Shown: positions 1 to 64,000 of the stretch, piece by piece
Position numbering within the stretch: position 1 is the first letter of the stretch
How the letters are laid out: each line of letters starts with the position of its first letter
Assembly: GCA_016214565.1 (NCBI GenBank)
Contig: JACROE010000002.1
Location: forward strand, 792,007-856,006
Direction: 5' to 3'
Origin: Candidatus Kerfeldbacteria bacterium
Lineage (GTDB): Bacteria; Patescibacteriota; Patescibacteriia; UBA10025; JAHIVO01
Length of the DNA stretch: 64,000 nt
Made by a program: the position numbers and the translations under genes
Notes under the pieces: generated by a model
The model's database searches: none
What the model was told of the DNA's origin: nothing
The model's input: only the letters and a program-made list of their open reading frames with translations

Positions 1-631
1 TCATGAGGGCGTGGATGTCCGTCCCGTTCGAGTGCATAATACGAAAATTGACAGCTTGGATCGGTTTAAGCTCGGTAAGCGGTTCATATTTTTCATGGGC
101 ACGCTGGAACCGCGTAAGAATGTATCGGCATTATTGCGCGCCTATAAGAAATTTCTCGAATCAGATGCGCGGTATCCGAAGGTGTCTTTTGCTCAGTATC
201 AACTAGTTTTAGCTGGCGCAAAAGGTTTTAAGCATGAGGAAATTTTTGACTTGATCAGACAGCTTAAATTACAGCGCCAGGTCAAATATTTGGGGTATGT
301 GACGCACAATCAAAAAATTGCCTTAATGAAGCGCGCCGCGTGTTTTGCCTTTCCCTCGAGTTATGAAGGATTCGGGTTGCCTGTATTAGAGGCGATGGCT
401 CTCGGAACCCCCGTCATCACCAGTAATGTGTCGTCATTGCCTGAAATCGCCGGCAAGGCCGCGCTGCTGGTAAATCCGGAAAATGATCAAGAAATTGCCC
501 GGGCACTGCAGAAATTACTCTCTGACCCTTCGCTCCAAAAGCGTTTAGGCTTGGTAGGAGAGAAACAGGCGGCGCGTTTTTCCTGGGATGAGGTCGCACG
601 AAAAACGTTAGTGGTGTATAAGAAGGTTTAG
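1..631 (+). CDS. Glycosyltransferase family 1 (GT4-type), C-terminal fragment; the gene starts upstream of the window
   Basis: The reading frame is open from the window edge. It carries the GT1 C-terminal motif [28 protein letters not shown]. Confidence 0.7.
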
Positions 632-639
632 ACAAACTC

Positions 640-1248
640 GTGCTTATCTTACTGGTCGTGATTGCTGTTCCATTACTATTGATTGCCACCGGAATTATCC
701 CACATCGGTTCCGTTGGCATGTATTGGGTATGGTTTGCATTGCGGCGGTGGTGATAACCATCGCTCGTGAGCAAACCTGGTTCGACATCGGCATTCGGTC
801 AGATACACTTGTGCCCGCCGCGATCGGGTATGGAATTTTCGTTATCGTTGGATATGCCGCCATTCGGTGGTATAGCTCTCGCTTAGGTTTGTCTAAAGCT
901 GAAAACTGGAAATCGGATAGCCACTTTCGTTATTTATTTATTCCCATCAGCCTTGCCCAACAATTTGTTTTTATGTCGTTTACCCTGACTCGACTTAAGG
1001 AAGTCTTGGGTATTGGATGGCTGGCAATTATTATGAGCGTGATTATTTTTACCCTGGCGCATGCTGGCTATGGGAATTGGCGGGTTCAGTTGCTGCTCGC
1101 ATTAGTGGGCGGCGCAGGGTTTAGTGTATTATATTATTTTTTCCCAAACTTGATCATCGCGTCGTTGGCTCATATGGCGCTTAATCTGATAGCCGTATAT
1201 TATGGATTTTTTACCACAACGGCTTCTCGAGCTGCCATCAACCAGTGA
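640..1248 (+). CDS. CPBP-family (CAAX-type) intramembrane metalloprotease
   Basis: Polytopic membrane protein with a GTG start. It carries the motifs FTLAHAGYGN and LAHMALN, which are typical of the CPBP family. Confidence 0.5.
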   Translation: MLILLVVIAVPLLLIATGIIPHRFRWHVLGMVCIAAVVITIAREQTWFDIGIRSDTLVPAAIGYGIFVIVGYAAIRWYSSRLGLSKAENWKSDSHFRYLFIPISLAQQFVFMSFTLTRLKEVLGIGWLAIIMSVIIFTLAHAGYGNWRVQLLLALVGGAGFSVLYYFFPNLIIASLAHMALNLIAVYYGFFTTTASRAAINQ

Positions 1249-1284
1249 CAAAAAACAACCTTTTTTGTATACTGTACCAGTCAT

Positions 1285-1743
1285 ATGAAGGTAGTACTTG
1301 TCTACGATTCAGTGTTCGGAAATACTAGCAAAATAGCGCATGCGATATACGGCGCGCTAGGGAAAACCGCCAAAATCATTAAGGCCTGGGAGTTTCAGCC
1401 TGCCATGATTCAATCGGCTGATTTGGTCGTGATGGGGTCGCCAATCAATGTCTGGCGGCCAACCAAAAATATGCTTGAAGTTTTTGTTAAGCTCAAAGGC
1501 GTTGATTTGTCCGGCATCGCGGTAGCGACCTTTGATTCTCGATATGATAAATGGTGGGCGGGGACTGCCTGTACTCGAATCGCTCACGAATTGCAAAGTC
1601 ATGGCGCTGAATTAATTGCCAAGCCTGAACATTTCATCGTACTGGGGCACGAAGGCCCTTTGCGTAATGGTGAAGAGGAACGAGCGAAGGCTTGGGGCGC
1701 GAGTCTGATCCAAAAAGTTTCCACGCGCACACCTCGTGCGTAA
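1285..1743 (+). CDS. Flavodoxin-like protein
   Basis: The N-terminus, MKVVLVYDSVFGNTSKIAHAI, is flavodoxin-like. The start is 11 nt after a TATACT -10 box. Confidence 0.5.
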   Translation: MKVVLVYDSVFGNTSKIAHAIYGALGKTAKIIKAWEFQPAMIQSADLVVMGSPINVWRPTKNMLEVFVKLKGVDLSGIAVATFDSRYDKWWAGTACTRIAHELQSHGAELIAKPEHFIVLGHEGPLRNGEEERAKAWGASLIQKVSTRTPRA

Positions 1744-1811
1744 CAGTTTCATGGAAGAGTCGGGGATGCCTTGCCAAGAGGCGTTTTTTAGGTTAGAGTA
1801 GGAGTTACCGT

Positions 1812-4715
1812 ATGACACCGGACGAGAAGAAAAACCAACGAATGGCATTCCCAGAAATTGAAGAACGAATCCTGAAATTTTGGGAAAAGGAAAAAATATT
1901 TGAACAGAGTCTTGCCCAAACGAAAGCGGGTAAGCCGTTTGTTTTCTTTGAGGGGCCACCGACGGCCAATGGCCGCCCGGGCATTCATCATGTCTTGGCC
2001 CGCGCCTACAAAGACGTGGTGCTCCGGTACAAAACCATGCAGGGATTTTTTGTGGAGCGGAAGGCTGGTTGGGATACCCATGGCTTACCGGTTGAATTGC
2101 AAGTAGAAAAGCAATTGGGCATTTCGGGCAAACCCGATATTGAAAAATTTGGCATCGCGGAATTTAATCAGAAATGCAAAGAATCAGTGTGGCAGTATAA
2201 AGAAGAATGGGAGCGCCTGACCAAGCGCATGGGTTTTTGGCTGGATCTCGAGCATCCCTATGTCACCTACGAACCGGCGTATGTAGAGAGCCTCTGGTGG
2301 GTGATCAAGCAGATTTGGGATAAGGACTTATTATATCGCGGCCACAAAGTCGTGCCGCATTGTCCGCGTTGTGGCACGGCACTTTCCTCGCATGAAGTAG
2401 CCCAGGGGTACAAAGACGTCACTGACACGTCAGTATTTGTAAAGTTTAAAGTCGTTGATCAGGACGATACTTATATCGTTTCTTGGACCACGACACCCTG
2501 GACGTTGCCGGGCAATGTGGCGCTGGCCGTAGGGAAGGATATTGATTACGTCAAAGTAAAAATAGACGGAAGCTTTTATTATTGTGCGGCAGGGGTGGTT
2601 GACCGTTTAGGCAGCACTTATAAAGTAGTTGAAGAATTAAAGGGTGCCGCGTTGGTTGGGTTGCACTATGAACCGTTATTTGCCATCAACGAATTACAAT
2701 CACCAACGTCGTATCAGGTGTATGCGGCCGATTTTGTAAATACGGAAGAGGGCACCGGCGTGGTTCATACCGCAGTAATGTATGGCGAGGATGACTATCG
2801 CTTAGGCGAATCCATTGGATTGCCAAAATTCCACACCGTGGATGAGCAGGGTAAATTTACCACAGCGGTGCCCGAATTCGCCGGGAAGTTTGTAAAGTCG
2901 GCAACGACGGAGCGGGCGATTATTGCATCTTTGTCTGAGCGCGAGTTATTACTCCGTGAAGAACCCTATAAACATTCTTACCCATTCTGCTGGCGTTGTG
3001 ATACGCCATTATTATATTATGCAAAAGATTCGTGGTTTATCGCCATGACGAAATTGAAAGAGCAATTGATCGCGAATAATAAAACGATTAACTGGGTACC
3101 GTCTCATTTACAGCAAGGAAGATTTGGTGAATGGTTGAACGAGGTGAAAGACTGGGCGTTTTCTCGCGAACGGTATTGGGGAACGCCATTGCCGATTTGG
3201 CGCTCCGCGGACGATCAATATCTGTGTATCGGCTCATTTGCAGAATTGAAACAGTACGCGCAAAAGCAAGAATTAGTTGGCGAGGCATTCGATCCGCACC
3301 GGCCGTTTGTAGATGATATTGTATTAGTGAAAGATGGTAGGGAATATCACCGGGTGCCGGAAGTGATTGATGTGTGGTTTGATTCGGGCGCCATGCCGTT
3401 TGCCCAGTGGCATTATCCGTTTGAGAATGCGGAGCGGATTGATACCGGTGTTAGTTTCCCGGCTGACTATATTTCCGAAGCAGTTGACCAAACCCGCGGC
3501 TGGTTCTACACCTTGCTGGCCGTTTCCACGTTGATCGGTAAATCAGCGCCGTATCAAAACGTCGTTTGTCTCGGGCATATTTTGGATGACAAGGGGCAGA
3601 AGATGTCGAAGTCAAAAGGCAACGTCGTGGACCCATTTGTTATGATGGACACCTACGGCGTGGATGCAGTGCGGTGGTTTCTCTTTACGGTGAATCAGCC
3701 GGGCGAGGCAAAATTATTCGTTGAACAGCAGGTACATGAGGTGGTGAAGAAAAATTGGATGATTCTATCCAATGTCGTTTCTTTTTGGAAACTGTATGCC
3801 GGTGAAGTGCGGAGCGAACCAGAGCGCCCCCAGGTCTCGCATGTGCTGGACCAGTGGGCATTAGCACGACTGGATAGCGTGGTCGCATTTGTCACCCAGA
3901 AATTTGATGTCTATGCGATTACTGAAGCCACCCGCGCCATCACCGACTATATCCAAGACCTGTCGACTTGGTATGTGCGTCGCTCTCGTGGTCGGATGAA
4001 ACAGGCGTCGGTGGATAAAGATCAGGCGCTGCAGACGTTGCAATATTCTTTAGTTACCTTGAGTAAGGTATTGGCACCCGCCGCGCCATTCTTTGCCGAA
4101 TGGATGTATCAGGAGACGACAGGGGCGAAGCAAAAAAGCGTGCATCTGGCCACTTGGCCGGCCGCTCACGCAGTTGATGCAGAACTTTTGAAAAAGATGC
4201 AGCAGGTGCGGGCAGTGGTTGAATTGGGCCACAGTTTACGCAAAACAAAAGAAATAAAAGTTCGGCAGCCATTGTCTCAATTAGTCATTCCCGAGCTGGC
4301 TTTGGATGCAGATTTATTGACCATTATCCAGGAAGAGCTGAATGTGGTCAGCGTTGTTCCCGCCAAAAAAATGCCAACCGGCGTTGAATTTGTGGCGAGC
4401 AGCGAGGGATCGATGCAGGTGGCGCTTGATATTACTATTACTGATGAATTGAAACAACAGGGTATCGTCCGCGAAATTGTGCGGCACCTCAATGCTCTGC
4501 GCAAAGATGCCGGCCTGACCATTACTGACCACATCACGGTCTATTATGAAATCGGCAGTGAAGAGCTAGAGGGGATTGTCAAGCATTTTAGAGATGTCAT
4601 TTGCCGGGAAGTGGTGGCGGATCATTGCTTGAAAGACATTCCAGAAAATGTTGATCTGAAGAAAGTACTTGACCTCGGGGGCACTAAATTACTTTTTGGC
4701 ATCAAAAAACTTTAA
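1812..4715 (+). CDS. ileS: Isoleucine--tRNA ligase
   Basis: Class I aaRS with a HIGH-like PGIHHV box and KMSKS. The motifs CWRCDTPLLYYA, DWAFSRERYWGTPLPIW and VPHCPRCGTAL fit IleRS better than ValRS or LeuRS. Confidence 0.75.
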   Translation: MTPDEKKNQRMAFPEIEERILKFWEKEKIFEQSLAQTKAGKPFVFFEGPPTANGRPGIHHVLARAYKDVVLRYKTMQGFFVERKAGWDTHGLPVELQVEKQLGISGKPDIEKFGIAEFNQKCKESVWQYKEEWERLTKRMGFWLDLEHPYVTYEPAYVESLWWVIKQIWDKDLLYRGHKVVPHCPRCGTALSSHEVAQGYKDVTDTSVFVKFKVVDQDDTYIVSWTTTPWTLPGNVALAVGKDIDYVKVKIDGSFYYCAAGVVDRLGSTYKVVEELKGAALVGLHYEPLFAINELQSPTSYQVYAADFVNTEEGTGVVHTAVMYGEDDYRLGESIGLPKFHTVDEQGKFTTAVPEFAGKFVKSATTERAIIASLSERELLLREEPYKHSYPFCWRCDTPLLYYAKDSWFIAMTKLKEQLIANNKTINWVPSHLQQGRFGEWLNEVKDWAFSRERYWGTPLPIWRSADDQYLCIGSFAELKQYAQKQELVGEAFDPHRPFVDDIVLVKDGREYHRVPEVIDVWFDSGAMPFAQWHYPFENAERIDTGVSFPADYISEAVDQTRGWFYTLLAVSTLIGKSAPYQNVVCLGHILDDKGQKMSKSKGNVVDPFVMMDTYGVDAVRWFLFTVNQPGEAKLFVEQQVHEVVKKNWMILSNVVSFWKLYAGEVRSEPERPQVSHVLDQWALARLDSVVAFVTQKFDVYAITEATRAITDYIQDLSTWYVRRSRGRMKQASVDKDQALQTLQYSLVTLSKVLAPAAPFFAEWMYQETTGAKQKSVHLATWPAAHAVDAELLKKMQQVRAVVELGHSLRKTKEIKVRQPLSQLVIPELALDADLLTIIQEELNVVSVVPAKKMPTGVEFVASSEGSMQVALDITITDELKQQGIVREIVRHLNALRKDAGLTITDHITVYYEIGSEELEGIVKHFRDVICREVVADHCLKDIPENVDLKKVLDLGGTKLLFGIKKL

Positions 4716-4723
4716 CGCTGGCT

Positions 4724-5473
4724 ATGGGTATGTACCAGCTGACCGGCATCATCCTCCGGCATCAGGATGTTCGCGAGGTTGATCGTTTGGTGACCATTTA
4801 TTCTCAGGAACAGGGAATGGCGACGCTCCGGGCACGGGGTGTGCGAAAAATTTCGAGTAAATTAGCGGGCAGTTTGGAGCCGTTACAGGCAGCGGTACTC
4901 ACCGCAGTTACTGGTGCTACATTTGACACGATCACTGGAGCAGAAATTCAATCTACCTTTCCTAGCATTCACTTAGACCCGCGCCGGAAAGCGGTAGCTT
5001 GGTTTTGTGCTGCGCTGGTGGCGACGGTCAGCCATGAACGGCAGCGCGATACTCGGGTTTATCAATTGCTTGAGCAAACATTTGTAGCGCTCGAAACACA
5101 TGATGGCCCAGCCCTCTATCAATTATTGCGTTGGCATTTTTCATGGCGCTTATTGGTGTTGTTGGGGCACGCCCCAGAATTACGCAATTGCATGGTGTGT
5201 CATCAGGCGATGTCGGCAGATGATACAATGTTTTCTGTCAAACGTGGGGGACTCGTTCATCTGCGGTGCCGCGGCGTTGACGCGTCGGCACGCCCAATTA
5301 CCACGACAACAATTAAGCTTATTCGTGAATTGTGTAATGAGGATATGAAACGCGTTCGACGGCTGCGTTATCCGGCTTCGATTGCTCGGGAATCGGACAC
5401 GCTCATTGACACTTTTCTTAGTTATATTTTTGAGCGAGACATATCCTTTGGCGCATTTGGGACTTTGGTCTAA
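4724..5473 (+). CDS. recO: DNA repair protein RecO
   Basis: RecO-like N-terminal OB region (GIILRHQDVREVDRLVTIY) and a central CxxC...C..C zinc-finger region (CMVCHQ...LRCRG). Confidence 0.55.
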   Translation: MGMYQLTGIILRHQDVREVDRLVTIYSQEQGMATLRARGVRKISSKLAGSLEPLQAAVLTAVTGATFDTITGAEIQSTFPSIHLDPRRKAVAWFCAALVATVSHERQRDTRVYQLLEQTFVALETHDGPALYQLLRWHFSWRLLVLLGHAPELRNCMVCHQAMSADDTMFSVKRGGLVHLRCRGVDASARPITTTTIKLIRELCNEDMKRVRRLRYPASIARESDTLIDTFLSYIFERDISFGAFGTLV

Positions 5474-5476
5474 TGT

Positions 5477-7588
5477 TTGGTATACTATGAGTGTATGGCA
5501 CGGAAACAAAAATCACCAACTACTGGCGTACCGACCGAAATAACGACTGATGATCAGGAGGCGTTTTCTAAGGATGAACTAGCGTCACTGGAGTCGGTTC
5601 GGCCCGCATCCAATTCGATATCGCAATCACGAGTGATTAAGGTTGAAGAAGAAGCGGAGCCGGCCACGCCTAAGTCAAGCCGAAAAAAAATATCCGAAGC
5701 AGCACAGCAGTTTTCCGATTTATATCGGCGCGGCATAGGGGGTACACCGTCGACGCATTTTGACCGAACAGTACCAGGCCGCCGTAAAAAAATCATTATC
5801 GCCGTTATCTGCGGTTTGTTGGTAATCTGCGGTGCAGTCGCCGCCGGGTTCTATTTTTTTGTGAATCGAGAGGCTCAATTTGCCAATGAATCAATCTCTG
5901 TTCGATTTGAAGATGAACCGGTGATTACTTCCGGCTCTTCGTCGACGCTCATCATTATCGTGGAGAATAATGAATCAGTTGCCGTGCAGGATGTTGAATT
6001 AACCCTACAGCTGCCCGACTCATTTACTTTTGAGTCCTCAATTCCCCAAGCGGAAAACGAAGCGCATAATGCTTGGCAGCTTGGCACCATTGAACCGGGA
6101 AAGCAGAAACGTTTGAGCCTAACGGGAATGTTTTTGGGTGAAACTGGCAGTGCCATTACTTTTCCAACAATTCTTAGCTATACGCCATCGAATTTTAGCT
6201 CAGTTTTCCAAACCCAGACGACGCTCCAGACGACCATCAGCGGTTCGGTGCTTGAACTTGATCTGGAGAGCCCACCAAAAAGCATTGCGGGTCGCGATGA
6301 TCTGTATACATTAACACTGACTAATACCGCTGATCATCCTATTGCCCAGGTGGAAATCTCGGTCACCGCCCCCAATGACATGACGGTGAGCAATGTGAGT
6401 CCCGACCCACGGACTGAGGGTAAGCTGATCTGGGCAATCGCAGAAATCAAGGCGGGTGAAGAAATGCAATTCTCCTGGTCAGGTCGCATGGATGCAGCGC
6501 AGGGCACCAGTGGTGAAATACTGGCACAAGCTGGATATACCGATAGCGCAGGTGTATATGTGCCACAGGCGGAAATTACCGCGTTGGTATTTGTGATTAA
6601 TCCGCAATTATTAGTAACCGTGCAGCAGAATGATAGCATCAATGGTGAGCCGCGCGGGTTTGGTGAGCCAGTGGCGTATACGATCATGCTCGAGAATGGG
6701 AGTGATAGTATTATTGAAAATGTGATTGTCGATTTTAAACTTGTGGGAGCGGTCATCAATTGGGATGGCCTCATTGATCCGTTTGCTGGCCATCTCACTG
6801 ACGGGACATTGACGTGGGACTCGACCACCGTGCCAGCGCTGAAGTCGCTAGCGCCCAATGATACAGCGGAAATCTCAATGACCGTACCGGTGAGCAATAC
6901 TTTTACCCCATCCTCCGCAGACGATGGTAATTTTACGATTACGGCTACCGCGACCGCGCACTCGTCAGATGTTCGGGATTTGGAGGGTGAAACGCTGTCA
7001 GTGACGAGTGAGCCCTTAGTGACTAAGATAACGAGTGCTGTTACCTTGCGCAGCGAAGGGAGATATTATAATGACGAATATATTCCAGTTGGGTCTGGTC
7101 CATATCCTCCGGAAGTCGGCACGGCAACGACTTATCGAGTGTACTGGTATTTGCAGAATACGACCAATGAAGTTCAGCAGGTGACCGTAAGTGCAACATT
7201 GCCACAGGGAGTCGTTTGGGCGTTCCAGAGTTCAGCCACGGCGGGGAGTGTCAGCTATGATGCCGAAACCCGAGTAGTCACCTGGTCAATCAACCGATTG
7301 CCGAGGCACGTTGGTCAATTTATTCCCGAACTTGAAGCGTCATTTGCCCTGAGCATGACGCCTGCCGTGAGCGATGTCGGCGATGTCTTGGTACTGCTCA
7401 ATGCCACGACGGTCAGCGGCACTGACGCATTTACTGAAAGTGAAATAGCCAAAACAAGCGCGCCGATCACGAGTGCGCTTCCGACTGATCCTGTCGCGGC
7501 AGGTGATGGAGCCGTCATCATGCCCAAGCCGACCAATAGCAACAGCAATACTAATTCGAACAGCAACCTTAATACGAACGCGAGTTAG
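5477..7588 (+). CDS. Large membrane-anchored surface protein with DUF11-like repeats and an Asn/Ser/Thr-rich C-terminal tail
   Basis: N-terminal transmembrane segment and repeated units of the form LTLTNTADHPIAQVEISVTAP. The low-complexity tail reads NSNSNTNSNSNLNTNAS. The likely true start is ATG 5495, 9 nt after a TATACT box. Confidence 0.5.
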   Translation: MVYYECMARKQKSPTTGVPTEITTDDQEAFSKDELASLESVRPASNSISQSRVIKVEEEAEPATPKSSRKKISEAAQQFSDLYRRGIGGTPSTHFDRTVPGRRKKIIIAVICGLLVICGAVAAGFYFFVNREAQFANESISVRFEDEPVITSGSSSTLIIIVENNESVAVQDVELTLQLPDSFTFESSIPQAENEAHNAWQLGTIEPGKQKRLSLTGMFLGETGSAITFPTILSYTPSNFSSVFQTQTTLQTTISGSVLELDLESPPKSIAGRDDLYTLTLTNTADHPIAQVEISVTAPNDMTVSNVSPDPRTEGKLIWAIAEIKAGEEMQFSWSGRMDAAQGTSGEILAQAGYTDSAGVYVPQAEITALVFVINPQLLVTVQQNDSINGEPRGFGEPVAYTIMLENGSDSIIENVIVDFKLVGAVINWDGLIDPFAGHLTDGTLTWDSTTVPALKSLAPNDTAEISMTVPVSNTFTPSSADDGNFTITATATAHSSDVRDLEGETLSVTSEPLVTKITSAVTLRSEGRYYNDEYIPVGSGPYPPEVGTATTYRVYWYLQNTTNEVQQVTVSATLPQGVVWAFQSSATAGSVSYDAETRVVTWSINRLPRHVGQFIPELEASFALSMTPAVSDVGDVLVLLNATTVSGTDAFTESEIAKTSAPITSALPTDPVAAGDGAVIMPKPTNSNSNTNSNSNLNTNAS

Positions 7589-8201
7589 GCTCGCGGAGTA
7601 TCAGGTGGAGAATGATGCTGAGAGCCGCAAAGAATGCCGCCCCTCCGAGGAGATAGGTGGCGATCATGGTTATTGTTTGACCGGAACTGATCAGTAAAAG
7701 TGCTACGGCGATGCTTTCAAGCGTCATTTTTATTTTTCCGGCGTTATTGGCTCCTAACCTTGGTTTCCGCTGCGTAAATCGTTGTACCAGCGGGCTGATC
7801 ACGATTGCTAAAATCACTAATCCTAATTCCAGACCGACCAGGGTGTAGATGATGGCGTCAGCGACTCTGTCGAGTGCCACAATAAAAAAGACGGTAATAA
7901 TAAGTATCTTATCAGCGGCCGGGTCAAATAATTTTCCTGTGGTTGTTTCGTGTCCACGCTGCCGGGCGACCACGCCGTCCAATACATCAGTCACTAATGC
8001 GACACCAAACACAATCAGCGTGCTGACGATATAGCCTCGGGTGTATAGCCAGTATATCGGGATTACCAATATGATACGGAGTATCGTAATGCCATTCGGT
8101 GTGACCCAGCGGGGGAGGCGCTGTGCCGTTCCGGCGAGAAGCGCATCTTTACGCTGATGGAGTTTGCCGAGCAATGTATGATTTATCGAGTCAGCGCGCA
8201 T
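7569..8201 (-). CDS. CDP-alcohol phosphatidyltransferase family protein (PgsA-like)
   Basis: Motif DVLDGVVARQRGHETTTGKLFDPAADK (D-x2-DG-x2-AR...G...D) in a multi-pass membrane protein. Its 3' end overlaps the convergent upstream gene by 20 nt. Confidence 0.6.
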   Translation of the reverse strand: MRADSINHTLLGKLHQRKDALLAGTAQRLPRWVTPNGITILRIILVIPIYWLYTRGYIVSTLIVFGVALVTDVLDGVVARQRGHETTTGKLFDPAADKILIITVFFIVALDRVADAIIYTLVGLELGLVILAIVISPLVQRFTQRKPRLGANNAGKIKMTLESIAVALLLISSGQTITMIATYLLGGAAFFAALSIILHLILREPNSRSY

Positions 8202-8236
8202 AGTGTATACTACTACTGTACCGGTTATTCTACCGG

Positions 8237-9349
8237 GTGTCTATGGTTACACACTATCGAGTTATTACTACCAGCAAAAAATCATCTGCCCGCACTGGGC
8301 AACTTCGCACCGCTCACGGAACGGTGACGACTCCGGCCTTTATGCCCATCGCTACCCGTGGAGCAGTCAAGACATTGTCAGCTGAGGATATGCAGTATGT
8401 CCAGTCTGACATACTTTTGTCGAATACATATCATTTGTGGCAGCGTCCAGGATTGCGTGTTATTAAGAAATTTGGTGGGCTTCATGACTTTATGCAGTGG
8501 CCGGGCCCCATCCTGACAGACTCTGGCGGTTATCAAGTATTTTCATTATCACAACGGCGCACCATCACTGAACGCGGGGTGAAATTTGTTTCGGAAATGG
8601 ATGGTCAGACACTTTTTTTGACTCCTGAAAAAGCCATTGATATTCAACATACTTTGGGTTCAGACATTATCATGGTGCTCGATGAGTGCCCGCCGTATCC
8701 GACGACCGCCAGCTACGCAGAGACGTCTATGGAATTGACTACCCGCTGGGCGGCTCGTGCGATTACCCAGTACAAGAAAAAAAAGATTCGGAACCAATTG
8801 CTTTTTGGCATTGTGCAGGGCGCGACATTCCCTGAATTGCGTCAGCGGCATGCTCAAGAGTTACGCCAGTTGCCGTTTCATGGGTATGCGGTGGGTGGTT
8901 TGGCAGTGGGTGAGCCTGAAGAAACCATGTATTCCATGTTAGACGCGACGGTGCCGTATTTGCCCACGGAAAAGCCGCGCTATTTGATGGGTGCGGGCAA
9001 GCCTGAGCAAATCATAGAGGCAGTGCGGCGGGGGATCGACATGTTTGACTGTGTAATTCCGACGCGCAATGCTCGGCATGGCCTATTGTATGTTTGGCGC
9101 ACGACGTCATTGAAAGGAAAATTTTATGACGTGGTGCATATTAAGCGAGCCCAATACCAAAACGACACAACTCCGATTGACCGTTTGAGTTCTGTGACAA
9201 CTTCAAAAAAATATTCTCGTGCCTATTTACGCCATTTATTTATGATGGGAGATCCACTGGCGTTGCGGCTGGCGTCTTTGCAAAATGTGGGTTTTTATTT
9301 GGAATTGATGCGGCGATTGAGGGTAGGCATTAAAGGTGGTACACTGTAA
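8237..9349 (+). CDS. tgt: Queuine tRNA-ribosyltransferase
   Basis: Tgt signatures are present along the full length, including LRTAHGTVTTPAFMPIATRGAVKTL, DILLSNTYHL and LTDSGGYQVFSL. Confidence 0.8.
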   Translation: MSMVTHYRVITTSKKSSARTGQLRTAHGTVTTPAFMPIATRGAVKTLSAEDMQYVQSDILLSNTYHLWQRPGLRVIKKFGGLHDFMQWPGPILTDSGGYQVFSLSQRRTITERGVKFVSEMDGQTLFLTPEKAIDIQHTLGSDIIMVLDECPPYPTTASYAETSMELTTRWAARAITQYKKKKIRNQLLFGIVQGATFPELRQRHAQELRQLPFHGYAVGGLAVGEPEETMYSMLDATVPYLPTEKPRYLMGAGKPEQIIEAVRRGIDMFDCVIPTRNARHGLLYVWRTTSLKGKFYDVVHIKRAQYQNDTTPIDRLSSVTTSKKYSRAYLRHLFMMGDPLALRLASLQNVGFYLELMRRLRVGIKGGTL

Positions 9350-9737
9350 GCGTATGCATGATTTCTTCAAGCCGACAAAAGCAAAAATAATATTAGCGTT
9401 ATTGATTCCGCTCTATATCGGATATGTAGTGGAAGTTACTAGCGTAACCGTGTCTGGGGCAACCTTTGATTTGACACGCGAATCCTGGCATATCACCGCT
9501 TTGCCTTACGCGGCGCTCATTTTTGGCGCTCTCGGCGTGATCGTCGGCCGGGAAAATTATTTTAGTGAATTGCAGAATTACTCGTTCATGCAGGGGGTTT
9601 GGTATTTCATACTTGAGGCTGTGTTACCGCTGTTGATTACGTATTTGTTGAGTTGCGGCATTATGTATGTCTATCGCCGATTTTTTCCAAGCAAAAAACC
9701 CGTTCCAATTCCAAATCAAAAAGACCTCGAACTGTAA
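9336..9737 (+). CDS. Hypothetical membrane protein
   Basis: Three or four hydrophobic helices; no recognisable motif. The start is probably internal, at MHDFFK. Confidence 0.35.
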   Translation: MVHCKRMHDFFKPTKAKIILALLIPLYIGYVVEVTSVTVSGATFDLTRESWHITALPYAALIFGALGVIVGRENYFSELQNYSFMQGVWYFILEAVLPLLITYLLSCGIMYVYRRFFPSKKPVPIPNQKDLEL

Positions 9738-9832
9738 TTTATTATCAACGAAAGTATCTACAACGCGCGAGCGTTGTTTTATTGTCAGCTTTCTGGTACA
9801 ATACTCCTACTAAAAAAGTAAATGAAACAAAG

Positions 9833-10309
9833 ATGATTTCAATTCGAAAAGCGAACTGTGATGACGGGCAAACCGTATCTCAATTACTGCATTCTCGGTA
9901 TTCCTTCTCGACCGAAGATGAAGCCGCAGCAGTTTTTACTCATGAATGTGAGTATCAGCATTATCGCATTGCTGAGGTGGATGGCAAGCCGGTAGGCTTA
10001 ATCAGCTGGCGGCCGCAGGGAACTGAACGGCATGGGGTGGTGGAATTAACTCGGATCGCTGTTGCCCCTGACGTTGAAGACCGCGCTTTTGTCAAAGAAT
10101 TATTATTTGATCAAATGATTGCCGAAGCAGATTATTATTATAAACAGCACGGAAAACATCTGCGCAAAGTTTTTTCAATGATTCATGCGGACAATAAAGA
10201 TGTCAAGGAATTTTTCCAGAATAAAGGTATGCACCAGGAAGCAATTTTGCGCAATCACTTCCATCGCGGCACTGACGAATTGGTGTATTCGATATTTCTA
10301 GCCGCTTAA
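9833..10309 (+). CDS. Hypothetical protein, possibly with an acyltransferase-like fold
   Basis: Coding-like ORF downstream of a TGGTACAAT extended -10 box. The N-extended ORF in the track overlaps the upstream gene, so ATG 9833 was chosen. Confidence 0.3.
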   Translation: MISIRKANCDDGQTVSQLLHSRYSFSTEDEAAAVFTHECEYQHYRIAEVDGKPVGLISWRPQGTERHGVVELTRIAVAPDVEDRAFVKELLFDQMIAEADYYYKQHGKHLRKVFSMIHADNKDVKEFFQNKGMHQEAILRNHFHRGTDELVYSIFLAA

Positions 10310-10320
10310 TATTTTTTTAC

Positions 10321-10797
10321 ATGCGAACACGCTTAGCGCTCTTCATCGCTACGGGATTCGGCAGTGGGTATCTGCCTATTGGGCCAGGGAGTTGGGGTTC
10401 GTTCATGATGGCAGTCGCCGCCTGGTGGTTACTGGGACTTCCCTGGTGGCTGTACGGCACTATCATGGTGGGTATTTTTATTATCGGTCTATGGGCAAGT
10501 CAGATCGCCGATCCGTTATTACCCCACGTGAAAGGCGGGACGCATGATAGTACACATATAGTGATCGATGAATGGGTGGGTATGCTTATTACGTTTATCC
10601 CCTTATTTTGGTATGACGTAACGTTATTGCACCTTACCATGGGCTTTTTGATTTTCCGCATTTTTGACACGTTGAAATTCGGATTGGCTCGGTGGGCCGA
10701 TCGATGGGGAAGCTCGTGGGGGGTCATGGTTGATGACGTTTTTGCGGGCATGCATGCTGCGCTTGTTTTTTGGGCAGCCTTGTTAATTATGTATTAA
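10321..10797 (+). CDS. pgpA: Phosphatidylglycerophosphatase A
   Basis: The PgpA N-terminal signature LFIATGFGSGYLPIGPGSWGS is present in a membrane protein. Confidence 0.7.
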   Translation: MRTRLALFIATGFGSGYLPIGPGSWGSFMMAVAAWWLLGLPWWLYGTIMVGIFIIGLWASQIADPLLPHVKGGTHDSTHIVIDEWVGMLITFIPLFWYDVTLLHLTMGFLIFRIFDTLKFGLARWADRWGSSWGVMVDDVFAGMHAALVFWAALLIMY

Positions 10798-10904
10798 GCG
10801 ATTGGGACGTTTTTGATCAGGCGGCGCCAGGGTAATTTGTTTTTTGTTACTTTACAAATACCTAAAAAAATGGTACTCTGAGTATAGAAAAATAAAAATT
10901 CACT

Positions 10905-11300
10905 ATGTCCCAAAACATCATTTTCGCCACGCTGAAGTACATAGCGATTGAGATCCTGTGGGACATTCTCTATTTTCCGATCTGGTGGTATTCAAAAGGA
11001 TTGGTACGGGCGATTACCCGAGCGACTGAAAGCGCCACATTTCACCTGCAACGACGGGTGGCTTTGGGTATCTGGCTGCGCAGCATGTTTAAACCGATGT
11101 ATGGCGACGCAACAAAAGAGGGGCGCATCATCAGCATCGTATTTCGTATTATCATTTTAGGTTGGAAGATTATTATCGCCGGGTTATGGATTATCCTGCT
11201 TTTTTTAGGCGTGGCACTTTGGGTAGCCTTGCCGATCATAATTGGCTATTACATTTTCTTTCAGGTAACCGATATTACTTTTTTCAGATTTGATCTATAG
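10905..11300 (+). CDS. Hypothetical small membrane protein
   Basis: Hydrophobic ORF ending 2 nt before the Clp ATPase gene. Confidence 0.4.
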   Translation: MSQNIIFATLKYIAIEILWDILYFPIWWYSKGLVRAITRATESATFHLQRRVALGIWLRSMFKPMYGDATKEGRIISIVFRIIILGWKIIIAGLWIILLFLGVALWVALPIIIGYYIFFQVTDITFFRFDL

Positions 11301-11302
11301 CT

Positions 11303-14038
11303 ATGCCGAAATCTCGAGGACAAAGTTTCGTCATACTTGAAGGGGAGCCGAATACCCCCGCCTTTATTGATACCTATCCGGTTTTTGCCTGGCTCGAGGG
11401 ACACGCGTTGTATTGGAAAAAGAAATTAGATACTCTGCATATTTTTGAAGAAGCGCTCGAGCGCTCGGTCAAAGGGCTGATCAACGGCTTTTTACTCCTT
11501 TTTGGATTATTGGGTTTGGGCGCACTCGGTGTGACGATTTATGCGGTGCTGCAGGAGGGGGGGCAGATCGGGGATGTCTTTTTACGGAAAAATGGGTTAA
11601 TGGGCATCTTTGCGATAAGCTTGTTATCTGACTTGTACGCTTATTATCGGATGTCACGCGAATCATTGCTTGATCGCTCGGTCATGGGGCGTTCATTTGA
11701 CCCTATTTTGACCGATGAAAATCCCGTAGTTATTCTTGAGCGTTTGCAGGCCGATCGCGCGACAGACTGGATTGACGTCTCGCAATGTTTGACGCCAAAT
11801 AGCCAGCGCCACGTGGAAGACGCTTGGCAATTAGCACGCAAATTGCGTCACGCGTATGTCGTGCCGCTGCATCTGACTGCGTCACTTCTGAATCATACGG
11901 ATACCAAAGTTGTGTTAGGCCGACTCGGCGTAGATGGCAAAGCTCTGGTAGAGCGCATTTCTCGCGGTTTGGGTAGAATACCGGTGGGCGATGGACGCGT
12001 CGCTATTGGCAGTACATTTCTCCAGGTTGTGTTACGTTCGTATGCTGAGGCATACTATGATCGCCGATCGCGTATTGATGTGGCACAATTACTGACTGCG
12101 CTGATTCAGATGGATGCTCAGACGCAGGAGATTTTTTATGATTTGGAAATAGAACAGCAAGATATAATTAATGCCGTAGAGTGGATCAATATTCAGCATC
12201 GTCTAGCTGAGCGTTGGAGTTCTCAGCGCATGAAAGCTGCCTATAAATCAAAGGGCGTGATGAATAAATCTATGACCGCTCAGGCCACGCCGCTCCTCGA
12301 TCGCTTTTCGTCTGATTTAACTCAGCTGGCTCGGCGCGGCGTCTTGCCTCCAACGATTGGCCGGGATCGTGAGCTGGATGAAGTGCTACGCATTATCGAA
12401 GGGGGCAAGAATGTTATCCTAGCGGGCAATCCCGGTGTAGGGAAGACAAGCATTGTTGAGGGTATTGCTGAAATGATGGCGACTGAAGAGGTTCCGGAAG
12501 TGTTGCAGGACCGGCGATTTGTGAGCTTATCAGTCGCTTCATTAGTTGGAGCGGCTGGCCGTCAGGGCGAGCTCGAAGCATTATTTCTCCAAATCATAAA
12601 TGAAGTGGTACGCTCCGGTAATATTGTTATGTTTATTGATAACATCCAGAACATGGTGGGCGTATCTACTCAAGGTGCAGAGAATATGGATATTGCGGCC
12701 ATGCTGGCTAATGCATTATCTAAGCGATTATTTTTCTGCATTGCCACCACCACGACCCAGGATTACCGTCGCTACATCGAGGGATCCAGCTCATTGACTT
12801 CTGTATTCCAGAAAGTCCAAGTACTTGAGCCGGATACGAATGGTGCGATTCAAATTTTGCAGGGCAAAGCATCTGGCATTGAAGCAAAGAATGAAATATT
12901 TTTCTCCTATCAATCAATCCGCAAAACAGTCGAATTTTCTGAGCGATATATTCACGATCGGTATTTACCGGAAAAAGCAATTGCATTGCTTGAGGAGATT
13001 GGTGTATATGTGCGCAAGAAGCGTGGCAAAAATTCCATTGTGACTACCGAAGATGTCGCAGAAATAGTTTCGAATAAAACAAATGTACCGGTAACCAAAC
13101 TGACTCAACAAGAGACGGAAAAATTATTAAACATGGAACAATTAATCCACGAGCGCATGGTTGACCAAGAGGAAGCGGTGTCGGCGGTGGCTACTGCCCT
13201 GCGTCGGGCTCGCGCTGAATTGCGCGATTTGAATCGGCCGATCGTCAATCTCTTGTTCCTGGGGCCGACTGGTGTGGGTAAAACCGAACTGGCCAAAACA
13301 GTAGCTGATATTTATTTCGGAGCCGAGGAAAATATGATCCGCTTGGATATGTCCGAATACCAAGAGCAAGCCTCAATTAATCGGTTAATTGGAGCGCCCC
13401 CAGGATACAGCGGCGGTGGCCAAGGCGGATTCCTCACTGAAGCAGTGCGCGCCCAGCCATTCTCACTGGTACTCCTGGATGAAATCGAAAAAGCCCATCC
13501 GGATATTCTCAATGTATTCCTCCAAGTGATGGACGATGGTCGATTGACTGACACCCTTGGTCGTACGATTGATTTCACGAACACCATCATCATTGCTACA
13601 TCGAATGCCGGTTCGCAGTTAATTCAAGATCGTATTCGGGAGAAGGCGACGCTGGAGGGTATCCGCGATGAGTTGATTAACCAAGCGCTCAAGCCGTACT
13701 TCCGGCCAGAGTTCCTTAACCGTTTTGACAACATCGTCGTCTTCAAGCCGTTGGCCATGGAGGATATTATTCAAATCGTCGATCTGATGTTGAAACAGGT
13801 GGCCAAGCGATTAGCGCTCAAGGGAATTCGACTGGAGGCAAGCGCCGCAGCCAAAGAAGAATTAGCCCGCGAAGGATTTGATCCGGTGTTTGGTGCCCGT
13901 CCTTTACGCCGTGCCATTCAAGACAAAGTGGATAATGCGTTAGCCACCTATTTATTGCAAGGCCGCTTGAGCCGTCGCGACGTGGCCGTGCTTGAGGTGG
14001 GCGGTCGTATTTCAGTGAGACAAGCAGAAGCGTTATAA
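11303..14038 (+). CDS. Clp-family AAA+ ATPase (ClpA/ClpC/ClpB-like) with an N-terminal transmembrane anchor
   Basis: Two Walker A boxes (GNPGVGKTSIVEGIA and GPTGVGKTELAKTVA), Clp_N-like repeats, and LIGAPPGYSGGGQGGFLTE. A predicted TM helix (LLLFGLLGLGALGVTIYAV) lies near residues 60–85. Confidence 0.8.
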   Translation: MPKSRGQSFVILEGEPNTPAFIDTYPVFAWLEGHALYWKKKLDTLHIFEEALERSVKGLINGFLLLFGLLGLGALGVTIYAVLQEGGQIGDVFLRKNGLMGIFAISLLSDLYAYYRMSRESLLDRSVMGRSFDPILTDENPVVILERLQADRATDWIDVSQCLTPNSQRHVEDAWQLARKLRHAYVVPLHLTASLLNHTDTKVVLGRLGVDGKALVERISRGLGRIPVGDGRVAIGSTFLQVVLRSYAEAYYDRRSRIDVAQLLTALIQMDAQTQEIFYDLEIEQQDIINAVEWINIQHRLAERWSSQRMKAAYKSKGVMNKSMTAQATPLLDRFSSDLTQLARRGVLPPTIGRDRELDEVLRIIEGGKNVILAGNPGVGKTSIVEGIAEMMATEEVPEVLQDRRFVSLSVASLVGAAGRQGELEALFLQIINEVVRSGNIVMFIDNIQNMVGVSTQGAENMDIAAMLANALSKRLFFCIATTTTQDYRRYIEGSSSLTSVFQKVQVLEPDTNGAIQILQGKASGIEAKNEIFFSYQSIRKTVEFSERYIHDRYLPEKAIALLEEIGVYVRKKRGKNSIVTTEDVAEIVSNKTNVPVTKLTQQETEKLLNMEQLIHERMVDQEEAVSAVATALRRARAELRDLNRPIVNLLFLGPTGVGKTELAKTVADIYFGAEENMIRLDMSEYQEQASINRLIGAPPGYSGGGQGGFLTEAVRAQPFSLVLLDEIEKAHPDILNVFLQVMDDGRLTDTLGRTIDFTNTIIIATSNAGSQLIQDRIREKATLEGIRDELINQALKPYFRPEFLNRFDNIVVFKPLAMEDIIQIVDLMLKQVAKRLALKGIRLEASAAAKEELAREGFDPVFGARPLRRAIQDKVDNALATYLLQGRLSRRDVAVLEVGGRISVRQAEAL

Positions 14039-14053
14039 AATAATTATATACCC

Positions 14054-14530
14054 ATGACTACGTACAGCCATCCGGGCGTATTGCCTGATGAAAAAATAAA
14101 ACAGAAGCGTGCCCGCTTGCAGACGAATAAGGGCACTATTGTATTCGAATTGTTTGCGGATGATGCGCCCGCGACCGTGAGCAACTTCGTCTATCTGACG
14201 GAGGCGGACTACTACAATGGCGTGACGTTTCATCGGGTGGTGCCGGGTTTTGTCATCCAGGGCGGCGATCCGACGGGTACTGGCGCCGGTGGTCCGGGAT
14301 ATCGATTTCCCGATGAGCCGGTGCGGCGGGAATATGATGAAGGCATTGTGGCCATGGCCAATGCAGGACCGGATACCAATGGCTCGCAATTTTTTATTAT
14401 GTTAGCTGATAATAATAGCTTGCCAAAAGCGTATACCATCTTTGGCAAGGTGATTGAGGGCATGGATGTCGTCAAACGCATTGTTGCTGGGGACGTGATG
14501 GAACACGTGCGGATAGAATCTGGGGAATAA
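14054..14530 (+). CDS. ppiB: Peptidyl-prolyl cis-trans isomerase (cyclophilin type)
   Basis: Cyclophilin core motif FHRVVPGFVIQGGDPTGTGAGGPGYRFPDE. Confidence 0.85.
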   Translation: MTTYSHPGVLPDEKIKQKRARLQTNKGTIVFELFADDAPATVSNFVYLTEADYYNGVTFHRVVPGFVIQGGDPTGTGAGGPGYRFPDEPVRREYDEGIVAMANAGPDTNGSQFFIMLADNNSLPKAYTIFGKVIEGMDVVKRIVAGDVMEHVRIESGE

Positions 14531-14579
14531 AAAAAATCGCCTCAATCGGCGGTTGTCGTTAGACCAGAGCTCGCGATGC

Positions 14580-14963
14580 TTATGAAGCTACTTCTTGGGT
14601 TTGGTTGATGACAAATGATACCAGTGCCCAGGATAGCAAAATGACCACCAGCCCGATTACCGCGGCGCGGAGGATTTCTTTTGCTTTGCGGACTTTTTCT
14701 TCATTGCCGGCAGACGTCATCCACATCACCCCGCCAATCAGCACCATAATAACCGCGACCAACCCTAATACCCCGAGTGCCCATTGGATGACATTAACCG
14801 TGATTGTTTGCGGGTCTTCGTCAGGCAACTTGGTTGCTTGCTTGATTTTCCCTTCGGGATCAAATTGCACGCCATAAAAGGTCTGCGCCCAGGCGGTTTT
14901 GACCGTGGTCGCCAGTAGCGTGAGAGTGCCGAGGGAAATGAGAGCAATGCGTTTCATAGGCAT
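14580..14963 (-). CDS. TrbC/VirB2-like type IV secretion pilin
   Basis: Signal peptide ending in AWA, then two hydrophobic helices around the motif GGVMWMTSAGNEEKVRKAKEILRAAVIGLVVILLSWALVSFV. This is the T4SS-pilin pattern (GG..Y.TSAGDP.K..KAK...). Confidence 0.55.
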   Translation of the reverse strand: MPMKRIALISLGTLTLLATTVKTAWAQTFYGVQFDPEGKIKQATKLPDEDPQTITVNVIQWALGVLGLVAVIMVLIGGVMWMTSAGNEEKVRKAKEILRAAVIGLVVILLSWALVSFVINQTQEVAS

Positions 14964-15032
14964 AGTATAGCTTGGTTTTTAAGGTATTGTCAACGAATAT
15001 CACATTGCCAAAAAGGTTCAGAAACGTTATAC

Positions 15033-16394
15033 TTGAGAACAATTATGGCGGAATTATCACCCATGGAAAAAGTCATCTCCCTTGCCAAGCGGCGGGGTTT
15101 TATATTTCAATCCGGCGAAATCTACGGCGGCCTACAAGGGTTTTGGGATTTTGGCCCCCTGGGTGTTGAGTTGAAAAATAACATCAAGAAGTCCTGGTGG
15201 AAGCGATTTGTCCAGGGACGAGCAAATGTGGTTGGGCAGGATGCGGCCATTGTGACCAATCCGACGGTGTGGCAGAAGAGCGGCCACGTGGGCGGCTTTG
15301 CTGACACGTTAGTTGAGTGCAAAAAATGCCATCACCGGTTCAAGGCTGATGATTTAGCTGATACCAAGAAATGCCCTGATTGCGGCGGAACACTGACCGA
15401 GGCAAAGCAATTCAATACTATGTTCAAAACATTTGTCGGCCCAACTGAGGATTCCGCTAGTGTGGCATATTTGCGTCCGGAAACCGCGCAGAATATTTTT
15501 GTAAATTTTGAATTGGTGCGACAGTCGATGCGATTGAAAGTGCCCTTTGGCATTGGGCAGATCGGCAAAGCCTTCCGCAATGAAATCACCCCGGGCAATT
15601 TTATTTTCCGCTCGCGTGAATTTGAACAAATGGAGCTGGAGTATTTCATTAATCCAAAAGACGACGAAAAAGAATTTAAGGCATGGGTTGAGGCTAGCAT
15701 GCAGTGGTTCCTCGATTTGGGTATTAAGAAAGATAATTTACGTTTCTTCGAACAACCCAAGTCGGAACTTGCGCATTATTCAAAAGCCACCACGGACATC
15801 GAATACAATTTTCCTTTCTCCTCCAAAGGCGGATCCGCCTCTGGAGGAGACAAAGGCTGGTCAGAGCTGATGGGTATTGCCAACCGAACTGACTTTGACC
15901 TGAAGGCGCACGGTTTATCTTATCGCGATGAAGTGTCTAATGAAACATTTGTACCGTATGTGATAGAGCCGTCGGCTGGCGTGGATCGTGCGGCGTTAGC
16001 ATTTCTTATTGATGCCTATACGGAAATCAGCGGCGGACGCAGTACCACCACCGAGAGCAACAAAGAACAAGAAGTGGTGTTGCGGCTGCATAAAGAATTA
16101 GCGCCAATCAAAGTCGCCGTACTTCCATTGTCCAAAAAAGATGAAGTATCGGGTCCAGCCAAAGAAATTGCACAGACATTGCGCCAGCATTGGACCATCC
16201 AATATGATGACATTGCCTCTATCGGCCGACGCTATCGTCGTCAAGACGAAATCGGTACGCCCTACTGCGTCACCTATGATTTTGATAGCAATACTGATAA
16301 ACAAGTGACTGTCCGTGATCGGGATACGATGACCCAGGAACGAATACCCGTCGGGGATTTAGTAGAGTATTTGGGGAAAAAGCTTAGTAGCTAG
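15033..16394 (+). CDS. glyQS: Glycine--tRNA ligase (alpha2 type)
   Basis: LAKRRGFIFQSGEIYGGLQGFWDFGPLGVELKNNI is a GlyRS signature, and class II motifs are present. The likely start is ATG 15045. Confidence 0.85.
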   Translation: MRTIMAELSPMEKVISLAKRRGFIFQSGEIYGGLQGFWDFGPLGVELKNNIKKSWWKRFVQGRANVVGQDAAIVTNPTVWQKSGHVGGFADTLVECKKCHHRFKADDLADTKKCPDCGGTLTEAKQFNTMFKTFVGPTEDSASVAYLRPETAQNIFVNFELVRQSMRLKVPFGIGQIGKAFRNEITPGNFIFRSREFEQMELEYFINPKDDEKEFKAWVEASMQWFLDLGIKKDNLRFFEQPKSELAHYSKATTDIEYNFPFSSKGGSASGGDKGWSELMGIANRTDFDLKAHGLSYRDEVSNETFVPYVIEPSAGVDRAALAFLIDAYTEISGGRSTTTESNKEQEVVLRLHKELAPIKVAVLPLSKKDEVSGPAKEIAQTLRQHWTIQYDDIASIGRRYRRQDEIGTPYCVTYDFDSNTDKQVTVRDRDTMTQERIPVGDLVEYLGKKLSS

Positions 16395-16473
16395 CGAATA
16401 TGTAGTCATTAGTGCCCGCAGGGCGGGAGATTCTTCACCGGCTTTGCCGGTTTCAGAATGACAACGGCCATAT

Positions 16474-16917
16474 ATGAAATACACCATCACTCGACTATCT
16501 CAAAAGCACCTGACTCAAGAATTTTTTGAGGCACTGATGAATTTATCAAAATCAGTACAGGTGAGCATTCCGCGCGCCAGGCAGACATTTAAGAAAATTC
16601 AGCGTAATAAAAATCAAGTTCATTTGGTGGCCGTAGATCAGCGCGGCATGGTGCTTGGCTTGACCACGCTTATTCTGGAGCAAAAGTTTGTGCATAATTT
16701 CCGGATGATGGGGCATATCGAAGACGTGGTTGTACGTCCGGCTTATGAACGGCGGGGTATTGGTCGGGCACTGATTCGTCAGGCGATTGCTGAAGCGAAA
16801 AAGGCTGGCTGCTACCGATTGCGCCTGTTCTGCGCTGACCACAATCTACCATTTTACCGCAAGGCAGGCTTTCGGCCGCATGAAAATGCCATGCAACTTG
16901 ATTTAATTAAAAAATAA
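16474..16917 (+). CDS. GNAT-family N-acetyltransferase
   Basis: Acetyl-CoA binding motif IEDVVVRPAYERRGIGRALIRQA. Confidence 0.7.
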   Translation: MKYTITRLSQKHLTQEFFEALMNLSKSVQVSIPRARQTFKKIQRNKNQVHLVAVDQRGMVLGLTTLILEQKFVHNFRMMGHIEDVVVRPAYERRGIGRALIRQAIAEAKKAGCYRLRLFCADHNLPFYRKAGFRPHENAMQLDLIKK

Positions 16918-16931
16918 AGCTTACCATCTCC

Positions 16932-18197
16932 ATGTTCACCACCCATACCCTGAAAAATGGCATGCGCGTTATCGTCGCTCCGCTACGGGATACTAAAGCC
17001 GTGACGCTTCTAGTCTTAGTCAAAGTCGGCTCTCGATTTGAGGCGCGGAATATCAATGGTATTTCGCATTTTGTGGAGCACTTGATGTTCAAGGGCACCA
17101 CCAAGCGGCCGACGGCACTGAAGATTACTCGTGAATTGGACGGCATTGGTGCGGAGTACAATGCTTTCACCTCAAAAGACGTGACGGGGTATTATATCAA
17201 AGCTCATATTGATAAATTACCATTGCTTCTCGACATGCTGTCAGACATGCTGCAACATTCGATTTTTGATCCCAAGGAAATTGAGCGGGAGCGCGGCGTC
17301 ATCATTGAGGAAATCAATATGTACGAGGATAATCCCTTGATGATGATGGAAGATGTGTTTGAACAAACGGTGTGGGGTGATCATCCGCTAGGCTGGAATA
17401 TCGCCGGTCCGAAATCAGTTATTCAGAAAGTAACTCGCCAGCAATTATTGGATTACTACAACACCTATTACCGACCGACCAACATGTTGGTGGCTGTATC
17501 TGGAAACGTCAGCGAAACGGTGGTGGATGATATTAGTCGGCACTTTGCGCGCGGCACTTCCCAGAAAAAATCCTATTCTTTCCGCGCTGTTCCACCGGTA
17601 CAGCGGGAGCCGCATGTCATGGTGAAGAAAAAAGATACCGAGCAGATTCAACTGGGCCTTGGGTTCCCCGCGTATCCGCATGGGCATAAGGATTTATACC
17701 CACTCTACTTATTGAATGTGATTATGGGTGGTAATATGAGCTCTCGACTGTTCATGTCGATTCGTGAGAAAAAAGGATTGTGTTATTTTATCCGCACCAG
17801 CGTGAATCCGTATGAGGACACGGGTATTTTTATGGTACAGGCTGGCTTGGATAAGTCTCGGATTGATGAAGCGGTCACCGCCATTCTGGAAGAGCTGAAT
17901 AAGGTGAAGGTAGCCGGGATTACTTCCGCAGAATTGAAGAAAGCGCGCGAATTTATTAAGGGTAAATTGATCCTTGATCTGGAAGCGTCTGATGAAGTTG
18001 CCTCGTGGCTGGCTCGACAAATGCTTTTTGAGAAAAAAGTTAAAACGCCAGCCGAAATGATTGAACGATTGGAGAAGGTAACCATCGCCGACATTAAACG
18101 AGTGGCACGCGATGTGATTCGGCGCGACCGCATTAATCTCGCCCTGATTGGGCCATTGGATTCAGCTGAGCGATTTTCCCGATTATTAAAGGTATAG
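16932..18197 (+). CDS. M16-family zinc peptidase (pitrilysin/insulinase-like)
   Basis: Inverted zinc-binding motif HFVEHLMFKGT (HxxEH) near the N-terminus; ~420 aa. Confidence 0.7.
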   Translation: MFTTHTLKNGMRVIVAPLRDTKAVTLLVLVKVGSRFEARNINGISHFVEHLMFKGTTKRPTALKITRELDGIGAEYNAFTSKDVTGYYIKAHIDKLPLLLDMLSDMLQHSIFDPKEIERERGVIIEEINMYEDNPLMMMEDVFEQTVWGDHPLGWNIAGPKSVIQKVTRQQLLDYYNTYYRPTNMLVAVSGNVSETVVDDISRHFARGTSQKKSYSFRAVPPVQREPHVMVKKKDTEQIQLGLGFPAYPHGHKDLYPLYLLNVIMGGNMSSRLFMSIREKKGLCYFIRTSVNPYEDTGIFMVQAGLDKSRIDEAVTAILEELNKVKVAGITSAELKKAREFIKGKLILDLEASDEVASWLARQMLFEKKVKTPAEMIERLEKVTIADIKRVARDVIRRDRINLALIGPLDSAERFSRLLKV

Positions 18198-18227
18198 TAT
18201 ACTGATTATTGGAGGATTTGCCGCAGT

Positions 18228-19289
18228 ATGAGTGAGCATCACGATAAGCAATTCACGATTAATATTTCGACCGGATCTATTGTTCGATTTCTGGTTATTT
18301 TAGCCGTATTGGGCATCGTGTATTTGCTGCGCGAGGTGATTTTGATTTTGATTGTGGCAATTATTATAGCCAGTGCGCTCAATCCCTGGGTGGCCAGTTT
18401 GCAGCGTCGGGGCATCCCGCGCATTGTGGCAACCCTGTGCATTTACATTTTATTTTTTGGTTCATTTATCGTGGTGTTGATGCTGATGATACCGCCGATT
18501 GCTGGACAGATTTCCGATATTGCCCATAATTTTCCGCAGTACTATAATCGGGTCGTCAATGATTTTCAGCAATTTCAGGATTTTTCATTGCAGCAGAAAG
18601 TATTGGATAATTTAGATTCAGTTTTCAAATCGCTGGAAACGAATATCGGAAAATCCAGCGGTGGTATCTTCAGTCTGCTCGGAGGAGTCTTCGGTGGTTT
18701 CTTTGCTTTCATTGGCGTGGTTGTCATTACTTTTTACATGTTGCTGGAGGACAACGCTCTCAAAACGTTTATCCGTTCAGTCACCCCAGTCAAATACCAG
18801 CCGTATGTTTTTCAGCTGGTGAATCGATCACAGGATAATTTGCGCATGTGGCTTAGAGGTCAATTAATTTTAAGTTTGATTATTGGCGTACTAACATATA
18901 TTGGATTAACTTTATTGGGCGTTGAATACGCGTTGGTATTAGCTCTCTGGGCGGCGCTGACTGAGTTTATTCCGTATCTGGGACCGACACTGGGCGCAAT
19001 TCCCGCGGTGTTTATTGGGTTGACCACGGGCAATTTTATTCAGGGTGTGGCGGTGGTTGGGCTGTACGTCGTTATTCAGCAATTAGAAAATCATCTGATC
19101 GTTCCGAAAGTCATGCAAAAGGCAGTCGGCCTCAATCCATTGGTGGTCATCGTATTGATGTTAGTTGGCGCAAAATTAGCGGGCATTCTCGGATTATTAC
19201 TGGCCGTGCCGTTTGGCTTGATAGTCAAGTCGTTCGTGGATGATTTTACGGCAACGAAAGAGGAGAAAGAGGCGGTACTCGAGAATTAA
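18228..19289 (+). CDS. AI-2E family transporter (PerM/YhhT-like permease)
   Basis: Polytopic membrane protein carrying ALTEFIPYLGPTLGAIPAV, which is typical of UPF0118/AI-2E. A GGAGG Shine-Dalgarno lies upstream. Confidence 0.7.
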   Translation: MSEHHDKQFTINISTGSIVRFLVILAVLGIVYLLREVILILIVAIIIASALNPWVASLQRRGIPRIVATLCIYILFFGSFIVVLMLMIPPIAGQISDIAHNFPQYYNRVVNDFQQFQDFSLQQKVLDNLDSVFKSLETNIGKSSGGIFSLLGGVFGGFFAFIGVVVITFYMLLEDNALKTFIRSVTPVKYQPYVFQLVNRSQDNLRMWLRGQLILSLIIGVLTYIGLTLLGVEYALVLALWAALTEFIPYLGPTLGAIPAVFIGLTTGNFIQGVAVVGLYVVIQQLENHLIVPKVMQKAVGLNPLVVIVLMLVGAKLAGILGLLLAVPFGLIVKSFVDDFTATKEEKEAVLEN

Positions 19290-19344
19290 AAAAATGGAGC
19301 GACCGGGGAGGCCCGATCGCTCAGTGAAGTGGTAATGTTGAGAA

Positions 19345-19671
19345 TTACCGAGGTTTGAAATGAAGGTGGCTAGAAGTGCCTTCACGTTTTCTTTTGTTTG
19401 CCCGTTTATGGCGGGTCAACAATTTGTTTTTCCGAACCGATGGCGGTTCATAGCGCCCATAGGTGCGTCGTGTGTCCGCGGTAACGCGGGTTTTTTCCAG
19501 CAGGTGCCGGAGTCGACGGATGGCGCTTTCGATTGATTCGCCTTCACGGACACGCACGCCGCCATTTCCTGTTTTCCGGGATTTGATTGGCGGTGGTGGC
19601 TGACTCCACAGATACCCTCTTCCTCCCGTAGTCGGGCGGTCATACAAACCATAGGTTATGGGGTTGTACAT
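19345..19671 (-). CDS. rpsU: 30S ribosomal protein S21 with a Gly/Pro-rich N-terminal extension
   Basis: The core VRVREGESIESAIRRLRHLLEKTRVTADTRRTYGRYEPPSVRKNKLLTRHKRANKRK matches S21. ATG 19671 is preceded by GAGGAGGAACA. Confidence 0.6.
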   Translation of the reverse strand: MYNPITYGLYDRPTTGGRGYLWSQPPPPIKSRKTGNGGVRVREGESIESAIRRLRHLLEKTRVTADTRRTYGRYEPPSVRKNKLLTRHKRANKRKREGTSSHLHFKPR

Positions 19672-19774
19672 TGTTCCTCCTCAGTCGTTGTATTGGAGAC
19701 TATACTTGATTGACGAAAGTACGAGTAGCATTGTATGTTGGATGAGCATAGCAATGGCATATTAATTAGTCAAT

Positions 19775-20464
19775 ATGGAATCTAGACAAGGCACTCTTTT
19801 TATTATTGCTACTCCCATTGGAAATCTCGAAGACATAACATTTCGAGCTATTCGTGTGTTGAAAGAGTCTGATCTGATACTCTGTGAGGATACGCGGCAC
19901 ACTGCCCAGCTGCTCAATCATTTCGAGATCAAGCGGCCGCTTTTGAGCTACCACCAACATTCGACGGTGCAGAAAGTTGACGAAATTATTCAGTATCTCC
20001 GGGAAGGGAAGTCGTTAGCGCTAGTTTCAGATGCGGGTACGCCGGGGATTTCTGATCCGGGTGGCGTCTTGATTCACCAGGTGGTACAGGCGTTAGGCGA
20101 ATCGGTGCGTATTGTGCCGATTCCTGGTGCGTCGGCTTTGGCAACCATGATATCAGTCGCCGGTGTGCCAATGGATAAATTTGTCTTCTTTGGTTTCTTG
20201 CCACACAAAAAAGGACGCCAGACTCTTTTTCAGGAGATTGCGGAATCAGAACGCACCGTTATTTTTTATGAATCCACCCATCGCATCATAAAGGCGCTTG
20301 AATCATTAGTATCAGTATTAGCGCCTGATCGACAGATCGTGGTTGGTCGAGAGTTGACCAAGCAATTTGAAACCATCTATCGCGGGTCAGCAGCCGAGGT
20401 TCTGACTGCACTGCAAGCTGATGTCGTCAAAGGGGAATTTGTGGTGGTGGTGAGTGGGAAGTAA
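19775..20464 (+). CDS. rsmI: 16S rRNA (cytidine1402-2'-O)-methyltransferase
   Basis: RsmI tetrapyrrole-methylase-like N-terminus (IATPIGNLEDITFRAIRVLKESDLILCEDTRHTAQLL). Confidence 0.8.
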   Translation: MESRQGTLFIIATPIGNLEDITFRAIRVLKESDLILCEDTRHTAQLLNHFEIKRPLLSYHQHSTVQKVDEIIQYLREGKSLALVSDAGTPGISDPGGVLIHQVVQALGESVRIVPIPGASALATMISVAGVPMDKFVFFGFLPHKKGRQTLFQEIAESERTVIFYESTHRIIKALESLVSVLAPDRQIVVGRELTKQFETIYRGSAAEVLTALQADVVKGEFVVVVSGK

Positions 20465-20710
20465 TATATTTAGTGATAAAAAATTTGACACAGTGTTTTG
20501 TTCTGACCTGATGCGGGCGATTGATTCCGCGCATTTGGTATTTGGCAAGCAATAAGAGATCATTCAGGACAAACGATTGTGCGAAGTAAATTACGGAGAT
20601 TGGAATGAATGGCGATAAGATTCATTTTTTGGTAGTGATTACCACATTTTAAATGAAAAGCCGCAAGAATGTTTCATCTTACGGCTTATTTGTGCATTGC
20701 TTGCAACTGG

Positions 20711-21487
20711 CTAATCTTCGGTGTACCCTTTGCCGTTGCACGAAGGGCAGTCTCCACTACCGCCACACTTGTAGCAGTCGTCATCTGGCATGAATGCAGG
20801 ATGCCCATCGCCTTGGCATTCAGCGCATTTGCCGTCGCCGATGTCACCATGATGCAGATCATTGATTTCATCGTTGCAATCATCGCATTTAGCGATGCCA
20901 AGCGTTCTTCGCCATTTGTCATCGTCATCTACATCCTCCCTATCGCCGCTTGAGTCAGAAGAATGCAAACTCGATGAGCTAGAGCTTGGGGCTGAATAAT
21001 CACCTGAACTTGATGACCAATCAGATGAGCGTGATGATGGAGGCCTCGGTTTACTGATCGGCACAGCTTTAGGAGCAACGACGGCTGCTGCCGCCGCATG
21101 TTGTACTGCAGCTATTCGTACAGCTTCTTTCTGTTGCATCTCCCACTCTTTCCTTTTCCGCTCGTTTTCTGCCATTTTTTCACAAAACATAATAATGCCA
21201 ATAATGAATATAATAATCATTATCGCGAGCGCAATAGCTGCTAGTATTGAAGTAACAATTATAGCCCAAAGTATTTTAATACAGACGACAAATCCTATAT
21301 ACATTTCCCCCCAAAATGTATGAGCAGGCTGCGCTCTGTATTTTTTTGGGCACAGATCAGTGTCGGAAGAAAAGCCGAATACGCAACGTGCGTTTTCTGG
21401 ACCCCATCGTTCAACGGCAATAATAAAAACAGTAAAGCAAGCACCAAGCCAGATGAATCCGGATAGTATCCACATATACCAAGTCAT
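20711..21487 (-). CDS. Membrane protein with a Ser-rich linker and a C-terminal DnaJ-type CxxCxGxG zinc-finger cluster
   Basis: Two N-terminal TM helices, a coiled/charged segment, a poly-Ser tract, then CAECQGDG...CYKCGGSGDCPSCNGKG. Confidence 0.5.
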   Translation of the reverse strand: MTWYMWILSGFIWLGACFTVFIIAVERWGPENARCVFGFSSDTDLCPKKYRAQPAHTFWGEMYIGFVVCIKILWAIIVTSILAAIALAIMIIIFIIGIIMFCEKMAENERKRKEWEMQQKEAVRIAAVQHAAAAAVVAPKAVPISKPRPPSSRSSDWSSSSGDYSAPSSSSSSLHSSDSSGDREDVDDDDKWRRTLGIAKCDDCNDEINDLHHGDIGDGKCAECQGDGHPAFMPDDDCYKCGGSGDCPSCNGKGYTED

Positions 21488-21644
21488 GATATAGCTCCTT
21501 GTATTGTAAAGAACGTTTATGTATTCAAATCACCATACTTTTATTGAATCAATTTGTCAATGGGTTATGCGGGAAATTTTTTTAAGTCAGGTGGAGGAGT
21601 GAATCTTCACGATTTTTGGTATACTATATAGTGGGTTATATAGT

Positions 21645-23018
21645 TTGATTATTAACGTAACCACCATGGATGCTCAACAAAAAAAATCATTTTTCAAGCG
21701 GTTTTGGTGGATTGGCTTCCTAGGCATTGCCGCAATTGCAGTCGTTGTAATCGTAATGAATGGAAGTAAGTTTTCGAGTAATTCAGAGGCTATAAATAAA
21801 AAAGAAATTACGGAAAAACAAACAACGAAATCCAACAACACGTTGCAGTCAACTATCAACAAACCGTGCCCAGCTAACCTTTCGGGAATTTTGACGTATC
21901 CATTCATGGAATCAAAATACATTGCCGCTCTAACTCCATTGGGCAACATCAATCCCCCCGGACACACCTCGCCGGTCGATCATGTGTATTTTGCCACAAC
22001 GTATGAGGGTCGGATTCCGCTCTATGCTCCGGCCGATGCGGTGATAACGAGTATCCTCATTGATTCAGTTCAGGACGATCAAGGCACGTATACACCGACT
22101 GGCTATGTCATCTCATACACCGTGTGTGATGGTGTTGTGCTCGATTTTGCGGCTTATACTGACGTCATTCAGCCGATTAAAGATGCAATCGCGAATCTGT
22201 CCCCAAGCTGTACCTACGGGATCGAAAAAAGCGAACATGAGAAGGCAGGTGGTCAGTGTGGCTACCAGCTTTCGTATCCAGTGACTGCTGGTCAGGAAAT
22301 CGGCTGGGTTCAGGCAATTAAACGCTCGGAAGGTGAATTAAATTTGCCTTTTGAAATCTGGGCGGCTAATTACAATGAGCCTGCGCCAAGTCAGACAAAC
22401 TGGGAATACTACAATGATGATCGATACGCCCATATTATCTGTTTATTTGATTTATATACTGGCGATTTGAAAAAACAATATGAACAGAAGTTTGGCAGGT
22501 GGGAAACCGGGGACTATAAAGATCCTTTCACTGGCACGATTACGCCGAATCCTTCCGGCGGCATGTTTATCCCTCGCACTGTCGAACCGCTTTGCGGCCA
22601 GGTTGATCAGGATGTAACTGATACGATACAGGGCATGTGGTTTAGCCAAAAACCTGATAATAATGATAAAAGCGGCAACATAGCCGGAACCGGTCAAGGA
22701 TTGGCGATTGTCCACGACAATCTCAATCCGACACTTGGTGTCGTTTCAATTGGGGGAGAATTGACTGGCGCGCTTGACGGTAGCTTTCTTTTTGTTCCGG
22801 AGCACGAAGGAACCGTAAATCGTGAGCCGAGTGAAGTGACGGCCGATGGTAAAGTATATTGCTATGACACGCGATCCAAATCGTGGGGGGATCAGTCTAC
22901 GGCGGGTCAAAAAATTCTAGTACAACTCATTGATAGCCATCATCTCATCGCAGAAAATAAATCCGGTTCCTGCCTGGCGGAAGAAATTATCTCGACGCCC
23001 TATCAATTTGAACGGTAA
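21645..23018 (+). CDS. Hypothetical secreted or membrane-anchored protein (457 aa)
   Basis: N-terminal TM/signal (FWWIGFLGIAAIAVVVIVM); no recognisable catalytic motif. It lies downstream of a TTTGGTATACTAT promoter. Confidence 0.45.
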   Translation: MIINVTTMDAQQKKSFFKRFWWIGFLGIAAIAVVVIVMNGSKFSSNSEAINKKEITEKQTTKSNNTLQSTINKPCPANLSGILTYPFMESKYIAALTPLGNINPPGHTSPVDHVYFATTYEGRIPLYAPADAVITSILIDSVQDDQGTYTPTGYVISYTVCDGVVLDFAAYTDVIQPIKDAIANLSPSCTYGIEKSEHEKAGGQCGYQLSYPVTAGQEIGWVQAIKRSEGELNLPFEIWAANYNEPAPSQTNWEYYNDDRYAHIICLFDLYTGDLKKQYEQKFGRWETGDYKDPFTGTITPNPSGGMFIPRTVEPLCGQVDQDVTDTIQGMWFSQKPDNNDKSGNIAGTGQGLAIVHDNLNPTLGVVSIGGELTGALDGSFLFVPEHEGTVNREPSEVTADGKVYCYDTRSKSWGDQSTAGQKILVQLIDSHHLIAENKSGSCLAEEIISTPYQFER

Positions 23019-23128
23019 AATCTAATCGGAAATTCTAAAATATTTTTATTGACAGCTAACGGTAAGTTCCAGTATGCTGTCATAATCAAACGGCACATTT
23101 CAGTAAACATTTTTTCACGGAGGGACGC

Positions 23129-23464
23129 ATGAATAAGTCTCGGAAGGCGCTTTTGTTTGGGGCGGCGGGCTTAGTGCTCGGTTCCTATGGGGGATTCAAT
23201 TTTCATGTCATTGGCTTCGGGCCATTGCTTTTGTTTGGCGCAGTGTTCGTGCTTGGCTCTATCAAAGCGAGTGGGACGAATGGAATCGCCGATGCGGTGA
23301 TTTTTCTGGTAGCCATGGCGGTCGCGATCTATGTGCACCGCGAAGACTCACCGAAGATATTCCGCATCATTCTGATGATCATTGAAGGGGCTATCTACAG
23401 CACGATTTTGGCACAGATTTTTTTGAAGCGGCGCATTGGCTTCGAACATGTACGTATGGATTGA
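23129..23464 (+). CDS. Hypothetical small membrane protein
   Basis: Three hydrophobic helices; GGAGGG Shine-Dalgarno; followed by a hairpin plus T-run. Confidence 0.4.
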   Translation: MNKSRKALLFGAAGLVLGSYGGFNFHVIGFGPLLLFGAVFVLGSIKASGTNGIADAVIFLVAMAVAIYVHREDSPKIFRIILMIIEGAIYSTILAQIFLKRRIGFEHVRMD

Positions 23465-23583
23465 CGCTTCTGCGGCATCGTGTTACCAGTCATTCTCGTT
23501 TGAAGAGTGGCTGGTATTTTATTTTTGAAGATTGAATCGGATTAATTAATAAAAAAGAGCCTCATAGTGTAATTACGAGACTC

Positions 23584-24435
23584 TTATGCCACCAGCTCGA
23601 GCTGGTGGAGTATACGTCGTAACAGGTGATCGGCGCCAGTTTCGCGCATGACCATATGGCCAAACTGATGCATGATCATGGTGCTGTCTGGAGCGTATTT
23701 ACGAACTAAGGAGTGCTGGATCCGCAAGGGGACCACTTGATCATTTTTGCCTGCGACGATCAGGATTTGGCGCGAATGAATGTGCGGAACTCGCACTGTG
23801 TTCAAGATAATGGATTGAAGCACTCGTCCAATACGAGGCGGATCGACCTGCCGTAGGCTCTGGAGACCGTCAAGTTGGTCAAACAAATCATCCTGCCATC
23901 GCTGACGGATTGTCGGCGGAAGCTTACCTCTGACCCACGTGAGCGCCTCACGGTAAAGCTGACATTCATCAAGGTTGCGGTTTACCCCTCGCGTGAAGAG
24001 ATGTTTGAATATTTGGGGCGTGTATCGTGGCAGATGAGCCGTCCAATACCAGCCAATATTACGAATGCCAAATGGGGCAACGCTGGCGATAAGCACCACG
24101 GCGGGGATAGCGCGTTTTGACGCCACGACCTGGGCAATCAAACCACCGAGCGAATGTCCGCATAGAACCGGCACTACTCCGTATTCAGATTGAATACGAT
24201 CTAAAGCGTCATGGACGATTGCCACGTAGTCATTGATTGACAGGCTCGTCTTTCCGGTTGGGAAGTTGATGGACCACGATTGGTATCCATGGTCGGCGCA
24301 CTGCCGTGCCCATTCACCCCAAATCGTTGCATCATTCCACAGACCATGAATGAAGAATATGGATTTGTCGGATACGCTCCACTTGGCCGGAGCGTAGTGT
24401 AGCGTATAATTGGTTTTCACCACAGTACCCTCCAT
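23584..24435 (-). CDS. Alpha/beta-fold hydrolase
   Basis: Nucleophile elbow GHSLGG; followed on the minus strand by a hairpin plus T-run. Confidence 0.65.
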   Translation of the reverse strand: MEGTVVKTNYTLHYAPAKWSVSDKSIFFIHGLWNDATIWGEWARQCADHGYQSWSINFPTGKTSLSINDYVAIVHDALDRIQSEYGVVPVLCGHSLGGLIAQVVASKRAIPAVVLIASVAPFGIRNIGWYWTAHLPRYTPQIFKHLFTRGVNRNLDECQLYREALTWVRGKLPPTIRQRWQDDLFDQLDGLQSLRQVDPPRIGRVLQSIILNTVRVPHIHSRQILIVAGKNDQVVPLRIQHSLVRKYAPDSTMIMHQFGHMVMRETGADHLLRRILHQLELVA

Positions 24436-24599
24436 TATTTAAGATTTAAGGAACAAAACTATTTCACCCCACTATACTGTGTGTCATGATAATTGTAAAG
24501 TCTCGCTGGGCATCCGGGGAGTCGCGTGGGTTGACCAATATTTTACTTTACACAAATTATTGATATACTGAAGCTATAATTCATTAATCAAATAGTCCT

Positions 24600-25241
24600 A
24601 TGTCAGAAAAAGCAGTGCACATCGGCCAAGCCATTGGTTTTGGCTGGGCGTCGATTAAGAAAGATTTTTGGTATTTAATTGCGTTGTCGGTTATTGTCGC
24701 GGTTGTTAACGGATTTCCAAGCATGATTGACAATGATAATAATACACTTGGATTGCTGGGGCTGCTTTTGAGCGCTTGGATTACCAGTGGCATGCTCCGT
24801 ATTGTCATTGACTATGTTCGGGGCACTAAGCGTGAATTGACGGATGTGTTTACCCAGACAAAATATTTCTTGCGGGTGTTCCTTGGTATGATTTTCTTGG
24901 GGATTATTTTCGTTGTTGGCTTAGTTCTCTTTATTATTCCGGGCATTTACCTCGCTTTGAAATATTCATTTACCATGTATTTCATCGTGGATAAGGACAT
25001 GAGCATCACTGACGCGATGAAAGCGAGCGCGCACATGACAAGCGGAATCAAAGGGTCGTTATTTGGTTTAGCGATGGCGTCTTTCGGCGTTTTCATACTT
25101 GGCGCTATCGCCTTTGGTATCGGCATCTTTGTAGCTATACCGATCGTCTGGCTGGCATACGGGTATGTGTACAATAGTTTGTTGGCTTCAGTACCAGCGG
25201 CTCAGACGGTGGTCGCTTCAGCAACACCGGCGAAAAAGTAA
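24600..25241 (+). CDS. Hypothetical integral membrane protein (DUF975-like topology)
   Basis: Four or five TM helices; followed by a terminator hairpin at 25260–25296. Confidence 0.45.
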   Translation: MSEKAVHIGQAIGFGWASIKKDFWYLIALSVIVAVVNGFPSMIDNDNNTLGLLGLLLSAWITSGMLRIVIDYVRGTKRELTDVFTQTKYFLRVFLGMIFLGIIFVVGLVLFIIPGIYLALKYSFTMYFIVDKDMSITDAMKASAHMTSGIKGSLFGLAMASFGVFILGAIAFGIGIFVAIPIVWLAYGYVYNSLLASVPAAQTVVASATPAKK

Positions 25242-25386
25242 CCAGAATTTTTCAGATAGCCGCTGATACACGCATGTGTGTCAGCGGTTTTGGTTGTTCG
25301 TTGACAAAAAGAAGAAAACGCTATACGATAGGGCATCAAGAAATAGCTCTGTTAAATAATAATCTCTCGATAGCATGGAGGATAGT

Positions 25387-25551
25387 ATGAACATGTTTCA
25401 GTATCTTTGGGCGGATTTCATATCCCAGTGGCCGCGTGTCGACAAAATGGCTCTTAGCCTGGTCGTACTCCTGTTTCTCGGGATTGTCATCTTTCTTGCA
25501 TTCTTAGCAAAAAAGATTGACTCTTTGTTTGGTCGAGCAGTACTTGCCTGA
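25387..25551 (+). CDS. Unannotated 54-aa single-pass membrane protein
   Basis: GGAGGATAGT then ATG. It has one hydrophobic helix (LSLVVLLFLGIVIFLAFL) and its own terminator at 25582–25620. Confidence 0.4.
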   Translation: MNMFQYLWADFISQWPRVDKMALSLVVLLFLGIVIFLAFLAKKIDSLFGRAVLA

Positions 25552-25581
25552 CGCCTCACCGTATCCTCGTCAGATGAGTCA

Positions 25582-25620
25582 AAACCGCAACGTCACTTAA
25601 GTGGTACTGCGGTTTTTTTA
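25582..25620 (+). terminator. Rho-independent terminator
   Basis: Stem AAACCGCA/TGCGGTTT followed by TTTTTTTA. Confidence 0.65.
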
Positions 25621-25641
25621 TATACGGCTACAATACTTCAC

Positions 25642-25674
25642 ATACCTCAATCCGAAGATTTTTGGTATACTATA
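25642..25674 (+). promoter_or_regulatory. Promoter cassette copy A (extended -10 TTTGGTATACTAT)
   Basis: ATACCTCAATCCGAAGATTTTTGGTATACTATA, upstream of the GT2 gene. It is 33/34 nt identical to 26642–26674. Confidence 0.45.
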
Positions 25675-25689
25675 TGACTCGAACATTTT

Positions 25690-26595
25690 TTGCAAATGTT
25701 AGAAATGATTAGCCTTGTTATACCAACATATAATCGTCTTACTCGTTTACGTGACTGTCTACACTCAGTGACAAAGTTAGCACACACAGAGTATGAGATA
25801 TTGGTGGTCAATGACGGGTCGACTGATGGTACGAGAGCATACCTTGATAGTCTGACTGATCCACGCATCACGGTTATCCATCATGAAAAAAATCGTGGGC
25901 AATCTCAAGCGCGTACGAGCGGATTTTGCCAGGCTCGAGGAACTATCGTAGCGTTTACGGATGATGATTGCATTGTAGATAGCCACTGGCTCAATGAGCT
26001 TGAGTCAGCCGTGCGATTTGGATCATATGATTTTGTGTTTGGGGCAACGTTTTATGTCAACCAGCAGTATCAGGGCTATTTCCCCGAACGGTTAACCAGT
26101 AATGGCGGCGGCCGTTGGCCAGGTGGAGCAAATATTGCGTTTACTAAAAAGCTTTTGGATCGCATCGGATCTTTTGAAAGCACTTTTGATGAATATCATA
26201 ACGAGGACACCGAATTGGCAATCCGCGCGGTAGCCTCAGGTGCACGGTACGGGCGGGTGCCGCAAGCGCTTGTTTACCATCAGCCCGAAACTTGGACCAT
26301 CAGAAGCCTGCTGGCTTCATCAAAAAATCTGGCTGTTTGGCCAGTCTTAAAGAAAATGTATCCTATACACTATCTTGCTTTTGGCGGTCCGGCCCGATGG
26401 CGTGTCGTTGTCGAGCCGTCTGATTATATTAAAATTGCGTTACTGCCTTTACTCATTCCATTACTACTGGTGAGATATTGGTATCATGGTAAGCGAGGAC
26501 TGCTTATTTTTTTTACTAAATGGCCAGTCTGGATTCTGATGCGGCGGTGGCAGGTGATTAGACAGGCCATCAGACAGAGGGTCTTCATGGTTTAG
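25690..26595 (+). CDS. Glycosyltransferase family 2
   Basis: LVIPTYNRLTRL...VVNDGSTDGT...FTDDDC, i.e. DXD and other GT-A motifs. A TTG or internal ATG start is likely. Confidence 0.7.
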   Translation: MQMLEMISLVIPTYNRLTRLRDCLHSVTKLAHTEYEILVVNDGSTDGTRAYLDSLTDPRITVIHHEKNRGQSQARTSGFCQARGTIVAFTDDDCIVDSHWLNELESAVRFGSYDFVFGATFYVNQQYQGYFPERLTSNGGGRWPGGANIAFTKKLLDRIGSFESTFDEYHNEDTELAIRAVASGARYGRVPQALVYHQPETWTIRSLLASSKNLAVWPVLKKMYPIHYLAFGGPARWRVVVEPSDYIKIALLPLLIPLLLVRYWYHGKRGLLIFFTKWPVWILMRRWQVIRQAIRQRVFMV

Positions 26596-26641
26596 TCTGA
26601 TGAGTGGGTACTAGCTTGGATTAGAAATATTCGGTTAATTG

Positions 26642-26674
26642 ATACCTCAATCCGAAAATTTTTGGTATACTATA
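26642..26674 (+). promoter_or_regulatory. Promoter cassette copy B (extended -10 TTTGGTATACTAT); leaderless metG
   Basis: Near-identical to 25642–25674. TATACT at 26666–26671, with the metG ATG 9 nt downstream. Confidence 0.5.
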
Positions 26675-26680
26675 CATATT

Positions 26681-28111
26681 ATGGCACAGCGATTTTATGT
26701 AACAACACCTATTTATTACGTCAATGATAAGCCGCATATTGGGCATGCCTACACCACGATTGCGGCCGATGTTTTGGCGCGGTATTACCGGCTGCAGGGA
26801 GCTGAGGTGTTTTTTTTGACTGGTACTGATGAGCATGGCGACAAAGTAGCAGAAAGCGCGGAAAAGGCCGGTCAGTCAGTGCGGGCGTTTGTTGATCAGA
26901 ATGCCGGTGAATTTTCAAAAACGTTTGCTAATCTTGAGATTAGCCATGATATATTCATGCGGACGACGCTGAAGGAACACGAGGCTTCGGTGAAAATCTT
27001 CATGGAAAAATTGCATGCCAACGATGCCCTCTATCAGGGGACGTACGAGGGACTGTACTGCCGCGGGTGTGAGGACTTTTATACTGAGAAAGATTTGATC
27101 GACGGCCTGTGCCCGATTCACAAGAAAAAACCCGAAGTGGTAAAAGAGAAGAACTGGTTTTTCAAATTAACCCAATACCTTCCTGAAGTACAGCGCTTAA
27201 TTCAGGACGGGGTATTAGCCATCGAGCCAGACTCGCGCCGTAGCGAAGTATTGGGGTTATTCAAGCAAGGCTTGAAGGATTTTTCCGTGACCCGTGAGCG
27301 GGTCAAATGGGGGATTGATTTTCCAATTGATCCAAAGCAAAAAATTTACGTCTGGGTCGAAGCTTTGCAGAATTACATTTCCGCTATCGGTTATGGTATT
27401 AATCAGGATGAATTTGTGAAATGGTGGCCGGCAGATGTCCACTTGATGGCAAAGGATATCGTGAAGTTTCACGCCATTTATTGGCCAGCCATGTTGCTGG
27501 CAGCCGGGGAGGAATTGCCGAAGAAAATATTTGCGCACGGCTTCTTTAGCCTTAATGGGCAAAAAATGTCCAAGTCATTGGGCAACGTCATTGATCCTAA
27601 TGACTTGGTGACTCAATTTGGCGCAGATGCAACGCGGTATTTGTTGCTGTCGCAATTTCCTTTTGGTCAAGACGGTGACATCAAACAAGAATTATTTATT
27701 GAAAAATATAATGCTGACCTCGCCAACAACCTGGGCAATCTCGTGAGTCGGGTGTTAAATATGATTGAGCAGTATTGCGATGGTCGGATACCCCAGGATG
27801 TCATTTCACCAATATTCCTTGACGAAGTCGGTCTGCATATTGAACGGCTTGAATTTGACTTGGCATTGAAAAAAATGTGGTCCGCAATTGATGATGCTAA
27901 TCATATGATAGACGACCAAAAACCCTGGGTGCTGGCAAAAGATCCCGCCCAGCGCGAAGCACTGGAGTTGCTCTTGTCCCAGCTGGCACGATTTTTACTG
28001 GATCTGGTGAAGGTATTAGAGCCCTTCATGCCCAATGCCGCCGCGCAGATCGTGGGCGCATTTTCCGCGGAAAAAATCGTAAAAGGAGAACCATTATTTA
28101 AACGAAAATAG
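26681..28111 (+). CDS. metG: Methionine--tRNA ligase
   Basis: HIGH box (KPHIGHAYTT) and KMSKS (QKMSKSLGN); a CxxC knuckle is present. Confidence 0.85.
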   Translation: MAQRFYVTTPIYYVNDKPHIGHAYTTIAADVLARYYRLQGAEVFFLTGTDEHGDKVAESAEKAGQSVRAFVDQNAGEFSKTFANLEISHDIFMRTTLKEHEASVKIFMEKLHANDALYQGTYEGLYCRGCEDFYTEKDLIDGLCPIHKKKPEVVKEKNWFFKLTQYLPEVQRLIQDGVLAIEPDSRRSEVLGLFKQGLKDFSVTRERVKWGIDFPIDPKQKIYVWVEALQNYISAIGYGINQDEFVKWWPADVHLMAKDIVKFHAIYWPAMLLAAGEELPKKIFAHGFFSLNGQKMSKSLGNVIDPNDLVTQFGADATRYLLLSQFPFGQDGDIKQELFIEKYNADLANNLGNLVSRVLNMIEQYCDGRIPQDVISPIFLDEVGLHIERLEFDLALKKMWSAIDDANHMIDDQKPWVLAKDPAQREALELLLSQLARFLLDLVKVLEPFMPNAAAQIVGAFSAEKIVKGEPLFKRK

Positions 28112-28114
28112 TGT

Positions 28115-28621
28115 ATGGGCACACTTGATCTTATTATTCTTATCTTATTTCTCGGCTTTATTGGCTCTGGTTTTTGGTTTGGTTTTATTCACACGCTCGG
28201 AACAATTATCGGGGTAGTAGTAGGGGTGATTGCGGCGGGTCAATTATATGATGGTGTTTCATCTTTTTTTCAAATGTTTTTGTTGAAGCCGAATATTGCA
28301 GATCTGGTCGCCTTTGCCGTCATCTTTATTGCCACAAGCCAGCTGGTGGGTTGGGTAGCGAAAATGTTTGATAGCGGATTTAAGCTGGTGCGGCTATTTC
28401 CCTTCGTCAGTTCAGCTAACCGATTGGCCGGCGCCATGCTCGGATTTATCGAGGGAGCACTGGTCATTGGCGTTGTCTTATTTGTGGCGAGTAATTTTGA
28501 ACTATCGCCAAGCATTAACCAGGCAATCAGCGATTCCGTATTGGCCGGGCTGTTTATGACTATTGCCAGTATTTTGACTCCGCTGATTCCCGCCTCACTG
28601 AAGATTGAGGTCATTTCCTAG
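28115..28621 (+). CDS. cvpA: CvpA-family membrane protein
   Basis: CvpA-like N-terminus LDLIILILFLGFIGSGFWFGF and 4-TM topology. Confidence 0.6.
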   Translation: MGTLDLIILILFLGFIGSGFWFGFIHTLGTIIGVVVGVIAAGQLYDGVSSFFQMFLLKPNIADLVAFAVIFIATSQLVGWVAKMFDSGFKLVRLFPFVSSANRLAGAMLGFIEGALVIGVVLFVASNFELSPSINQAISDSVLAGLFMTIASILTPLIPASLKIEVIS

Positions 28622-28622
28622 C

Positions 28623-29465
28623 ATGTTGATAGATACCCATTGCCATTTGAATTTTGCTGCTTACCGTGATGACTTGGATGCGGTGATTCAGCGTACACGC
28701 GATGAACATGTGCGGGTAATTAATGTTGGTTCGCAGTATTCTACCAGCCAGCGCGCGGTCAAATTGGCAAAAGAGCATCCCGGACAAATGTTTGCGGCAG
28801 TCGGTCTGCATCCGATTCACCTTTTTGATATGGATGTGGATGAAGGTGAGGATTCATTTCATACCCGGCGAGAAGAATTTAAAACAGAGGACTATGCTGA
28901 GTTAGCCCAAGCTCCCGGCGTGGTGGCGATTGGGGAAATGGGAATTGATTATTATCATAAACCGACCGGCATTTCTGATGATGAATTTATTCAAAAGCAA
29001 AAATGGACTTTCATCAAAGCTATTCAACTCGCGCAGAAAATCAATAAACCAATTATTATTCATACGCGCGGCGCTAAGGCTGACCCTGCACGTGCATATG
29101 TAGATATGCTAGAGCTGATCACAGAAGCAAATTTTTCAAACGCCGTGGTGCATTGCTTTACGGAGGATTGGGTAATAGCAAAAAAGATATTAGATGCCGG
29201 TTTGATGATTTCTTTTACGGGTATTATTACTTTTCCGAAGACGCACAAGCTGGAGGAGGTGGTAAAGAAAACTCCATTGGATAGCATGATGGTAGAAACA
29301 GACTCGCCCTATTTGGCTCCACAGTTAGTGCGGGGGAAACGAAACGAACCGCGCTATGTGCGGTATGTGGTTGATCGGATTGCTCAGATCAAAGGGTTGT
29401 CGTACGAGGAGGTTGAGGTGCAGACGACGAAAAATGCCGAGACTTTTTTCAAACTTCCCGGCTAG
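28623..29465 (+). CDS. tatD: TatD-family metal-dependent hydrolase (DNase)
   Basis: MLIDTHCHLNF at the N-terminus; signature His and Asp residues throughout. Confidence 0.8.
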   Translation: MLIDTHCHLNFAAYRDDLDAVIQRTRDEHVRVINVGSQYSTSQRAVKLAKEHPGQMFAAVGLHPIHLFDMDVDEGEDSFHTRREEFKTEDYAELAQAPGVVAIGEMGIDYYHKPTGISDDEFIQKQKWTFIKAIQLAQKINKPIIIHTRGAKADPARAYVDMLELITEANFSNAVVHCFTEDWVIAKKILDAGLMISFTGIITFPKTHKLEEVVKKTPLDSMMVETDSPYLAPQLVRGKRNEPRYVRYVVDRIAQIKGLSYEEVEVQTTKNAETFFKLPG

Positions 29466-29585
29466 AGTAAAATATATTTAGATAAAGAGAAAGGTCGGAT
29501 ATGCATATGCATTCCGACCGTATATTTGTAGTGATGAAAGGGCGAATGAATTGGTGCTAAGGAGCGAAGGAAAGTGATAAAGGAA

Positions 29586-29644
29586 GGGGGTTTGTGTTGA
29601 TTTTGGTGTTGGGGGGTTGGGGGAGAAAGGAAGGGGGTTGGGGG
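29586..29644 (+). repeat. Cluster of five G5–G6 tracts (G-quadruplex-prone)
   Basis: GGGGG tracts at 29586, 29611, 29619, 29633 and 29640, within 60 nt. Intergenic, upstream of rmuC. Confidence 0.5.
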
Positions 29645-29772
29645 AAAGTATCTCTATTATAAACCCCTTATTTTTTAATGACAAGGACATACTTGTGGAT
29701 AACTATTATTAATAAAAGGCCGTCTAAGCCGCTGTTTTGCGCTTGCAGGGCGCCAATGCTACAATAGGCTAT

Positions 29773-30846
29773 ATGCCATCTGATATTCTTGTTGCCATTA
29801 TTGGAGTGCTCATCCTGATTGGGGTGGTGGTTTTGATAGTGAATGCACGGAAGCAATTGGGAACCGGCGACGTATCGCCGGAGTTTTTTGAGAAGATGGT
29901 ACGATTAGAAGAGCGGATTACCCAGCTTAATGAAAAAAGCGGAGAAATGTCTCGCATGATGGACACGAAGCTTGGTGAATCAACCCGTGCCATCCAAGCG
30001 CAATTTGGGGAATCAGCGAAAATAGTGCAACACGTGACCGAGAAATTAACTCGTTTGGATGAAACCAACCGGCAGGTGCTCAATTTTTCTGATCAGCTCA
30101 AACGCCTCCAAGACACCCTGACGAATCCAAAACAGCGCGGGATCTTGGGTGAGTATTATTTGGAGGAAACGCTTAAAAATGTTTTACCGCCAAACTCGTA
30201 TCAAATGCAATACAAGTTTAAGGACGGCGAAATCGTCGATGCGGTGGTTTTTGTCAAAGACAAGATAATTCCAGTTGACTCGAAATTTTCACTAGAAAAT
30301 TACCAGCGCGTCTTGGACGCACCGGATGATGCTTCGCGTGAGCACTATGAAAAGCAGTTTAAGATTGACTTGAAAAATCGTATCGATGAAACTGCCAAAT
30401 ATGTTCGTCCGAGCGAAAAGACGATGGAATTCGCTTTCATGTTTATTCCCTCTGAAGCGATTTATTATGATCTGTTAGTTAATAAAGTTGGTGTCGTAAA
30501 AGTGGCCACACGGGATTTGATAGAATACGCGTTCAAAGAAAAGCATGTCGTGATTGTTTCGCCCACCAGTTTCTTAGCTTATTTGCAGACAGTCTTGCAA
30601 GGTTTACGGGCAATGCAGATTGAGGAATCAGCGGAAGAGATTCGGAAGAATGTGGAGGTATTATCGAAACACATCATGGCGTATGACAGCTATTTGCAAA
30701 AGCTCGGTCAGCATTTAGGCACTACCGTGAATACATATAACACTGCCTATAAAGAATTCAAAAAAATTGATAAGGACGTGGTAAAGATCGCCCAAAAGGG
30801 CGGAGAGGTCATACCGATAGAACTGCCACGCCCGCAGGACGAGTAA
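29773..30846 (+). CDS. rmuC: DNA recombination protein RmuC
   Basis: N-terminal TM, a long coiled-coil, and C-terminal motifs FAFMFIPSEAIYYDLL and VVIVSPTSFLAYLQ. Confidence 0.7.
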   Translation: MPSDILVAIIGVLILIGVVVLIVNARKQLGTGDVSPEFFEKMVRLEERITQLNEKSGEMSRMMDTKLGESTRAIQAQFGESAKIVQHVTEKLTRLDETNRQVLNFSDQLKRLQDTLTNPKQRGILGEYYLEETLKNVLPPNSYQMQYKFKDGEIVDAVVFVKDKIIPVDSKFSLENYQRVLDAPDDASREHYEKQFKIDLKNRIDETAKYVRPSEKTMEFAFMFIPSEAIYYDLLVNKVGVVKVATRDLIEYAFKEKHVVIVSPTSFLAYLQTVLQGLRAMQIEESAEEIRKNVEVLSKHIMAYDSYLQKLGQHLGTTVNTYNTAYKEFKKIDKDVVKIAQKGGEVIPIELPRPQDE

Positions 30847-30853
30847 TATCCAT

Positions 30854-31249
30854 ATGGAAGAAACATCAATGCAAGCACAGCCAAATTCCCGTCAGATATT
30901 TTTTTGGCGGGTGGTGATTGGCGTGATGGGTACGTTGGGCGTGGGCGTCATTGTATTTATCATTTGGATGATTGTTACTTATTTCCAGGCGAATGCCTGG
31001 GCGCGGGTGCCGGCCTGCGGTGAACTGCGCAGTACTGCCGCTACACAGCAACTGCTGCAGCAATCCGCTGGACAGATTGACGGTATTAACGAGCGCGGAG
31101 GCAGCGATGTCGCTGTAAGTCCTCGCAGCGATTGCCCGGGCAAAGCCGTTATTCAAATGTATTATGGTACCCATAGCCAGGGCAGCGCTATTCGCGAGTT
31201 CCTCGGTGATACGTTTAATGGAGTGCCGTATCAAATGATGAATATATAA
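30854..31249 (+). CDS. Hypothetical membrane-anchored protein
   Basis: One N-terminal TM helix; immediately precedes the ABC ATPase. Confidence 0.35.
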   Translation: MEETSMQAQPNSRQIFFWRVVIGVMGTLGVGVIVFIIWMIVTYFQANAWARVPACGELRSTAATQQLLQQSAGQIDGINERGGSDVAVSPRSDCPGKAVIQMYYGTHSQGSAIREFLGDTFNGVPYQMMNI

Positions 31250-31255
31250 GTCATC

Positions 31256-32062
31256 ATGTTATCCGTTCAAGGGTTAACAAAAAAATTTAACGATTTTACC
31301 GCCGTCAATGATATCTCTTTCGAGGCGCACGCCGGTGAGATTTTTGGCTTGCTTGGACCCAATGGCGCGGGTAAAACAACCACCATCCGCGTCATAGCGA
31401 CTGTGTTGCAACCAACTAGCGGTACGGCCACGGTGGCTGGTTTTGATATTGTGCAGCAGCCGGAAGAGGTTCGGCGGAACATTGGGTTACTGACCGCTGA
31501 CATCGGCCTGTATGACCGCTTCACGGCACGGGAGAATCTCCGCTATTTTGGCCGGTTGTACGGCATGGGCGGGGAGTCACTTGAGAATCGCATCAATGAT
31601 TTAGTTCGAATTTTGCACATGGAGCGATTTGCCGATCGCCGGGCGGGAAAATTTTCTACGGGCATGAAGCAGAAAGTGGCTATTGGCCGTTCGATTATCC
31701 ACGACCCAAAAGTTATCATGTTTGACGAACCAACTGCAGGACTGGATGTGCTCGCGGCACAAACGGTTATTGCTTTCATGCAGCAAGCGCGGGCAATGAA
31801 GAAATTAGTTGTACTGTCGACTCACGATATGTTTGACGCGGAGAAATTGTGCGATCGAGTTGCCATAATTCACCGTTCAGCACTGGTAGCGGAGGGTTCA
31901 GTTAAAGAACTTTTGGCACAGACAAAGCAATCAAATCTTGAAGCGGCTTTCACGAGTATCGTGGGCACCGAAGCAATGTTTGAGGCGCAAGCGGCAGCTG
32001 AAGAGAAACAGTTAGCCATGATGAACAGTAAAAAGAAAGGTTTGTTTGGTCGATGGAAATAA
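31256..32062 (+). CDS. ABC transporter ATP-binding protein
   Basis: Walker [14 protein letters not shown] signature, Walker B and H-loop (LSTHDM). Confidence 0.85.
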
Positions 32063-33251
32063 TATGAAAGAAATTTTAACGGTTTGTACAAAAGAATTAT
32101 TGGATAATATTCGCGACCGGCGGACGCTGATGACGGCTATCCTCATGCCCATTATCCTCATGCCAATTATCCTTATTGGTTCATTTAAATTGCAGGAATA
32201 TCAAATCAAGCAAGCTGAAGAAAAAGTCGCCATCGTTGCGTTAAGTGATCAAGCGGTTTCTCCAGTGTTAACCGAGTATCTCAAATCGCAGGATAAGATA
32301 GAACTTGCCCCGACAACTGACTATGCAGCAGATATTGAGGCAGGTACTCTGGCCCTATATATTGAAGTACCCGAATCATTTCAGTCATCGCTTGATGCTG
32401 AGGTGCCAACCTCATTGATCATTCATTATAAGAGTTCAAAGACTGACTCAACCACAGCATTAACGAAAGTGATGGCGGTTTTGGAATCATTTAACCAAAT
32501 TGAGGCGACACAACGTCTAACGGCAAAAGGTCTTGATCCGCAATTGATGACCAGCGTTATTCCCCAAGCTCAAGATATCGCCTCAGCAGAAGAGCGTGGC
32601 GGTTTCTTTGTCGGATTTCTGTTACCCATGTTTATTGTTATCTTTGCCATTGTCGGTGGCATGTATGTGGCGATCGACGTGTCAGCTGGGGAAAAAGAGC
32701 GAAAAACATTAGAAGCATTACTGTTGGTGCCTATATCGCGGTTCAAAATTGTGATGGGCAAATATCTTGCAGTTACAGTTATGGCAGTAGTTACCATCAT
32801 GTTGTCGATTGCCTCGTTGTATACTTCATTTAGATTCTATACGCCGAGTCTGGGGGCAGAGGGGGATATCGTAATTAATCTGACCCCAGGTGCCATTGGG
32901 GTGATGCTTGGGATTGGTGCGATTTTGGCTGTGATGTTTTCTGGATTGTTACTTTCAGTGGCTATTTTTGCAAAAAGCTATAAAGAGGCACAAAATTATA
33001 TTTCGCCATTTTATTTATTAGCGGTGCTACCGGTTGGGATTGCTAATTCTTTGCCTAGTTTTCAGCCAAGTTTGATTATGTTTGTGATTCCTGGTATGAA
33101 TGCCGTATTTGTCATGAAAGAAGTGTTATTAGGAATATATGATTGGCCGCATATTGTCGTTACGCTTGTTTCTTTATTGGTTTTTGCGGGAGCAGGGATC
33201 ATCGTGGCAAGTAAGATTTATTCTAGGGAAGGCATCCTGTTTCGGGATTAA
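32046..33251 (+). CDS. ABC-2 type transporter permease
   Basis: Six TM helices downstream of the ABC ATPase with a 17-nt overlap. It contains a tandem duplication reading MPIILMPIIL. Confidence 0.6.
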   Translation: MVDGNNMKEILTVCTKELLDNIRDRRTLMTAILMPIILMPIILIGSFKLQEYQIKQAEEKVAIVALSDQAVSPVLTEYLKSQDKIELAPTTDYAADIEAGTLALYIEVPESFQSSLDAEVPTSLIIHYKSSKTDSTTALTKVMAVLESFNQIEATQRLTAKGLDPQLMTSVIPQAQDIASAEERGGFFVGFLLPMFIVIFAIVGGMYVAIDVSAGEKERKTLEALLLVPISRFKIVMGKYLAVTVMAVVTIMLSIASLYTSFRFYTPSLGAEGDIVINLTPGAIGVMLGIGAILAVMFSGLLLSVAIFAKSYKEAQNYISPFYLLAVLPVGIANSLPSFQPSLIMFVIPGMNAVFVMKEVLLGIYDWPHIVVTLVSLLVFAGAGIIVASKIYSREGILFRD

Positions 33252-33355
33252 AAAGTTGTAAAATTCGCTTTACTTTCGTCTTGACGAGACGGGCTGGTTT
33301 CGCTATGGTGGCGCTAGGAAAACAAGCGACAATTCAAACAAACAGAGGCCATTCC

Positions 33356-33775
33356 ATGCAAATTTCCAACGTCCAGCGTACCATTGCCCGTGCGGTGATC
33401 GGGTACTTTTTCCGAGAGGAAAATTCCGGGTATATCGGTGAAACGAAAGTATATAACTTTTTTCGGTCAGGAATTCCATCGACAAAAACACCGGTTCCGG
33501 TAGTGAGATTGCCCAGCGATCGGCTGATTGATTTGCCTATTGGTTTTGCTGATCCAGTCAGTCTGTGTTGGTATCTCGAGGAGGCGTTAGGCATCCCCCG
33601 CATTCCCCGCGAGCGTCGCCGGCGGATCCCTACCGTTGAGGACATCCAGGATCTTCCGGTACTCGCCAATCGACATGCTGATTTCGATATGACGATCGAA
33701 TCGTTTGCCCGTGGCTTAGCTACCTGGCTCAAGCGTCGTCATCCTGACGTATTACAGCGATTGCACGTCGCGTAA
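33356..33775 (+). CDS. Hypothetical protein (139 aa)
   Basis: AGAGG Shine-Dalgarno; TTGACG-N17-TATGGT upstream; followed by the hairpin CCCCACG...CGTGGGG. Confidence 0.4.
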   Translation: MQISNVQRTIARAVIGYFFREENSGYIGETKVYNFFRSGIPSTKTPVPVVRLPSDRLIDLPIGFADPVSLCWYLEEALGIPRIPRERRRRIPTVEDIQDLPVLANRHADFDMTIESFARGLATWLKRRHPDVLQRLHVA

Positions 33776-33857
33776 CCTGGCTTTTCGCCAGACAAAATGC
33801 ACCCCACGTTGTTCATATGATCAGCGTGGGGTTTCTTATAATTGGTTGTATCGGTTG

Positions 33858-34124
33858 TTAACCGATCTGAAGTTCGGCAAAGAGCGTGCCGGCCATTTCG
33901 TGAAAATCCACGATCCGTCCCTGGTGGGAGGTGGGGGGCTGGTTGAAGCGTTCACGAGCGATGTCCACGGTGCGGTTTGTGTGGCTTTCGATGATCTGCC
34001 GTTGATCGGGAGTGATGGCAATTTTGATGGTGCCATTTGGGAGTGCGCGATTGATGAGAACATTCGCGCTCGGGACAGTTAGGCTATGATTTTTGCCTGG
34101 AAACTTGGAAACGACAAGGTGCAT
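33858..34124 (-). CDS. Hypothetical 88-aa protein
   Basis: CCACTGGAGGTTTCTC then ATG gives a strong Shine-Dalgarno. No homolog recognised. Confidence 0.35.
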   Translation of the reverse strand: MHLVVSKFPGKNHSLTVPSANVLINRALPNGTIKIAITPDQRQIIESHTNRTVDIARERFNQPPTSHQGRIVDFHEMAGTLFAELQIG

Positions 34125-34201
34125 GAGAAACCTCCAGTGGTGGGGCTAAGGTTGAGTGTTAGCTACACTCTATCAGTCATTTGGCGTATGTCAATATCAT
34201 T

Positions 34202-34234
34202 ATAAAAAACCCGCCAAACTCTTTGTTTGACGGG
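34202..34234 (-). terminator. Rho-independent terminator (minus strand)
   Basis: Stem CCCGCCAAAC/GTTTGACGGG with one mismatch, followed on the minus strand by TTTTTTAT. Confidence 0.55.
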
Positions 34235-34258
34235 TTGATGATAGTTAGCTCTACAGTC

Positions 34259-34474
34259 TTACACGTGGAAAACCACTACGGCGACATTTGGGTTATCGGT
34301 ACACGGAGAGATGCAGCCAACTTGGTTGTCGTGTGAATTTTTCTCGAAAATCCACAAGATGGTTTGATTCAACGGTTGGGGAAAGGGCGGCTTCCGGATG
34401 GTATATCCGGCCTGTCGGAGCTGCCGGGTGGCGCGGCGGCTTGCTCGGCGATATGCGCTATTGTGTGGTGCCAT
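34259..34474 (-). CDS. Candidate 71-aa Arg-rich small protein; alternatively part of a structured RNA
   Basis: TGGAGGACAAAACCC then ATG. The region is GC-rich (~60%) in a ~45% GC genome and is bracketed by two minus-strand terminators. Confidence 0.25.
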   Translation of the reverse strand: MAPHNSAYRRASRRATRQLRQAGYTIRKPPFPQPLNQTILWIFEKNSHDNQVGCISPCTDNPNVAVVVFHV

Positions 34475-34978
34475 GGGTTTTGTCCTCCAAGAACGATGTT
34501 TGTATGATTTTTATTTAATTACACAAAAAAATCTCCGATGTACGGAGATAGTAATGATTGAATATTATCTTCCCCGTGAACGGGCAGGAATGAGCACCTT
34601 TCGATTCCTCAAAAAAAGAGGAGGCCCGTTCGGCTTCATCCGGCATTGCCGGATTCCGCTCAGGGCACTTCGTGGTTGCTGGAACGGCATTGGGCCTGAT
34701 CCCTTTGCATCCGTTCACTCTTGATAATGTTAATTGTTAATGTGTGAATATCAGGCTATCACAAATTAAAAATAATTGTCAAAATGATTTTTATAAATTG
34801 TACTAAGGTTAGCGAAAATCACATGATCCACCCATTTTTTAAAAGTCTGGGTCTTGATTTATTCGCCGACTTGTACTAGTATGAAGTCCATCTTAAGGTT
34901 AAAAACTGTTAGTATTTCTCTAACCTTAGCGATTAATTGTACTTTTGACCTATCGAATTTATCCGCCAGAAATTTTCT

Positions 34979-35257
34979 ATGGAGAAACCTATTGAAAAAG
35001 CATGGTGGCAGCCAGCACTTGCGGTATTTGGTGAAGTTACCGGCTGGATCGTCGCACCGATTTTATTGGCGCTTTTTGGCGGTCGGTGGCTCGATGAGCG
35101 ATTCCAGACTGACCCCTGGTTTTATCTGGGATTGACGGCACTGGCCGTTACGATTACCGTCGTCGGTTTAGTCAAAATTGGAGGAAAATATATTCGACAA
35201 GTCGAAAACATGAAAACAACTAAGAAGCCAGATGAGCGAAACAACCGAACAACTTGA
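34979..35257 (+). CDS. AtpZ/AtpI-like small membrane protein of the ATP synthase operon
   Basis: Two TM helices; the first gene of the atp cluster; overlaps the atpB start. Confidence 0.45.
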   Translation: MEKPIEKAWWQPALAVFGEVTGWIVAPILLALFGGRWLDERFQTDPWFYLGLTALAVTITVVGLVKIGGKYIRQVENMKTTKKPDERNNRTT

Positions 35258-36134
35258 AGTGACCGTCCAAAACACCGATACGACTATCGGCGGGGTGGAG
35301 GCTGCCGTGGCAGAAACTGAAACGACGACCGAGGCTGGCCATGAGCCGACATTATTTGCCGAACCGATTGCGCATCTTGGCGGTTTTACGGTCACTAATT
35401 CATTATTGAATTCATGGTTAGCCGTTGCCATCATTTGTCTCTTAGCATTTTTTGTGAGTCGAAAAGTGAAGCAAATCCCGCGCGGTATTCAGAATGTATT
35501 TGAAATAGTCGTTGATGGCGCTATGAAGCTGGCTGATTCCGTGACGGGCAAGCGGGCTATAACCGAGAAAATATTTCCTTTTGTTTTTACGCTTTTCCTG
35601 TTTGTATTAATCAACAATTGGCTGGGGTTAATCCCGGGCATTGGTTCCATCGGTTTTCTAGAAATGGAAGAAGGGCATGAAATATTTGTTCCGCTGTTTC
35701 GTGGTGGTACCGCCGATTTGAATACGACGTTAGCACTCGCCATATTCACCGTGATTGGTTCGAACGTGTTTGGCATTTTGATTGTCGGCGGATGGAAATA
35801 TTTTAATAAATTCGTCAATGTACAAGCGTTGGTTGCAATTCCCGGGAAAGTGATCAAGGAGCCCACGTCAATTATTGTGAATCCTATTAAGTTTTTTGTC
35901 GGCATTATTGAAATTATTGGAGAGGTGGCAAAGATTGCCTCACTGTCATTCCGGTTATTTGGTAATATATTTGCAGGTGAAGTATTATTGGCCTCGATGG
36001 CGGTGATATTTGCGTTTGTGTTGCCCATCCCATTTATGTTTTTGGAAATCATTGTTGGTTTGATTCAAGCCCTGATATTCAGTATGCTGACGTTGGTGTA
36101 TTTCTCAGTAGCTGCCTCTAGTGAAGAGCACTAG
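35232..36134 (+). CDS. atpB: ATP synthase F0 subunit a
   Basis: FRLFGNIFAGEVLL with the essential Arg; five TM helices; unusual ~60-aa acidic/Thr-rich N-terminal extension. Confidence 0.8.
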   Translation: MSETTEQLEVTVQNTDTTIGGVEAAVAETETTTEAGHEPTLFAEPIAHLGGFTVTNSLLNSWLAVAIICLLAFFVSRKVKQIPRGIQNVFEIVVDGAMKLADSVTGKRAITEKIFPFVFTLFLFVLINNWLGLIPGIGSIGFLEMEEGHEIFVPLFRGGTADLNTTLALAIFTVIGSNVFGILIVGGWKYFNKFVNVQALVAIPGKVIKEPTSIIVNPIKFFVGIIEIIGEVAKIASLSFRLFGNIFAGEVLLASMAVIFAFVLPIPFMFLEIIVGLIQALIFSMLTLVYFSVAASSEEH

Positions 36135-36208
36135 TTCATTTCATTAATTAATCAAGTACAGTCAGGTCACCGACGTAAAACTCAAAATATACCGTCGAGT
36201 AGGCATGA

Positions 36209-36454
<246 letters not shown>

Positions 36455-36534
36455 TCAATTAACCATCAGTTGTCCAATTGCCCTACGGGTGCTGGACAAC
36501 TGCGGTTAGCAGATTAATCACTACAACATTATTT

Positions 36535-37044
36535 ATGGAAGAATTGGTACAAACATTTCACATTGATTGGAAATTACTCATTGCCCAGCTGATCAATTTT
36601 GGTATTGTTTTGGCAGTGTTATATTTCTTCGCCCTGAAACCATTATTGAAAATAATGAACAAGCGCTCGTCAGATATTGAACAGAGCCTGACCGATGCCA
36701 AACGCATCGAAGAACAATTGAAATCTGCTGAAGTAGAAAAAGAAAAGATTGTTACGGAAGCAAAAAAAGAAGCGCAGATTATTGCGGCACAAGCAGTCGC
36801 CGAAGCAGAAAAAATCCGCGAAGCAAAAGTGCATCAGACTCGCGAGGAAATGGAACGGATGACCGAGCGCGCTAAGCAGGAGATTGCCTCTGAGAAAGAT
36901 CAGATGCTTAAAGAAGCCAAACAAGAACTAGCTGATTTGGTCGTCACCGCCAGTGCTAAAGTTATTGGAAAAGAATTAGACGCGAAAACTCATCATACCT
37001 TAATTCAGAATACGATTACTCACGCTTCTGATAAACATGTCTAA
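36535..37044 (+). CDS. atpF: ATP synthase F0 subunit b
   Basis: N-terminal TM followed by a long charged helix; start taken at the internal ATG of MEELVQTF. Confidence 0.75.
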   Translation: MEELVQTFHIDWKLLIAQLINFGIVLAVLYFFALKPLLKIMNKRSSDIEQSLTDAKRIEEQLKSAEVEKEKIVTEAKKEAQIIAAQAVAEAEKIREAKVHQTREEMERMTERAKQEIASEKDQMLKEAKQELADLVVTASAKVIGKELDAKTHHTLIQNTITHASDKHV

Positions 37045-37438
37045 GATTACTCCCCGACAATACGCCGTAAGTTTATACGAGTCTGTGGTAGGTAAGACTC
37101 ATGCTCAGATTGAACCATTGCTGCACTCATTTTTGGCTTTACTGCAGGAACACCGGGCGTTGTCACAGGCGGATAAAATTTTGACCGCCTTTCGTACGTA
37201 TGCCTATCAGCAAGAAGACATCGTGGCCGTGACGGCTACGACCGCGCATGAGATTGATCACGCTACGACCGCATCGATTATTAAAAGCTTAGAAAGCGCA
37301 TTGGACAAGAAAGTGGTATTGCAGCCAGCGGTTGATCCAGAGCAGATTGGCGGATTGAAAGTGCGATTTGGCGATGTGGTGGTTGACGGCAGTATTCGTA
37401 CAAAATTAGCGGCATTGAAAGATCATTTGCAAAAATAA
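37037..37438 (+). CDS. atpH: ATP synthase F1 subunit delta (short form, 133 aa)
   Basis: OSCP-like C-terminus GGLKVRFGDVVVDGSIRTKLAALKD. Confidence 0.65.
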   Translation: MSKITPRQYAVSLYESVVGKTHAQIEPLLHSFLALLQEHRALSQADKILTAFRTYAYQQEDIVAVTATTAHEIDHATTASIIKSLESALDKKVVLQPAVDPEQIGGLKVRFGDVVVDGSIRTKLAALKDHLQK

Positions 37439-37680
37439 AAAGGAGCCGATCATTATGACCGACTCCAGTGAGAGAGGGGACGGCGTAGGCATCTACGCGA
37501 TAATCATGAACCACATCTTGCACAGTGGATTCAGGCATTCAAGCCAACCAGTTCCCTGACAGGGGGCCTGACAATGCGGGCAGTTGCACTCATGTGCTTC
37601 CATGTATAACCTCCAATCTAAACGTTAAGAACTATTTTAATCAATATTTTACCTAATACCCTAGCACAGTTAATAAAAAT

Positions 37681-39201
37681 ATGTCAAACACAGACTACAT
37701 CATCGAAGAATTGAAAAAGCGGATTGCTGATTTCAAAGCTGACACCAAAACCGAAAAGGTTGGGACAGTCGAAGAGATCGGAGACGGCATTGTCCGTTTA
37801 TCTGGTTTGTCTGACGTACAAGCGTCGGAAATGATTGAATTACCCGGTGATAAATATGGCGTGGCGTTAAACCTCGAAACTGATACCGTCGGCGCTATTA
37901 TCCTCGGTGATCAAGAAGGTATCAAAGAGGGTGACACTGCCAAGAGTACTGGCCGTATTCTGGAAGTGCCGGTCGGTGATGCTATGGTAGGTCGGGTGGT
38001 GAACCCATTAGGGCAGGCGATTGATGGTAAAGGTGATATTAAAACTGATACGTATTATCCAGTGGAAAAAATTGCTCCACGTGTTATTACCCGAAAATCA
38101 GTTGATACACCACTCCAAACTGGCGTCAAAGCAATTGATTCTATGATTCCGATTGGTCGTGGCCAACGTGAATTGATCATCGGCGACCGTCAAGTGGGTA
38201 AGACCGCCATCGGAATTGATACGATTGTCAATCAAAAAGGCACGGGGGTTATCTGTATCTACGTGGCGATTGGCCAAAAAGAATCAAAGATTGCAAAGAT
38301 TGTGGCTGAACTTGAGCAGGCGGGTGCCATGGATCACACAATTATCGTGGTAGCCGGCGCATCTGATCCAGCCTCATTGGCCTATATCGCGCCCTACGCC
38401 GGATGCGCTATGGGTGAATATTTCATGGACCAAGGCAAAGACGCTTTGATTATTTATGATGATTTGTCCAAACACGCTTGGGCGTATCGCGAAATTTCAT
38501 TGTTGCTCCGACGGCCACCAGGTCGTGAAGCCTATCCTGGTGACGTGTTCTATCTTCACTCACGGTTATTGGAACGCGCGGCGCGCTTAAACGAGAAATA
38601 CGGTGGTGGCAGCTTAACCGCGTTACCGATTATTGAAACGCAAGCAGGTGATATCTCAGCCTATATTCCGACTAACGTGATTTCCATTACTGATGGCCAG
38701 ATTTACCTTGAGCCCGATTTGTTCTACCAGGGTATCCGTCCAGCCCTAAACGTCGGTTTGTCAGTGTCACGTGTCGGTTCGGCCGCACAGATCAAAGCCA
38801 TGAAGAAAGTTGCAGGTAAATTACGTTTGGACCTGGCGCAATATCGAGAACTGGCCGCCTTCGCCCAATTTGGTTCGGATCTGGATGAGGCAACCCGCAA
38901 GCAATTAGAGCGCGGTAAACGATTGACGGAGATTCTCAAACAGAATCAATACCAACCAATGCCGGTAGAGCACCAAGTCGCTATCATTTACACCGCCGTC
39001 AATGGTTACCTGGATGACGTAGCGCCGGAAAAAATTCGTGAATTTGAAGAAGCGTTCCACCAGTATCTCAATGCCTCGCACGCTGATCTCATGAAACGGA
39101 TTGTCACGGAAAAGGAAATGAAAGAAGATTTGGAGAAGCAATTGATTGGCGCGATTGAGGATTTCAAAAAGACGACCGCGTTTGTCACGCCAGCTGCATA
39201 A
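37681..39201 (+). CDS. atpA: ATP synthase F1 subunit alpha
   Basis: Walker A GDRQVGKT plus alpha-subunit motifs throughout. Confidence 0.95.
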
Positions 39202-39219
39202 TTAGTTACAAACGATACC

Positions 39220-40107
39220 ATGCCTTCAGGCACAAAAGAAATTCAACGACGCATCCGTTCCGTCACCAACACTAAAAAAATTACCAAGGCGATGGAACTT
39301 GTTTCGGCTGCAAAAATGCGCCGCGCGGTGCAAGCCGTGCTTGCGACGCGCCAGTATGCCCGGACGGCATGGAATATCGTGCAGGATTTAGCGGCCAAGA
39401 CCGATCCCGAACAGCACCAGCTCCTGCAAACCCGTGAGAAAATCCAGCGAATTGGAATGATTATGATCACGTCAAATCGAGGTCTGTGTGGTGGATTTAA
39501 TCGGGAATTAGTCGAAACCGCTGGTAATTACGCATCCGCTCAAGGAGTGCCTGTCGACGTCATTTTGATGGGCAAAAAGGGGAGCACGATTCAGCGTCAG
39601 GGACATACCATCGTGGCTGATTTTGATAAGTTGGACGTTGCCGAAAGCGTCCGGGATGTACAAGCCATGGCGCGAATGGTCATCACTGATTATCTAGATG
39701 GGAAATATGACAAGATTGCCATTGCCTATACTGATTACCAGTCAGCTATCAAGCAAACGCCGCATATCCGACAGTTGCTGCCAATAATTAAAGAGGACGC
39801 CGAATTAGGGCAGACAGAGGGTGCGGCCGAGATAGCTACGAAACAGGACTTTGAATATATGTTTGAACCGTCACCGGCCGCTGTCCTGCAGGCGATGTTA
39901 TATCGGTTAACCGAATTGCAGGTCTATCAAGCATTGCTCGAGTCAAATGCATCTGAGCATTCAGCTCGTATGTTCTCGATGCGCAATGCATCTGATGCCG
40001 CTACTGATATGATCAAAGATTTGACACTTACATTTAATCAAGCCCGCCAGCAAAGCATTACCAGTGAATTGGCTGAAATCAGTGCCAGTCGAGCGGCAAT
40101 CACTTAA
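39220..40107 (+). CDS. atpG: ATP synthase F1 subunit gamma
   Basis: N-terminal IRRRIRSVTNTKKITKAMELVSAAKMRRA and C-terminal ITSELAEI helix. Confidence 0.85.
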   Translation: MPSGTKEIQRRIRSVTNTKKITKAMELVSAAKMRRAVQAVLATRQYARTAWNIVQDLAAKTDPEQHQLLQTREKIQRIGMIMITSNRGLCGGFNRELVETAGNYASAQGVPVDVILMGKKGSTIQRQGHTIVADFDKLDVAESVRDVQAMARMVITDYLDGKYDKIAIAYTDYQSAIKQTPHIRQLLPIIKEDAELGQTEGAAEIATKQDFEYMFEPSPAAVLQAMLYRLTELQVYQALLESNASEHSARMFSMRNASDAATDMIKDLTLTFNQARQQSITSELAEISASRAAIT

Positions 40108-40140
40108 TTTAATTTGATATTATTAATTTTGTTACCGTAA

Positions 40141-41541
<1,401 letters not shown>

Positions 41542-41564
41542 ACACGCGTAAATAGTCAATCACT

Positions 41565-42008
41565 ATGGCAGATACATTACAATTTGAAATCATTACTCCG
41601 GACGGCACGGTTTTTTCTGAAGCAGTAGATGAAGTGGTGATTCCGACGCCGGATGGTGAAATTGGCATTCTACCGCACCATGTGCCGTTAGTGTCGCTGC
41701 TTCAGGCGGGCGAGGTGAGGATTAGAATTGGTGATGAGATTACCTTTTTAGCGGTTTCAAGCGGCCTACTCCAAGTGCATCCTGATAAGGTGGTAGCATT
41801 AGCAGATACAGCAGAGCGCGCAGAGCAGATTGACGAACAGCGTGCTGAGGAAGCGCGCACACGAGCTGCGGAGCTCATGGCGGACAAACGGGTTGACTCG
41901 GAAGAATTTGCCGCGCTGTCAGCCAAGATAGAAAAAGAATTAGCGCGACTACGAGTAGCAAAGCGCCGCACGACACGACGCGTCGACACCATCCGTCCAC
42001 AGTTATAA
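41565..42008 (+). CDS. atpC: ATP synthase F1 subunit epsilon
   Basis: LQFEIITPDG N-terminal beta-sandwich plus a C-terminal helical hairpin. Confidence 0.8.
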   Translation: MADTLQFEIITPDGTVFSEAVDEVVIPTPDGEIGILPHHVPLVSLLQAGEVRIRIGDEITFLAVSSGLLQVHPDKVVALADTAERAEQIDEQRAEEARTRAAELMADKRVDSEEFAALSAKIEKELARLRVAKRRTTRRVDTIRPQL

Positions 42009-42120
42009 ATTAGACACCAAGCTGTCAATTTCAAATCATGACACGGTTGACTCCGGGTACTCAAAGTCGCTACACTACGTGTATCCGCTATTTTATAGTT
42101 AGCATGGAGGATTATATATA

Positions 42121-43158
42121 ATGGTTGTCGAAATTCACATCAAGCCATCGCAGTGGTTGCCCGTGCTGGCCGTTCTTGGGTTACTGGTTGGAGGTTGGTA
42201 TGCTATTACTTATGACGTACAGCACTCCTCGATTGTGACGCCGACTGAATCATTGGTAAATCCGGACACGCTTGCCAAGAGGAATGCCTTGCCAGCTTCG
42301 GTTTCTATTCCCGCTTTGATGCAGCGTGAGTATACTGGCACTGATTTTATTTTGGGACCGACGCTGGAAAAAGGAGTGGGGTACAATCGATATTTCATGT
42401 CATATAATAGCGATGGTCTGACCATTACGGGTAGTATTGCTGTGCCGACCAGCGAAGGTTCGTTTCCTCTTGTTGTATTGAATCATGCGTTGGTTGATCG
42501 AGAGGCGTATAGAACCGGCGATGTATTAATAGCTGAGCAACGATATTTAGCACAACATGGGTATGTAGCACTTGTGCCTGACTATCGCAATCACGCTGGT
42601 TCAGATGACGACCCAAATGTTGATCGAGACCTTCGTTTTGGCTATGTCATTGACGTGATTAATGCTTTGCAAGCTGTCGAGCGAGCACAATTAGAATTTG
42701 TGGATACTGAACGAGTGGGTATGATCGGATATTCCATGGGCGCGGTGGTGGCGCTCGGCGTGGCAGTAGCACAGCCGGATTTGCTTGACGCTATTGTGCT
42801 CTATTCTCCAATCAGTGCTGATATGTGGGTTAATTACCAGCGCTGGATGGCGGATTTGCCGATCGCAAATGAAATTATTAAGCTATACGGAACCATTGAG
42901 TCGAATGAGAATTTTTGGGAAGAAGCGTCACCGGCTCATTACCTTGATAAGATTCTAGCGCCAATATTAATTCATCATGGTACCGCAGATACGTATGTGC
43001 CAATTTCGTTTTCAGAGGAATTAGTTATTGCTTTGAAAGCGGCGAATTCAATTCCTGTTGTATTTAATAAATATTTAGACCAAGGTCACGAATTTAATTC
43101 TGCTCATGATGAGGCGCTTGATCGCACGGTTAAATTTTTAGATGAGTATTTGAAGTAA
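42121..43158 (+). CDS. Alpha/beta hydrolase (S9 / dienelactone-hydrolase-like) with an N-terminal TM anchor
   Basis: GYSMGA nucleophile elbow and HHGTADTYVP near the C-terminus. Confidence 0.55.
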   Translation: MVVEIHIKPSQWLPVLAVLGLLVGGWYAITYDVQHSSIVTPTESLVNPDTLAKRNALPASVSIPALMQREYTGTDFILGPTLEKGVGYNRYFMSYNSDGLTITGSIAVPTSEGSFPLVVLNHALVDREAYRTGDVLIAEQRYLAQHGYVALVPDYRNHAGSDDDPNVDRDLRFGYVIDVINALQAVERAQLEFVDTERVGMIGYSMGAVVALGVAVAQPDLLDAIVLYSPISADMWVNYQRWMADLPIANEIIKLYGTIESNENFWEEASPAHYLDKILAPILIHHGTADTYVPISFSEELVIALKAANSIPVVFNKYLDQGHEFNSAHDEALDRTVKFLDEYLK

Positions 43159-43342
43159 ATAGATCTGACCACGACAAGAGGAAGACTGATATGTGTTCCG
43201 TTTTTTATATTTGACAGTGGGAGCTGTTAGATTCCTTGCCCCCACCCCTCTTGACAGCCAGTCGCAATAGTGAGAAGGTTACTTACTTTACCGCCCCCTT
43301 TTCAAAACAGCTCGTTTCAGAGCACAACTCGCCTAAAAGGAG

Positions 43343-43813
43343 GTGATGACGGTGGCAACACAGCATCATGCCAAACGTTCGAGATGGTCTCGGCTAGTAC
43401 ATACAACGTACAAATCTCGAGGCTGGTGGGTCGACTTTCCCACGCTTGCGCTGCTTGGGCTTTTTCACTGGCATTTTTACTCGAATGGCTTCCATGCCGT
43501 TCCTGATGAAGCGCCTGAATTCTGCTGGACCGTCCTGGTCATGTATCTCATGATCAAGGAAAAGGTTCGGTGGGAACATATGGAAATGCTCTCGCGACGC
43601 GGCAGTGTACTCGTCGGCTTCTGGATGTTCTCGGCGCTTGAATTTTTTGTGGTCATGGCATGGGATGGACATCATTTTCAAATGCCACCGCAAATGATTG
43701 CGACGACATTGATCGTACTCGGCGGTTTCGTCGGAGTGCTGCCCGTGAAGTATTACTTCACCAAGCGGTTCCCGAATGCCTCGGGTGCGTTCCAAGTCAG
43801 CCGAAACGACTAG
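43343..43813 (+). CDS. Hypothetical Trp/His-rich membrane protein
   Basis: AAAGGAGG Shine-Dalgarno; three or four TM helices; locally elevated GC; the antisense ORF 43394..43876 is rejected. Confidence 0.35.
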   Translation: MMTVATQHHAKRSRWSRLVHTTYKSRGWWVDFPTLALLGLFHWHFYSNGFHAVPDEAPEFCWTVLVMYLMIKEKVRWEHMEMLSRRGSVLVGFWMFSALEFFVVMAWDGHHFQMPPQMIATTLIVLGGFVGVLPVKYYFTKRFPNASGAFQVSRND

Positions 43814-43987
43814 ATTCACGCATGCTCTCTGGAATCCCGACGGATCCCAGAGAGCAATTTTATTGTATGATATCATGCCTTGACATGACCGCCGACGTCC
43901 GCTACAGTGAGCGGTACTTTTTGCTCCTTATCATTTGCATAAATGTAACGTGGGTATATTTCGTAAACCTTACTTTTTGGAGGATGT

Positions 43988-44230
43988 ATGACGGGTATTA
44001 TAGTTGCAGGTACAGAGTTTTTGATTGACTATGTGTTGCCGGGTGGTCGGTCGAGTGACGGGGTAAATCGAACGATTGCCACAGTTACCGAAGTGAATCC
44101 TGATGATTCAATCAGTGTCCGATCGGACGGTTTTCCGCAGCTCTGCAGATTGCGGAGTACCGGAGCGGGTTGGAGCGCTGTTTTTTCTGACCGGAATGAA
44201 ATACCGGTTGTTGCCTGCAAGTTGATCTAG
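43988..44230 (+). CDS. Hypothetical 80-aa protein
   Basis: TTGGAGGATGT then ATG; followed by the strong terminator 44258–44300. Confidence 0.4.
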   Translation: MTGIIVAGTEFLIDYVLPGGRSSDGVNRTIATVTEVNPDDSISVRSDGFPQLCRLRSTGAGWSAVFSDRNEIPVVACKLI

Positions 44231-44257
44231 CCGCTTGCCGCGGCTCATTTGTCTTCG

Positions 44258-44300
44258 CTCCTGGTGTGCATATGTGCATGCCAGGAGTATTTTTTATTTT
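44258..44300 (+). terminator. Rho-independent terminator
   Basis: Stem CTCCTGG/CCAGGAG around a palindromic loop, then TATTTTTTATTTT. Confidence 0.75.
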
Positions 44301-44398
44301 CTTGACAGCTATTGATCAATAGTATACTAATACTCGTATGTCATTATTTTCTATTTAGAGTACTGAAGCATTGTATCTTTTGAAAGAGAGGTTAATAC

Positions 44399-44656
44399 AT
44401 GGCAGGAGGTTCGTTCTTTGAGTGCCCGGTGTGCAATCAGTCGGTTCATGTTGGATCAAACGGTTTGTTTGATGAGCATGATAACAAAAGTGGTAAGCCA
44501 TGTCCCGGAGCAGGTCTCCGAGCACGAGGCGGGCCATCTAGTTTTCAGTCGCCGGGATTTCCGCGCAGCAATTTTCATTCAGGCCAGTACACTGGACCGC
44601 AACCGCGTCATCGTGGAAGAATTGGGTCAAAAGCCAGACGATTTAGAAATTGGTAA
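44399..44656 (+). CDS. Hypothetical 85-aa protein with a CPVC...C N-terminus and a basic, disordered tail
   Basis: AGAGAGG Shine-Dalgarno. It ends just before the terminator hairpin at 44679–44710, whereas the competing frame 44418..44756 reads through that hairpin. Confidence 0.35.
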   Translation: MAGGSFFECPVCNQSVHVGSNGLFDEHDNKSGKPCPGAGLRARGGPSSFQSPGFPRSNFHSGQYTGPQPRHRGRIGSKARRFRNW

Positions 44657-44771
44657 TAACCGATTTTGTGAATCTGTAGGCCGTTTCGTATGTGAAGCGG
44701 CCTCTTTTTTACAAAAAAAGAACCCCGTGGTCTATCACTCCACAGGGTCACCATAGCAATTCCCAACCATA

Positions 44772-44933
44772 TCACCGTTTACGACGCGGTGCCAGGACTA
44801 ACGGTAGTCCGACACCAATGAGCATGAGTGCGAGCGCGACTACTGGCATAAACCAGACGATTATGATTGCAACTGCAATCGAGACCCATCTGATGAGTAC
44901 CAGCCAGAGCGGCCGCCCACGTACTGTGGTCAT
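44772..44933 (-). CDS. Unannotated 53-aa two-helix membrane protein
   Basis: AAAAGGAGGTGATGGAC then ATG; sequence MTTVRGRPLWLVLIRWVSIAVAIIIVWFMPVVALALMLIGVGLPLVLAPRRKR. Confidence 0.35.
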   Translation of the reverse strand: MTTVRGRPLWLVLIRWVSIAVAIIIVWFMPVVALALMLIGVGLPLVLAPRRKR

Positions 44934-45062
44934 GTCCATCACCTCCTTTTTGGGTATTTGGCATGTCCATAGGTAAGTGTAGTCCTTTTAGTATACATGA
45001 TGCAAGGCATAGGATATGCATCAATTTTTTGATATACTGAGATCATCATTGAGAGAGTTTAA

Positions 45063-45848
45063 ATGTATATGGACAAAACTCGTCCCCCGCACTGGACTCC
45101 GCCAGCTGGGCATAAGTCAGAAATTGAGGGAACTTCGGCAATGGCGCAGAATGCTCAATCAGCGACCGAAAAACCAAAAAAGCACCATGGTTGGCTTATT
45201 TTCTTTGTCGTAGTGTTTTTACTCATTATTGGTATAGCTACTGCTGTGGCGGCTACGGGCGTCTATGCTGTTCCCGTCCTCACCGGGGTGTTTAAATCGG
45301 ATCAGCCGATTGATCTCGGCATTAGCAACGATCCAGCATATCTCGAAACGTTGTATGCGAAAGTACCGATGACTATTTCAAGTACGCGAACCAATTCGTT
45401 AGTGAATATGTTTGAGGGGCAGATAGATGTGCACATGCGCGGTACGTCCGAGGAGATTACGGCTTGGCTAACCCGGTTTGAAGGGGATAATCCTGCATTT
45501 AGTAACGTACAAGTAAATATGATTGAGGGCGGCATGGAAGTATCGGGCATAGTTAACGAATACATCCACGCGCCTGCCTATATCAAGGCTGGCGTAACAA
45601 TGTCCACAAATAAATCAATTGATCTTACTGTTGCGGCTGCAAAAATAGGTCGTGTATCAGTACCTCAGCATTATCTCGACGATGTTGAAAAATATTTTGA
45701 AGACCACATTAATGCGCAGATGGCTCGCACCGAAGGCTTTTCCATGGAAAAACTCGAATATCATTCTGGTTATAGTGATTTCGTTGGCACCTTGCCCGCA
45801 CGTGCATTTTCGCATGATCGCGGATGGAGTGCATTATTAATTGATTAA
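45063..45848 (+). CDS. Single-pass membrane protein with a ~200-aa extracytoplasmic domain; first gene of the heliorhodopsin operon
   Basis: TM helix (GWLIFFVVVFLLIIGIATAVAA); ends 10 nt before the heliorhodopsin start. Confidence 0.5.
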   Translation: MYMDKTRPPHWTPPAGHKSEIEGTSAMAQNAQSATEKPKKHHGWLIFFVVVFLLIIGIATAVAATGVYAVPVLTGVFKSDQPIDLGISNDPAYLETLYAKVPMTISSTRTNSLVNMFEGQIDVHMRGTSEEITAWLTRFEGDNPAFSNVQVNMIEGGMEVSGIVNEYIHAPAYIKAGVTMSTNKSIDLTVAAAKIGRVSVPQHYLDDVEKYFEDHINAQMARTEGFSMEKLEYHSGYSDFVGTLPARAFSHDRGWSALLID

Positions 45849-45857
45849 TTATTTATT

Positions 45858-46655
45858 ATGGATCAAATTCAACAATCAGCTGATCAATTGCAATTAAAGT
45901 TAAAGCGATTACGTCGGTTTAACATCATTATGGCTTTTTTGCACGCGGCTCAGGGCGCGGCTATGTTGCTATTGAGCTCTTCATTTTCACTTTCAGTAAC
46001 TAGCGCATTTGTACGGATGGACTTCGAATCCGGCAAGTTGCAGCCATATTTACAAACAGTTTTTGAACTTCCTATCGGGTTTTTGGTTGCGTGCTTCTTA
46101 TTTTTGTCTGCAATAGCACATGCGCTTATTTCATTTGTACCAGCTATTAGCGCCTGGTATAACCGCAATTTGCTCAAAGGGGCGAATTACGCACGATGGG
46201 TAGAGTACGCTTTTAGCTCATCGGTGATGATGGTGGTGATTGCCATGTTGGTTGGGATGTATGACGGTATCAGCTTGTTATTCATTTTCTTTCTCAATGC
46301 TATGATGATCCTGTTCGGTTGGATGATGGAGCTGCACAATCAAACCACCCCAAAAACAAATTGGACAGCATATATTTTTGGTTGTATCGCCGGTATTGTT
46401 CCGTGGGTTGGCGTTGGTATCTATTTGTTTGCGGCGGGTGAAGGGGATGCGAAAGCACCCACATTTGTCTATTGGATCTACTTTTCGATTTTTCTATTTT
46501 TCAATAGTTTTGCCGTTAATCAAGTATTACAGTATAAAAAAGTGGGGAAGTGGCAGGATTACCTGTATGGAGAGCGGGCGTATATTATCCTTAGCTTAGT
46601 TGCAAAATCATTATTGGCATGGCAGGTGTGGGCAGGGACACTGCGACCAGTGTAG
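45858..46655 (+). CDS. Heliorhodopsin
   Basis: 7-TM protein, collinear with heliorhodopsin 48C12. RWVEYAFSSSVMMVVIA carries the counterion Glu, with FGCIAGIVPWVGV and FLFFNSFAV. ERAYIILSLVAKSLLAWQVWAGTL has the Schiff-base Lys in TM7. Confidence 0.85.
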   Translation: MDQIQQSADQLQLKLKRLRRFNIIMAFLHAAQGAAMLLLSSSFSLSVTSAFVRMDFESGKLQPYLQTVFELPIGFLVACFLFLSAIAHALISFVPAISAWYNRNLLKGANYARWVEYAFSSSVMMVVIAMLVGMYDGISLLFIFFLNAMMILFGWMMELHNQTTPKTNWTAYIFGCIAGIVPWVGVGIYLFAAGEGDAKAPTFVYWIYFSIFLFFNSFAVNQVLQYKKVGKWQDYLYGERAYIILSLVAKSLLAWQVWAGTLRPV

Positions 46656-46658
46656 TCT

Positions 46659-47357
46659 ATGACAAAATATAATCATCAGTCAGTTCAAGCCACCGGCGCC
46701 TCCCTGCGCGAAATCGTATTTGGCATGGAGGATGGCATGGTTTCCACCCTGGGAGCGGTGACTGGCATCGCCATCGGCAGCCAGGATCATTTTATGGTGG
46801 TGATGGCCGGTATGGTTATTATAGCGGTTGAGTCTATTTCCATGGGTGTTGGTTCATATCTATCAAATCGTTCACAACAAGATCTTCATCATCGGGTACT
46901 GCACGAGGAACGTGAGGAAATTAAGGATTACCCCCATGAGGAGCAACACGAATTAAATCGGATGTTTATTCGAGATGGATGGCCGCCACACTTAGCCGAG
47001 CACATGACTGAAGTGGCAGCTAAGGATCGCCATCTTATGCTTCAGGAAATGGCGTATCGTGAATTAAACATTGCCGGCACTTCACATGGCACTCCAATTC
47101 GAAATGGTATATATATGTTTATTGCTTATGTGGTTGGCGGAATGGTTCCTTTGCTTGCATATTTATTAATGAGTGTTTCTCAGGCAATGCCCATTTCGAT
47201 TGTTGTCACCCTACTGGGATTATTCGGGCTGGGAGCGGCCACTACTCGATTGACGAAGGGGGGATGGTTTAGATCAGGACTACGCATCATGATTCTTGGC
47301 GGCTTGGCAATGGTGATTGGATTAGTCGTAGGTAATTTTGCAAAAGACCTTAAATAA
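46659..47357 (+). CDS. VIT1/CCC1-family Fe/Mn transporter
   Basis: LREIVFGMEDGMVSTLGAVTGIAIG N-terminal motif; five TM helices; starts 4 nt after the heliorhodopsin stop. Confidence 0.7.
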   Translation: MTKYNHQSVQATGASLREIVFGMEDGMVSTLGAVTGIAIGSQDHFMVVMAGMVIIAVESISMGVGSYLSNRSQQDLHHRVLHEEREEIKDYPHEEQHELNRMFIRDGWPPHLAEHMTEVAAKDRHLMLQEMAYRELNIAGTSHGTPIRNGIYMFIAYVVGGMVPLLAYLLMSVSQAMPISIVVTLLGLFGLGAATTRLTKGGWFRSGLRIMILGGLAMVIGLVVGNFAKDLK

Positions 47358-47422
47358 TAAAATCGACACGCAACGAAGGATAGCTGCGTGTCGGGAGGAT
47401 GGGCGTGATGTGTATTGTATCA

Positions 47423-47707
47423 TCACGCTGGTTTTGTTTTGCTGTGCGATACGGTTTCGAAGAGACCGAGATCGAAAATGCCGATGACCTCACCATCCAC
47501 GACATAGGAGTCGGGACTGGTGCTGCCGGAAAAGAACGAATCGCCCGGGTGGCCATACATTAATTGCATGGTGTTTTCATCAAAGCGGATTTTTGCCGCT
47601 GCCAGCACATCGGCGTACGTGGCACGAAGTTCTACTTCGGTGAGTTCAACCACGATGGCTGGTTGAGCAGTTTTACCCTGCGCAATTCGGAGTATCGTGC
47701 ATTTCAT
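47423..47707 (-). CDS. Hypothetical 94-aa protein
   Basis: CAGGAGTAGGCAT then ATG; convergent with the VIT gene; hairpins at 47364–47393 and 47403–47442 lie between them. Confidence 0.45.
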   Translation of the reverse strand: MKCTILRIAQGKTAQPAIVVELTEVELRATYADVLAAAKIRFDENTMQLMYGHPGDSFFSGSTSPDSYVVDGEVIGIFDLGLFETVSHSKTKPA

Positions 47708-47867
47708 ATGCCTACTCCTGACTAGAGGTTAACGAAGGATAGTGGTTATATAACGATCTATATTACATTATGGCTCGGTGATAGTACTGCTCATGGCATC
47801 ACGCGTCAAGTTATTTTGCGGTGTCTGAGTTGCCAGCGAGCGGCGGGCTGGGGTAGGATAGCAGTAT

Positions 47868-48275
47868 ATGGATAATGATCAATTTGAAAAATATATTCAT
47901 GAGGCAATTGCCCGGGTACCTGCGGCAGTGCGTGAGCGCATAGAAAACGTGGCGTTTGTCATTGAAAATGAACCGCGTGCGGCACGAGCGACGGAGCGTT
48001 CAATCAAGGCTCGAGGCACGTTATTAGGGCTGTATCAGGGAGTCCCATTGCCGAAACGCAGTGCATACTATTCTGGTGTGCTACCGGATAAGATTACTAT
48101 TTTTAAGCAGGCGATTGAACATGTGGCAGGACCAGATGTTGAGCATATTCGTCAAACTGTCCATGAAGTGGTGCATCATGAAATAGCCCATTATCTAGGC
48201 ATGGATGAACGAGCTGTGCGAGCCTGGGAACAGAAACGGAAAATAAAAAATACCCGGCGCACAAATCTCTCATGA
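47868..48275 (+). CDS. Zincin-like metallopeptidase (DUF1025 / minimal HExxH protein)
   Basis: VHEVVHHEIAHYLGMDE matches the HEIxHxxG(L/M)D(D/E) signature. Confidence 0.6.
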   Translation: MDNDQFEKYIHEAIARVPAAVRERIENVAFVIENEPRAARATERSIKARGTLLGLYQGVPLPKRSAYYSGVLPDKITIFKQAIEHVAGPDVEHIRQTVHEVVHHEIAHYLGMDERAVRAWEQKRKIKNTRRTNLS

Positions 48276-48314
48276 GATATGATACGCCGGGGCTTTCTGT
48301 GGAGACCAGAAATG

Positions 48315-48587
48315 TTACGGTGCGGATGAAGCTGACAGGCGGGCGAGGTCGTCCAAACAGGCGACTTGATTGCCCACAAATTTGAGGATACTCACACTTC
48401 CCTTCACGGTGACGGTGGTATACCGGCATGACCGGCCAAGTATTTTCTTGACGGCATTGTCAGCGGTATACACATAGGTGTAAATGGGAGGTACGAGAGA
48501 GGCTTGCATGACAGCGATCTCATCTTTGAGAGCGGAATCAATCGCGCCTGGTTCATCCTGTGCGACGACGATAGTTGGGGATGGCAT
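48315..48587 (-). CDS. Hypothetical 90-aa protein
   Basis: AACTGAGGAGAAGGCATC then ATG; candidate TTGACA-N17-TACTAT promoter on the minus strand near 48640–48670. Confidence 0.45.
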   Translation of the reverse strand: MPSPTIVVAQDEPGAIDSALKDEIAVMQASLVPPIYTYVYTADNAVKKILGRSCRYTTVTVKGSVSILKFVGNQVACLDDLARLSASSAP

Positions 48588-48819
48588 GATGCCTTCTCCT
48601 CAGTTAAAATGTTGTGAAAATAAGTTTGTGCTATTTGTAGAACTATCGATAGTATCAAATCATTGTTTGTTTGTCAAGATTGGCGATGATGGTATGTACT
48701 ATACTTGATAATACTATCTAACGCGATGTGAATGTGTACATTACTGTTAACAGCTGTTGGTTAGAAATGAGTATTTAGAAAAGCGGGCAATAAATACCGC
48801 GTGAGATGCATTGATAGTA

Positions 48820-48867
48820 AAATAAAAAAATACCGCCCAATTTCTCTCGAAAGAAAAACGGGGCGGT
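48820..48867 (-). terminator. Rho-independent terminator (minus strand)
   Basis: Stem ACCGCCC/GGGCGGT, with ATTTTTTTATTTT on the minus strand; lies downstream of the 48889..49254 gene. Confidence 0.6.
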
Positions 48868-48888
48868 CGTGTGGCAGTGGCGCGGATA

Positions 48889-49254
48889 CTAAATCCGTAC
48901 GATTTGCCAATACTGGCGGATGCCGATCTTACCAGGCAGTTGCAGTTCATTCTGCAGGGTGAGCCAGAATACCCAGTGCATGAGCAACATCTTATTTCGC
49001 TCGAGCACTACGGCCGGATTATCCAGCATGTCGCCAGAGAGTGGTTCGCGCGTGTAGTCGCGGTTCTGATCAGTGGCGATCAGGGCTCGTTTCACGCGGG
49101 AAACCTGGAGGGTGTAGGCGGCATACAGTTGTCGAAACCGCCGCGGCAGTCGTCCTATGACGGATTCAGTTGGCGCTACCGGCGCTAACATCCGAGCAGT
49201 AATTCCAATATCTGCCCGCTCAATGAGAGATTGAATCCAATCAGGTTGCTGCAC
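48889..49254 (-). CDS. Hypothetical 121-aa protein
   Basis: GGGAGG Shine-Dalgarno 5 nt before a GTG start. The frame boundary may be offset by 1 nt from the track coordinates. Confidence 0.4.
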   Translation of the reverse strand: MQQPDWIQSLIERADIGITARMLAPVAPTESVIGRLPRRFRQLYAAYTLQVSRVKRALIATDQNRDYTREPLSGDMLDNPAVVLERNKMLLMHWVFWLTLQNELQLPGKIGIRQYWQIVRI

Positions 49255-49748
49255 GCAAACCTCCCTAGTTGAAGTGGAACAATACTATACTATCGGAATG
49301 AGAGTATAGCCGGACATTGTAGCCGAAAGTGGCAACTTTGTCAAGTATGGACGATTGAGTGTTGTAAAAAAAGCCATCGTTGACGACGGCTTTTGGCGAG
49401 AATGCAGAGAGTGAGCAATGTTGCTAATCAGAGAAATTCCTCCTCTTAGGTTTTTCTGGTCGAACCGGCCAGACGTCATAGGGATCAGTAACGACAGACC
49501 GTGGTCCAGAATTTGTTTCTTTCCTGAAAACTTCTGTCGGCACCGTAGTGGTGACTCCCATGTCATCACTGCTGGTGACTGGCGGGGTCGTGGGACGAGA
49601 TTTCCCTAATGTCCCCAGGGATCGGATCATGTGTAGGAGTGTTTTCACGCGGCCCTCCATGGTCGGTGAGTGGTTTTATTTTTGAAAGAATATGGAGTGA
49701 TTGTAGGCGCCTGAACGGTGAATGTCAATAATTATTTTCAGTAAACTC

Positions 49749-49777
49749 TTGACAACGTAGGATATTATTGGTATAGT
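49749..49777 (+). promoter_or_regulatory. Sigma70-like promoter TTGACA-N17-(TGn)TATAGT
   Basis: TTGACA 49749–49754, TATAGT 49772–49777. It sits about 85 nt upstream of the ATG at 49864, which has a GGAGG Shine-Dalgarno. Confidence 0.45.
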
Positions 49778-49863
49778 GGTCGGTAAACATTTCAATGCTC
49801 AAAACGAGCAGCGAAAACTAAAAAAGAAAAAACGTTAATTACATACAACTTGGAGGACAAGTC

Positions 49864-50433
49864 ATGTGCGATCAAGCTTTCCCGCATTTCTATAGAGTAG
49901 GCGGGTGTGCTCGTGCGTTACATCTGCGGCGGCTTCAGTATGTGAGGCGGCAATTTGACGAAACGGTCGCGGATCCGCGCCAACTAGCGTCCCAGGACTA
50001 TGCCTGGGTGGAGCGTCACTCCCGGTTTGCTGAAAATCTCAGGGAAAAATGGGTGGCCGCTGTTTCGTCGCAGTTTTTTCAGACGGGCATTCATTTGCGA
50101 AATCTCTGGAATGACCAGTTTTATTTCCGCATTCCGCGACGAGTGCCTTTCCCTAAGGTTCAGATTCTGGGAGCGAAAGCATTTTTAAACGAGTGCCCGC
50201 TGTGTTGCACGACATCAGTTGAGTTGCTCAGGTTAACTAGTGGTGATGCTACGCTATCACATTCGCGGGTTCGTTGGCTCTTTATGGGGTCGGTTGATCC
50301 GTCGCGGTGCACGCATCATGTGCCGGTTGATGATGTTTCATGGAAGATAATCAACAACGCACTGTATCTGTTTTGTTCAGATACAGTGAAGGAGGTTCAT
50401 GAGGAAGTCATTTGTTCTCAGGTGTGCGGGTAA
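49864..50433 (+). CDS. Hypothetical 189-aa Cys-containing protein
   Basis: GGAGGACAAGTC then ATG; no recognisable domain. Confidence 0.4.
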   Translation: MCDQAFPHFYRVGGCARALHLRRLQYVRRQFDETVADPRQLASQDYAWVERHSRFAENLREKWVAAVSSQFFQTGIHLRNLWNDQFYFRIPRRVPFPKVQILGAKAFLNECPLCCTTSVELLRLTSGDATLSHSRVRWLFMGSVDPSRCTHHVPVDDVSWKIINNALYLFCSDTVKEVHEEVICSQVCG

Positions 50434-50611
50434 TGCATGGCGCGCCACTGTCCGTTTTCTCCGCAGACGAGAGAAATTTACCTATCAGGGGGTTGGAGTC
50501 TGTCTCAAACGAGGACGTCATAACCTCGATGAAATGAAGACTGGAGATCAATTCTGTCGGGTCTGCCATCAGGTAAATCCAAGTCAACTATCAGGGGATT
50601 CACGCAAGTGA
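50399..50611 (+). CDS. Hypothetical 70-aa basic protein with a CRVCHQ motif
   Basis: AAGGAGGTTC then ATG; overlaps the upstream gene end; the stop codon is embedded in the terminator hairpin. Confidence 0.4.
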   Translation: MRKSFVLRCAGNAWRATVRFLRRREKFTYQGVGVCLKRGRHNLDEMKTGDQFCRVCHQVNPSQLSGDSRK

Positions 50612-50628
50612 ATCCCTTCTTTTTTTAT
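50594..50628 (+). terminator. Rho-independent terminator
   Basis: Stem GGGATTCAC/GTGAATCCC with a GCAA loop, then TTCTTTTTTTATTT. Confidence 0.75.
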
Positions 50629-50654
50629 TTAAATAATTACGTTATACTAGCAGT

Positions 50655-51251
50655 ATGCAATTCACCCTCCGACTTCATCGCGCTTTCATGACCGCTGCCC
50701 GGTTGCATGGAGGCCAACGACGCAAAACGGACGACATACCATACGTGACCCATTCTTATGCTGCAGCCTTTATCGTATCTCAGCATACGCAGGATGAGGA
50801 TATTATTATTGCAACCATTCTTCACGATGTGATTGAGGACGTGGCTGGTTATTCTACTCAAGAGATGACTCGAGATTTTGGGGAGCGGGTGACCTCATTA
50901 GTACTTCAAGTGAGCGACCCGGAAAAAGTTCCAGATATGACTTCAGCAGATGAGCGTGCTACATGGGAAACTCGCAAAACTAATTTTATTGAACATTTGC
51001 GGAAAGCCAGTTCTGATGCCCTGATGATTGTGGCTGCAGACAAGCTGCATAATATGGTGTCTACGGTAGAGGCATATGGGCGTCATGGCAAAAGTATTTT
51101 CAAGAAATTTAATTCGCCGATTGTTCGGCGGCAGTGGTTTCATGGCGAGGTCGTCGCATTAGTGAAGCAGAAGCTTCATAACGCTTTGGCGGATGAGCTA
51201 GAGCAAGTGTATCGAGAGGCAAATCGAGCGCTTGACGTCAGCAATAGTTGA
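50655..51251 (+). CDS. HD-domain (p)ppGpp hydrolase-like protein (RelA/SpoT hydrolase domain only; small alarmone hydrolase type)
   Basis: H...ATILHDVIEDV...AADKLHN motifs; ATG 7 nt after TATACT (50642–50647), so the mRNA is leaderless. Confidence 0.65.
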   Translation: MQFTLRLHRAFMTAARLHGGQRRKTDDIPYVTHSYAAAFIVSQHTQDEDIIIATILHDVIEDVAGYSTQEMTRDFGERVTSLVLQVSDPEKVPDMTSADERATWETRKTNFIEHLRKASSDALMIVAADKLHNMVSTVEAYGRHGKSIFKKFNSPIVRRQWFHGEVVALVKQKLHNALADELEQVYREANRALDVSNS

Positions 51252-51300
51252 TAGTAGGATTTTAAAAAATAGTACCATCCCCACAACCACGGAGGTCATA

Positions 51301-51519
51301 ATGCAGAATGCTTCAGGAACGAGGCAAGTTGTTATTCAGTGTCGGCTGTGCCCGAAAACGTTTATCGCCGATGATAAGATGGCGATCCCCCCGAGCCACA
51401 CAAATGGCAAAGGAAACTTTTGCTTCGGATCATATGATCCGGGGGAATTCAAGTGCTATGCTGATGAGTATCCGAAACCCGGCGTGGCTCGTCCAGAAAA
51501 CATTGAAGTTCACGTCTGA
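51301..51519 (+). CDS. Hypothetical 72-aa protein with a 4-Cys arrangement
   Basis: CACGGAGGTCATA then ATG; sequence CRLCPKTF...CFGSYDPGEFKC. Confidence 0.4.
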   Translation: MQNASGTRQVVIQCRLCPKTFIADDKMAIPPSHTNGKGNFCFGSYDPGEFKCYADEYPKPGVARPENIEVHV

Positions 51520-51676
51520 GTCACATTTTCTGTCATCAGTATTGCAAACCGCTTGTTGTTAATTCAACCGGCGGTTTATTATTTGCATTAGCCACGGTAC
51601 TGCGGTAAGGTAATGTAATTAATAAAATCAAAACAGAAATCGCCTTTTAAAACCCTTATTTTTGGAGGAATTAGTC

Positions 51677-52279
51677 ATGAACATGCGTAAAATTACCCGC
51701 GCCCTTATATCCGTTTCGGATAAGGCAAACTTGACCGGTTTGGTCGCCAGTTTGCACAGCCATGGTGTGGAAATTATTTCCACCGGCGGCACATTCAAAG
51801 CGATTCAGCAGGTTGGTATCCCCGTCATTCCGGTGAGCGACTTCACTGGCTCTCCTGAAGTGATGGATGGTCGCGTTAAGACCATTCATCCGAAAATCGC
51901 CGGCGGCATCCTCTTCCGAAGAGAAGAGACGAATGACTGGTATGCACTAGGTCAGCTGGGTGGTAAGCCCATTGACCTGGTCGTGGTCAATCTGTATCCC
52001 TTCCGGGAGAAAGTTGCGGCTGGTGCCTCGCACGCGGAAATTGTTGAGAATATCGACATTGGTGGGCCGTCACTACTCCGTGCCGCGGCGAAAAACTACG
52101 ATGACGTAGCCGTCATTACCGAGCCGGGCGATTATATTCGCTTGATGACGCAACTCGATGCCAATGACGGACAGACTGAACTGGCATTTCGGGAGGAATG
52201 CGCGGGGAAGGCATACACACTGACAGCTGCGTATGATAAAGAAATTGCGAAATACTTCGCGAGCTGTCAGGCGCGATAA
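51677..52279 (+). CDS. purH: Stand-alone IMP cyclohydrolase domain (PurH N-terminal MGS-like half)
   Basis: ALISVSDKANLTGLVASLHSHGVEIISTGGT...MDGRVKTIHPKIAGGIL matches the PurH cyclohydrolase domain. No AICAR transformylase half follows. GGAGG Shine-Dalgarno. Confidence 0.65.
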   Translation: MNMRKITRALISVSDKANLTGLVASLHSHGVEIISTGGTFKAIQQVGIPVIPVSDFTGSPEVMDGRVKTIHPKIAGGILFRREETNDWYALGQLGGKPIDLVVVNLYPFREKVAAGASHAEIVENIDIGGPSLLRAAAKNYDDVAVITEPGDYIRLMTQLDANDGQTELAFREECAGKAYTLTAAYDKEIAKYFASCQAR

Positions 52280-52442
52280 GCCTATTCTTGAGCACGAGCT
52301 GCGTGCCAGACCGCTGGATGTTTATTCATTCGGCGGTTTTATTATTTGCCAAGTTTTATGACTAGGTATAAGATACTCAAATTACAGAAATATACATAGT
52401 TTCCTTACCATAAACGCCTCTCATGATGAGGGGAGAAAGAGA

Positions 52443-53591
52443 GTGAATCTCATGGATTCGCAGAATGTGCAATTTGCCGATCAATTGGTGAATTATTGTA
52501 CTGAAGTCAAACCGGGCGAACTCGTGATCATTCAGGCAAATGATGGTACTCCATACGACCTGATTGATGCAGTGATTGACTCGGTCAATCGTGCGGGCGG
52601 CAGTGTCGCTGCGGTCTGGTTGAATTCTGATCGCGTTACGCGAAAGGTATTCAGCCAGCTGACGCCGCATGCTGAGCGCATCTGTCATGCTGGACCGCTG
52701 GTCCAGGCCATGGCGACGCAGGTGTGCATCGTCTTTCGGGGTTTCGATAACATCTACGAATGGGTCGACGTGCCGAGAGACAAAATGCGTCTCGCCTCAA
52801 GCGGTATGGGGAAGCATCTCCAGGATCAGCGCATTCAGCACACCCGTTGGATCCTCACTCGAATGTGGACGCCGGGTATGGCACAGCTGGCAGGCATGAG
52901 CCAGTCGGCATTTCATGACTATTACATGAAGACAGTGCTGCTGGACTACGGTCGGATGTCGCGGGCCATGGATCCGCTGTTTGATCTGGTCAATCAGACC
53001 GAAGATGTGCGGATCAAGGGTCCGGGCAAAACCAACCTCCGATTCAGTATCGCAGGGATTGGTGCCGTCAAATGCGACGGCAAGCGGAATATTCCCGATG
53101 GGGAAGTCTACACGGCGCCGGTACGTGAATCAATGAATGGCGTGATTCAGTATAATACCGTCACGGTGACCAAGGAGGGTCAGCGGTTCGAAAATGTCTG
53201 CTTCGAAGTGAAACGGGGTAAGATCATCAAGGCCACCTGTGGTTCTGGTGACGAGCGTCGACTGAATGATTTCCTCGACACTGACGAGGGTGCGCGCTAT
53301 TTCGGCGAATTTGCCTTTGGGGTCAATCCCCACATCCTGATGCCGATCGGTGAGACCCTCTTCGACGAGAAGATCGCTGGTTCGTTCCACCTCACCCCTG
53401 GCCAGTCCTATACTGGCACGCCGGCTGAAAACGGGAACAACAGCGCTATCCATTGGGATATCGTCTGTATCCAGCGTCCTGAATTCGGCGGTGGAGAAAT
53501 CTGGTTCGATGGAAAGCTCATTCGAAAGAACGGTCTCTTCGTTCCGAAGCGGCTGCTCGGACTGAATCCTGATCAGCTGATAGCTGCTTAA
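52443..53591 (+). CDS. Aminopeptidase, M29 (AmpS/PepS)-like
   Basis: DGEVYTAPV and GEFAFGVNPHI resemble Peptidase_M29 blocks; ~380 aa. Confidence 0.5.
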   Translation: MNLMDSQNVQFADQLVNYCTEVKPGELVIIQANDGTPYDLIDAVIDSVNRAGGSVAAVWLNSDRVTRKVFSQLTPHAERICHAGPLVQAMATQVCIVFRGFDNIYEWVDVPRDKMRLASSGMGKHLQDQRIQHTRWILTRMWTPGMAQLAGMSQSAFHDYYMKTVLLDYGRMSRAMDPLFDLVNQTEDVRIKGPGKTNLRFSIAGIGAVKCDGKRNIPDGEVYTAPVRESMNGVIQYNTVTVTKEGQRFENVCFEVKRGKIIKATCGSGDERRLNDFLDTDEGARYFGEFAFGVNPHILMPIGETLFDEKIAGSFHLTPGQSYTGTPAENGNNSAIHWDIVCIQRPEFGGGEIWFDGKLIRKNGLFVPKRLLGLNPDQLIAA

Positions 53592-53617
53592 TCTCTATCC
53601 TCTCGTTTTTTCCCGCG

Positions 53618-53653
53618 CCCGCTGTTCGACTATTGGACAGCGGGTATTTTTTT
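53618..53653 (+). terminator. Rho-independent terminator (27-nt hairpin, copy 1)
   Basis: CCCGCTGTTCGACTATTGGACAGCGGG followed by TATTTTTTTG. Confidence 0.7.
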
Positions 53654-53825
53654 GTAAGTTGAAAGGTAATTTGACGATTTTTCATGGGTACGCTAGGGTG
53701 AAAATAGATAGAAAAAAAGAACATTAACAACCTTCATAATACCCGAAGGGGGTGATTTTTTGTCCAGTTTGATACGTCGTTACGTGAATTCTGAACTTAA
53801 ACCAAGCATGAAAAAGGAGTAAATC

Positions 53826-56576
53826 ATGCGAAACCTGATTAGTAAACCACTGTGTTGGCTTTTGTGCTGCCTGCTGCTCGTCCAGCCGATGATCAGCTGC
53901 AACAAGAAGCCGACGGAACCTGAACCAAAGCCGGAGCCAAAGGTGACTTTTGTCGCCGACTATAATCTGCCGTTGTTTGCAAAAAAGTTATCTTCGATCC
54001 AATTGCAAGATCTGGGGACTGATCCGACAGTACAGCAGGTTCAGCAAGCCCAGAGCCTTTCAAAATCTTTCGAATTTAACGATATCGGTATGCACTTGAA
54101 TGGACCCGAGTGGAGTAAACCGTGTCCACAGGATGGATGTTTTGATCCACCATGTGAACCTTCACTAGCAGGTCGGTCATTGTATCACTACAACTGTATC
54201 ATCTACATCAAAGTTTTGGATCGATGGGATGGCAATACACCAATTTTCAAAAATAAAAATATTGCCAACATCCATCTTTACCAGAATCCAGACCGACCGA
54301 ACTGCTGGGGCGCTGTTGAGTACACAACTGGTTATTGTATTTCATCAGAAAAACTCTGTGGCAAGCCGCCACACGAGGTCTTTATTGCGACGTTGCAAGC
54401 CGTTCTCGAACGCTTGGCTAATATTGGAGCTATTACTCTTCAGCAAATCGATGATGCACGCAAAGGGCTAGGTCTGACTCCTGAATTAGCTGCCGTTATT
54501 TTAATCGTAGGGTTAGTTTCAGCGGGTTATATCGCCGTTGCTGGATCTTTGCTTTCCGCTGCTGGTGCTATTCTGGTAGAACTCGGTATTTCAACTGAAG
54601 CTGCTGGTGGATTTGCTGCTGTATTTTTGGTCGGTATTAATATCAATAATCCACCAGAAACGCATGATCCGCTGGCCAGTATTAATGAAGCACCGACAAT
54701 TTGTCAGGTTAATACTTCGCAAAAATTTGTATTTTCCGGACAATATTGTGAAGAGATCGCAATCTCCTACGACGGCGGTTATACAGTCGAGTACTTCTTT
54801 CCCCAAGACCTACCGAAGACCACATGGCACACTTTCAACTCGGCCGGCACCTACGAAATTCGTAACACTGCCTATGGTAATGGCAAATGGTCTCCGACAG
54901 TGAAGCGGTATGTTACCGTTACTGATCCGGTGACTAATCTGCCTCCGGTCTCCAATCCCTCATGCCCCGGTACGGCCATCGTCAACCAACCGGTTTCAGT
55001 CACAAACAACGCGACTGATGCGGATGGCACGGTAACCGAATACCGATGGCGCGGCGAGTTCGGCAACTTCACCACTACTACGAAGCAGACCAACGTCACG
55101 TTCACGTCGACAGGAACAAAGGTGGTCTACATGTCGGCGAAGGATGATGACGGCGCGTGGGGACAGGAACCGTTCTGTACTATTGATGTTTCTTCAGTCG
55201 TAATTAATCAACCTCCTGTCGCTTGCTTTTCGGCAAGTCCAGCCTCAGGCACGACTGAAACGACATTCAATTTGGACGCCGATTGTTCCACTGACGACAA
55301 GACCCCGCTGGCAAACCTCCAGGTTCGCTGGCAGATTGATGGCAGCTGGACAGGATTTACCACCACCAAGACGATAAGTAAGAAATGGTCCACTTATGGG
55401 ACCAAGACAGTTATCGTCGAGGTGAAGGACGGCGATGGTTTGACCGACCAGGAAACGAAAACAATCCAGGTCGACAATCCCGGCCCGACTACCGGTACGA
55501 TCGAGGTAAGTCCGAATCCCTCCACGGCAAGCTGGGACATCACACCTGGCGGATACACGGGAAGCGGCTATCAGTCGATTCCTAATGTCGCGCCTGGCGA
55601 GTATCATATTACCTGGCATTCACTATCTGGTTATGAGACTCCAGCAGGAGAGTATAAGACGTTGCAGGCAGGTAAAACCATCACTTTCAGCGTTAATTAT
55701 ACTCCGAGCAGCACGCCAATTGACTTCACTCCAACCAGTATTCCAGATGCGACCCTCCTGCAGTATTATGAAGTAACATTCGTAAGCACTGGCGGGACGC
55801 CCGGGTATGGCGTCGCTTTTTCCTTGAGCGGTAGCTTGCCTGGATTGTCATTCAGGAACAATGCTGACGGTACTGCGACACTCTATGGCACGCCTAACGT
55901 CTTGGGTTCATATCCGATCACCATCACCGTGGTGGACAAGGGTAACCTGCAGAACAAAAAGTGGTGCGACTATACTCTCGTCGTGAAATCGGCGGTCGGC
56001 AAGCTTGTTGTCGACCCAGCTGTCTTGAATATGGGCAGCGACCTCAGTTTGGCATACTCGACCGCATCCAATGCCAACAACAATGGTCCGATTACATTTT
56101 CCTTGTCGTCCAACCAAACCTGGTTGACCACATTTCCTTCTTCTGTCGGTACCACCACTCAGGAGATCAAAGTCATGGTCAGCCGGTCGGGCTTGTCTGA
56201 TGGGCAGTATAACGGGCGGATTACACTTTCGTCCTCGGGCGGGACGGCGTACATAGATGTCGAGATGACAGTGGCAACTGGCTGCGTTATGTCTCCGGAT
56301 ATGATTTCGCCGATCAACGGTCAGAATTTGGATCTGACCGATCCCGTATTTTCCTGGAGTAAAGTCTGTCAGGAAGCGGGCAAGTTCTATGCTGTTATCG
56401 TTAAGACCGAAAGTTACTACGGTGATGTCGTGTTTTTTGAGGATTTCGACTACCGGGATACCTACGTTAGATATACTGGTAGCAGCCTCCAGACGTACCG
56501 GACATACTATTGGTTCTTAACCGATGCCTATGGCACGCCGGTGACTGGCATTGAATCTTTCTATGTCATTCCTTAG
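53826..56576 (+). CDS. Large lipoprotein or surface protein (916 aa) with PKD/Ig-like repeats and an internal hydrophobic segment
   Basis: Signal peptide plus lipobox-like LVQPMISC; internal TM-like stretch LAAVILIVGLVSAGYIAVAGSLL; PKD-like and putative-Ig (SLSGSLPGLSF) domains; AAAAGGAG Shine-Dalgarno. Confidence 0.6.
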   Translation: MRNLISKPLCWLLCCLLLVQPMISCNKKPTEPEPKPEPKVTFVADYNLPLFAKKLSSIQLQDLGTDPTVQQVQQAQSLSKSFEFNDIGMHLNGPEWSKPCPQDGCFDPPCEPSLAGRSLYHYNCIIYIKVLDRWDGNTPIFKNKNIANIHLYQNPDRPNCWGAVEYTTGYCISSEKLCGKPPHEVFIATLQAVLERLANIGAITLQQIDDARKGLGLTPELAAVILIVGLVSAGYIAVAGSLLSAAGAILVELGISTEAAGGFAAVFLVGININNPPETHDPLASINEAPTICQVNTSQKFVFSGQYCEEIAISYDGGYTVEYFFPQDLPKTTWHTFNSAGTYEIRNTAYGNGKWSPTVKRYVTVTDPVTNLPPVSNPSCPGTAIVNQPVSVTNNATDADGTVTEYRWRGEFGNFTTTTKQTNVTFTSTGTKVVYMSAKDDDGAWGQEPFCTIDVSSVVINQPPVACFSASPASGTTETTFNLDADCSTDDKTPLANLQVRWQIDGSWTGFTTTKTISKKWSTYGTKTVIVEVKDGDGLTDQETKTIQVDNPGPTTGTIEVSPNPSTASWDITPGGYTGSGYQSIPNVAPGEYHITWHSLSGYETPAGEYKTLQAGKTITFSVNYTPSSTPIDFTPTSIPDATLLQYYEVTFVSTGGTPGYGVAFSLSGSLPGLSFRNNADGTATLYGTPNVLGSYPITITVVDKGNLQNKKWCDYTLVVKSAVGKLVVDPAVLNMGSDLSLAYSTASNANNNGPITFSLSSNQTWLTTFPSSVGTTTQEIKVMVSRSGLSDGQYNGRITLSSSGGTAYIDVEMTVATGCVMSPDMISPINGQNLDLTDPVFSWSKVCQEAGKFYAVIVKTESYYGDVVFFEDFDYRDTYVRYTGSSLQTYRTYYWFLTDAYGTPVTGIESFYVIP

Positions 56577-56602
56577 TTCGCAAAGCACCTTTTAACCTTT
56601 TT

Positions 56603-56636
56603 GGCAGAAGACACCAGTCTTCTGCCATTTTTATTT
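56603..56636 (+). terminator. Rho-independent terminator
   Basis: Stem GGCAGAAGAC/GTCTTCTGCC, then ATTTTTATTT. Confidence 0.7.
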
Positions 56637-56733
56637 CAATTAAAGTTAAGGGATACAACAAGCTCAGGGTTTCGATTGGCTGAAAATAACTATTGCTTCA
56701 TTCTTTTTTTTGAGTATTGCTATTGAGCATTCA

Positions 56734-56768
56734 CCCGCTGTTCGACTATTGGACAGCGGGTTCTTTTA
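56734..56768 (+). terminator. Rho-independent terminator (27-nt hairpin, copy 2, identical to 53618–53644)
   Basis: CCCGCTGTTCGACTATTGGACAGCGGG followed by TTCTTTTAAAAAAAA. Confidence 0.6.
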
Positions 56769-56808
56769 AAAAAAATCCCCGTCGCGCTGTATACACAACG
56801 GACGGGGA
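56762..56808 (-). terminator. Rho-independent terminator (minus strand)
   Basis: Stem TCCCCGTC/GACGGGGA, with TTTTTTTTAAAAGA on the minus strand; follows the 56830..57738 gene. Confidence 0.65.
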
Positions 56809-56829
56809 GAAAGAGCCTGTGATGAATGG

Positions 56830-57738
56830 TTAATAGAGAGTGATCCGGAGCATGAGCGTGGCAATCATGAGATTGACCATACCGAGGTCAATGACTCGAT
56901 AGCGATTTGAGACATAGGAGCCGGGGAGCAATCGCTTGGCGAGATTAATCATGAAATACATGCCAATCAAGAAGAAGATGAAAACCGGTGCCGCAGAAAA
57001 CAGTTCCGTGTAGCGTAGCTGCAAGAGACCGCCGATGAAGCAAAGGATTGATAGGAAGAGTAGCGCGCCCGCAATTCTCTGGGTTGTTTTCATGCCAAGC
57101 GACATGACCATCGTAAATCGCTTTCCTCGATTCGCCGCCAGATCATCATTATCCTTGAGAACCTCTCGAGCTAAGTACGCACAAAAGATACCAGCCATAA
57201 GAAATGGAACAATCGGATGCATCCGATGGCCCGAGTACCAGCCCATGACGACGGGACTGACGCAAACCGACGCAATTGCCAGATTCTTAAACGGCCAATA
57301 CTGATCTAAGAAATTGGCATAGAACATGATCATTGCAAAATTGAATAGTGCAATCCAGGTACAGATTGCCGGGAGAAATACACCCGCAATGGCAATTGAA
57401 AGCAGAAATGCAATTGCGCCCGATAGAATTAATACTAGGGGTTGATTGACAATCACGAGGTCGTACCATTTTTTTGCATAAATATCATGCCGACGACCAT
57501 AGTGGAAAAGGCTAGCGCCCAGACAGCTGAAAAACATGCTGACTCCCGCGGCAACTTTTGGCTCATTAGACCAGAGTGGCCCATTTGAGAGAAGGGCGAT
57601 CAGCCAGGTGCTGAGACCTGCTATGATGCACTGCTCAATGCGTGTCACTTTATAGAGAAATTTCAAGGAACCCATGTTACCTCCGAAAATATATTGATGT
57701 TTGTGTATTGATGTTTCCAGCCATCTTGCCATAACCAT
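56830..57738 (-). CDS. Polytopic membrane protein, possibly a UbiA-like prenyltransferase
   Basis: Eight or nine TM helices; an acidic KDNDDLAANRGKR loop; assignment is weak. Confidence 0.4.
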   Translation of the reverse strand: MVMARWLETSIHKHQYIFGGNMGSLKFLYKVTRIEQCIIAGLSTWLIALLSNGPLWSNEPKVAAGVSMFFSCLGASLFHYGRRHDIYAKKWYDLVIVNQPLVLILSGAIAFLLSIAIAGVFLPAICTWIALFNFAMIMFYANFLDQYWPFKNLAIASVCVSPVVMGWYSGHRMHPIVPFLMAGIFCAYLAREVLKDNDDLAANRGKRFTMVMSLGMKTTQRIAGALLFLSILCFIGGLLQLRYTELFSAAPVFIFFLIGMYFMINLAKRLLPGSYVSNRYRVIDLGMVNLMIATLMLRITLY

Positions 57739-57861
57739 AGCTGATTAGTCAAATGAGTACCGGCGCCTGACTCTGTGTCATAGTGGCGCTTTTTAAGGTT
57801 TTCATGGTAGGGTAAACGTTGATAGAGCATTTCGAGAGCCGTCAGTTGCAGGCAGGTAGTC

Positions 57862-59145
57862 GTGTGTGTTCTTGCCCTTTATTTATTAATGAATACTATG
57901 ACATCAGAATCAGACAATACGTTTTATGGCCTCGGACTTGCACCAAAACTGCTCGAATTACTAGATTCCCATAAGTTCACCACGCCGACGCCGATCCAGG
58001 TGAAAACAATCCCATTGGCTATCGAGGGCAAGGACTTGATCGGTATCGCTCAGACCGGGACGGGCAAGACACTGGCATTTGGATTGCCGCTCATGCAAAA
58101 TATCGCCCGACGCAAGACGCGCGGATTAGTGGTGGTGCCGACTCGTGAATTAGCCTCACAGGTAGATGAAGTGCTGATGCAATTTGGCAAAGGCGTTGGT
58201 CTGCGTACGGCAGTCGTGGTGGGCGGCGCTTCAATGTACGCACAAACGCGAGCGCTTCAATCAACCCCGCACATTATTATCGCTACACCTGGTCGGCTGA
58301 TCGATCATTTATCATCCCGTCCGACATTGCTTCAGGATATTGGTATTGTAGTGCTGGATGAAGCAGATCGAATGTTAGACATGGGCTTTGCTCCGCAGAT
58401 TGAGAAAATTTTAGTCAAAGTTCCGAAAGATCGACAGACGCTTCTTTTTTCTGCGACCATGCCGCCGACCATCGTAACCATTGCGAATCGGCATATGCAT
58501 TTGCCTCTGCGCGTGGAGATCGCTCGTCCGGGTACCACCGTTAAAGAAATTGATCAGGAAGTTATTTTTCTCTCCGCTTATGACAAGCGAGCCATGCTCG
58601 GAAAATTATTAGAACGGTATACCGGTTCAATTTTAGTTTTTTCTCGAACAAAATGGGGCGCTAAAAAATTGACGACGGTTATTCGGGACATGGGGCATAC
58701 CGCTGCTGAGATTCATTCAAACCGCAGTTTGGCCCAGCGCAAAGGCGCGATTGATGGATTCAAAAAAGGAATTTTCCGCGTTTTAGTCGCTACTGACATT
58801 GCCGCGCGCGGCATTGATGTGAGCAATATTGAATTGGTCGTTAATTTCGATTTACCGAGTACGCCGGATGACTATGTTCATCGAATCGGCCGTACCGCGC
58901 GCGCTGGTAAAAAAGGGAAGGCCATTTCATTCGCCACGCCTGATGAACGACGGGATATCCAGGACATCGAAAGATTGATTCGTACCCAGTTGGTTGTGGC
59001 TGAAGGATCAGCAATGCCGCCAACTTCACATGCACGGACGCACGAATCAGCAGCATCAGGGCGACCTTCGCATCGGTTCCGCCCCGCCCGACCAGCTCGA
59101 AAACACGGTGGTCATAATAGTTTCAGACGGCGTCGCTACAGCTAG
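57862..59145 (+). CDS. DEAD-box ATP-dependent RNA helicase
   Basis: Q-motif, AQTGTGKT, DEAD (VLDEADRML), SAT and HRIGRTARAG, with an Arg-rich C-terminal tail. Confidence 0.85.
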   Translation: MCVLALYLLMNTMTSESDNTFYGLGLAPKLLELLDSHKFTTPTPIQVKTIPLAIEGKDLIGIAQTGTGKTLAFGLPLMQNIARRKTRGLVVVPTRELASQVDEVLMQFGKGVGLRTAVVVGGASMYAQTRALQSTPHIIIATPGRLIDHLSSRPTLLQDIGIVVLDEADRMLDMGFAPQIEKILVKVPKDRQTLLFSATMPPTIVTIANRHMHLPLRVEIARPGTTVKEIDQEVIFLSAYDKRAMLGKLLERYTGSILVFSRTKWGAKKLTTVIRDMGHTAAEIHSNRSLAQRKGAIDGFKKGIFRVLVATDIAARGIDVSNIELVVNFDLPSTPDDYVHRIGRTARAGKKGKAISFATPDERRDIQDIERLIRTQLVVAEGSAMPPTSHARTHESAASGRPSHRFRPARPARKHGGHNSFRRRRYS

Positions 59146-59180
59146 TATCGTAGTTTACGCGCATTACTCTATAGCAGGCT

Positions 59181-59516
59181 ATGCTTCATCAGATGTCACT
59201 CCGACCAAAACCGTTTGAATTGATTCAGACTGGGCGGAAAACAGTTGAACTGCGATTGTGGGATGAGAAACGCCAACGAATTCAAGCTGGCGATGAGATT
59301 GTATTTACCCACATTGAAACCGGCGAAACATTGCGTGTCGTGGTTGAGGGACTGACCCACGCAAAAACGTTTGATGAATTGTTGCAGATTATTCCCATTG
59401 AACAATCAGGACGCAGCAAACCACAGGAGGTTTTGACCGCACTTAACACGATTTATTCTGCAGAAAAGCTAAGGGATTATACAGTTGTCGGCATTCATAT
59501 TCGTCTGCTGGCCTAG
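59181..59516 (+). CDS. ASCH-domain protein
   Basis: ELIQTGRKTVELRLWDEKRQRIQAGDEIVF shows an ASCH/PUA-like beta-barrel signature. Confidence 0.5.
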   Translation: MLHQMSLRPKPFELIQTGRKTVELRLWDEKRQRIQAGDEIVFTHIETGETLRVVVEGLTHAKTFDELLQIIPIEQSGRSKPQEVLTALNTIYSAEKLRDYTVVGIHIRLLA

Positions 59517-59595
59517 CTGCTGCAGTGGTTTCCAATTGCGTTACGCAGATTAAAAAAATATTGTATACTATAAGGACTAACTTATTATACAAAAT

Positions 59596-60162
59596 ATGCG
59601 AAAAAAAATTATTCTTGGCCTTGGCATTGTTCTACTTGCGGTCATCGTTTCGGGCTGCACGAAAACCACAACAAATACCAATAGTGCGTCAACCACCAAT
59701 ACTACCAATTCAACAAACACAACGACCAATACGGGGGCGGCCGATCCTGAAGGAACCATCGTGGTTGATGCCGGTACTGGGACATTGTCTGGTGTTGAAC
59801 CAAGCACGATAGATTTTATTCAAGAAATCTCAACTGGTACCGTCGCTTATCTTGGCTCCAAGGGGGCAACGGCGAACTATACGGTCACTGCCGAACAGGC
59901 GGGAACCTATAAGCTGATGGTGAAGCTTTCTGATGATGGCACCTGGGACAACGGATTTCGTGACGCGGACATTATGGTTAATGGTAATGCAGTTCTTAAG
60001 TACCTTCACACGTCACAAGACACTCGTGGGTGGAAGTGGTTTACTATTGGTAATGCGTCGTTGAAAGTTGGTGACAACACGGTGTCATTTACTAAATCAA
60101 ATGACATGCCCGCAGCATATGCCATGGATGAATTTAAATTCGTTCCCGTTATATTAATTTAG
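59596..60162 (+). CDS. Lipoprotein with a Thr/Asn-rich linker and a beta-rich, possibly carbohydrate-binding C-terminal domain
   Basis: Signal peptide plus lipobox IVSGC; linker TTTNTNSASTTNTTNSTNTTTNT; TTGTATACTAT promoter upstream. Confidence 0.5.
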   Translation: MRKKIILGLGIVLLAVIVSGCTKTTTNTNSASTTNTTNSTNTTTNTGAADPEGTIVVDAGTGTLSGVEPSTIDFIQEISTGTVAYLGSKGATANYTVTAEQAGTYKLMVKLSDDGTWDNGFRDADIMVNGNAVLKYLHTSQDTRGWKWFTIGNASLKVGDNTVSFTKSNDMPAAYAMDEFKFVPVILI

Positions 60163-60180
60163 CGTTTTTCAATAGATACG

Positions 60181-60936
60181 ATGAGCAATCCAGATCAACC
60201 ACAACCCTCTCCCGAAGAACTCGGGCAAGATGCACAACAAAAAAATGTAGAAAACCCCGCCGAGGCTCAGTCTCAGAGTGCGGAGAAACCAAGCGCCACA
60301 TCGCAAGAGATTTACGACGGATATCTGCGTCAACGGGAAGAAGCGCTTGGCTCTGATAATCGGTATTTCGCTAAACAACATTTTGGCTATGAGGTGACTG
60401 ATGAAGAAGAATTGATGATGTACTATATTGCCAATGGCGGAGCAACTGGTTTTCGTGAGCGGAAAGAAGCGCGGGAGCGAGAACACAAGCAAGAAGCGCC
60501 TGAACAGGTAGTCGCACCCAAAACAGTCTACCATGGTTCCGTGACATCCGGGATCGAGGAATTGGAACCACGGCGGCGGTCGATACCCGGCGGGGCTGAT
60601 CCGGAGACGCACCCGGCGCTCATTTATGGTTCAGATAATCCCGCTTTCGCTGCTGCACATTCGTTTCTTTGGGGCACGGATGAGGGATTTGATCTTTCGG
60701 TGGAAAACGGTGCCGTTCTTTTCAGGGTACCCGAGGATCTACGTGACAGGTTATTGGTACCCGTCCACCTCTACACGTTAGACGGAAAGAATTTCAAGCT
60801 CACGCCTGGGGAGGGCACTGGGCATACGTTTCACACGGACCAGCCTGTTAAGCCGAGTTTGGCTGAATCGTTCGCATCAGTAACGGAAGCGATTGAGCAC
60901 TTCGGTGGCAGGGTGGAGTTCTACACTCCGGAGTAG
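60181..60936 (+). CDS. Hypothetical protein with an acidic N-terminus
   Basis: Coding-like ORF with no recognisable motif. Confidence 0.4.
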   Translation: MSNPDQPQPSPEELGQDAQQKNVENPAEAQSQSAEKPSATSQEIYDGYLRQREEALGSDNRYFAKQHFGYEVTDEEELMMYYIANGGATGFRERKEAREREHKQEAPEQVVAPKTVYHGSVTSGIEELEPRRRSIPGGADPETHPALIYGSDNPAFAAAHSFLWGTDEGFDLSVENGAVLFRVPEDLRDRLLVPVHLYTLDGKNFKLTPGEGTGHTFHTDQPVKPSLAESFASVTEAIEHFGGRVEFYTPE

Positions 60937-61248
60937 CAATAGTAAGCAGAATAGTTGAGCATAAAGTAAAAAGAGTACCGAAGCACTCTTTTGAGATATG
61001 TCATTGCCGCGATCACCACTTGGCAATGGAATTGCGCGAGGCATAGACTGAAATTCAGTCGAGCCCGCCGGTGGTGAACAATAATTTCCGAGCCCGAAAA
61101 TTAGGGGGTGCAAAAGTAAATTTGGGATAGGGAGAAGGGGCGAGGATTAATACGAGCATAGCGAATTGCGGTGCCCGTGTCAATAAGTAAAAAAACCGGC
61201 TCCTTGCGTTGCACAGGAGCCGGGTTACATGGTCAGTTGCTGGTTCAA

Positions 61249-63303
61249 TTATTTTTGCACTTGCACACTGCCTACCCCTGAAGGCAGCGTGAGAATGCGG
61301 TTTTGTTTTCCCGAAAGCGAGACCCAATACAGGCCTTGCTCGGCACGGACTGCGACTGCGGAAAAGTCGGGCGACCAGTCGATCCAGTATATTCCCACAT
61401 CTTGCATGAGAATAGTCTGGGTGTTCCAGTCGTTCGGTTCTCCGAGCGTAAGCTGGTGGCCACTAAACCAGGTTAGATAGTGAGTACGGTCGTCCGTAAA
61501 AAATAACGGTCCGAACCCTTTCTCTGAGAGCTGGTGGAGCGGCGCGAAGGTGCTGTCGGTCAGTTCTGACAGATTGATACTGAAGAGGCCGGCTGGGTTC
61601 CCCATTTTTTTAAATACTGCCAGACTGTCATCCAGCCAGACGGTACTCAGATTTTCGTCGTATTCCGTGGAAAATCTGCCGCTGATGTCACGGGCATTTG
61701 AGCCGTCCGCATTCATCAGATAGAGCCAGCCGTAGTAGCCCCATTCATGGTGGACAAAACTGATGGTTTGCCCATCAGGCAGGTAGACTGGGCAATTATC
61801 ATAGGTAGCAGATTTGCTCCGGTAGAGATGGATGACTTCACCCGTCCCTGGATTGAGCCGGAAGATTCCAGCCCAATATCGGCCAAAGAGAACGTATTGG
61901 CCGTCGGGAGACCAGCTGAAGTCGCTTGAGCGTTGGCCGACGTAATCAGGATACGACCCGATGACATTCCCTTGGGCATCCAGAACCATCAGAGCATTTC
62001 GCCCGGCGTAGACGAGCGCAGATCCGTCTGGCGCCCAGGAAAGCCCTTGGCCGCCCGGCGAATAATCTTCCCGCCATCGGAGGGGGTTGAGGCCGTCCAA
62101 GCCGATCGTGAAGATGGTATCCCCGACGGTATAGATGAGGCGATGATCAGGACAGAGATCCGCCGTGGCATGGTAGCTGTAGCTATTGCCAAAGGTGACC
62201 GCGAATGACTGAACATAGGGGAATCGCCCCGGATGTTGCACGATAAGTTCGTATTGACCGTCGCTCACTGAGTCTACATAGATTGGCGTGGTGCCGAGTG
62301 GCAGACCGTTGAGCGTTACAGTTCCAGCGCCATATGGCGAAGTAACCGTCAGCGTGGCGGGCGTAGGATTGAGATTGGTACCGATGCCAATGGTTGTATT
62401 GGCTATGATGGTGACCATCGTTTCCCACGATCGGTAACGGTCTCGTATGATACGAATTGTATGCTCACCGGTAGGGATGCCAGAGAGCCTGGCAGGCGTG
62501 GTTGATCCGGTCAGTACACCGTCTATCAAGATAGCTGCGCCTTCAGGAATGGACCATACATCCAGCATACCGGTTTGGTGCACGAGGGTGGCCGCCACCA
62601 TGACCGTATCAAAGGCGATCACGGTTTGATTTGACGTCCAATCTTCATAATCGGGAAGCGATAGCCGAATATGGTGAGTGGTCGCCAACAGGCCGGAGAT
62701 GACACTCGGCGTCGTCAGGTAGGTGTCCTGGTTGTCCACGAAGATTGGCGCTCCGGGCGGTTCGGATGTAATCATCAGCGAGCCTTCAAGCTTGCGCATG
62801 ATTGCATGTATTTTCAGCGTATCACCCGTGGTGTGATGGATGGCGGTATCCCAGTCGGCGTAGTCAGGATGGGTGAGTTTGATGGTCACCGTGCCGGTGT
62901 CGATCCAGGTGATGAAGGGTGTCGGCTGAAGCAGGTAATTCCGGAAATTGACCGTGGCTCCGGTCGGGTCAGACGTAATCACCATCGGATGTATCATGGC
63001 TTGTATCAGTGTCACGCGGAGCGTGTCAATTGCTCCGGGAGCAATCGACACGGAATCTTGCCAGTGGTAGTAGTTCCACTGGCTGATGCGGATGGAGTAC
63101 TTCTGGTTCGCCACGAGGTTGATCGTGAGCGGCGTGCGCTGTCCGAGCAATTGATCGTTGCTGTAGACATTGGCAACGGCCGGATCAGTGATAACCACGA
63201 GCGTGCCGATAGTCGGCTTTGGCGGTTCGGTCGGCTTGTCTTTACAAGCCAAGCACAGCAGTATGGCTACCGCCAGGCTGAGTAGAGAAAAACGGGTATA
63301 CAT
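61249..63303 (-). CDS. Lipoprotein with PEGA-like repeats and a C-terminal TolB/PD40-like beta-propeller
   Basis: Signal peptide plus lipobox LLCLAC; repeated WSIPEGAAILIDG...GEHTIRI PEGA-like units; C-terminal repeats of the form DYSPGGQGLSWAPDGSALVYA and WSPDGQYVLF. Confidence 0.55.
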   Translation of the reverse strand: MYTRFSLLSLAVAILLCLACKDKPTEPPKPTIGTLVVITDPAVANVYSNDQLLGQRTPLTINLVANQKYSIRISQWNYYHWQDSVSIAPGAIDTLRVTLIQAMIHPMVITSDPTGATVNFRNYLLQPTPFITWIDTGTVTIKLTHPDYADWDTAIHHTTGDTLKIHAIMRKLEGSLMITSEPPGAPIFVDNQDTYLTTPSVISGLLATTHHIRLSLPDYEDWTSNQTVIAFDTVMVAATLVHQTGMLDVWSIPEGAAILIDGVLTGSTTPARLSGIPTGEHTIRIIRDRYRSWETMVTIIANTTIGIGTNLNPTPATLTVTSPYGAGTVTLNGLPLGTTPIYVDSVSDGQYELIVQHPGRFPYVQSFAVTFGNSYSYHATADLCPDHRLIYTVGDTIFTIGLDGLNPLRWREDYSPGGQGLSWAPDGSALVYAGRNALMVLDAQGNVIGSYPDYVGQRSSDFSWSPDGQYVLFGRYWAGIFRLNPGTGEVIHLYRSKSATYDNCPVYLPDGQTISFVHHEWGYYGWLYLMNADGSNARDISGRFSTEYDENLSTVWLDDSLAVFKKMGNPAGLFSINLSELTDSTFAPLHQLSEKGFGPLFFTDDRTHYLTWFSGHQLTLGEPNDWNTQTILMQDVGIYWIDWSPDFSAVAVRAEQGLYWVSLSGKQNRILTLPSGVGSVQVQK

Positions 63304-63460
63304 GAGTTCCTCCTTGGAAGGGTATCTAGGTCAGTGTTATTTTGCTATTAATGTTGCTTTTTTCAGGCGTTTGTTTCGAAACCAATCTTAGTCCTGTGTG
63401 CAGGAATCGTCAAGCAATACCCGGATTGATTTTTTATGTATAATCAGCCACACTCAGGAT

Positions 63461-64000
63461 ATGAATAATATGGCGCCTCAGCTCGAAGACTATCAGCATA
63501 TTAAGGAGAAGATTGTTGATTATTTATCTCGGCAAGGATTCTCCGAAAAGAAGCTGCTGCAAAAGGTGACTGACCTGAAGCGCCATTACCCGCGCACCCA
63601 GCGGTATTTTTTCTATACTCCGGAGCATGTCCAGCGGGTGATTGATGAATTGAAAGAAGCTGGTCTGATTGACGATCGTCGGTATGCCGAAGAAGTGTTA
63701 CGGCAGTTGCGTGACCGGAAAGACGGTGTTCATCGCATTAAACAAAAGATGTATCGCCGATTAATTCCCAAGCAGATCATTGAAGATGTGCTCCGTGGGT
63801 GGCAGACTGAAGGTCTACCCCAGGATTACACCGCTATCATTCGTGAGACAAAAAGAAAGCTTGAACGCTTGCGGGAAAAACATCCATCAAAAAAGGAAGC
63901 GTATAAGATTAAGTCAAAATTATTCGCTTTCCTTGGCCAGAAGGGGTATACGGTAGAAGAAATAAAAGACATAATCATCCAAGCTGAAAAATTAATAACT
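63461..64000 (+). CDS. recX: RecX-like regulatory protein (3' end beyond the window)
   Basis: Helical-repeat protein of RecX-like size and repeat pattern (RRYAEEVLRQL, KIKSKLFAFLGQKGYT); TGTATAAT box upstream. Confidence 0.45.
   Translation, partial: MNNMAPQLEDYQHIKEKIVDYLSRQGFSEKKLLQKVTDLKRHYPRTQRYFFYTPEHVQRVIDELKEAGLIDDRRYAEEVLRQLRDRKDGVHRIKQKMYRRLIPKQIIEDVLRGWQTEGLPQDYTAIIRETKRKLERLREKHPSKKEAYKIKSKLFAFLGQKGYTVEEIKDIIIQAEKLIT

Follow-up and report, generated by a model that had tools for sequence, protein, structure and literature searches.

The S-box OFF mechanism by premature termination has been established for Bacillus leaders, and riboswitch associations have been used earlier for assigning functions to unknown genes. 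SAM-I riboswitches exert negative feedback on methionine and SAM genes, and in Clostridioides difficile class I c-di-GMP riboswitches precede genes for proteins of 58 amino acids (PMC11477304). The stretch at 33780–34980, upstream of the atp operon in the window (the whole stretch of DNA analysed here, 64,000 nucleotides from Candidatus Kerfeldbacteria), contains on the minus strand a SAM riboswitch of ordinary kind with a terminator switch. The SAM-I class is already known and the RNA in the window is a further member; the unusual part is its target, a conserved orphan protein of 71 residues, not annotated by NCBI, in an ultrasmall (Patescibacteria) bacterium. The best explanation of the locus, in which we have high confidence, is a SAM-I OFF switch that acts by termination and controls the gene for this protein; what was shown by computation is that the aptamer belongs to the family, that its helices covary, that alternative helices can form, and that the open reading frame (ORF) is coding and conserved.

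The aptamer (34730..34562, minus strand) matches the SAM-I (S-box) family of Rfam (RF00162) over its full length (model positions 1–108 of 108) at 48.7 bits (E 4e-8 for the whole window), a score that exceeds the gathering score of 44.4 by just 4 bits. P1 is formed by 34730–34723 paired with 34569–34562, P4 by 34584..34573, and a pseudoknot by CAGG of the P2 loop with CCUG of J3/4; the conserved SAM-I core is present as AGAG, AGGGA, GGCCC, GCAACC, GGUGC, and AGAUAA. SAM-IV and SAM-I/IV, which we take to be other SAM-binding aptamers of Rfam clan CL00012, share the ligand and a related core; the RNA in the window differs from them in that its best clan match (cmscan retains only the best-scoring match per Rfam clan) is RF00162 over the full model including P4, and it is therefore assigned to class I and not to a P4-less variant.

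With the S-box leaders of Bacillus subtilis (yitJ, metI, metK) the aptamer shares the four-way junction P1–P4, the pseudoknot between P2 loop and J3/4, the conserved core, and the competition of terminator and antiterminator via the 3′ strand of P1. It differs from them in host (a metagenome-assembled genome of Candidatus Kerfeldbacteria, Patescibacteria), in P3, in P2, and in the gene controlled, which encodes the 71-residue protein and not an enzyme or transporter for methionine, cysteine, or SAM. P3 carries an insertion of 63 nt (34605..34667, minus strand; placed in the P3 loop by the cmscan alignment) that makes it a branched element: it holds two hairpins, AUCCGGC-AAU-GCCGGAU (34654..34638) and another whose loop is U7, and P3 in isolation is predicted to fold as a three-way junction (−33 kcal/mol). 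In the kink-turn region of P2, the consensus UGAAg is changed to UG(C/U)CG and the 5′ strand has six extra nucleotides, AUGC(A/U)A, in all four aptamers compared; one G.A pair may remain in the internal loop; the other has been replaced, and Watson–Crick pairing of these bases can lengthen P2a. Aptamer and platform together fold better than shuffled sequences (z = −2.8). Unconstrained minimum free energy folding missed the SAM-I fold in the 271-nt leader; the method is uninformative where an aptamer has a pseudoknot and a large insertion.

Upstream of the aptamer a promoter-like site was read from the sequence (34753..34782, minus strand; −35 TTGACA at 34782..34777, 18-nt spacer, −10-like TAGCCT at 34758..34753), which is missing from the consensus promoter scan because of its weak −10. 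At three related loci (L084, L085, L089) TTGACA likewise occurs about 40–60 nt upstream of the aptamer, with a −10-like hexamer 16–18 nt later, and the site in the window is the putative promoter of the riboswitch transcript; promoters and terminators of CPR bacteria are taken to act like those of model bacteria. Twelve nucleotides past P1 starts the expression platform, an intrinsic terminator with the hairpin AUCUCCG-UACAU-CGGAGAU and a U run (34525..34549, minus strand; terminator scan). A minus-strand terminator had been placed at 34524–34549 by the initial annotation, and was recovered as a 7-bp stem (34549..34531) followed by U7. Its stem AUCUCC/GGAGAU and the U run are kept in L084, L085, and a further relative, L001; the stem is UCUCCC/GGGAGA in L089, and loop sequences vary. 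Folding with the 3′ arm of the terminator blocked gave an antiterminator (34542..34577, minus strand), in which the P4-3′/P1-3′ strand 34577..34564 (CGGGGAAGAUAAUA) pairs with 34555..34542, including the 5′ arm of the terminator; the predicted energies are −14.1 kcal/mol for the antiterminator fold and −17.9 for the terminator fold. Equivalent helices are predicted for L084 (−18.6 kcal/mol) and L089 (−13.5 kcal/mol); for L001 and L085 the automatic fold picked no antiterminator, and by eye one is formed only with a bulged A. Judged by these predicted helices, the terminator and the antiterminator exclude each other, and each is conserved. Downstream of the ORF, a second terminator that had been placed at 34202–34234 is likewise present as a strong intrinsic terminator (34202..34236, minus strand; terminator scan), with a 12-bp stem (34236..34208, six G–C pairs) followed by the U run TTTTTTAT; it would close the riboswitch-controlled transcript and is without counterpart in L001.

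The minus-strand unit would thus consist of promoter, SAM-I riboswitch, terminator/antiterminator switch, 71-codon gene, and final terminator. We infer SAM binding and the OFF logic of this riboswitch. When SAM is abundant, the ligand would bind the four-helix aptamer and lock P1, with the 3′ strand of P1/P4 no longer free; the terminator hairpin AUCUCCG/CGGAGAU, followed by its U run, would then form and RNA polymerase would halt ahead of the gene. When SAM is low, the strand GGGGAAGAUAAU would pair with the 5′ arm of the terminator, read-through would follow, and the small protein would be made; since scarcity of SAM would lead to read-through, the 71-residue protein would be a SAM-starvation-induced product.

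The layout of aptamer, terminator, and small ORF was seen in four other metagenomic lineages, and in every aptamer locus, corresponding to five of the six family members, the aptamer lies immediately upstream of a homologue of the small ORF. Related aptamers score 46.9 (L084), 49.7 (L085), and 60.7 bits (L089) against RF00162; L001 has a truncated copy, in which P4 and the P1 3′ strand are identical to those of the window. In L089 the module occupies the same RmuC-to-atp neighbourhood as in the window (AtpB 70%, RmuC 76% identical). MAFFT misaligned the four leaders near P3 and P4, and its alignment was replaced by an Infernal realignment to a covariance model made from L089 and a structure written by hand. 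Over 33 pairs, 95.9% of cells are paired, compared with 31–47% with slid partners (n = 4 sequences, thin statistics). Among these four sequences both sides have changed at four pairs, one of which lies in the pseudoknot, and P1, P2, and P4 show compensatory changes as well; the pseudoknot is CAGG/CCUG in the window and L084 and CUGG/CCAG in L085 and L089, with four of four pairs formed throughout and one U–A to A–U exchange. The aptamer core is 77–91% identical between lineages, and the proteins of those loci are 30–44% identical to that of the window. P3 is variable in length (short and standard in L089, 25–35 extra nt in L084 and L085), and its extension is conserved among the relatives neither in length nor in sequence. 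Further relatives were found neither in GTDB genomes (protein alignment search), nor in JGI metagenomes or IMG/VR (protein alignment and a clade-specific DNA pattern), nor in 80 Patescibacteria atp loci (regex, covariance model, protein profile); the module of riboswitch and small ORF is rare, or poorly sampled in the collections searched. In the library searched, no study of natural SAM riboswitches from Patescibacteria or CPR was found, nor anything relevant on S-box riboswitches linked to uncharacterised small ORFs.

The gene predicted to be regulated by the riboswitch consists of a Shine–Dalgarno sequence GGAGGA (34488..34483) and an ORF of 71 codons (ATG at 34474, stop ending at 34259; feature 34259..34488, minus strand). 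Its homologues are 68% (P0002), 44% (P0003), 39% (P0006), 30% (P0004), and 26% (P0005) identical to the protein of the window; about 15 billion sequences contain six distinct family members, of 66–72 amino acids, and P0005 has no riboswitch upstream and, by eye, an apparent promoter of its own. With dN 0.24 and dS 1.59 (dN/dS about 0.15) and differences at the three codon positions of 16/15/37, an excess at the third, the ORF evolves as a protein under purifying selection; the comparison across relatives, which the initial annotation had proposed, shows covariation in the aptamer and codon-level conservation in this ORF. The product is basic (pI 10.4), and a confident AlphaFold2 model (pLDDT 85) has one helix and four strands, the basic N-terminal helix being packed on a four-stranded sheet with an invariant Q-[VI]-G-C-I strand. 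No match was found for the protein in Pfam, NCBIfam, PHROGs, PADLOC, or PDB sequences, nor for the model with Foldseek in PDB or BFVD; NCBI annotates no CDS for the gene in this genome, and the gene, unlike those of classical S-box regulons, has no recognisable tie to metabolism or transport of methionine, cysteine, or SAM. The situation resembles the 58-residue proteins of C. difficile in that a metabolite-sensing leader controls a very small protein without known domains; ligand, riboswitch class, and protein family differ, and there is no homology. Our best guess for the 71-residue protein is a small factor with a binding or regulatory role in the SAM/methionine economy and not an enzyme.

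Next on the same strand lies a second small gene (33858..34194, minus strand; hypothetical protein HZC01_03970, MBI5037829.1), consisting of an ORF of 88 codons (34124..33858), a Shine–Dalgarno sequence GGAGG (34135..34131), and a promoter-like site TTGACA-16-TAGAGT with upstream TG (34194..34167; 10 of 12 matches in the promoter scan). The protein has an identical NCBI entry from a Candidatus Kerfeldbacteria metagenome-assembled genome, where it is already annotated as hypothetical, and a homologue in L001 (dN 0.28, dS 1.73 over 34 codons); judged by these rates, the ORF is conserved and under purifying selection. Downstream of it, between the convergent genes for a 139-residue protein (plus strand) and the 88-residue protein, the hairpin CCCCACG...CGTGGGG (33802..33831) was read from the sequence, with TTTCTT as tail on the plus strand and a weaker T-rich run on the minus strand. 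This hairpin, which is not in the output of the terminator scan, is probably a two-way terminator.

The initial annotation had described this stretch as gene-poor and strikingly GC-rich, and had considered a structured RNA or a set of tiny basic proteins. Its G+C content is ordinary: 34260–34720 has 50.3%, the 79th percentile of 461-nt windows (mean 47.4%, sd 3.6, maximum 58.4), and the full stretch 33780–34980 has 45.2%, under the average of 47.3% for the window. GC richness was therefore rejected as a signal for structured RNA, since the composition is not unusual, and the stretch is mostly filled by two real protein genes and the riboswitch. A structured RNA is present all the same, as a cis-acting minus-strand SAM-I riboswitch and not as RNase P RNA, SRP RNA, tmRNA, or 6S RNA; such a housekeeping gene, with which local hairpins and the better-than-random fold would agree, has a negligible probability. 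The Rfam check that had been proposed was run, and cmscan of 33600–35100 against all 4227 Rfam families (E ≤ 10) gave SAM alone, with no match to any of the four; nor did the scan of the whole window at gathering thresholds give anything besides SAM, and ARAGORN found 0 genes and no tmRNA. Within the reach of Rfam and ARAGORN housekeeping RNAs are refuted, and SAM-I aptamer and terminator explain the terminator at 34524–34549 and both hairpins that had been singled out, ATCCGGC-AAT-GCCGGAT (34638..34654) being one arm of the extended P3 and CCCG-TGAA-CGGG (34573..34584) being P4. The three small ORFs listed earlier exist, and none has a significant Pfam or NCBIfam match (best E 0.057–0.16, far below family cut-offs). 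As conserved small proteins under purifying selection, the minus-strand ORFs of 71 and 88 codons bear out the protein reading, and both have good Shine–Dalgarno sequences (GGAGG(A), 6–8 nt upstream of ATG); the plus-strand ORF of 56 codons (34554..34724) does not bear it out. It has an ATG after GGAGAT and occurs in the gene calls attached to Logan contigs, yet it lies wholly antisense within the aptamer, and its supposedly hairpin-sequestered Shine–Dalgarno sequence is simply the terminator arm of the riboswitch read on the opposite strand. The antisense ORFs of L084, L085, and L089 have 25–41 codons and different starts, none being equivalent in start or extent; the NCBI record, judged by consecutive accessions, has no CDS there, and the one family match is weak and well below the cut-off (E 0.057, 13.6 bits against 25). 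That it encodes a small basic protein with a masked ribosome-binding site is thus highly improbable, and it was rejected as a gene, being antisense within the aptamer and unconserved in relatives.

Other rivals accept the aptamer and differ in what it does. Regulation of the 88-codon gene, or of both small genes as one operon, is suggested by their order on one strand and by L001, where no terminator separates the two homologues; in the window, however, the 12-bp terminator with its U run and then the 10-of-12 promoter with TG stand between both ORFs, and in L084, L085, and L089 the small ORF is followed by a convergent gene. Because no homologue of the 88-residue protein follows the small ORF at these three loci, the gene is placed outside the conserved module; its inclusion in the regulated unit was rejected for the window, is conceivable in L001, and is on the whole unlikely. 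A relic aptamer that no longer binds SAM, upstream of a constitutive gene, would fit the near-threshold score, the atypical kink-turn region, a downstream gene outside the classical S-box regulon, and the paralogue P0005 without riboswitch. Yet a relic would have decayed, and here core nucleotides, pseudoknot, and terminator/antiterminator pairing are kept by compensatory changes while proteins have diverged to 30–44% identity to that of the window; we consider this reading quite unlikely. Termination would also give a stable structured RNA of about 230 nt, and the enlarged P3 could bear extra functions, so that the terminated leader might be the main product, acting in trans, with the ORF secondary. 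The SAM riboswitches SreA and SreB of Listeria monocytogenes reportedly act in trans too, and in both cases termination would turn the SAM-I leader into a stable small RNA; in the window nothing suggests trans targets, and the coupling to one ORF family favours cis control. The aptamer is always tied to that family, the ORF has a strong Shine–Dalgarno sequence and is under purifying selection, and the P3 extension is unconserved, making a trans-acting main product very unlikely.

With the SAM-I OFF switch of the 71-codon gene as the preferred reading, the locus holds a textbook SAM sensor coupled to a tiny protein in at least five related lineages, a protein that no database recognises. The case also carries a lesson for annotation: NCBI omitted a real small gene, and over the RNA the gene calls of the Logan contigs place a spurious ORF on the antisense strand. 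Should the protein prove ordinary, the finding would be a routine Rfam annotation. A riboswitch tells which metabolite the product of its gene relates to, and it is conceivable, although doubtful, that the family of 66–72 residues is an unrecognised SAM-starvation effector specific to a lineage of Patescibacteria. If so, these reduced bacteria, which depend on a host, would respond to low SAM by turning on a single tiny protein. That protein might adjust an enzyme that consumes or produces SAM, have the ribosome as its target, or influence how methionine or SAM from the host is taken up. Much less likely, with only a slight chance, the riboswitch would be a sentinel for SAM depletion by SAM-degrading enzymes of phages and the small protein an abortive-infection effector. 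Few regulators are known in Patescibacteria and very few members have been cultured; the module provides a handle on regulation and on the SAM economy in these bacteria.

Scanned in full against Rfam 15 with gathering thresholds applied, the window has a single match, a class I SAM (SAM-I, S-box) riboswitch (RF00162) at 34730..34562 of the minus strand. The match spans the entire model and reaches 48.7 bits, where the gathering score is 44.4. No other Rfam family was matched in 33600–35100 in a permissive scan (E ≤ 10), and neither tRNA nor tmRNA was found by ARAGORN; within the reach of these tools this rules out RNase P, SRP, 6S and tmRNA, and the structured RNA proposed for this stretch is present, as a SAM-I riboswitch and not as one of those four. 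Two hairpins noticed earlier belong to the aptamer: CCCG-UGAA-CGGG (34573..34584, minus strand) is P4, and ATCCGGC-AAT-GCCGGAT (34638..34654, minus strand) is an insertion arm of P3, which is turned into a branched element by a 63-nt insertion. Those hallmarks of RF00162 that could be tested were all found, apart from the kink-turn, of which one G.A pair may be kept, and the gene context, which departs from the usual one. The RNA itself is a further SAM-I riboswitch of known class; the interest lies elsewhere.

The aptamer is followed, 12 nt after P1, by a terminator (AUCUCCG-UACAU-CGGAGAU and a U run; 34549..34525, minus strand). With the 3' arm of this terminator blocked, the optimal fold joins 34577..34564, made up of the P4 and P1 3' strands, to 34555..34542 (including the terminator 5' arm), giving an antiterminator helix of -14.1 kcal/mol versus -17.9 kcal/mol for the terminator fold. 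Downstream on the same strand are a GGAGGA ribosome-binding site (34488..34483), a 71-codon ORF (ATG at 34474, end at 34259) and a 12-bp terminator (34236..34208). TTGACA and a -10-like hexamer, a putative promoter recognized by eye and below the threshold of the promoter scan, lie about 30–50 nt upstream of the aptamer. This terminator/antiterminator arrangement is the established, classical S-box design (summarised in PMC11477304). SAM, presumably bound by the aptamer, would stabilise P1 and withhold the antiterminator strand, whereupon the terminator would form and transcription would halt before the 71-aa gene; the unit is very probably a SAM-responsive transcriptional OFF switch for that gene.

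Classical S-box leaders differ from the window aptamer in three respects: P3 is branched here, the P2 internal loop is atypical (6-nt insertion, second kink-turn G.A pair replaced), and the target gene is non-metabolic. The six inserted nucleotides, AUGC(A/U)A, lie on the 5' side of the P2 loop and are common to all four aptamers of the clade (window, 34705..34710 and, for the 3' strand, 34686..34690, minus strand; contigs L084, L085 and L089). In all four the 3' strand reads UG(C/U)CG versus the consensus UGAAg, and the canonical kink-turn tandem G.A is not evident; the loop may represent a variant kink-turn or another type of bend module.

Aptamer and ORF are coupled in the same layout in four metagenomic contigs encoding homologues of the 71-aa protein. 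RF00162 matches of 46.9 bits (L084), 49.7 bits (L085) and 60.7 bits (L089) are each followed by a terminator and the ORF; L001, cut by the contig end, retains only the 3' half of the aptamer, with P4 and the 3' strand of P1 identical to the window, followed by the terminator (stem kept, loop changed), AGGAGGA and the ORF. Using a covariance model built from L089 and a hand-written SAM-I structure, the four complete aptamers were realigned: 95.9% of cells are paired, pseudoknot included, versus 31–47% with partners slid, and both sides change in four pairs, in P1, P2, P4 and the pseudoknot (CAGG/CCUG vs CUGG/CCAG), statistics that are thin at n = 4 and come from an alignment fitted to the structure, although the direction of the evidence is clear. 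The aptamer core is 77–91% identical between loci, the proteins there only 30–44% identical to that of the window. In L089, a closer relative (AtpB 70%, RmuC 76% identical), the module sits as it does in the window, flanked by RmuC and the atp operon; in L085 RmuC is likewise convergent to the small ORF. For AtpB, identity to Patescibacteria/Parcubacteria MAGs among the GTDB representatives does not exceed 73%, and aptamer and protein are both absent from these 80 atp loci; scans of JGI metagenomes and IMG/VR gave no further relatives. The 139-aa hypothetical protein (33356..33775, plus strand; no family match) has a 39%-identical homologue in L089 (9232..9678) on the opposite side of the module, which points to local rearrangement around the riboswitch unit.

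The two terminators, the two perfect hairpins given as examples and the three ORFs that the initial annotation described in 33780–34980, between the 139-aa gene (plus strand, end 33775) and atpZ (start 34979; PF09527), are all present where it put them; the real features are all on the minus strand. The part described as strikingly GC-rich (34260–34720) is not exceptional, at 50.3% G+C versus 47.3% for the window (79th percentile; 461-nt windows, mean 47.4%, sd 3.6), and the full 1.2-kb stretch, at 45.2%, is below the window average. The alternative reading, a set of tiny basic proteins, holds for the two minus-strand ORFs, of 71 and 88 aa, both coding and conserved, and fails for the plus-strand ORF of 56 aa, which is wholly antisense to the aptamer and has no equivalent start or extent in relatives; its supposedly sequestered Shine-Dalgarno is the riboswitch terminator arm. 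The 88-aa ORF (34124..33858, minus strand), with a promoter-like TTGACA-16-TAGAGT, an upstream TG and a GGAGG site, is kept in L001 (dN 0.28, dS 1.73; 34 codons available) and is a real gene, separate from the riboswitch unit; no homologue follows the small ORF in L084, L085 or L089. In L001 (371..455, compared with window 34259..34125) the GACTGATA promoter segment is kept, and no counterpart of the strong terminator separates the two ORFs; co-transcription is therefore possible there, and both small genes may respond to SAM. The 139-aa and 88-aa genes converge on a hairpin (CCCCACG...CGTGGGG, 33802..33831) that looks like a two-way terminator, although it was not listed by the consensus terminator scan.

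Differences between the 71-aa ORF and its closest homologue (68% identical, on a 556-nt ENA contig) number 16, 15 and 37 at codon positions 1, 2 and 3, with dN 0.24 and dS 1.59; the ORF is therefore protein-coding and under purifying selection. Only five other family members (P0002–P0006; 66–72 aa) were found among 5.8 billion protein clusters and 1.84 billion representatives. No match was obtained in Pfam, NCBIfam, PHROGs or PADLOC, among PDB sequences (profile search), or, for the model, in PDB or BFVD (Foldseek). AlphaFold2, run on five sequences (P0001–P0005), gave a confident model (pLDDT 85, pTM 0.72) with an N-terminal helix (residues 4–21) and four strands; residues invariant in all six sequences include A22-G23, P29, W41, F43 and Q51-x-G53-C54-I55. 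The five riboswitch-controlled proteins (P0001–P0004 and P0006) contain no methionine besides the initiator, which would fit sulphur/methionine sparing in a starvation-induced protein and, in short and closely related sequences, is not statistically meaningful. P0005 (loci L086–L088), the sole member with no riboswitch match, seems by eye to be served by a separate TTGACA promoter. Its gene (L086 1740..2012; also L087, L088) has a TTG start and follows an ABM-domain (PF03992) gene; the protein is the most divergent and alone has an internal methionine and an acidic pI (6.0 vs 8.8–10.7).

The 139-aa protein, the 88-aa protein and AtpZ are identical to MBI5037828.1, MBI5037829.1 and MBI5037830.1 (Candidatus Kerfeldbacteria MAG, 1,116,013-bp contig); these accessions run without a gap, so no CDS is recorded at NCBI from the end of the 88-aa gene to atpZ, and the 71-aa gene is unannotated there. 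Gene calls on Logan contigs include it, and the spurious antisense ORF too. Elsewhere in the window, a heliorhodopsin gene (45858..46655, plus strand; PF18761, E 1.5e-97) lies directly upstream of a gene of the VIT1 family, similar to iron/manganese transporters (46659..47357, plus strand); a type IV secretion system pilin-like gene (14580..14963, minus strand; PF18895) and a 703-aa DUF11/NPCBM-associated repeat protein (5477..7588, plus strand) probably represent cell-surface components of a kind frequent in CPR genomes.

The riboswitch is the sole functional clue, and from it the 71-aa protein would be expected under SAM shortage. Its small size, basic helix and single invariant cysteine favour, speculatively, a role in binding or regulation within SAM/methionine homeostasis rather than an enzymatic one. 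The literature collection searched contained nothing on natural SAM riboswitches of Patescibacteria. Interest attaches to the link between SAM sensing and an orphan family of small proteins in a lineage that is reduced and host-dependent, and to the annotation lesson.

Follow-up and report, generated by a model that had tools for sequence, protein, structure and literature searches.

Four small genes of probably differing age beside a heliorhodopsin operon in a Candidatus Kerfeldbacteria genome

Introduction

Phage morons, a concept associated with Hendrix and Juhala, are reportedly autonomous cassettes of promoter, ORF and terminator that sit between conserved genes. Small hydrophobic or basic proteins lacking broad homology are also found in type I and type II toxin-antitoxin pairs and in bacteriocin-immunity pairs. 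Two protein families are relevant as well, namely the phage proteins of phrog_9824, which are about 50 aa long and consist of a single domain, and a set of membrane-tethered winged-helix regulators, whose membrane part has no Pfam family.

Here we analysed a 64,000-nucleotide stretch of a Candidatus Kerfeldbacteria genome (the window), in which a group of short genes lies between an ATP-synthase/S9-hydrolase block and a p261-heliorhodopsin-VIT operon. An earlier note had read this group as an acquired accessory module of foreign-looking composition. We consider it probable that the region instead holds four independent monocistronic small genes of differing age, and not one module. One of them, C85, and to a lesser degree a second, B80, resemble morons in being single small ORFs with their own promoter-like site and intrinsic terminator, in lying between otherwise adjacent conserved genes and in varying in presence among close relatives; C85 additionally carries a domain with phage relatives. 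Unlike phage morons, both are located on a bacterial chromosome, where no prophage genes surround them. Unlike toxin-antitoxin pairs, the locus has no paired, overlapping or antisense-overlapping genes, toxin-antitoxin and defence models give no match, and its hydrophobic proteins are conserved and syntenic, not patchy in occurrence. These findings are unsurprising in kind, and their value lies in a cleaned-up claim and in modest leads, the functions of A153, B80, C85 and D53 being those that we infer.

Results and discussion

Gene content and composition

The four short genes described earlier were all recovered as ORFs, three on the forward strand (A153, B80 and C85) and one on the reverse strand (D53). 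As had been stated, none has a recognisable family (Pfam, NCBIfam and PADLOC), and no paralogues of the four genes were found within the window. The elevated GC content attributed to them did not withstand quantification: the region has a GC content of 0.478 and lies at the 60th percentile of same-size windows, whose mean is 0.473 ± 0.022. The ORFs themselves have a GC content of 0.50–0.55 (68th–91st percentile of same-size windows) and their immediate neighbours 0.43–0.46, while the range across the genes of the window (0.42–0.545) takes in all four ORFs and the ATP synthase genes reach 0.50–0.52. The region as a whole shows no compositional anomaly, and clearly atypical codon usage was confined to C85 (score −0.07; −0.14 for the part encoding its tail). 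The scores of A153, B80 and D53 (0.07–0.14) are under that of a typical gene (0.25 ± 0.08), a compositional oddity that can be explained by unusual amino-acid content.

Transcription units

A GGAGG-type Shine-Dalgarno sequence, claimed for every gene, is present upstream of A153, B80 and D53, while C85 has GAGAGG only. A153 and D53 share the extended form AAGGAGGTGAT; the inverted repeat 43325–43348/44937–44960, considered as an element boundary, was rejected, as it consists of these two identical Shine-Dalgarno sequences. We confirmed the strong terminators proposed at 44258–44300 (B80; −23.8 kcal/mol, z −7.0) and 44679–44710 (C85; −17.0 kcal/mol, z −4.3), for which none of 200 shuffles folded equally well, and two further terminators had been overlooked, one belonging to A153 and one, on the minus strand, to D53. 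Neighbouring genes are separated by 115–174 bp in each case, with a terminator hairpin inside every gap. Since none of the genes lacks a promoter-like site or a terminator hairpin of its own, we regard the locus as four transcription units and not as an operon, the promoters and the operator discussed below being pattern matches. The leaders of A153, B80 and C85 fold like shuffled sequences (z between −1.8 and +0.3), so that a riboswitch or thermosensor is unsupported. An Rfam scan of positions 42000–46000 at E ≤ 1 gave no RNA family in the region; a chance match to IS009 lay outside it.

Synteny and gene ages

Two relatives in which the locus is syntenic, L004 and the more distant L081, allowed the presence of each gene to be compared. 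The gene order in L081 is S9 hydrolase, A153, D53 (reverse strand), p261 and heliorhodopsin, with A153 and D53 adjacent and convergent. In the window and in L004, B80 lies between the terminators of A153 and D53; in L004 the B80 terminator leads directly to the D53 terminator, and in the window alone the C85 cassette lies between these two. The presence/absence check thus gave a mixed outcome for the proposed island: A153 and D53 occur in both relatives, B80 in L004 and C85 in neither, and acquisition of an accessory element remains a fitting description of C85 and possibly of B80 but not of a four-gene module. Since B80 is shared by the window and L004 and C85 is found in the window alone, the gap between the convergent terminators appears to have received two successive additions. 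A153 and D53 form an old, vertically inherited core, and the locus is best read as this conserved pair with two nested, moron-like additions between convergent terminators. For B80, a gain in the lineage of the window and L004 and a loss in L081 both fit and cannot be told apart with two syntenic outgroup species. In a streamlined CPR genome of ~1.1 Mb, a gap between convergent terminators would in this way have admitted first one and then a second autonomous mini-gene, of which one is phage-type.

A153, a conserved Trp/His-rich membrane protein

A putative promoter for A153 (43251–43279, forward strand; TTGACA-N17-GAAGGT, in which a TG precedes the −10 element by one base) is found in identical arrangement upstream of the L004 orthologue, and the DNA block 43270–43798 is 80% identical to L004. 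The gene (43352–43813, forward strand) was confirmed to encode a Trp/His-rich membrane protein, with four predicted transmembrane helices, although not with the length of 156 aa given before: of the start candidates at 43343 and 43352, the GTG at 43352 is favoured by Shine-Dalgarno spacing and by the alignments with L004 and L081, which gives 153 aa. These contain 8 Trp and 9 His (5.2% and 5.9%, compared to 1.4% and 2.1% in the long ORFs of the window). The hairpin of its terminator (43823–43866, forward strand) occupies 43823–43856 (−23.4 kcal/mol, z −4.5) and is followed by AATTTTATT; L004 has a hairpin of other sequence at this site (−27.2 kcal/mol).

Orthologues in the same position are 83% (L004) and 66% (L081) identical, and the dN/dS of 0.12–0.16 indicates purifying selection. 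With a pN of 0.098, A153 is more conserved than the S9 hydrolase (0.25), p261 (0.22) and heliorhodopsin (0.16) around it. An AF2 model built from six sequences has four long helices, its low confidence (pLDDT 54) making it too poor for a fold search, and a sequence search of PDB using the family profile yielded GPCR noise alone (E about 0.05). A153 itself has no Pfam match and no C-terminal winged-helix domain; it belongs, as a stand-alone protein, to a small family without a Pfam entry, for which hmmsearch retrieved 75 cluster representatives at E ≤ 1e-3, 20 of them at E ≤ 1e-10. Of ten longer relatives that were scanned, eight (P0029, P0037, P0049, P0058, P0059, P0062, P0070 and P0073) have a C-terminal winged-helix (wHTH) DNA-binding domain. 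These are distant kin of A153, and the profile of its close family aligns with that of the wHTH-fused set over 128 columns (hhalign probability 98.9%, E 3e-17). Both share the four-helix module and the conserved motifs K-E..RW, R.G..V..W and P..L, while in A153 and its close relatives (about 150 aa) helix 4 is followed by about 20 residues and a DNA-binding domain is lacking.

A153 is predicted to have both termini in the cytoplasm, and its four-helix module would be the one by which distant relatives tether their winged-helix DNA-binding domains to the membrane. Its most likely role is to sense a signal or bind a partner from within the membrane, conserved Trp and His residues lying near the outer face, and this uncharacterised module, fused elsewhere to DNA-binding domains, is one of the leads that the locus offers. 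The neighbours of family members differ among contigs, and a functional partner is therefore not established. An alpha/beta-hydrolase or HSP20 was considered as a conserved partner and rejected, HSP20 occurring in two contexts only; the 259-aa neighbour of the family member in L086 is unrelated to the S9 hydrolase.

D53 and its proximity to heliorhodopsin

D53 (44772–44933, reverse strand) encodes a hydrophobic mini-protein of 53 aa with two predicted transmembrane helices and is divergent from the p261-heliorhodopsin-VIT operon. Its start is the ATG at 44933, the GTG start of a 56-aa version overlapping the Shine-Dalgarno sequence. The protein has a pI of 12, with positive charges at both ends, and contains three Trp among its 53 residues and no His, so that the Trp/His-rich character ascribed to the membrane proteins in the plural holds in full for A153 and in its Trp part for D53. 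The D53 terminator (44713–44749, reverse strand) is a hairpin of ACCCTGTGG-N9-CCACGGGGT (44749–44721) followed by TCTTTTTTT; it is conserved in L004 and was missed by the terminator scan because of its 9-nt loop. An invariant octamer, GGTTGGGA, is located just 3′ of the stop codon (44761–44768, reverse strand), and it occurs 5–35 nt past the stop codon in all six D53 orthologues. Orthologues were found in L004 (72% identity), L081, L001, L002 and L003, and the dN/dS is about 0.41.

We propose that the two helices of D53 form a hairpin and that this micro-protein is probably found in association with other membrane proteins, its best candidate partner being the neighbouring pair of p261 and heliorhodopsin. 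A rival explanation assigns part of the region functionally to the heliorhodopsin locus: D53 and p261, a protein that crosses the membrane once, would serve heliorhodopsin as its dedicated partners in the membrane, with A153, B80 and C85 as bystanders. In all six species carrying it, D53 lies within about 0.5–5 kb of heliorhodopsin, and this proximity persists in L001–L003, where the ATP synthase, S9 hydrolase, A153 and VIT are not nearby. Moreover, p261 homologues accompany heliorhodopsin in eight loci, and D53 is divergent from p261 and heliorhodopsin in the window, L004 and L081. However, the carriers of D53 are all fairly close relatives (heliorhodopsins 67–80% identical), and the linkage may reflect inertia; most of 80 heliorhodopsin loci contain neither D53 nor p261, and the order and orientation of D53 relative to heliorhodopsin vary. 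We consider this explanation rather unlikely, and the retention of D53 (plus p261) near heliorhodopsin despite rearrangement is best treated as a lead.

A broader version is more speculative still and, in our view, doubtful: D53 and p261 would be dedicated heliorhodopsin partners in a Kerfeldbacteria-like clade, GGTTGGGA would be a shared cis-regulatory site, and A153 would be an undescribed membrane sensor module whose winged-helix fusions act as one-component membrane-tethered regulators. If D53 and p261 were such partners and A153 such a sensor, the locus would give a tangible starting point for studying how heliorhodopsin signals in CPR bacteria.

B80, a small beta protein

Returning to the four separate genes, B80 (43988–44230, forward strand) encodes an acidic protein of 80 aa, predicted to be soluble and all-beta. 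Its promoter-like site (43880–43908, forward strand; TTGACA-17-TACAGT) matches the motif at 10 of 12 positions, and the aligned position in L004 reads TTGACA-17-TAGAAT. The terminator (44257–44300, forward strand) has a 14-bp stem (44257–44288) followed by a T run. The protein is known in two species only; the L004/L090 orthologue is 49–52% identical (pN 0.37 vs pS 0.73), a metagenome scan recovered one contig of the L004 species only, L081 lacks the gene, and its sole database match is B80 itself. Neither a PDB sequence search nor a scan of viral contigs with B80 as a single query returned anything. A single-sequence AF2 model (pLDDT 71.7) has six strands, consistent with a small beta protein that would reside in the cytoplasm, and Foldseek searches of the model in PDB and BFVD gave no match under E 0.07. 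The top Foldseek matches, none of them significant, were PilZ-like and Tudor/SH3-like barrels.

C85, a phage-type zinc-ribbon gene in its own cassette

When aligned with the window, L004 and L081 both lack the entire C85 block, the gap between B80 and D53 in L004 measuring about 120 bp only. The strain-specific cassette (44301–44710, forward strand; ~410 bp) comprises promoter, leader, ORF and terminator, and the edges of the block are formed by TTTTTTA at 44291–44297 and 44704–44710, the T tails of two terminators. The promoter-like site (44302–44328, forward strand) reads TTGACA-N15-TATACT, and its spacer contains a perfect 14-bp palindrome, CTATTGATCAATAG (44309–44322), which occurs exactly once in the window (chance expectation 0.26 with up to two mismatches). 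The palindrome is a candidate operator, through which C85 may be controlled at its own promoter. The stop codon lies 22 nt upstream of the terminator (44678–44710, forward strand), an 11-bp stem (44678–44703) followed by a T run.

C85 (44399–44656, forward strand) encodes 85 aa, consisting of an N-terminal zinc-ribbon-like domain (aa 1–41; CPVC...EH...PC) and a basic, Gly/Pro/Ser-rich tail of 44 aa with a pI of 12. The domain matches phrog_9824 with a profile E of 3e-5, and is 42–43% identical to gp82 of Mycobacterium phage 39HC and gp77 of Nigel (51–52 aa), a family match that rests on a 41-residue Cys/His motif and for which the tblastn E-values alone are weak (0.1–0.8). Shared with both phage proteins are M1, CPVC, V16, V18, F24, E26-H27, N29, G32 and P34-C35. 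Four viral contigs also match; a scan of viral contigs with C85 as single query returned nothing. While the phage proteins are the domain alone, C85 adds the disordered tail, and it is encoded on the chromosome of a Patescibacteria genome, whereas the 39HC and Nigel proteins are hypothetical products of Bclasvirinae actinophages. A basic, disordered tail on a zinc ribbon suggests nucleic-acid binding, and C85 is predicted to be such a protein. Absence from both syntenic relatives, phage affinity and atypical codon usage argue that C85 was acquired, probably from a phage-like source. A prophage setting was not found, as the neighbours are the ATP synthase, S9 hydrolase and heliorhodopsin and the other ORFs have no PHROG match.

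The earlier note had left open whether 44399–44656 or the overlapping frame 44418–44756 is real, and the match of aa 1–41 to phrog_9824 and the mycobacteriophage proteins decides in favour of the former. An alternative explanation, which we consider improbable, is that the cassette makes no 85-aa product, and that 44418–44756 is the real gene or the cassette is a non-coding RNA or a decaying remnant. The codon score of C85 is in the off-frame range, while the 112-aa alternative scores 0.06 and has a perfect AGGAGG 7 nt upstream of its TTG start, and C85 has no homologue besides itself among ~5.8 billion database proteins. However, 44418–44756 crosses two terminator hairpins, stops 50 nt past them and, with a threshold as lenient as E ≤ 1, matches nothing in Pfam, NCBIfam, PHROGs and PADLOC; C85 keeps the CPVC/EH/PC ligand pattern of its phage homologues, and an RNA reading is countered by the Rfam and leader-folding results given above.

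The single-module reading and annotation

That all four genes form one horizontally acquired module, for instance for toxin/immunity or host interaction, is very improbable and already largely refuted, as judged by synteny: its proteins are small, membrane-associated and without family, ORF GC is slightly above that of immediate neighbours with codon scores below average, and the region is dynamic (C85 gained; two genes of the atpC-S9 interval of L004 and L081 missing from the window), but A153 and D53 are conserved in place, the region is compositionally ordinary, terminators separate the four transcription units, PADLOC (0 matches at E ≤ 1), Pfam and NCBIfam gave no toxin, immunity or defence family, and there is no tRNA in the window, no integrase or other mobility domain in the four ORFs and no meaningful flanking repeat, the sole flank match being the TTTTTTA of the two terminator tails. 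For the region as a whole, none of the usual signs of an island (deviant composition, absence from relatives at the site, mobility signatures) was found.

Rare TGA stops and a conserved in-frame GWE past the TGA of D53 prompted us to consider UGA recoding, which was rejected, as in-frame TGA is absent from genes and the single long ORF suggestive of TGA read-through proved to be two separate genes, one Rce1-like and one encoding a flavodoxin. For annotation, the analysis settled the frame of C85, corrected the starts of A153 and D53 and flagged an antisense mis-call.

Organization of the four small genes

The four short ORFs that an earlier note had described between an S9/alpha-beta hydrolase gene (42121-43158; Peptidase_S9, E 2e-20) and the p261-heliorhodopsin-VIT block (45063-47357) were all present: A153 (43352-43813), B80 (43988-44230) and C85 (44399-44656) on the plus strand, and D53 (44772-44933) on the minus strand. 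Translation of A153 most probably starts at the GTG at 43352, giving 153 aa, because this codon lies 8 nt downstream of the GGAGG in the extended Shine-Dalgarno (SD) sequence AAAAGGAGGTGAT, the closest relative (L004, see below) has no ATG at the upstream start position, and the protein of a second relative (L081) starts at the aligned residue. D53 has the 53 aa originally given, with an ATG start at 44933; a 56-aa version was rejected (its GTG start overlaps the SD, and the L004 start is the equivalent ATG). The GGAGG-type SD claimed for every gene was found for A153, B80 and D53 but not for C85, which has GAGAGG only. The extended SD regions of A153 and D53 are nearly identical (AAAAGGAGGTGATG) and form a 24-nt inverted repeat flanking the four genes (43325-43348 and 44937-44960), which was rejected as a mobile-element boundary and taken to be two translation signals. 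A 160-aa ORF antisense to A153 (43394-43876, minus strand) is spurious, being interrupted in L004 and having a codon score of 0.00; it is nonetheless annotated as a gene on an identical Logan contig (L084, 1-291), a mis-call.

The two terminators noted previously (44258-44300 and 44679-44710) are indeed strong (-23.8 and -17.0 kcal/mol; z -7.0 and -4.3), none of 200 shuffled sequences being as stable as either hairpin. Two more were identified, one 3' of the A153 stop codon (43823-43856; -23.4 kcal/mol, z -4.5), where a hairpin with another sequence is retained in L004, and one for D53 on the minus strand (44749-44721), which ends in a T run. Each gene lies between a promoter-like site and a terminator, which indicates four monocistronic units, with A153, B80 and C85 converging on D53.

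Conservation in related genomes

By its relatives among the heliorhodopsin-anchored loci of 80 genomes, the window belongs to the Patescibacteria, a radiation whose heliorhodopsins have been described before (PMC9166423, PMC8612252). Three sets of these loci were informative: L004, L081 and L001-L003. In L004 (JBMOKY010000001.1; 98% identity in AtpD, 90% in AtpC, 79% in heliorhodopsin), the order is S9, A (83%), B (49-52%), D on the minus strand (72%), p261 (64%), heliorhodopsin and VIT; the gap between B and D is about 120 bp and C85 is absent. The more distant L081 (CAYQQN010000005.1; AtpD 85%, heliorhodopsin 67%) has S9, A (66%), D on the minus strand, p261 and heliorhodopsin, without B or C. 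In L001-L003, D and p261 lie no more than about 5 kb from heliorhodopsin, but none of A, B, S9 and the ATP synthase has been kept there. Three-way DNA alignment delimited a window-specific block from about 44301, just past the T tail of the B80 terminator, to the T tail of the C85 terminator at 44710, with TTTTTTA at both ends. A Logan contig from SRR12113395 matches 43529-45584 at 100% identity and hence derives from the same organism. In the comparison of the window with L004, A, B and D are under purifying selection, with dN/dS of 0.12 for A, about 0.19 for B (dS saturated) and 0.41 for D; pN of A153 (0.098) was below that of heliorhodopsin (0.16), p261 (0.22) and S9 (0.25).

Phage affinity of C85

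The earlier note had left two overlapping frames for C85, 44399-44656 and 44418-44756, and our comparison favoured the former. For the longer frame the start is perfect (AGGAGG-N7-TTG) and the codon score slightly above that of C85, but the frame passes through two terminator hairpins and had zero matches in any profile library, even at E<=1. In the 44399-44656 frame, the stop codon lies 22 nt ahead of the terminator, and residues 1-41 match phrog_9824, a family of small phage proteins (E 3e-5), with 42-43% identity to gp82 of Mycobacterium phage 39HC and gp77 of phage Nigel (51-52 aa), with which they share invariant CPVC, V.V, F.EH.N and G.PC. This domain also occurs on four viral contigs, and C85 probably derives from a phage-like source. 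Its C-terminal 44 residues form a Gly/Pro/Ser/Arg-rich tail (pI 12) without counterpart in the two phage proteins, and among some 5.8 billion proteins no homologue was found beyond C85 itself. Between the -35 and -10 of its promoter-like site (TTGACA-N15-TATACT) lies a perfect 14-bp palindrome, CTATTGATCAATAG (44309-44322), with a central GATC, which occurs once in the 64-kb window and is a candidate operator.

A153 as a membrane module

The AF2 model of A153 has four long helices at low confidence, and its hydropathy and distribution of charges point to a cytoplasmic location of both ends. When all of 1.84 billion cluster representatives were scanned with the A-family profile (HMMER), no more than 75 reached E<=1e-3 and 20 reached E<=1e-10. 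Most are about 150 aa long, and the few with a source name came from Patescibacteria or were unnamed metagenome proteins. A winged-helix domain (MarR_2, IclR, HTH_24 and similar) is found at the C terminus of eight of the ten longer members that were scanned, and profile-profile comparison of the close A-family with this fused set gave 98.9% probability (E 3e-17, 128 columns). These fusions and this match indicate that A153 is a free-standing version of a membrane domain which in other proteins anchors a DNA-binding domain, from which one might guess at a membrane-embedded sensing or partner-binding module. The genes beside family members differ (HSP20 in two cases, unrelated genes in the others), so that no partner of A153 can be named. 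The two HSP20 cases (L087, 782-1851; L091, 4302-5471) are distinct members with 51% and 31% identity to A153, and each lies next to the small heat-shock gene in divergent orientation.

B80, D53 and the heliorhodopsin linkage

B80 is acidic, and its predicted structure is all-beta (six strands; pLDDT 72); a fold search gave no match better than E 0.07. D53 is a predicted two-helix hairpin, in which an RGRPLW-like motif at the N terminus and a G(I/V)G motif are conserved. An invariant octamer, GGTTGGGA (44761-44768, minus strand), lies 5-35 nt 3' of the stop codon in all six D53 orthologues (window, L004, L081, L001-L003); in L003 it belongs to a palindrome, GTTGGGA-N10-TCCCAAC. In the D53 frame it would read G-W-E/D in five of the six, but no consistent ORF follows it. 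The D53 stop is TGA in five of the six species despite the rarity of this stop in the window (1 of 38 ORFs >=200 aa; 5 of 61 ORFs >=100 aa, against 36 TAA and 20 TAG). In-frame TGA is absent within the window's genes and there was no sign of recoding, the sole long read-through candidate (640-1743) being two genes (Rce1-like and flavodoxin); TGA is a genuine stop in this genome.

Directly upstream of the heliorhodopsin gene (45858-46655; PF18761, E 1.5e-97), which is followed after 3 nt by the VIT-family (Fe/Mn transporter-type) gene, p261 encodes a predicted single-pass membrane protein of 261 aa without match in Pfam, NCBIfam or PDB. Its homologues accompany heliorhodopsin in eight loci (L001-L004, L007, L075, L078, L081), making it a candidate heliorhodopsin partner.

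Composition and origin

While the genes and terminators of the earlier note held, as did most SD sites, its claim of elevated GC did not: the region's GC content is 47.8% and the mean of the window 47.3% (sd 2.2% for same-size windows), which places the region at the 60th percentile. The four ORFs have 50-55% (68th-91st percentile among same-size windows) versus 45%, 46% and 43% in the neighbouring S9, p261 and heliorhodopsin genes, within the 42-54.5% covered by the window's 38 long ORFs; the ATP-synthase genes have 50-52%. Codon-usage log-odds scores trained on these 38 ORFs were 0.10 (A), 0.14 (B) and 0.07 (D), below the gene norm (0.25 +/- 0.08) and above the off-frame range, in which C85 (-0.07) falls. 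The Trp/His richness of A153 (8 W and 9 H in 153 aa, 3-4 times the local average) by itself lowers codon scores. PADLOC gave no match with any of the four proteins, and no integrase, tRNA or island-type repeats were found.

A and D form a conserved convergent pair, with B between them in two species and C between B and D in one. We infer that the terminator-to-terminator gap is a permissive site, to which autonomous promoter-ORF-terminator units, comparable to phage morons, can be added without disturbing the neighbours. The acquired accessory reading is partly supported, in that one gene, perhaps two, is a recent accessory addition; an acquired toxin/immunity module is not. Lineage-specific small genes of a CPR genome are ordinary in kind, and the leads are modest: the membrane module associated with winged helices, the linkage of D53 and p261 to heliorhodopsin together with the invariant GGTTGGGA element, and the nested moron-like additions.

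The same neighbourhood as the C85 block holds another indel. The atpC-S9 gap is only 112 bp in the window (42009-42120), which lacks two genes that L004 (5857-6657) and L081 (4079-4809) both have at this point: one of the Pro_CA_2 (carbonic-anhydrase-like) type, encoding 140-145 aa, and an ORF of 81-90 aa.
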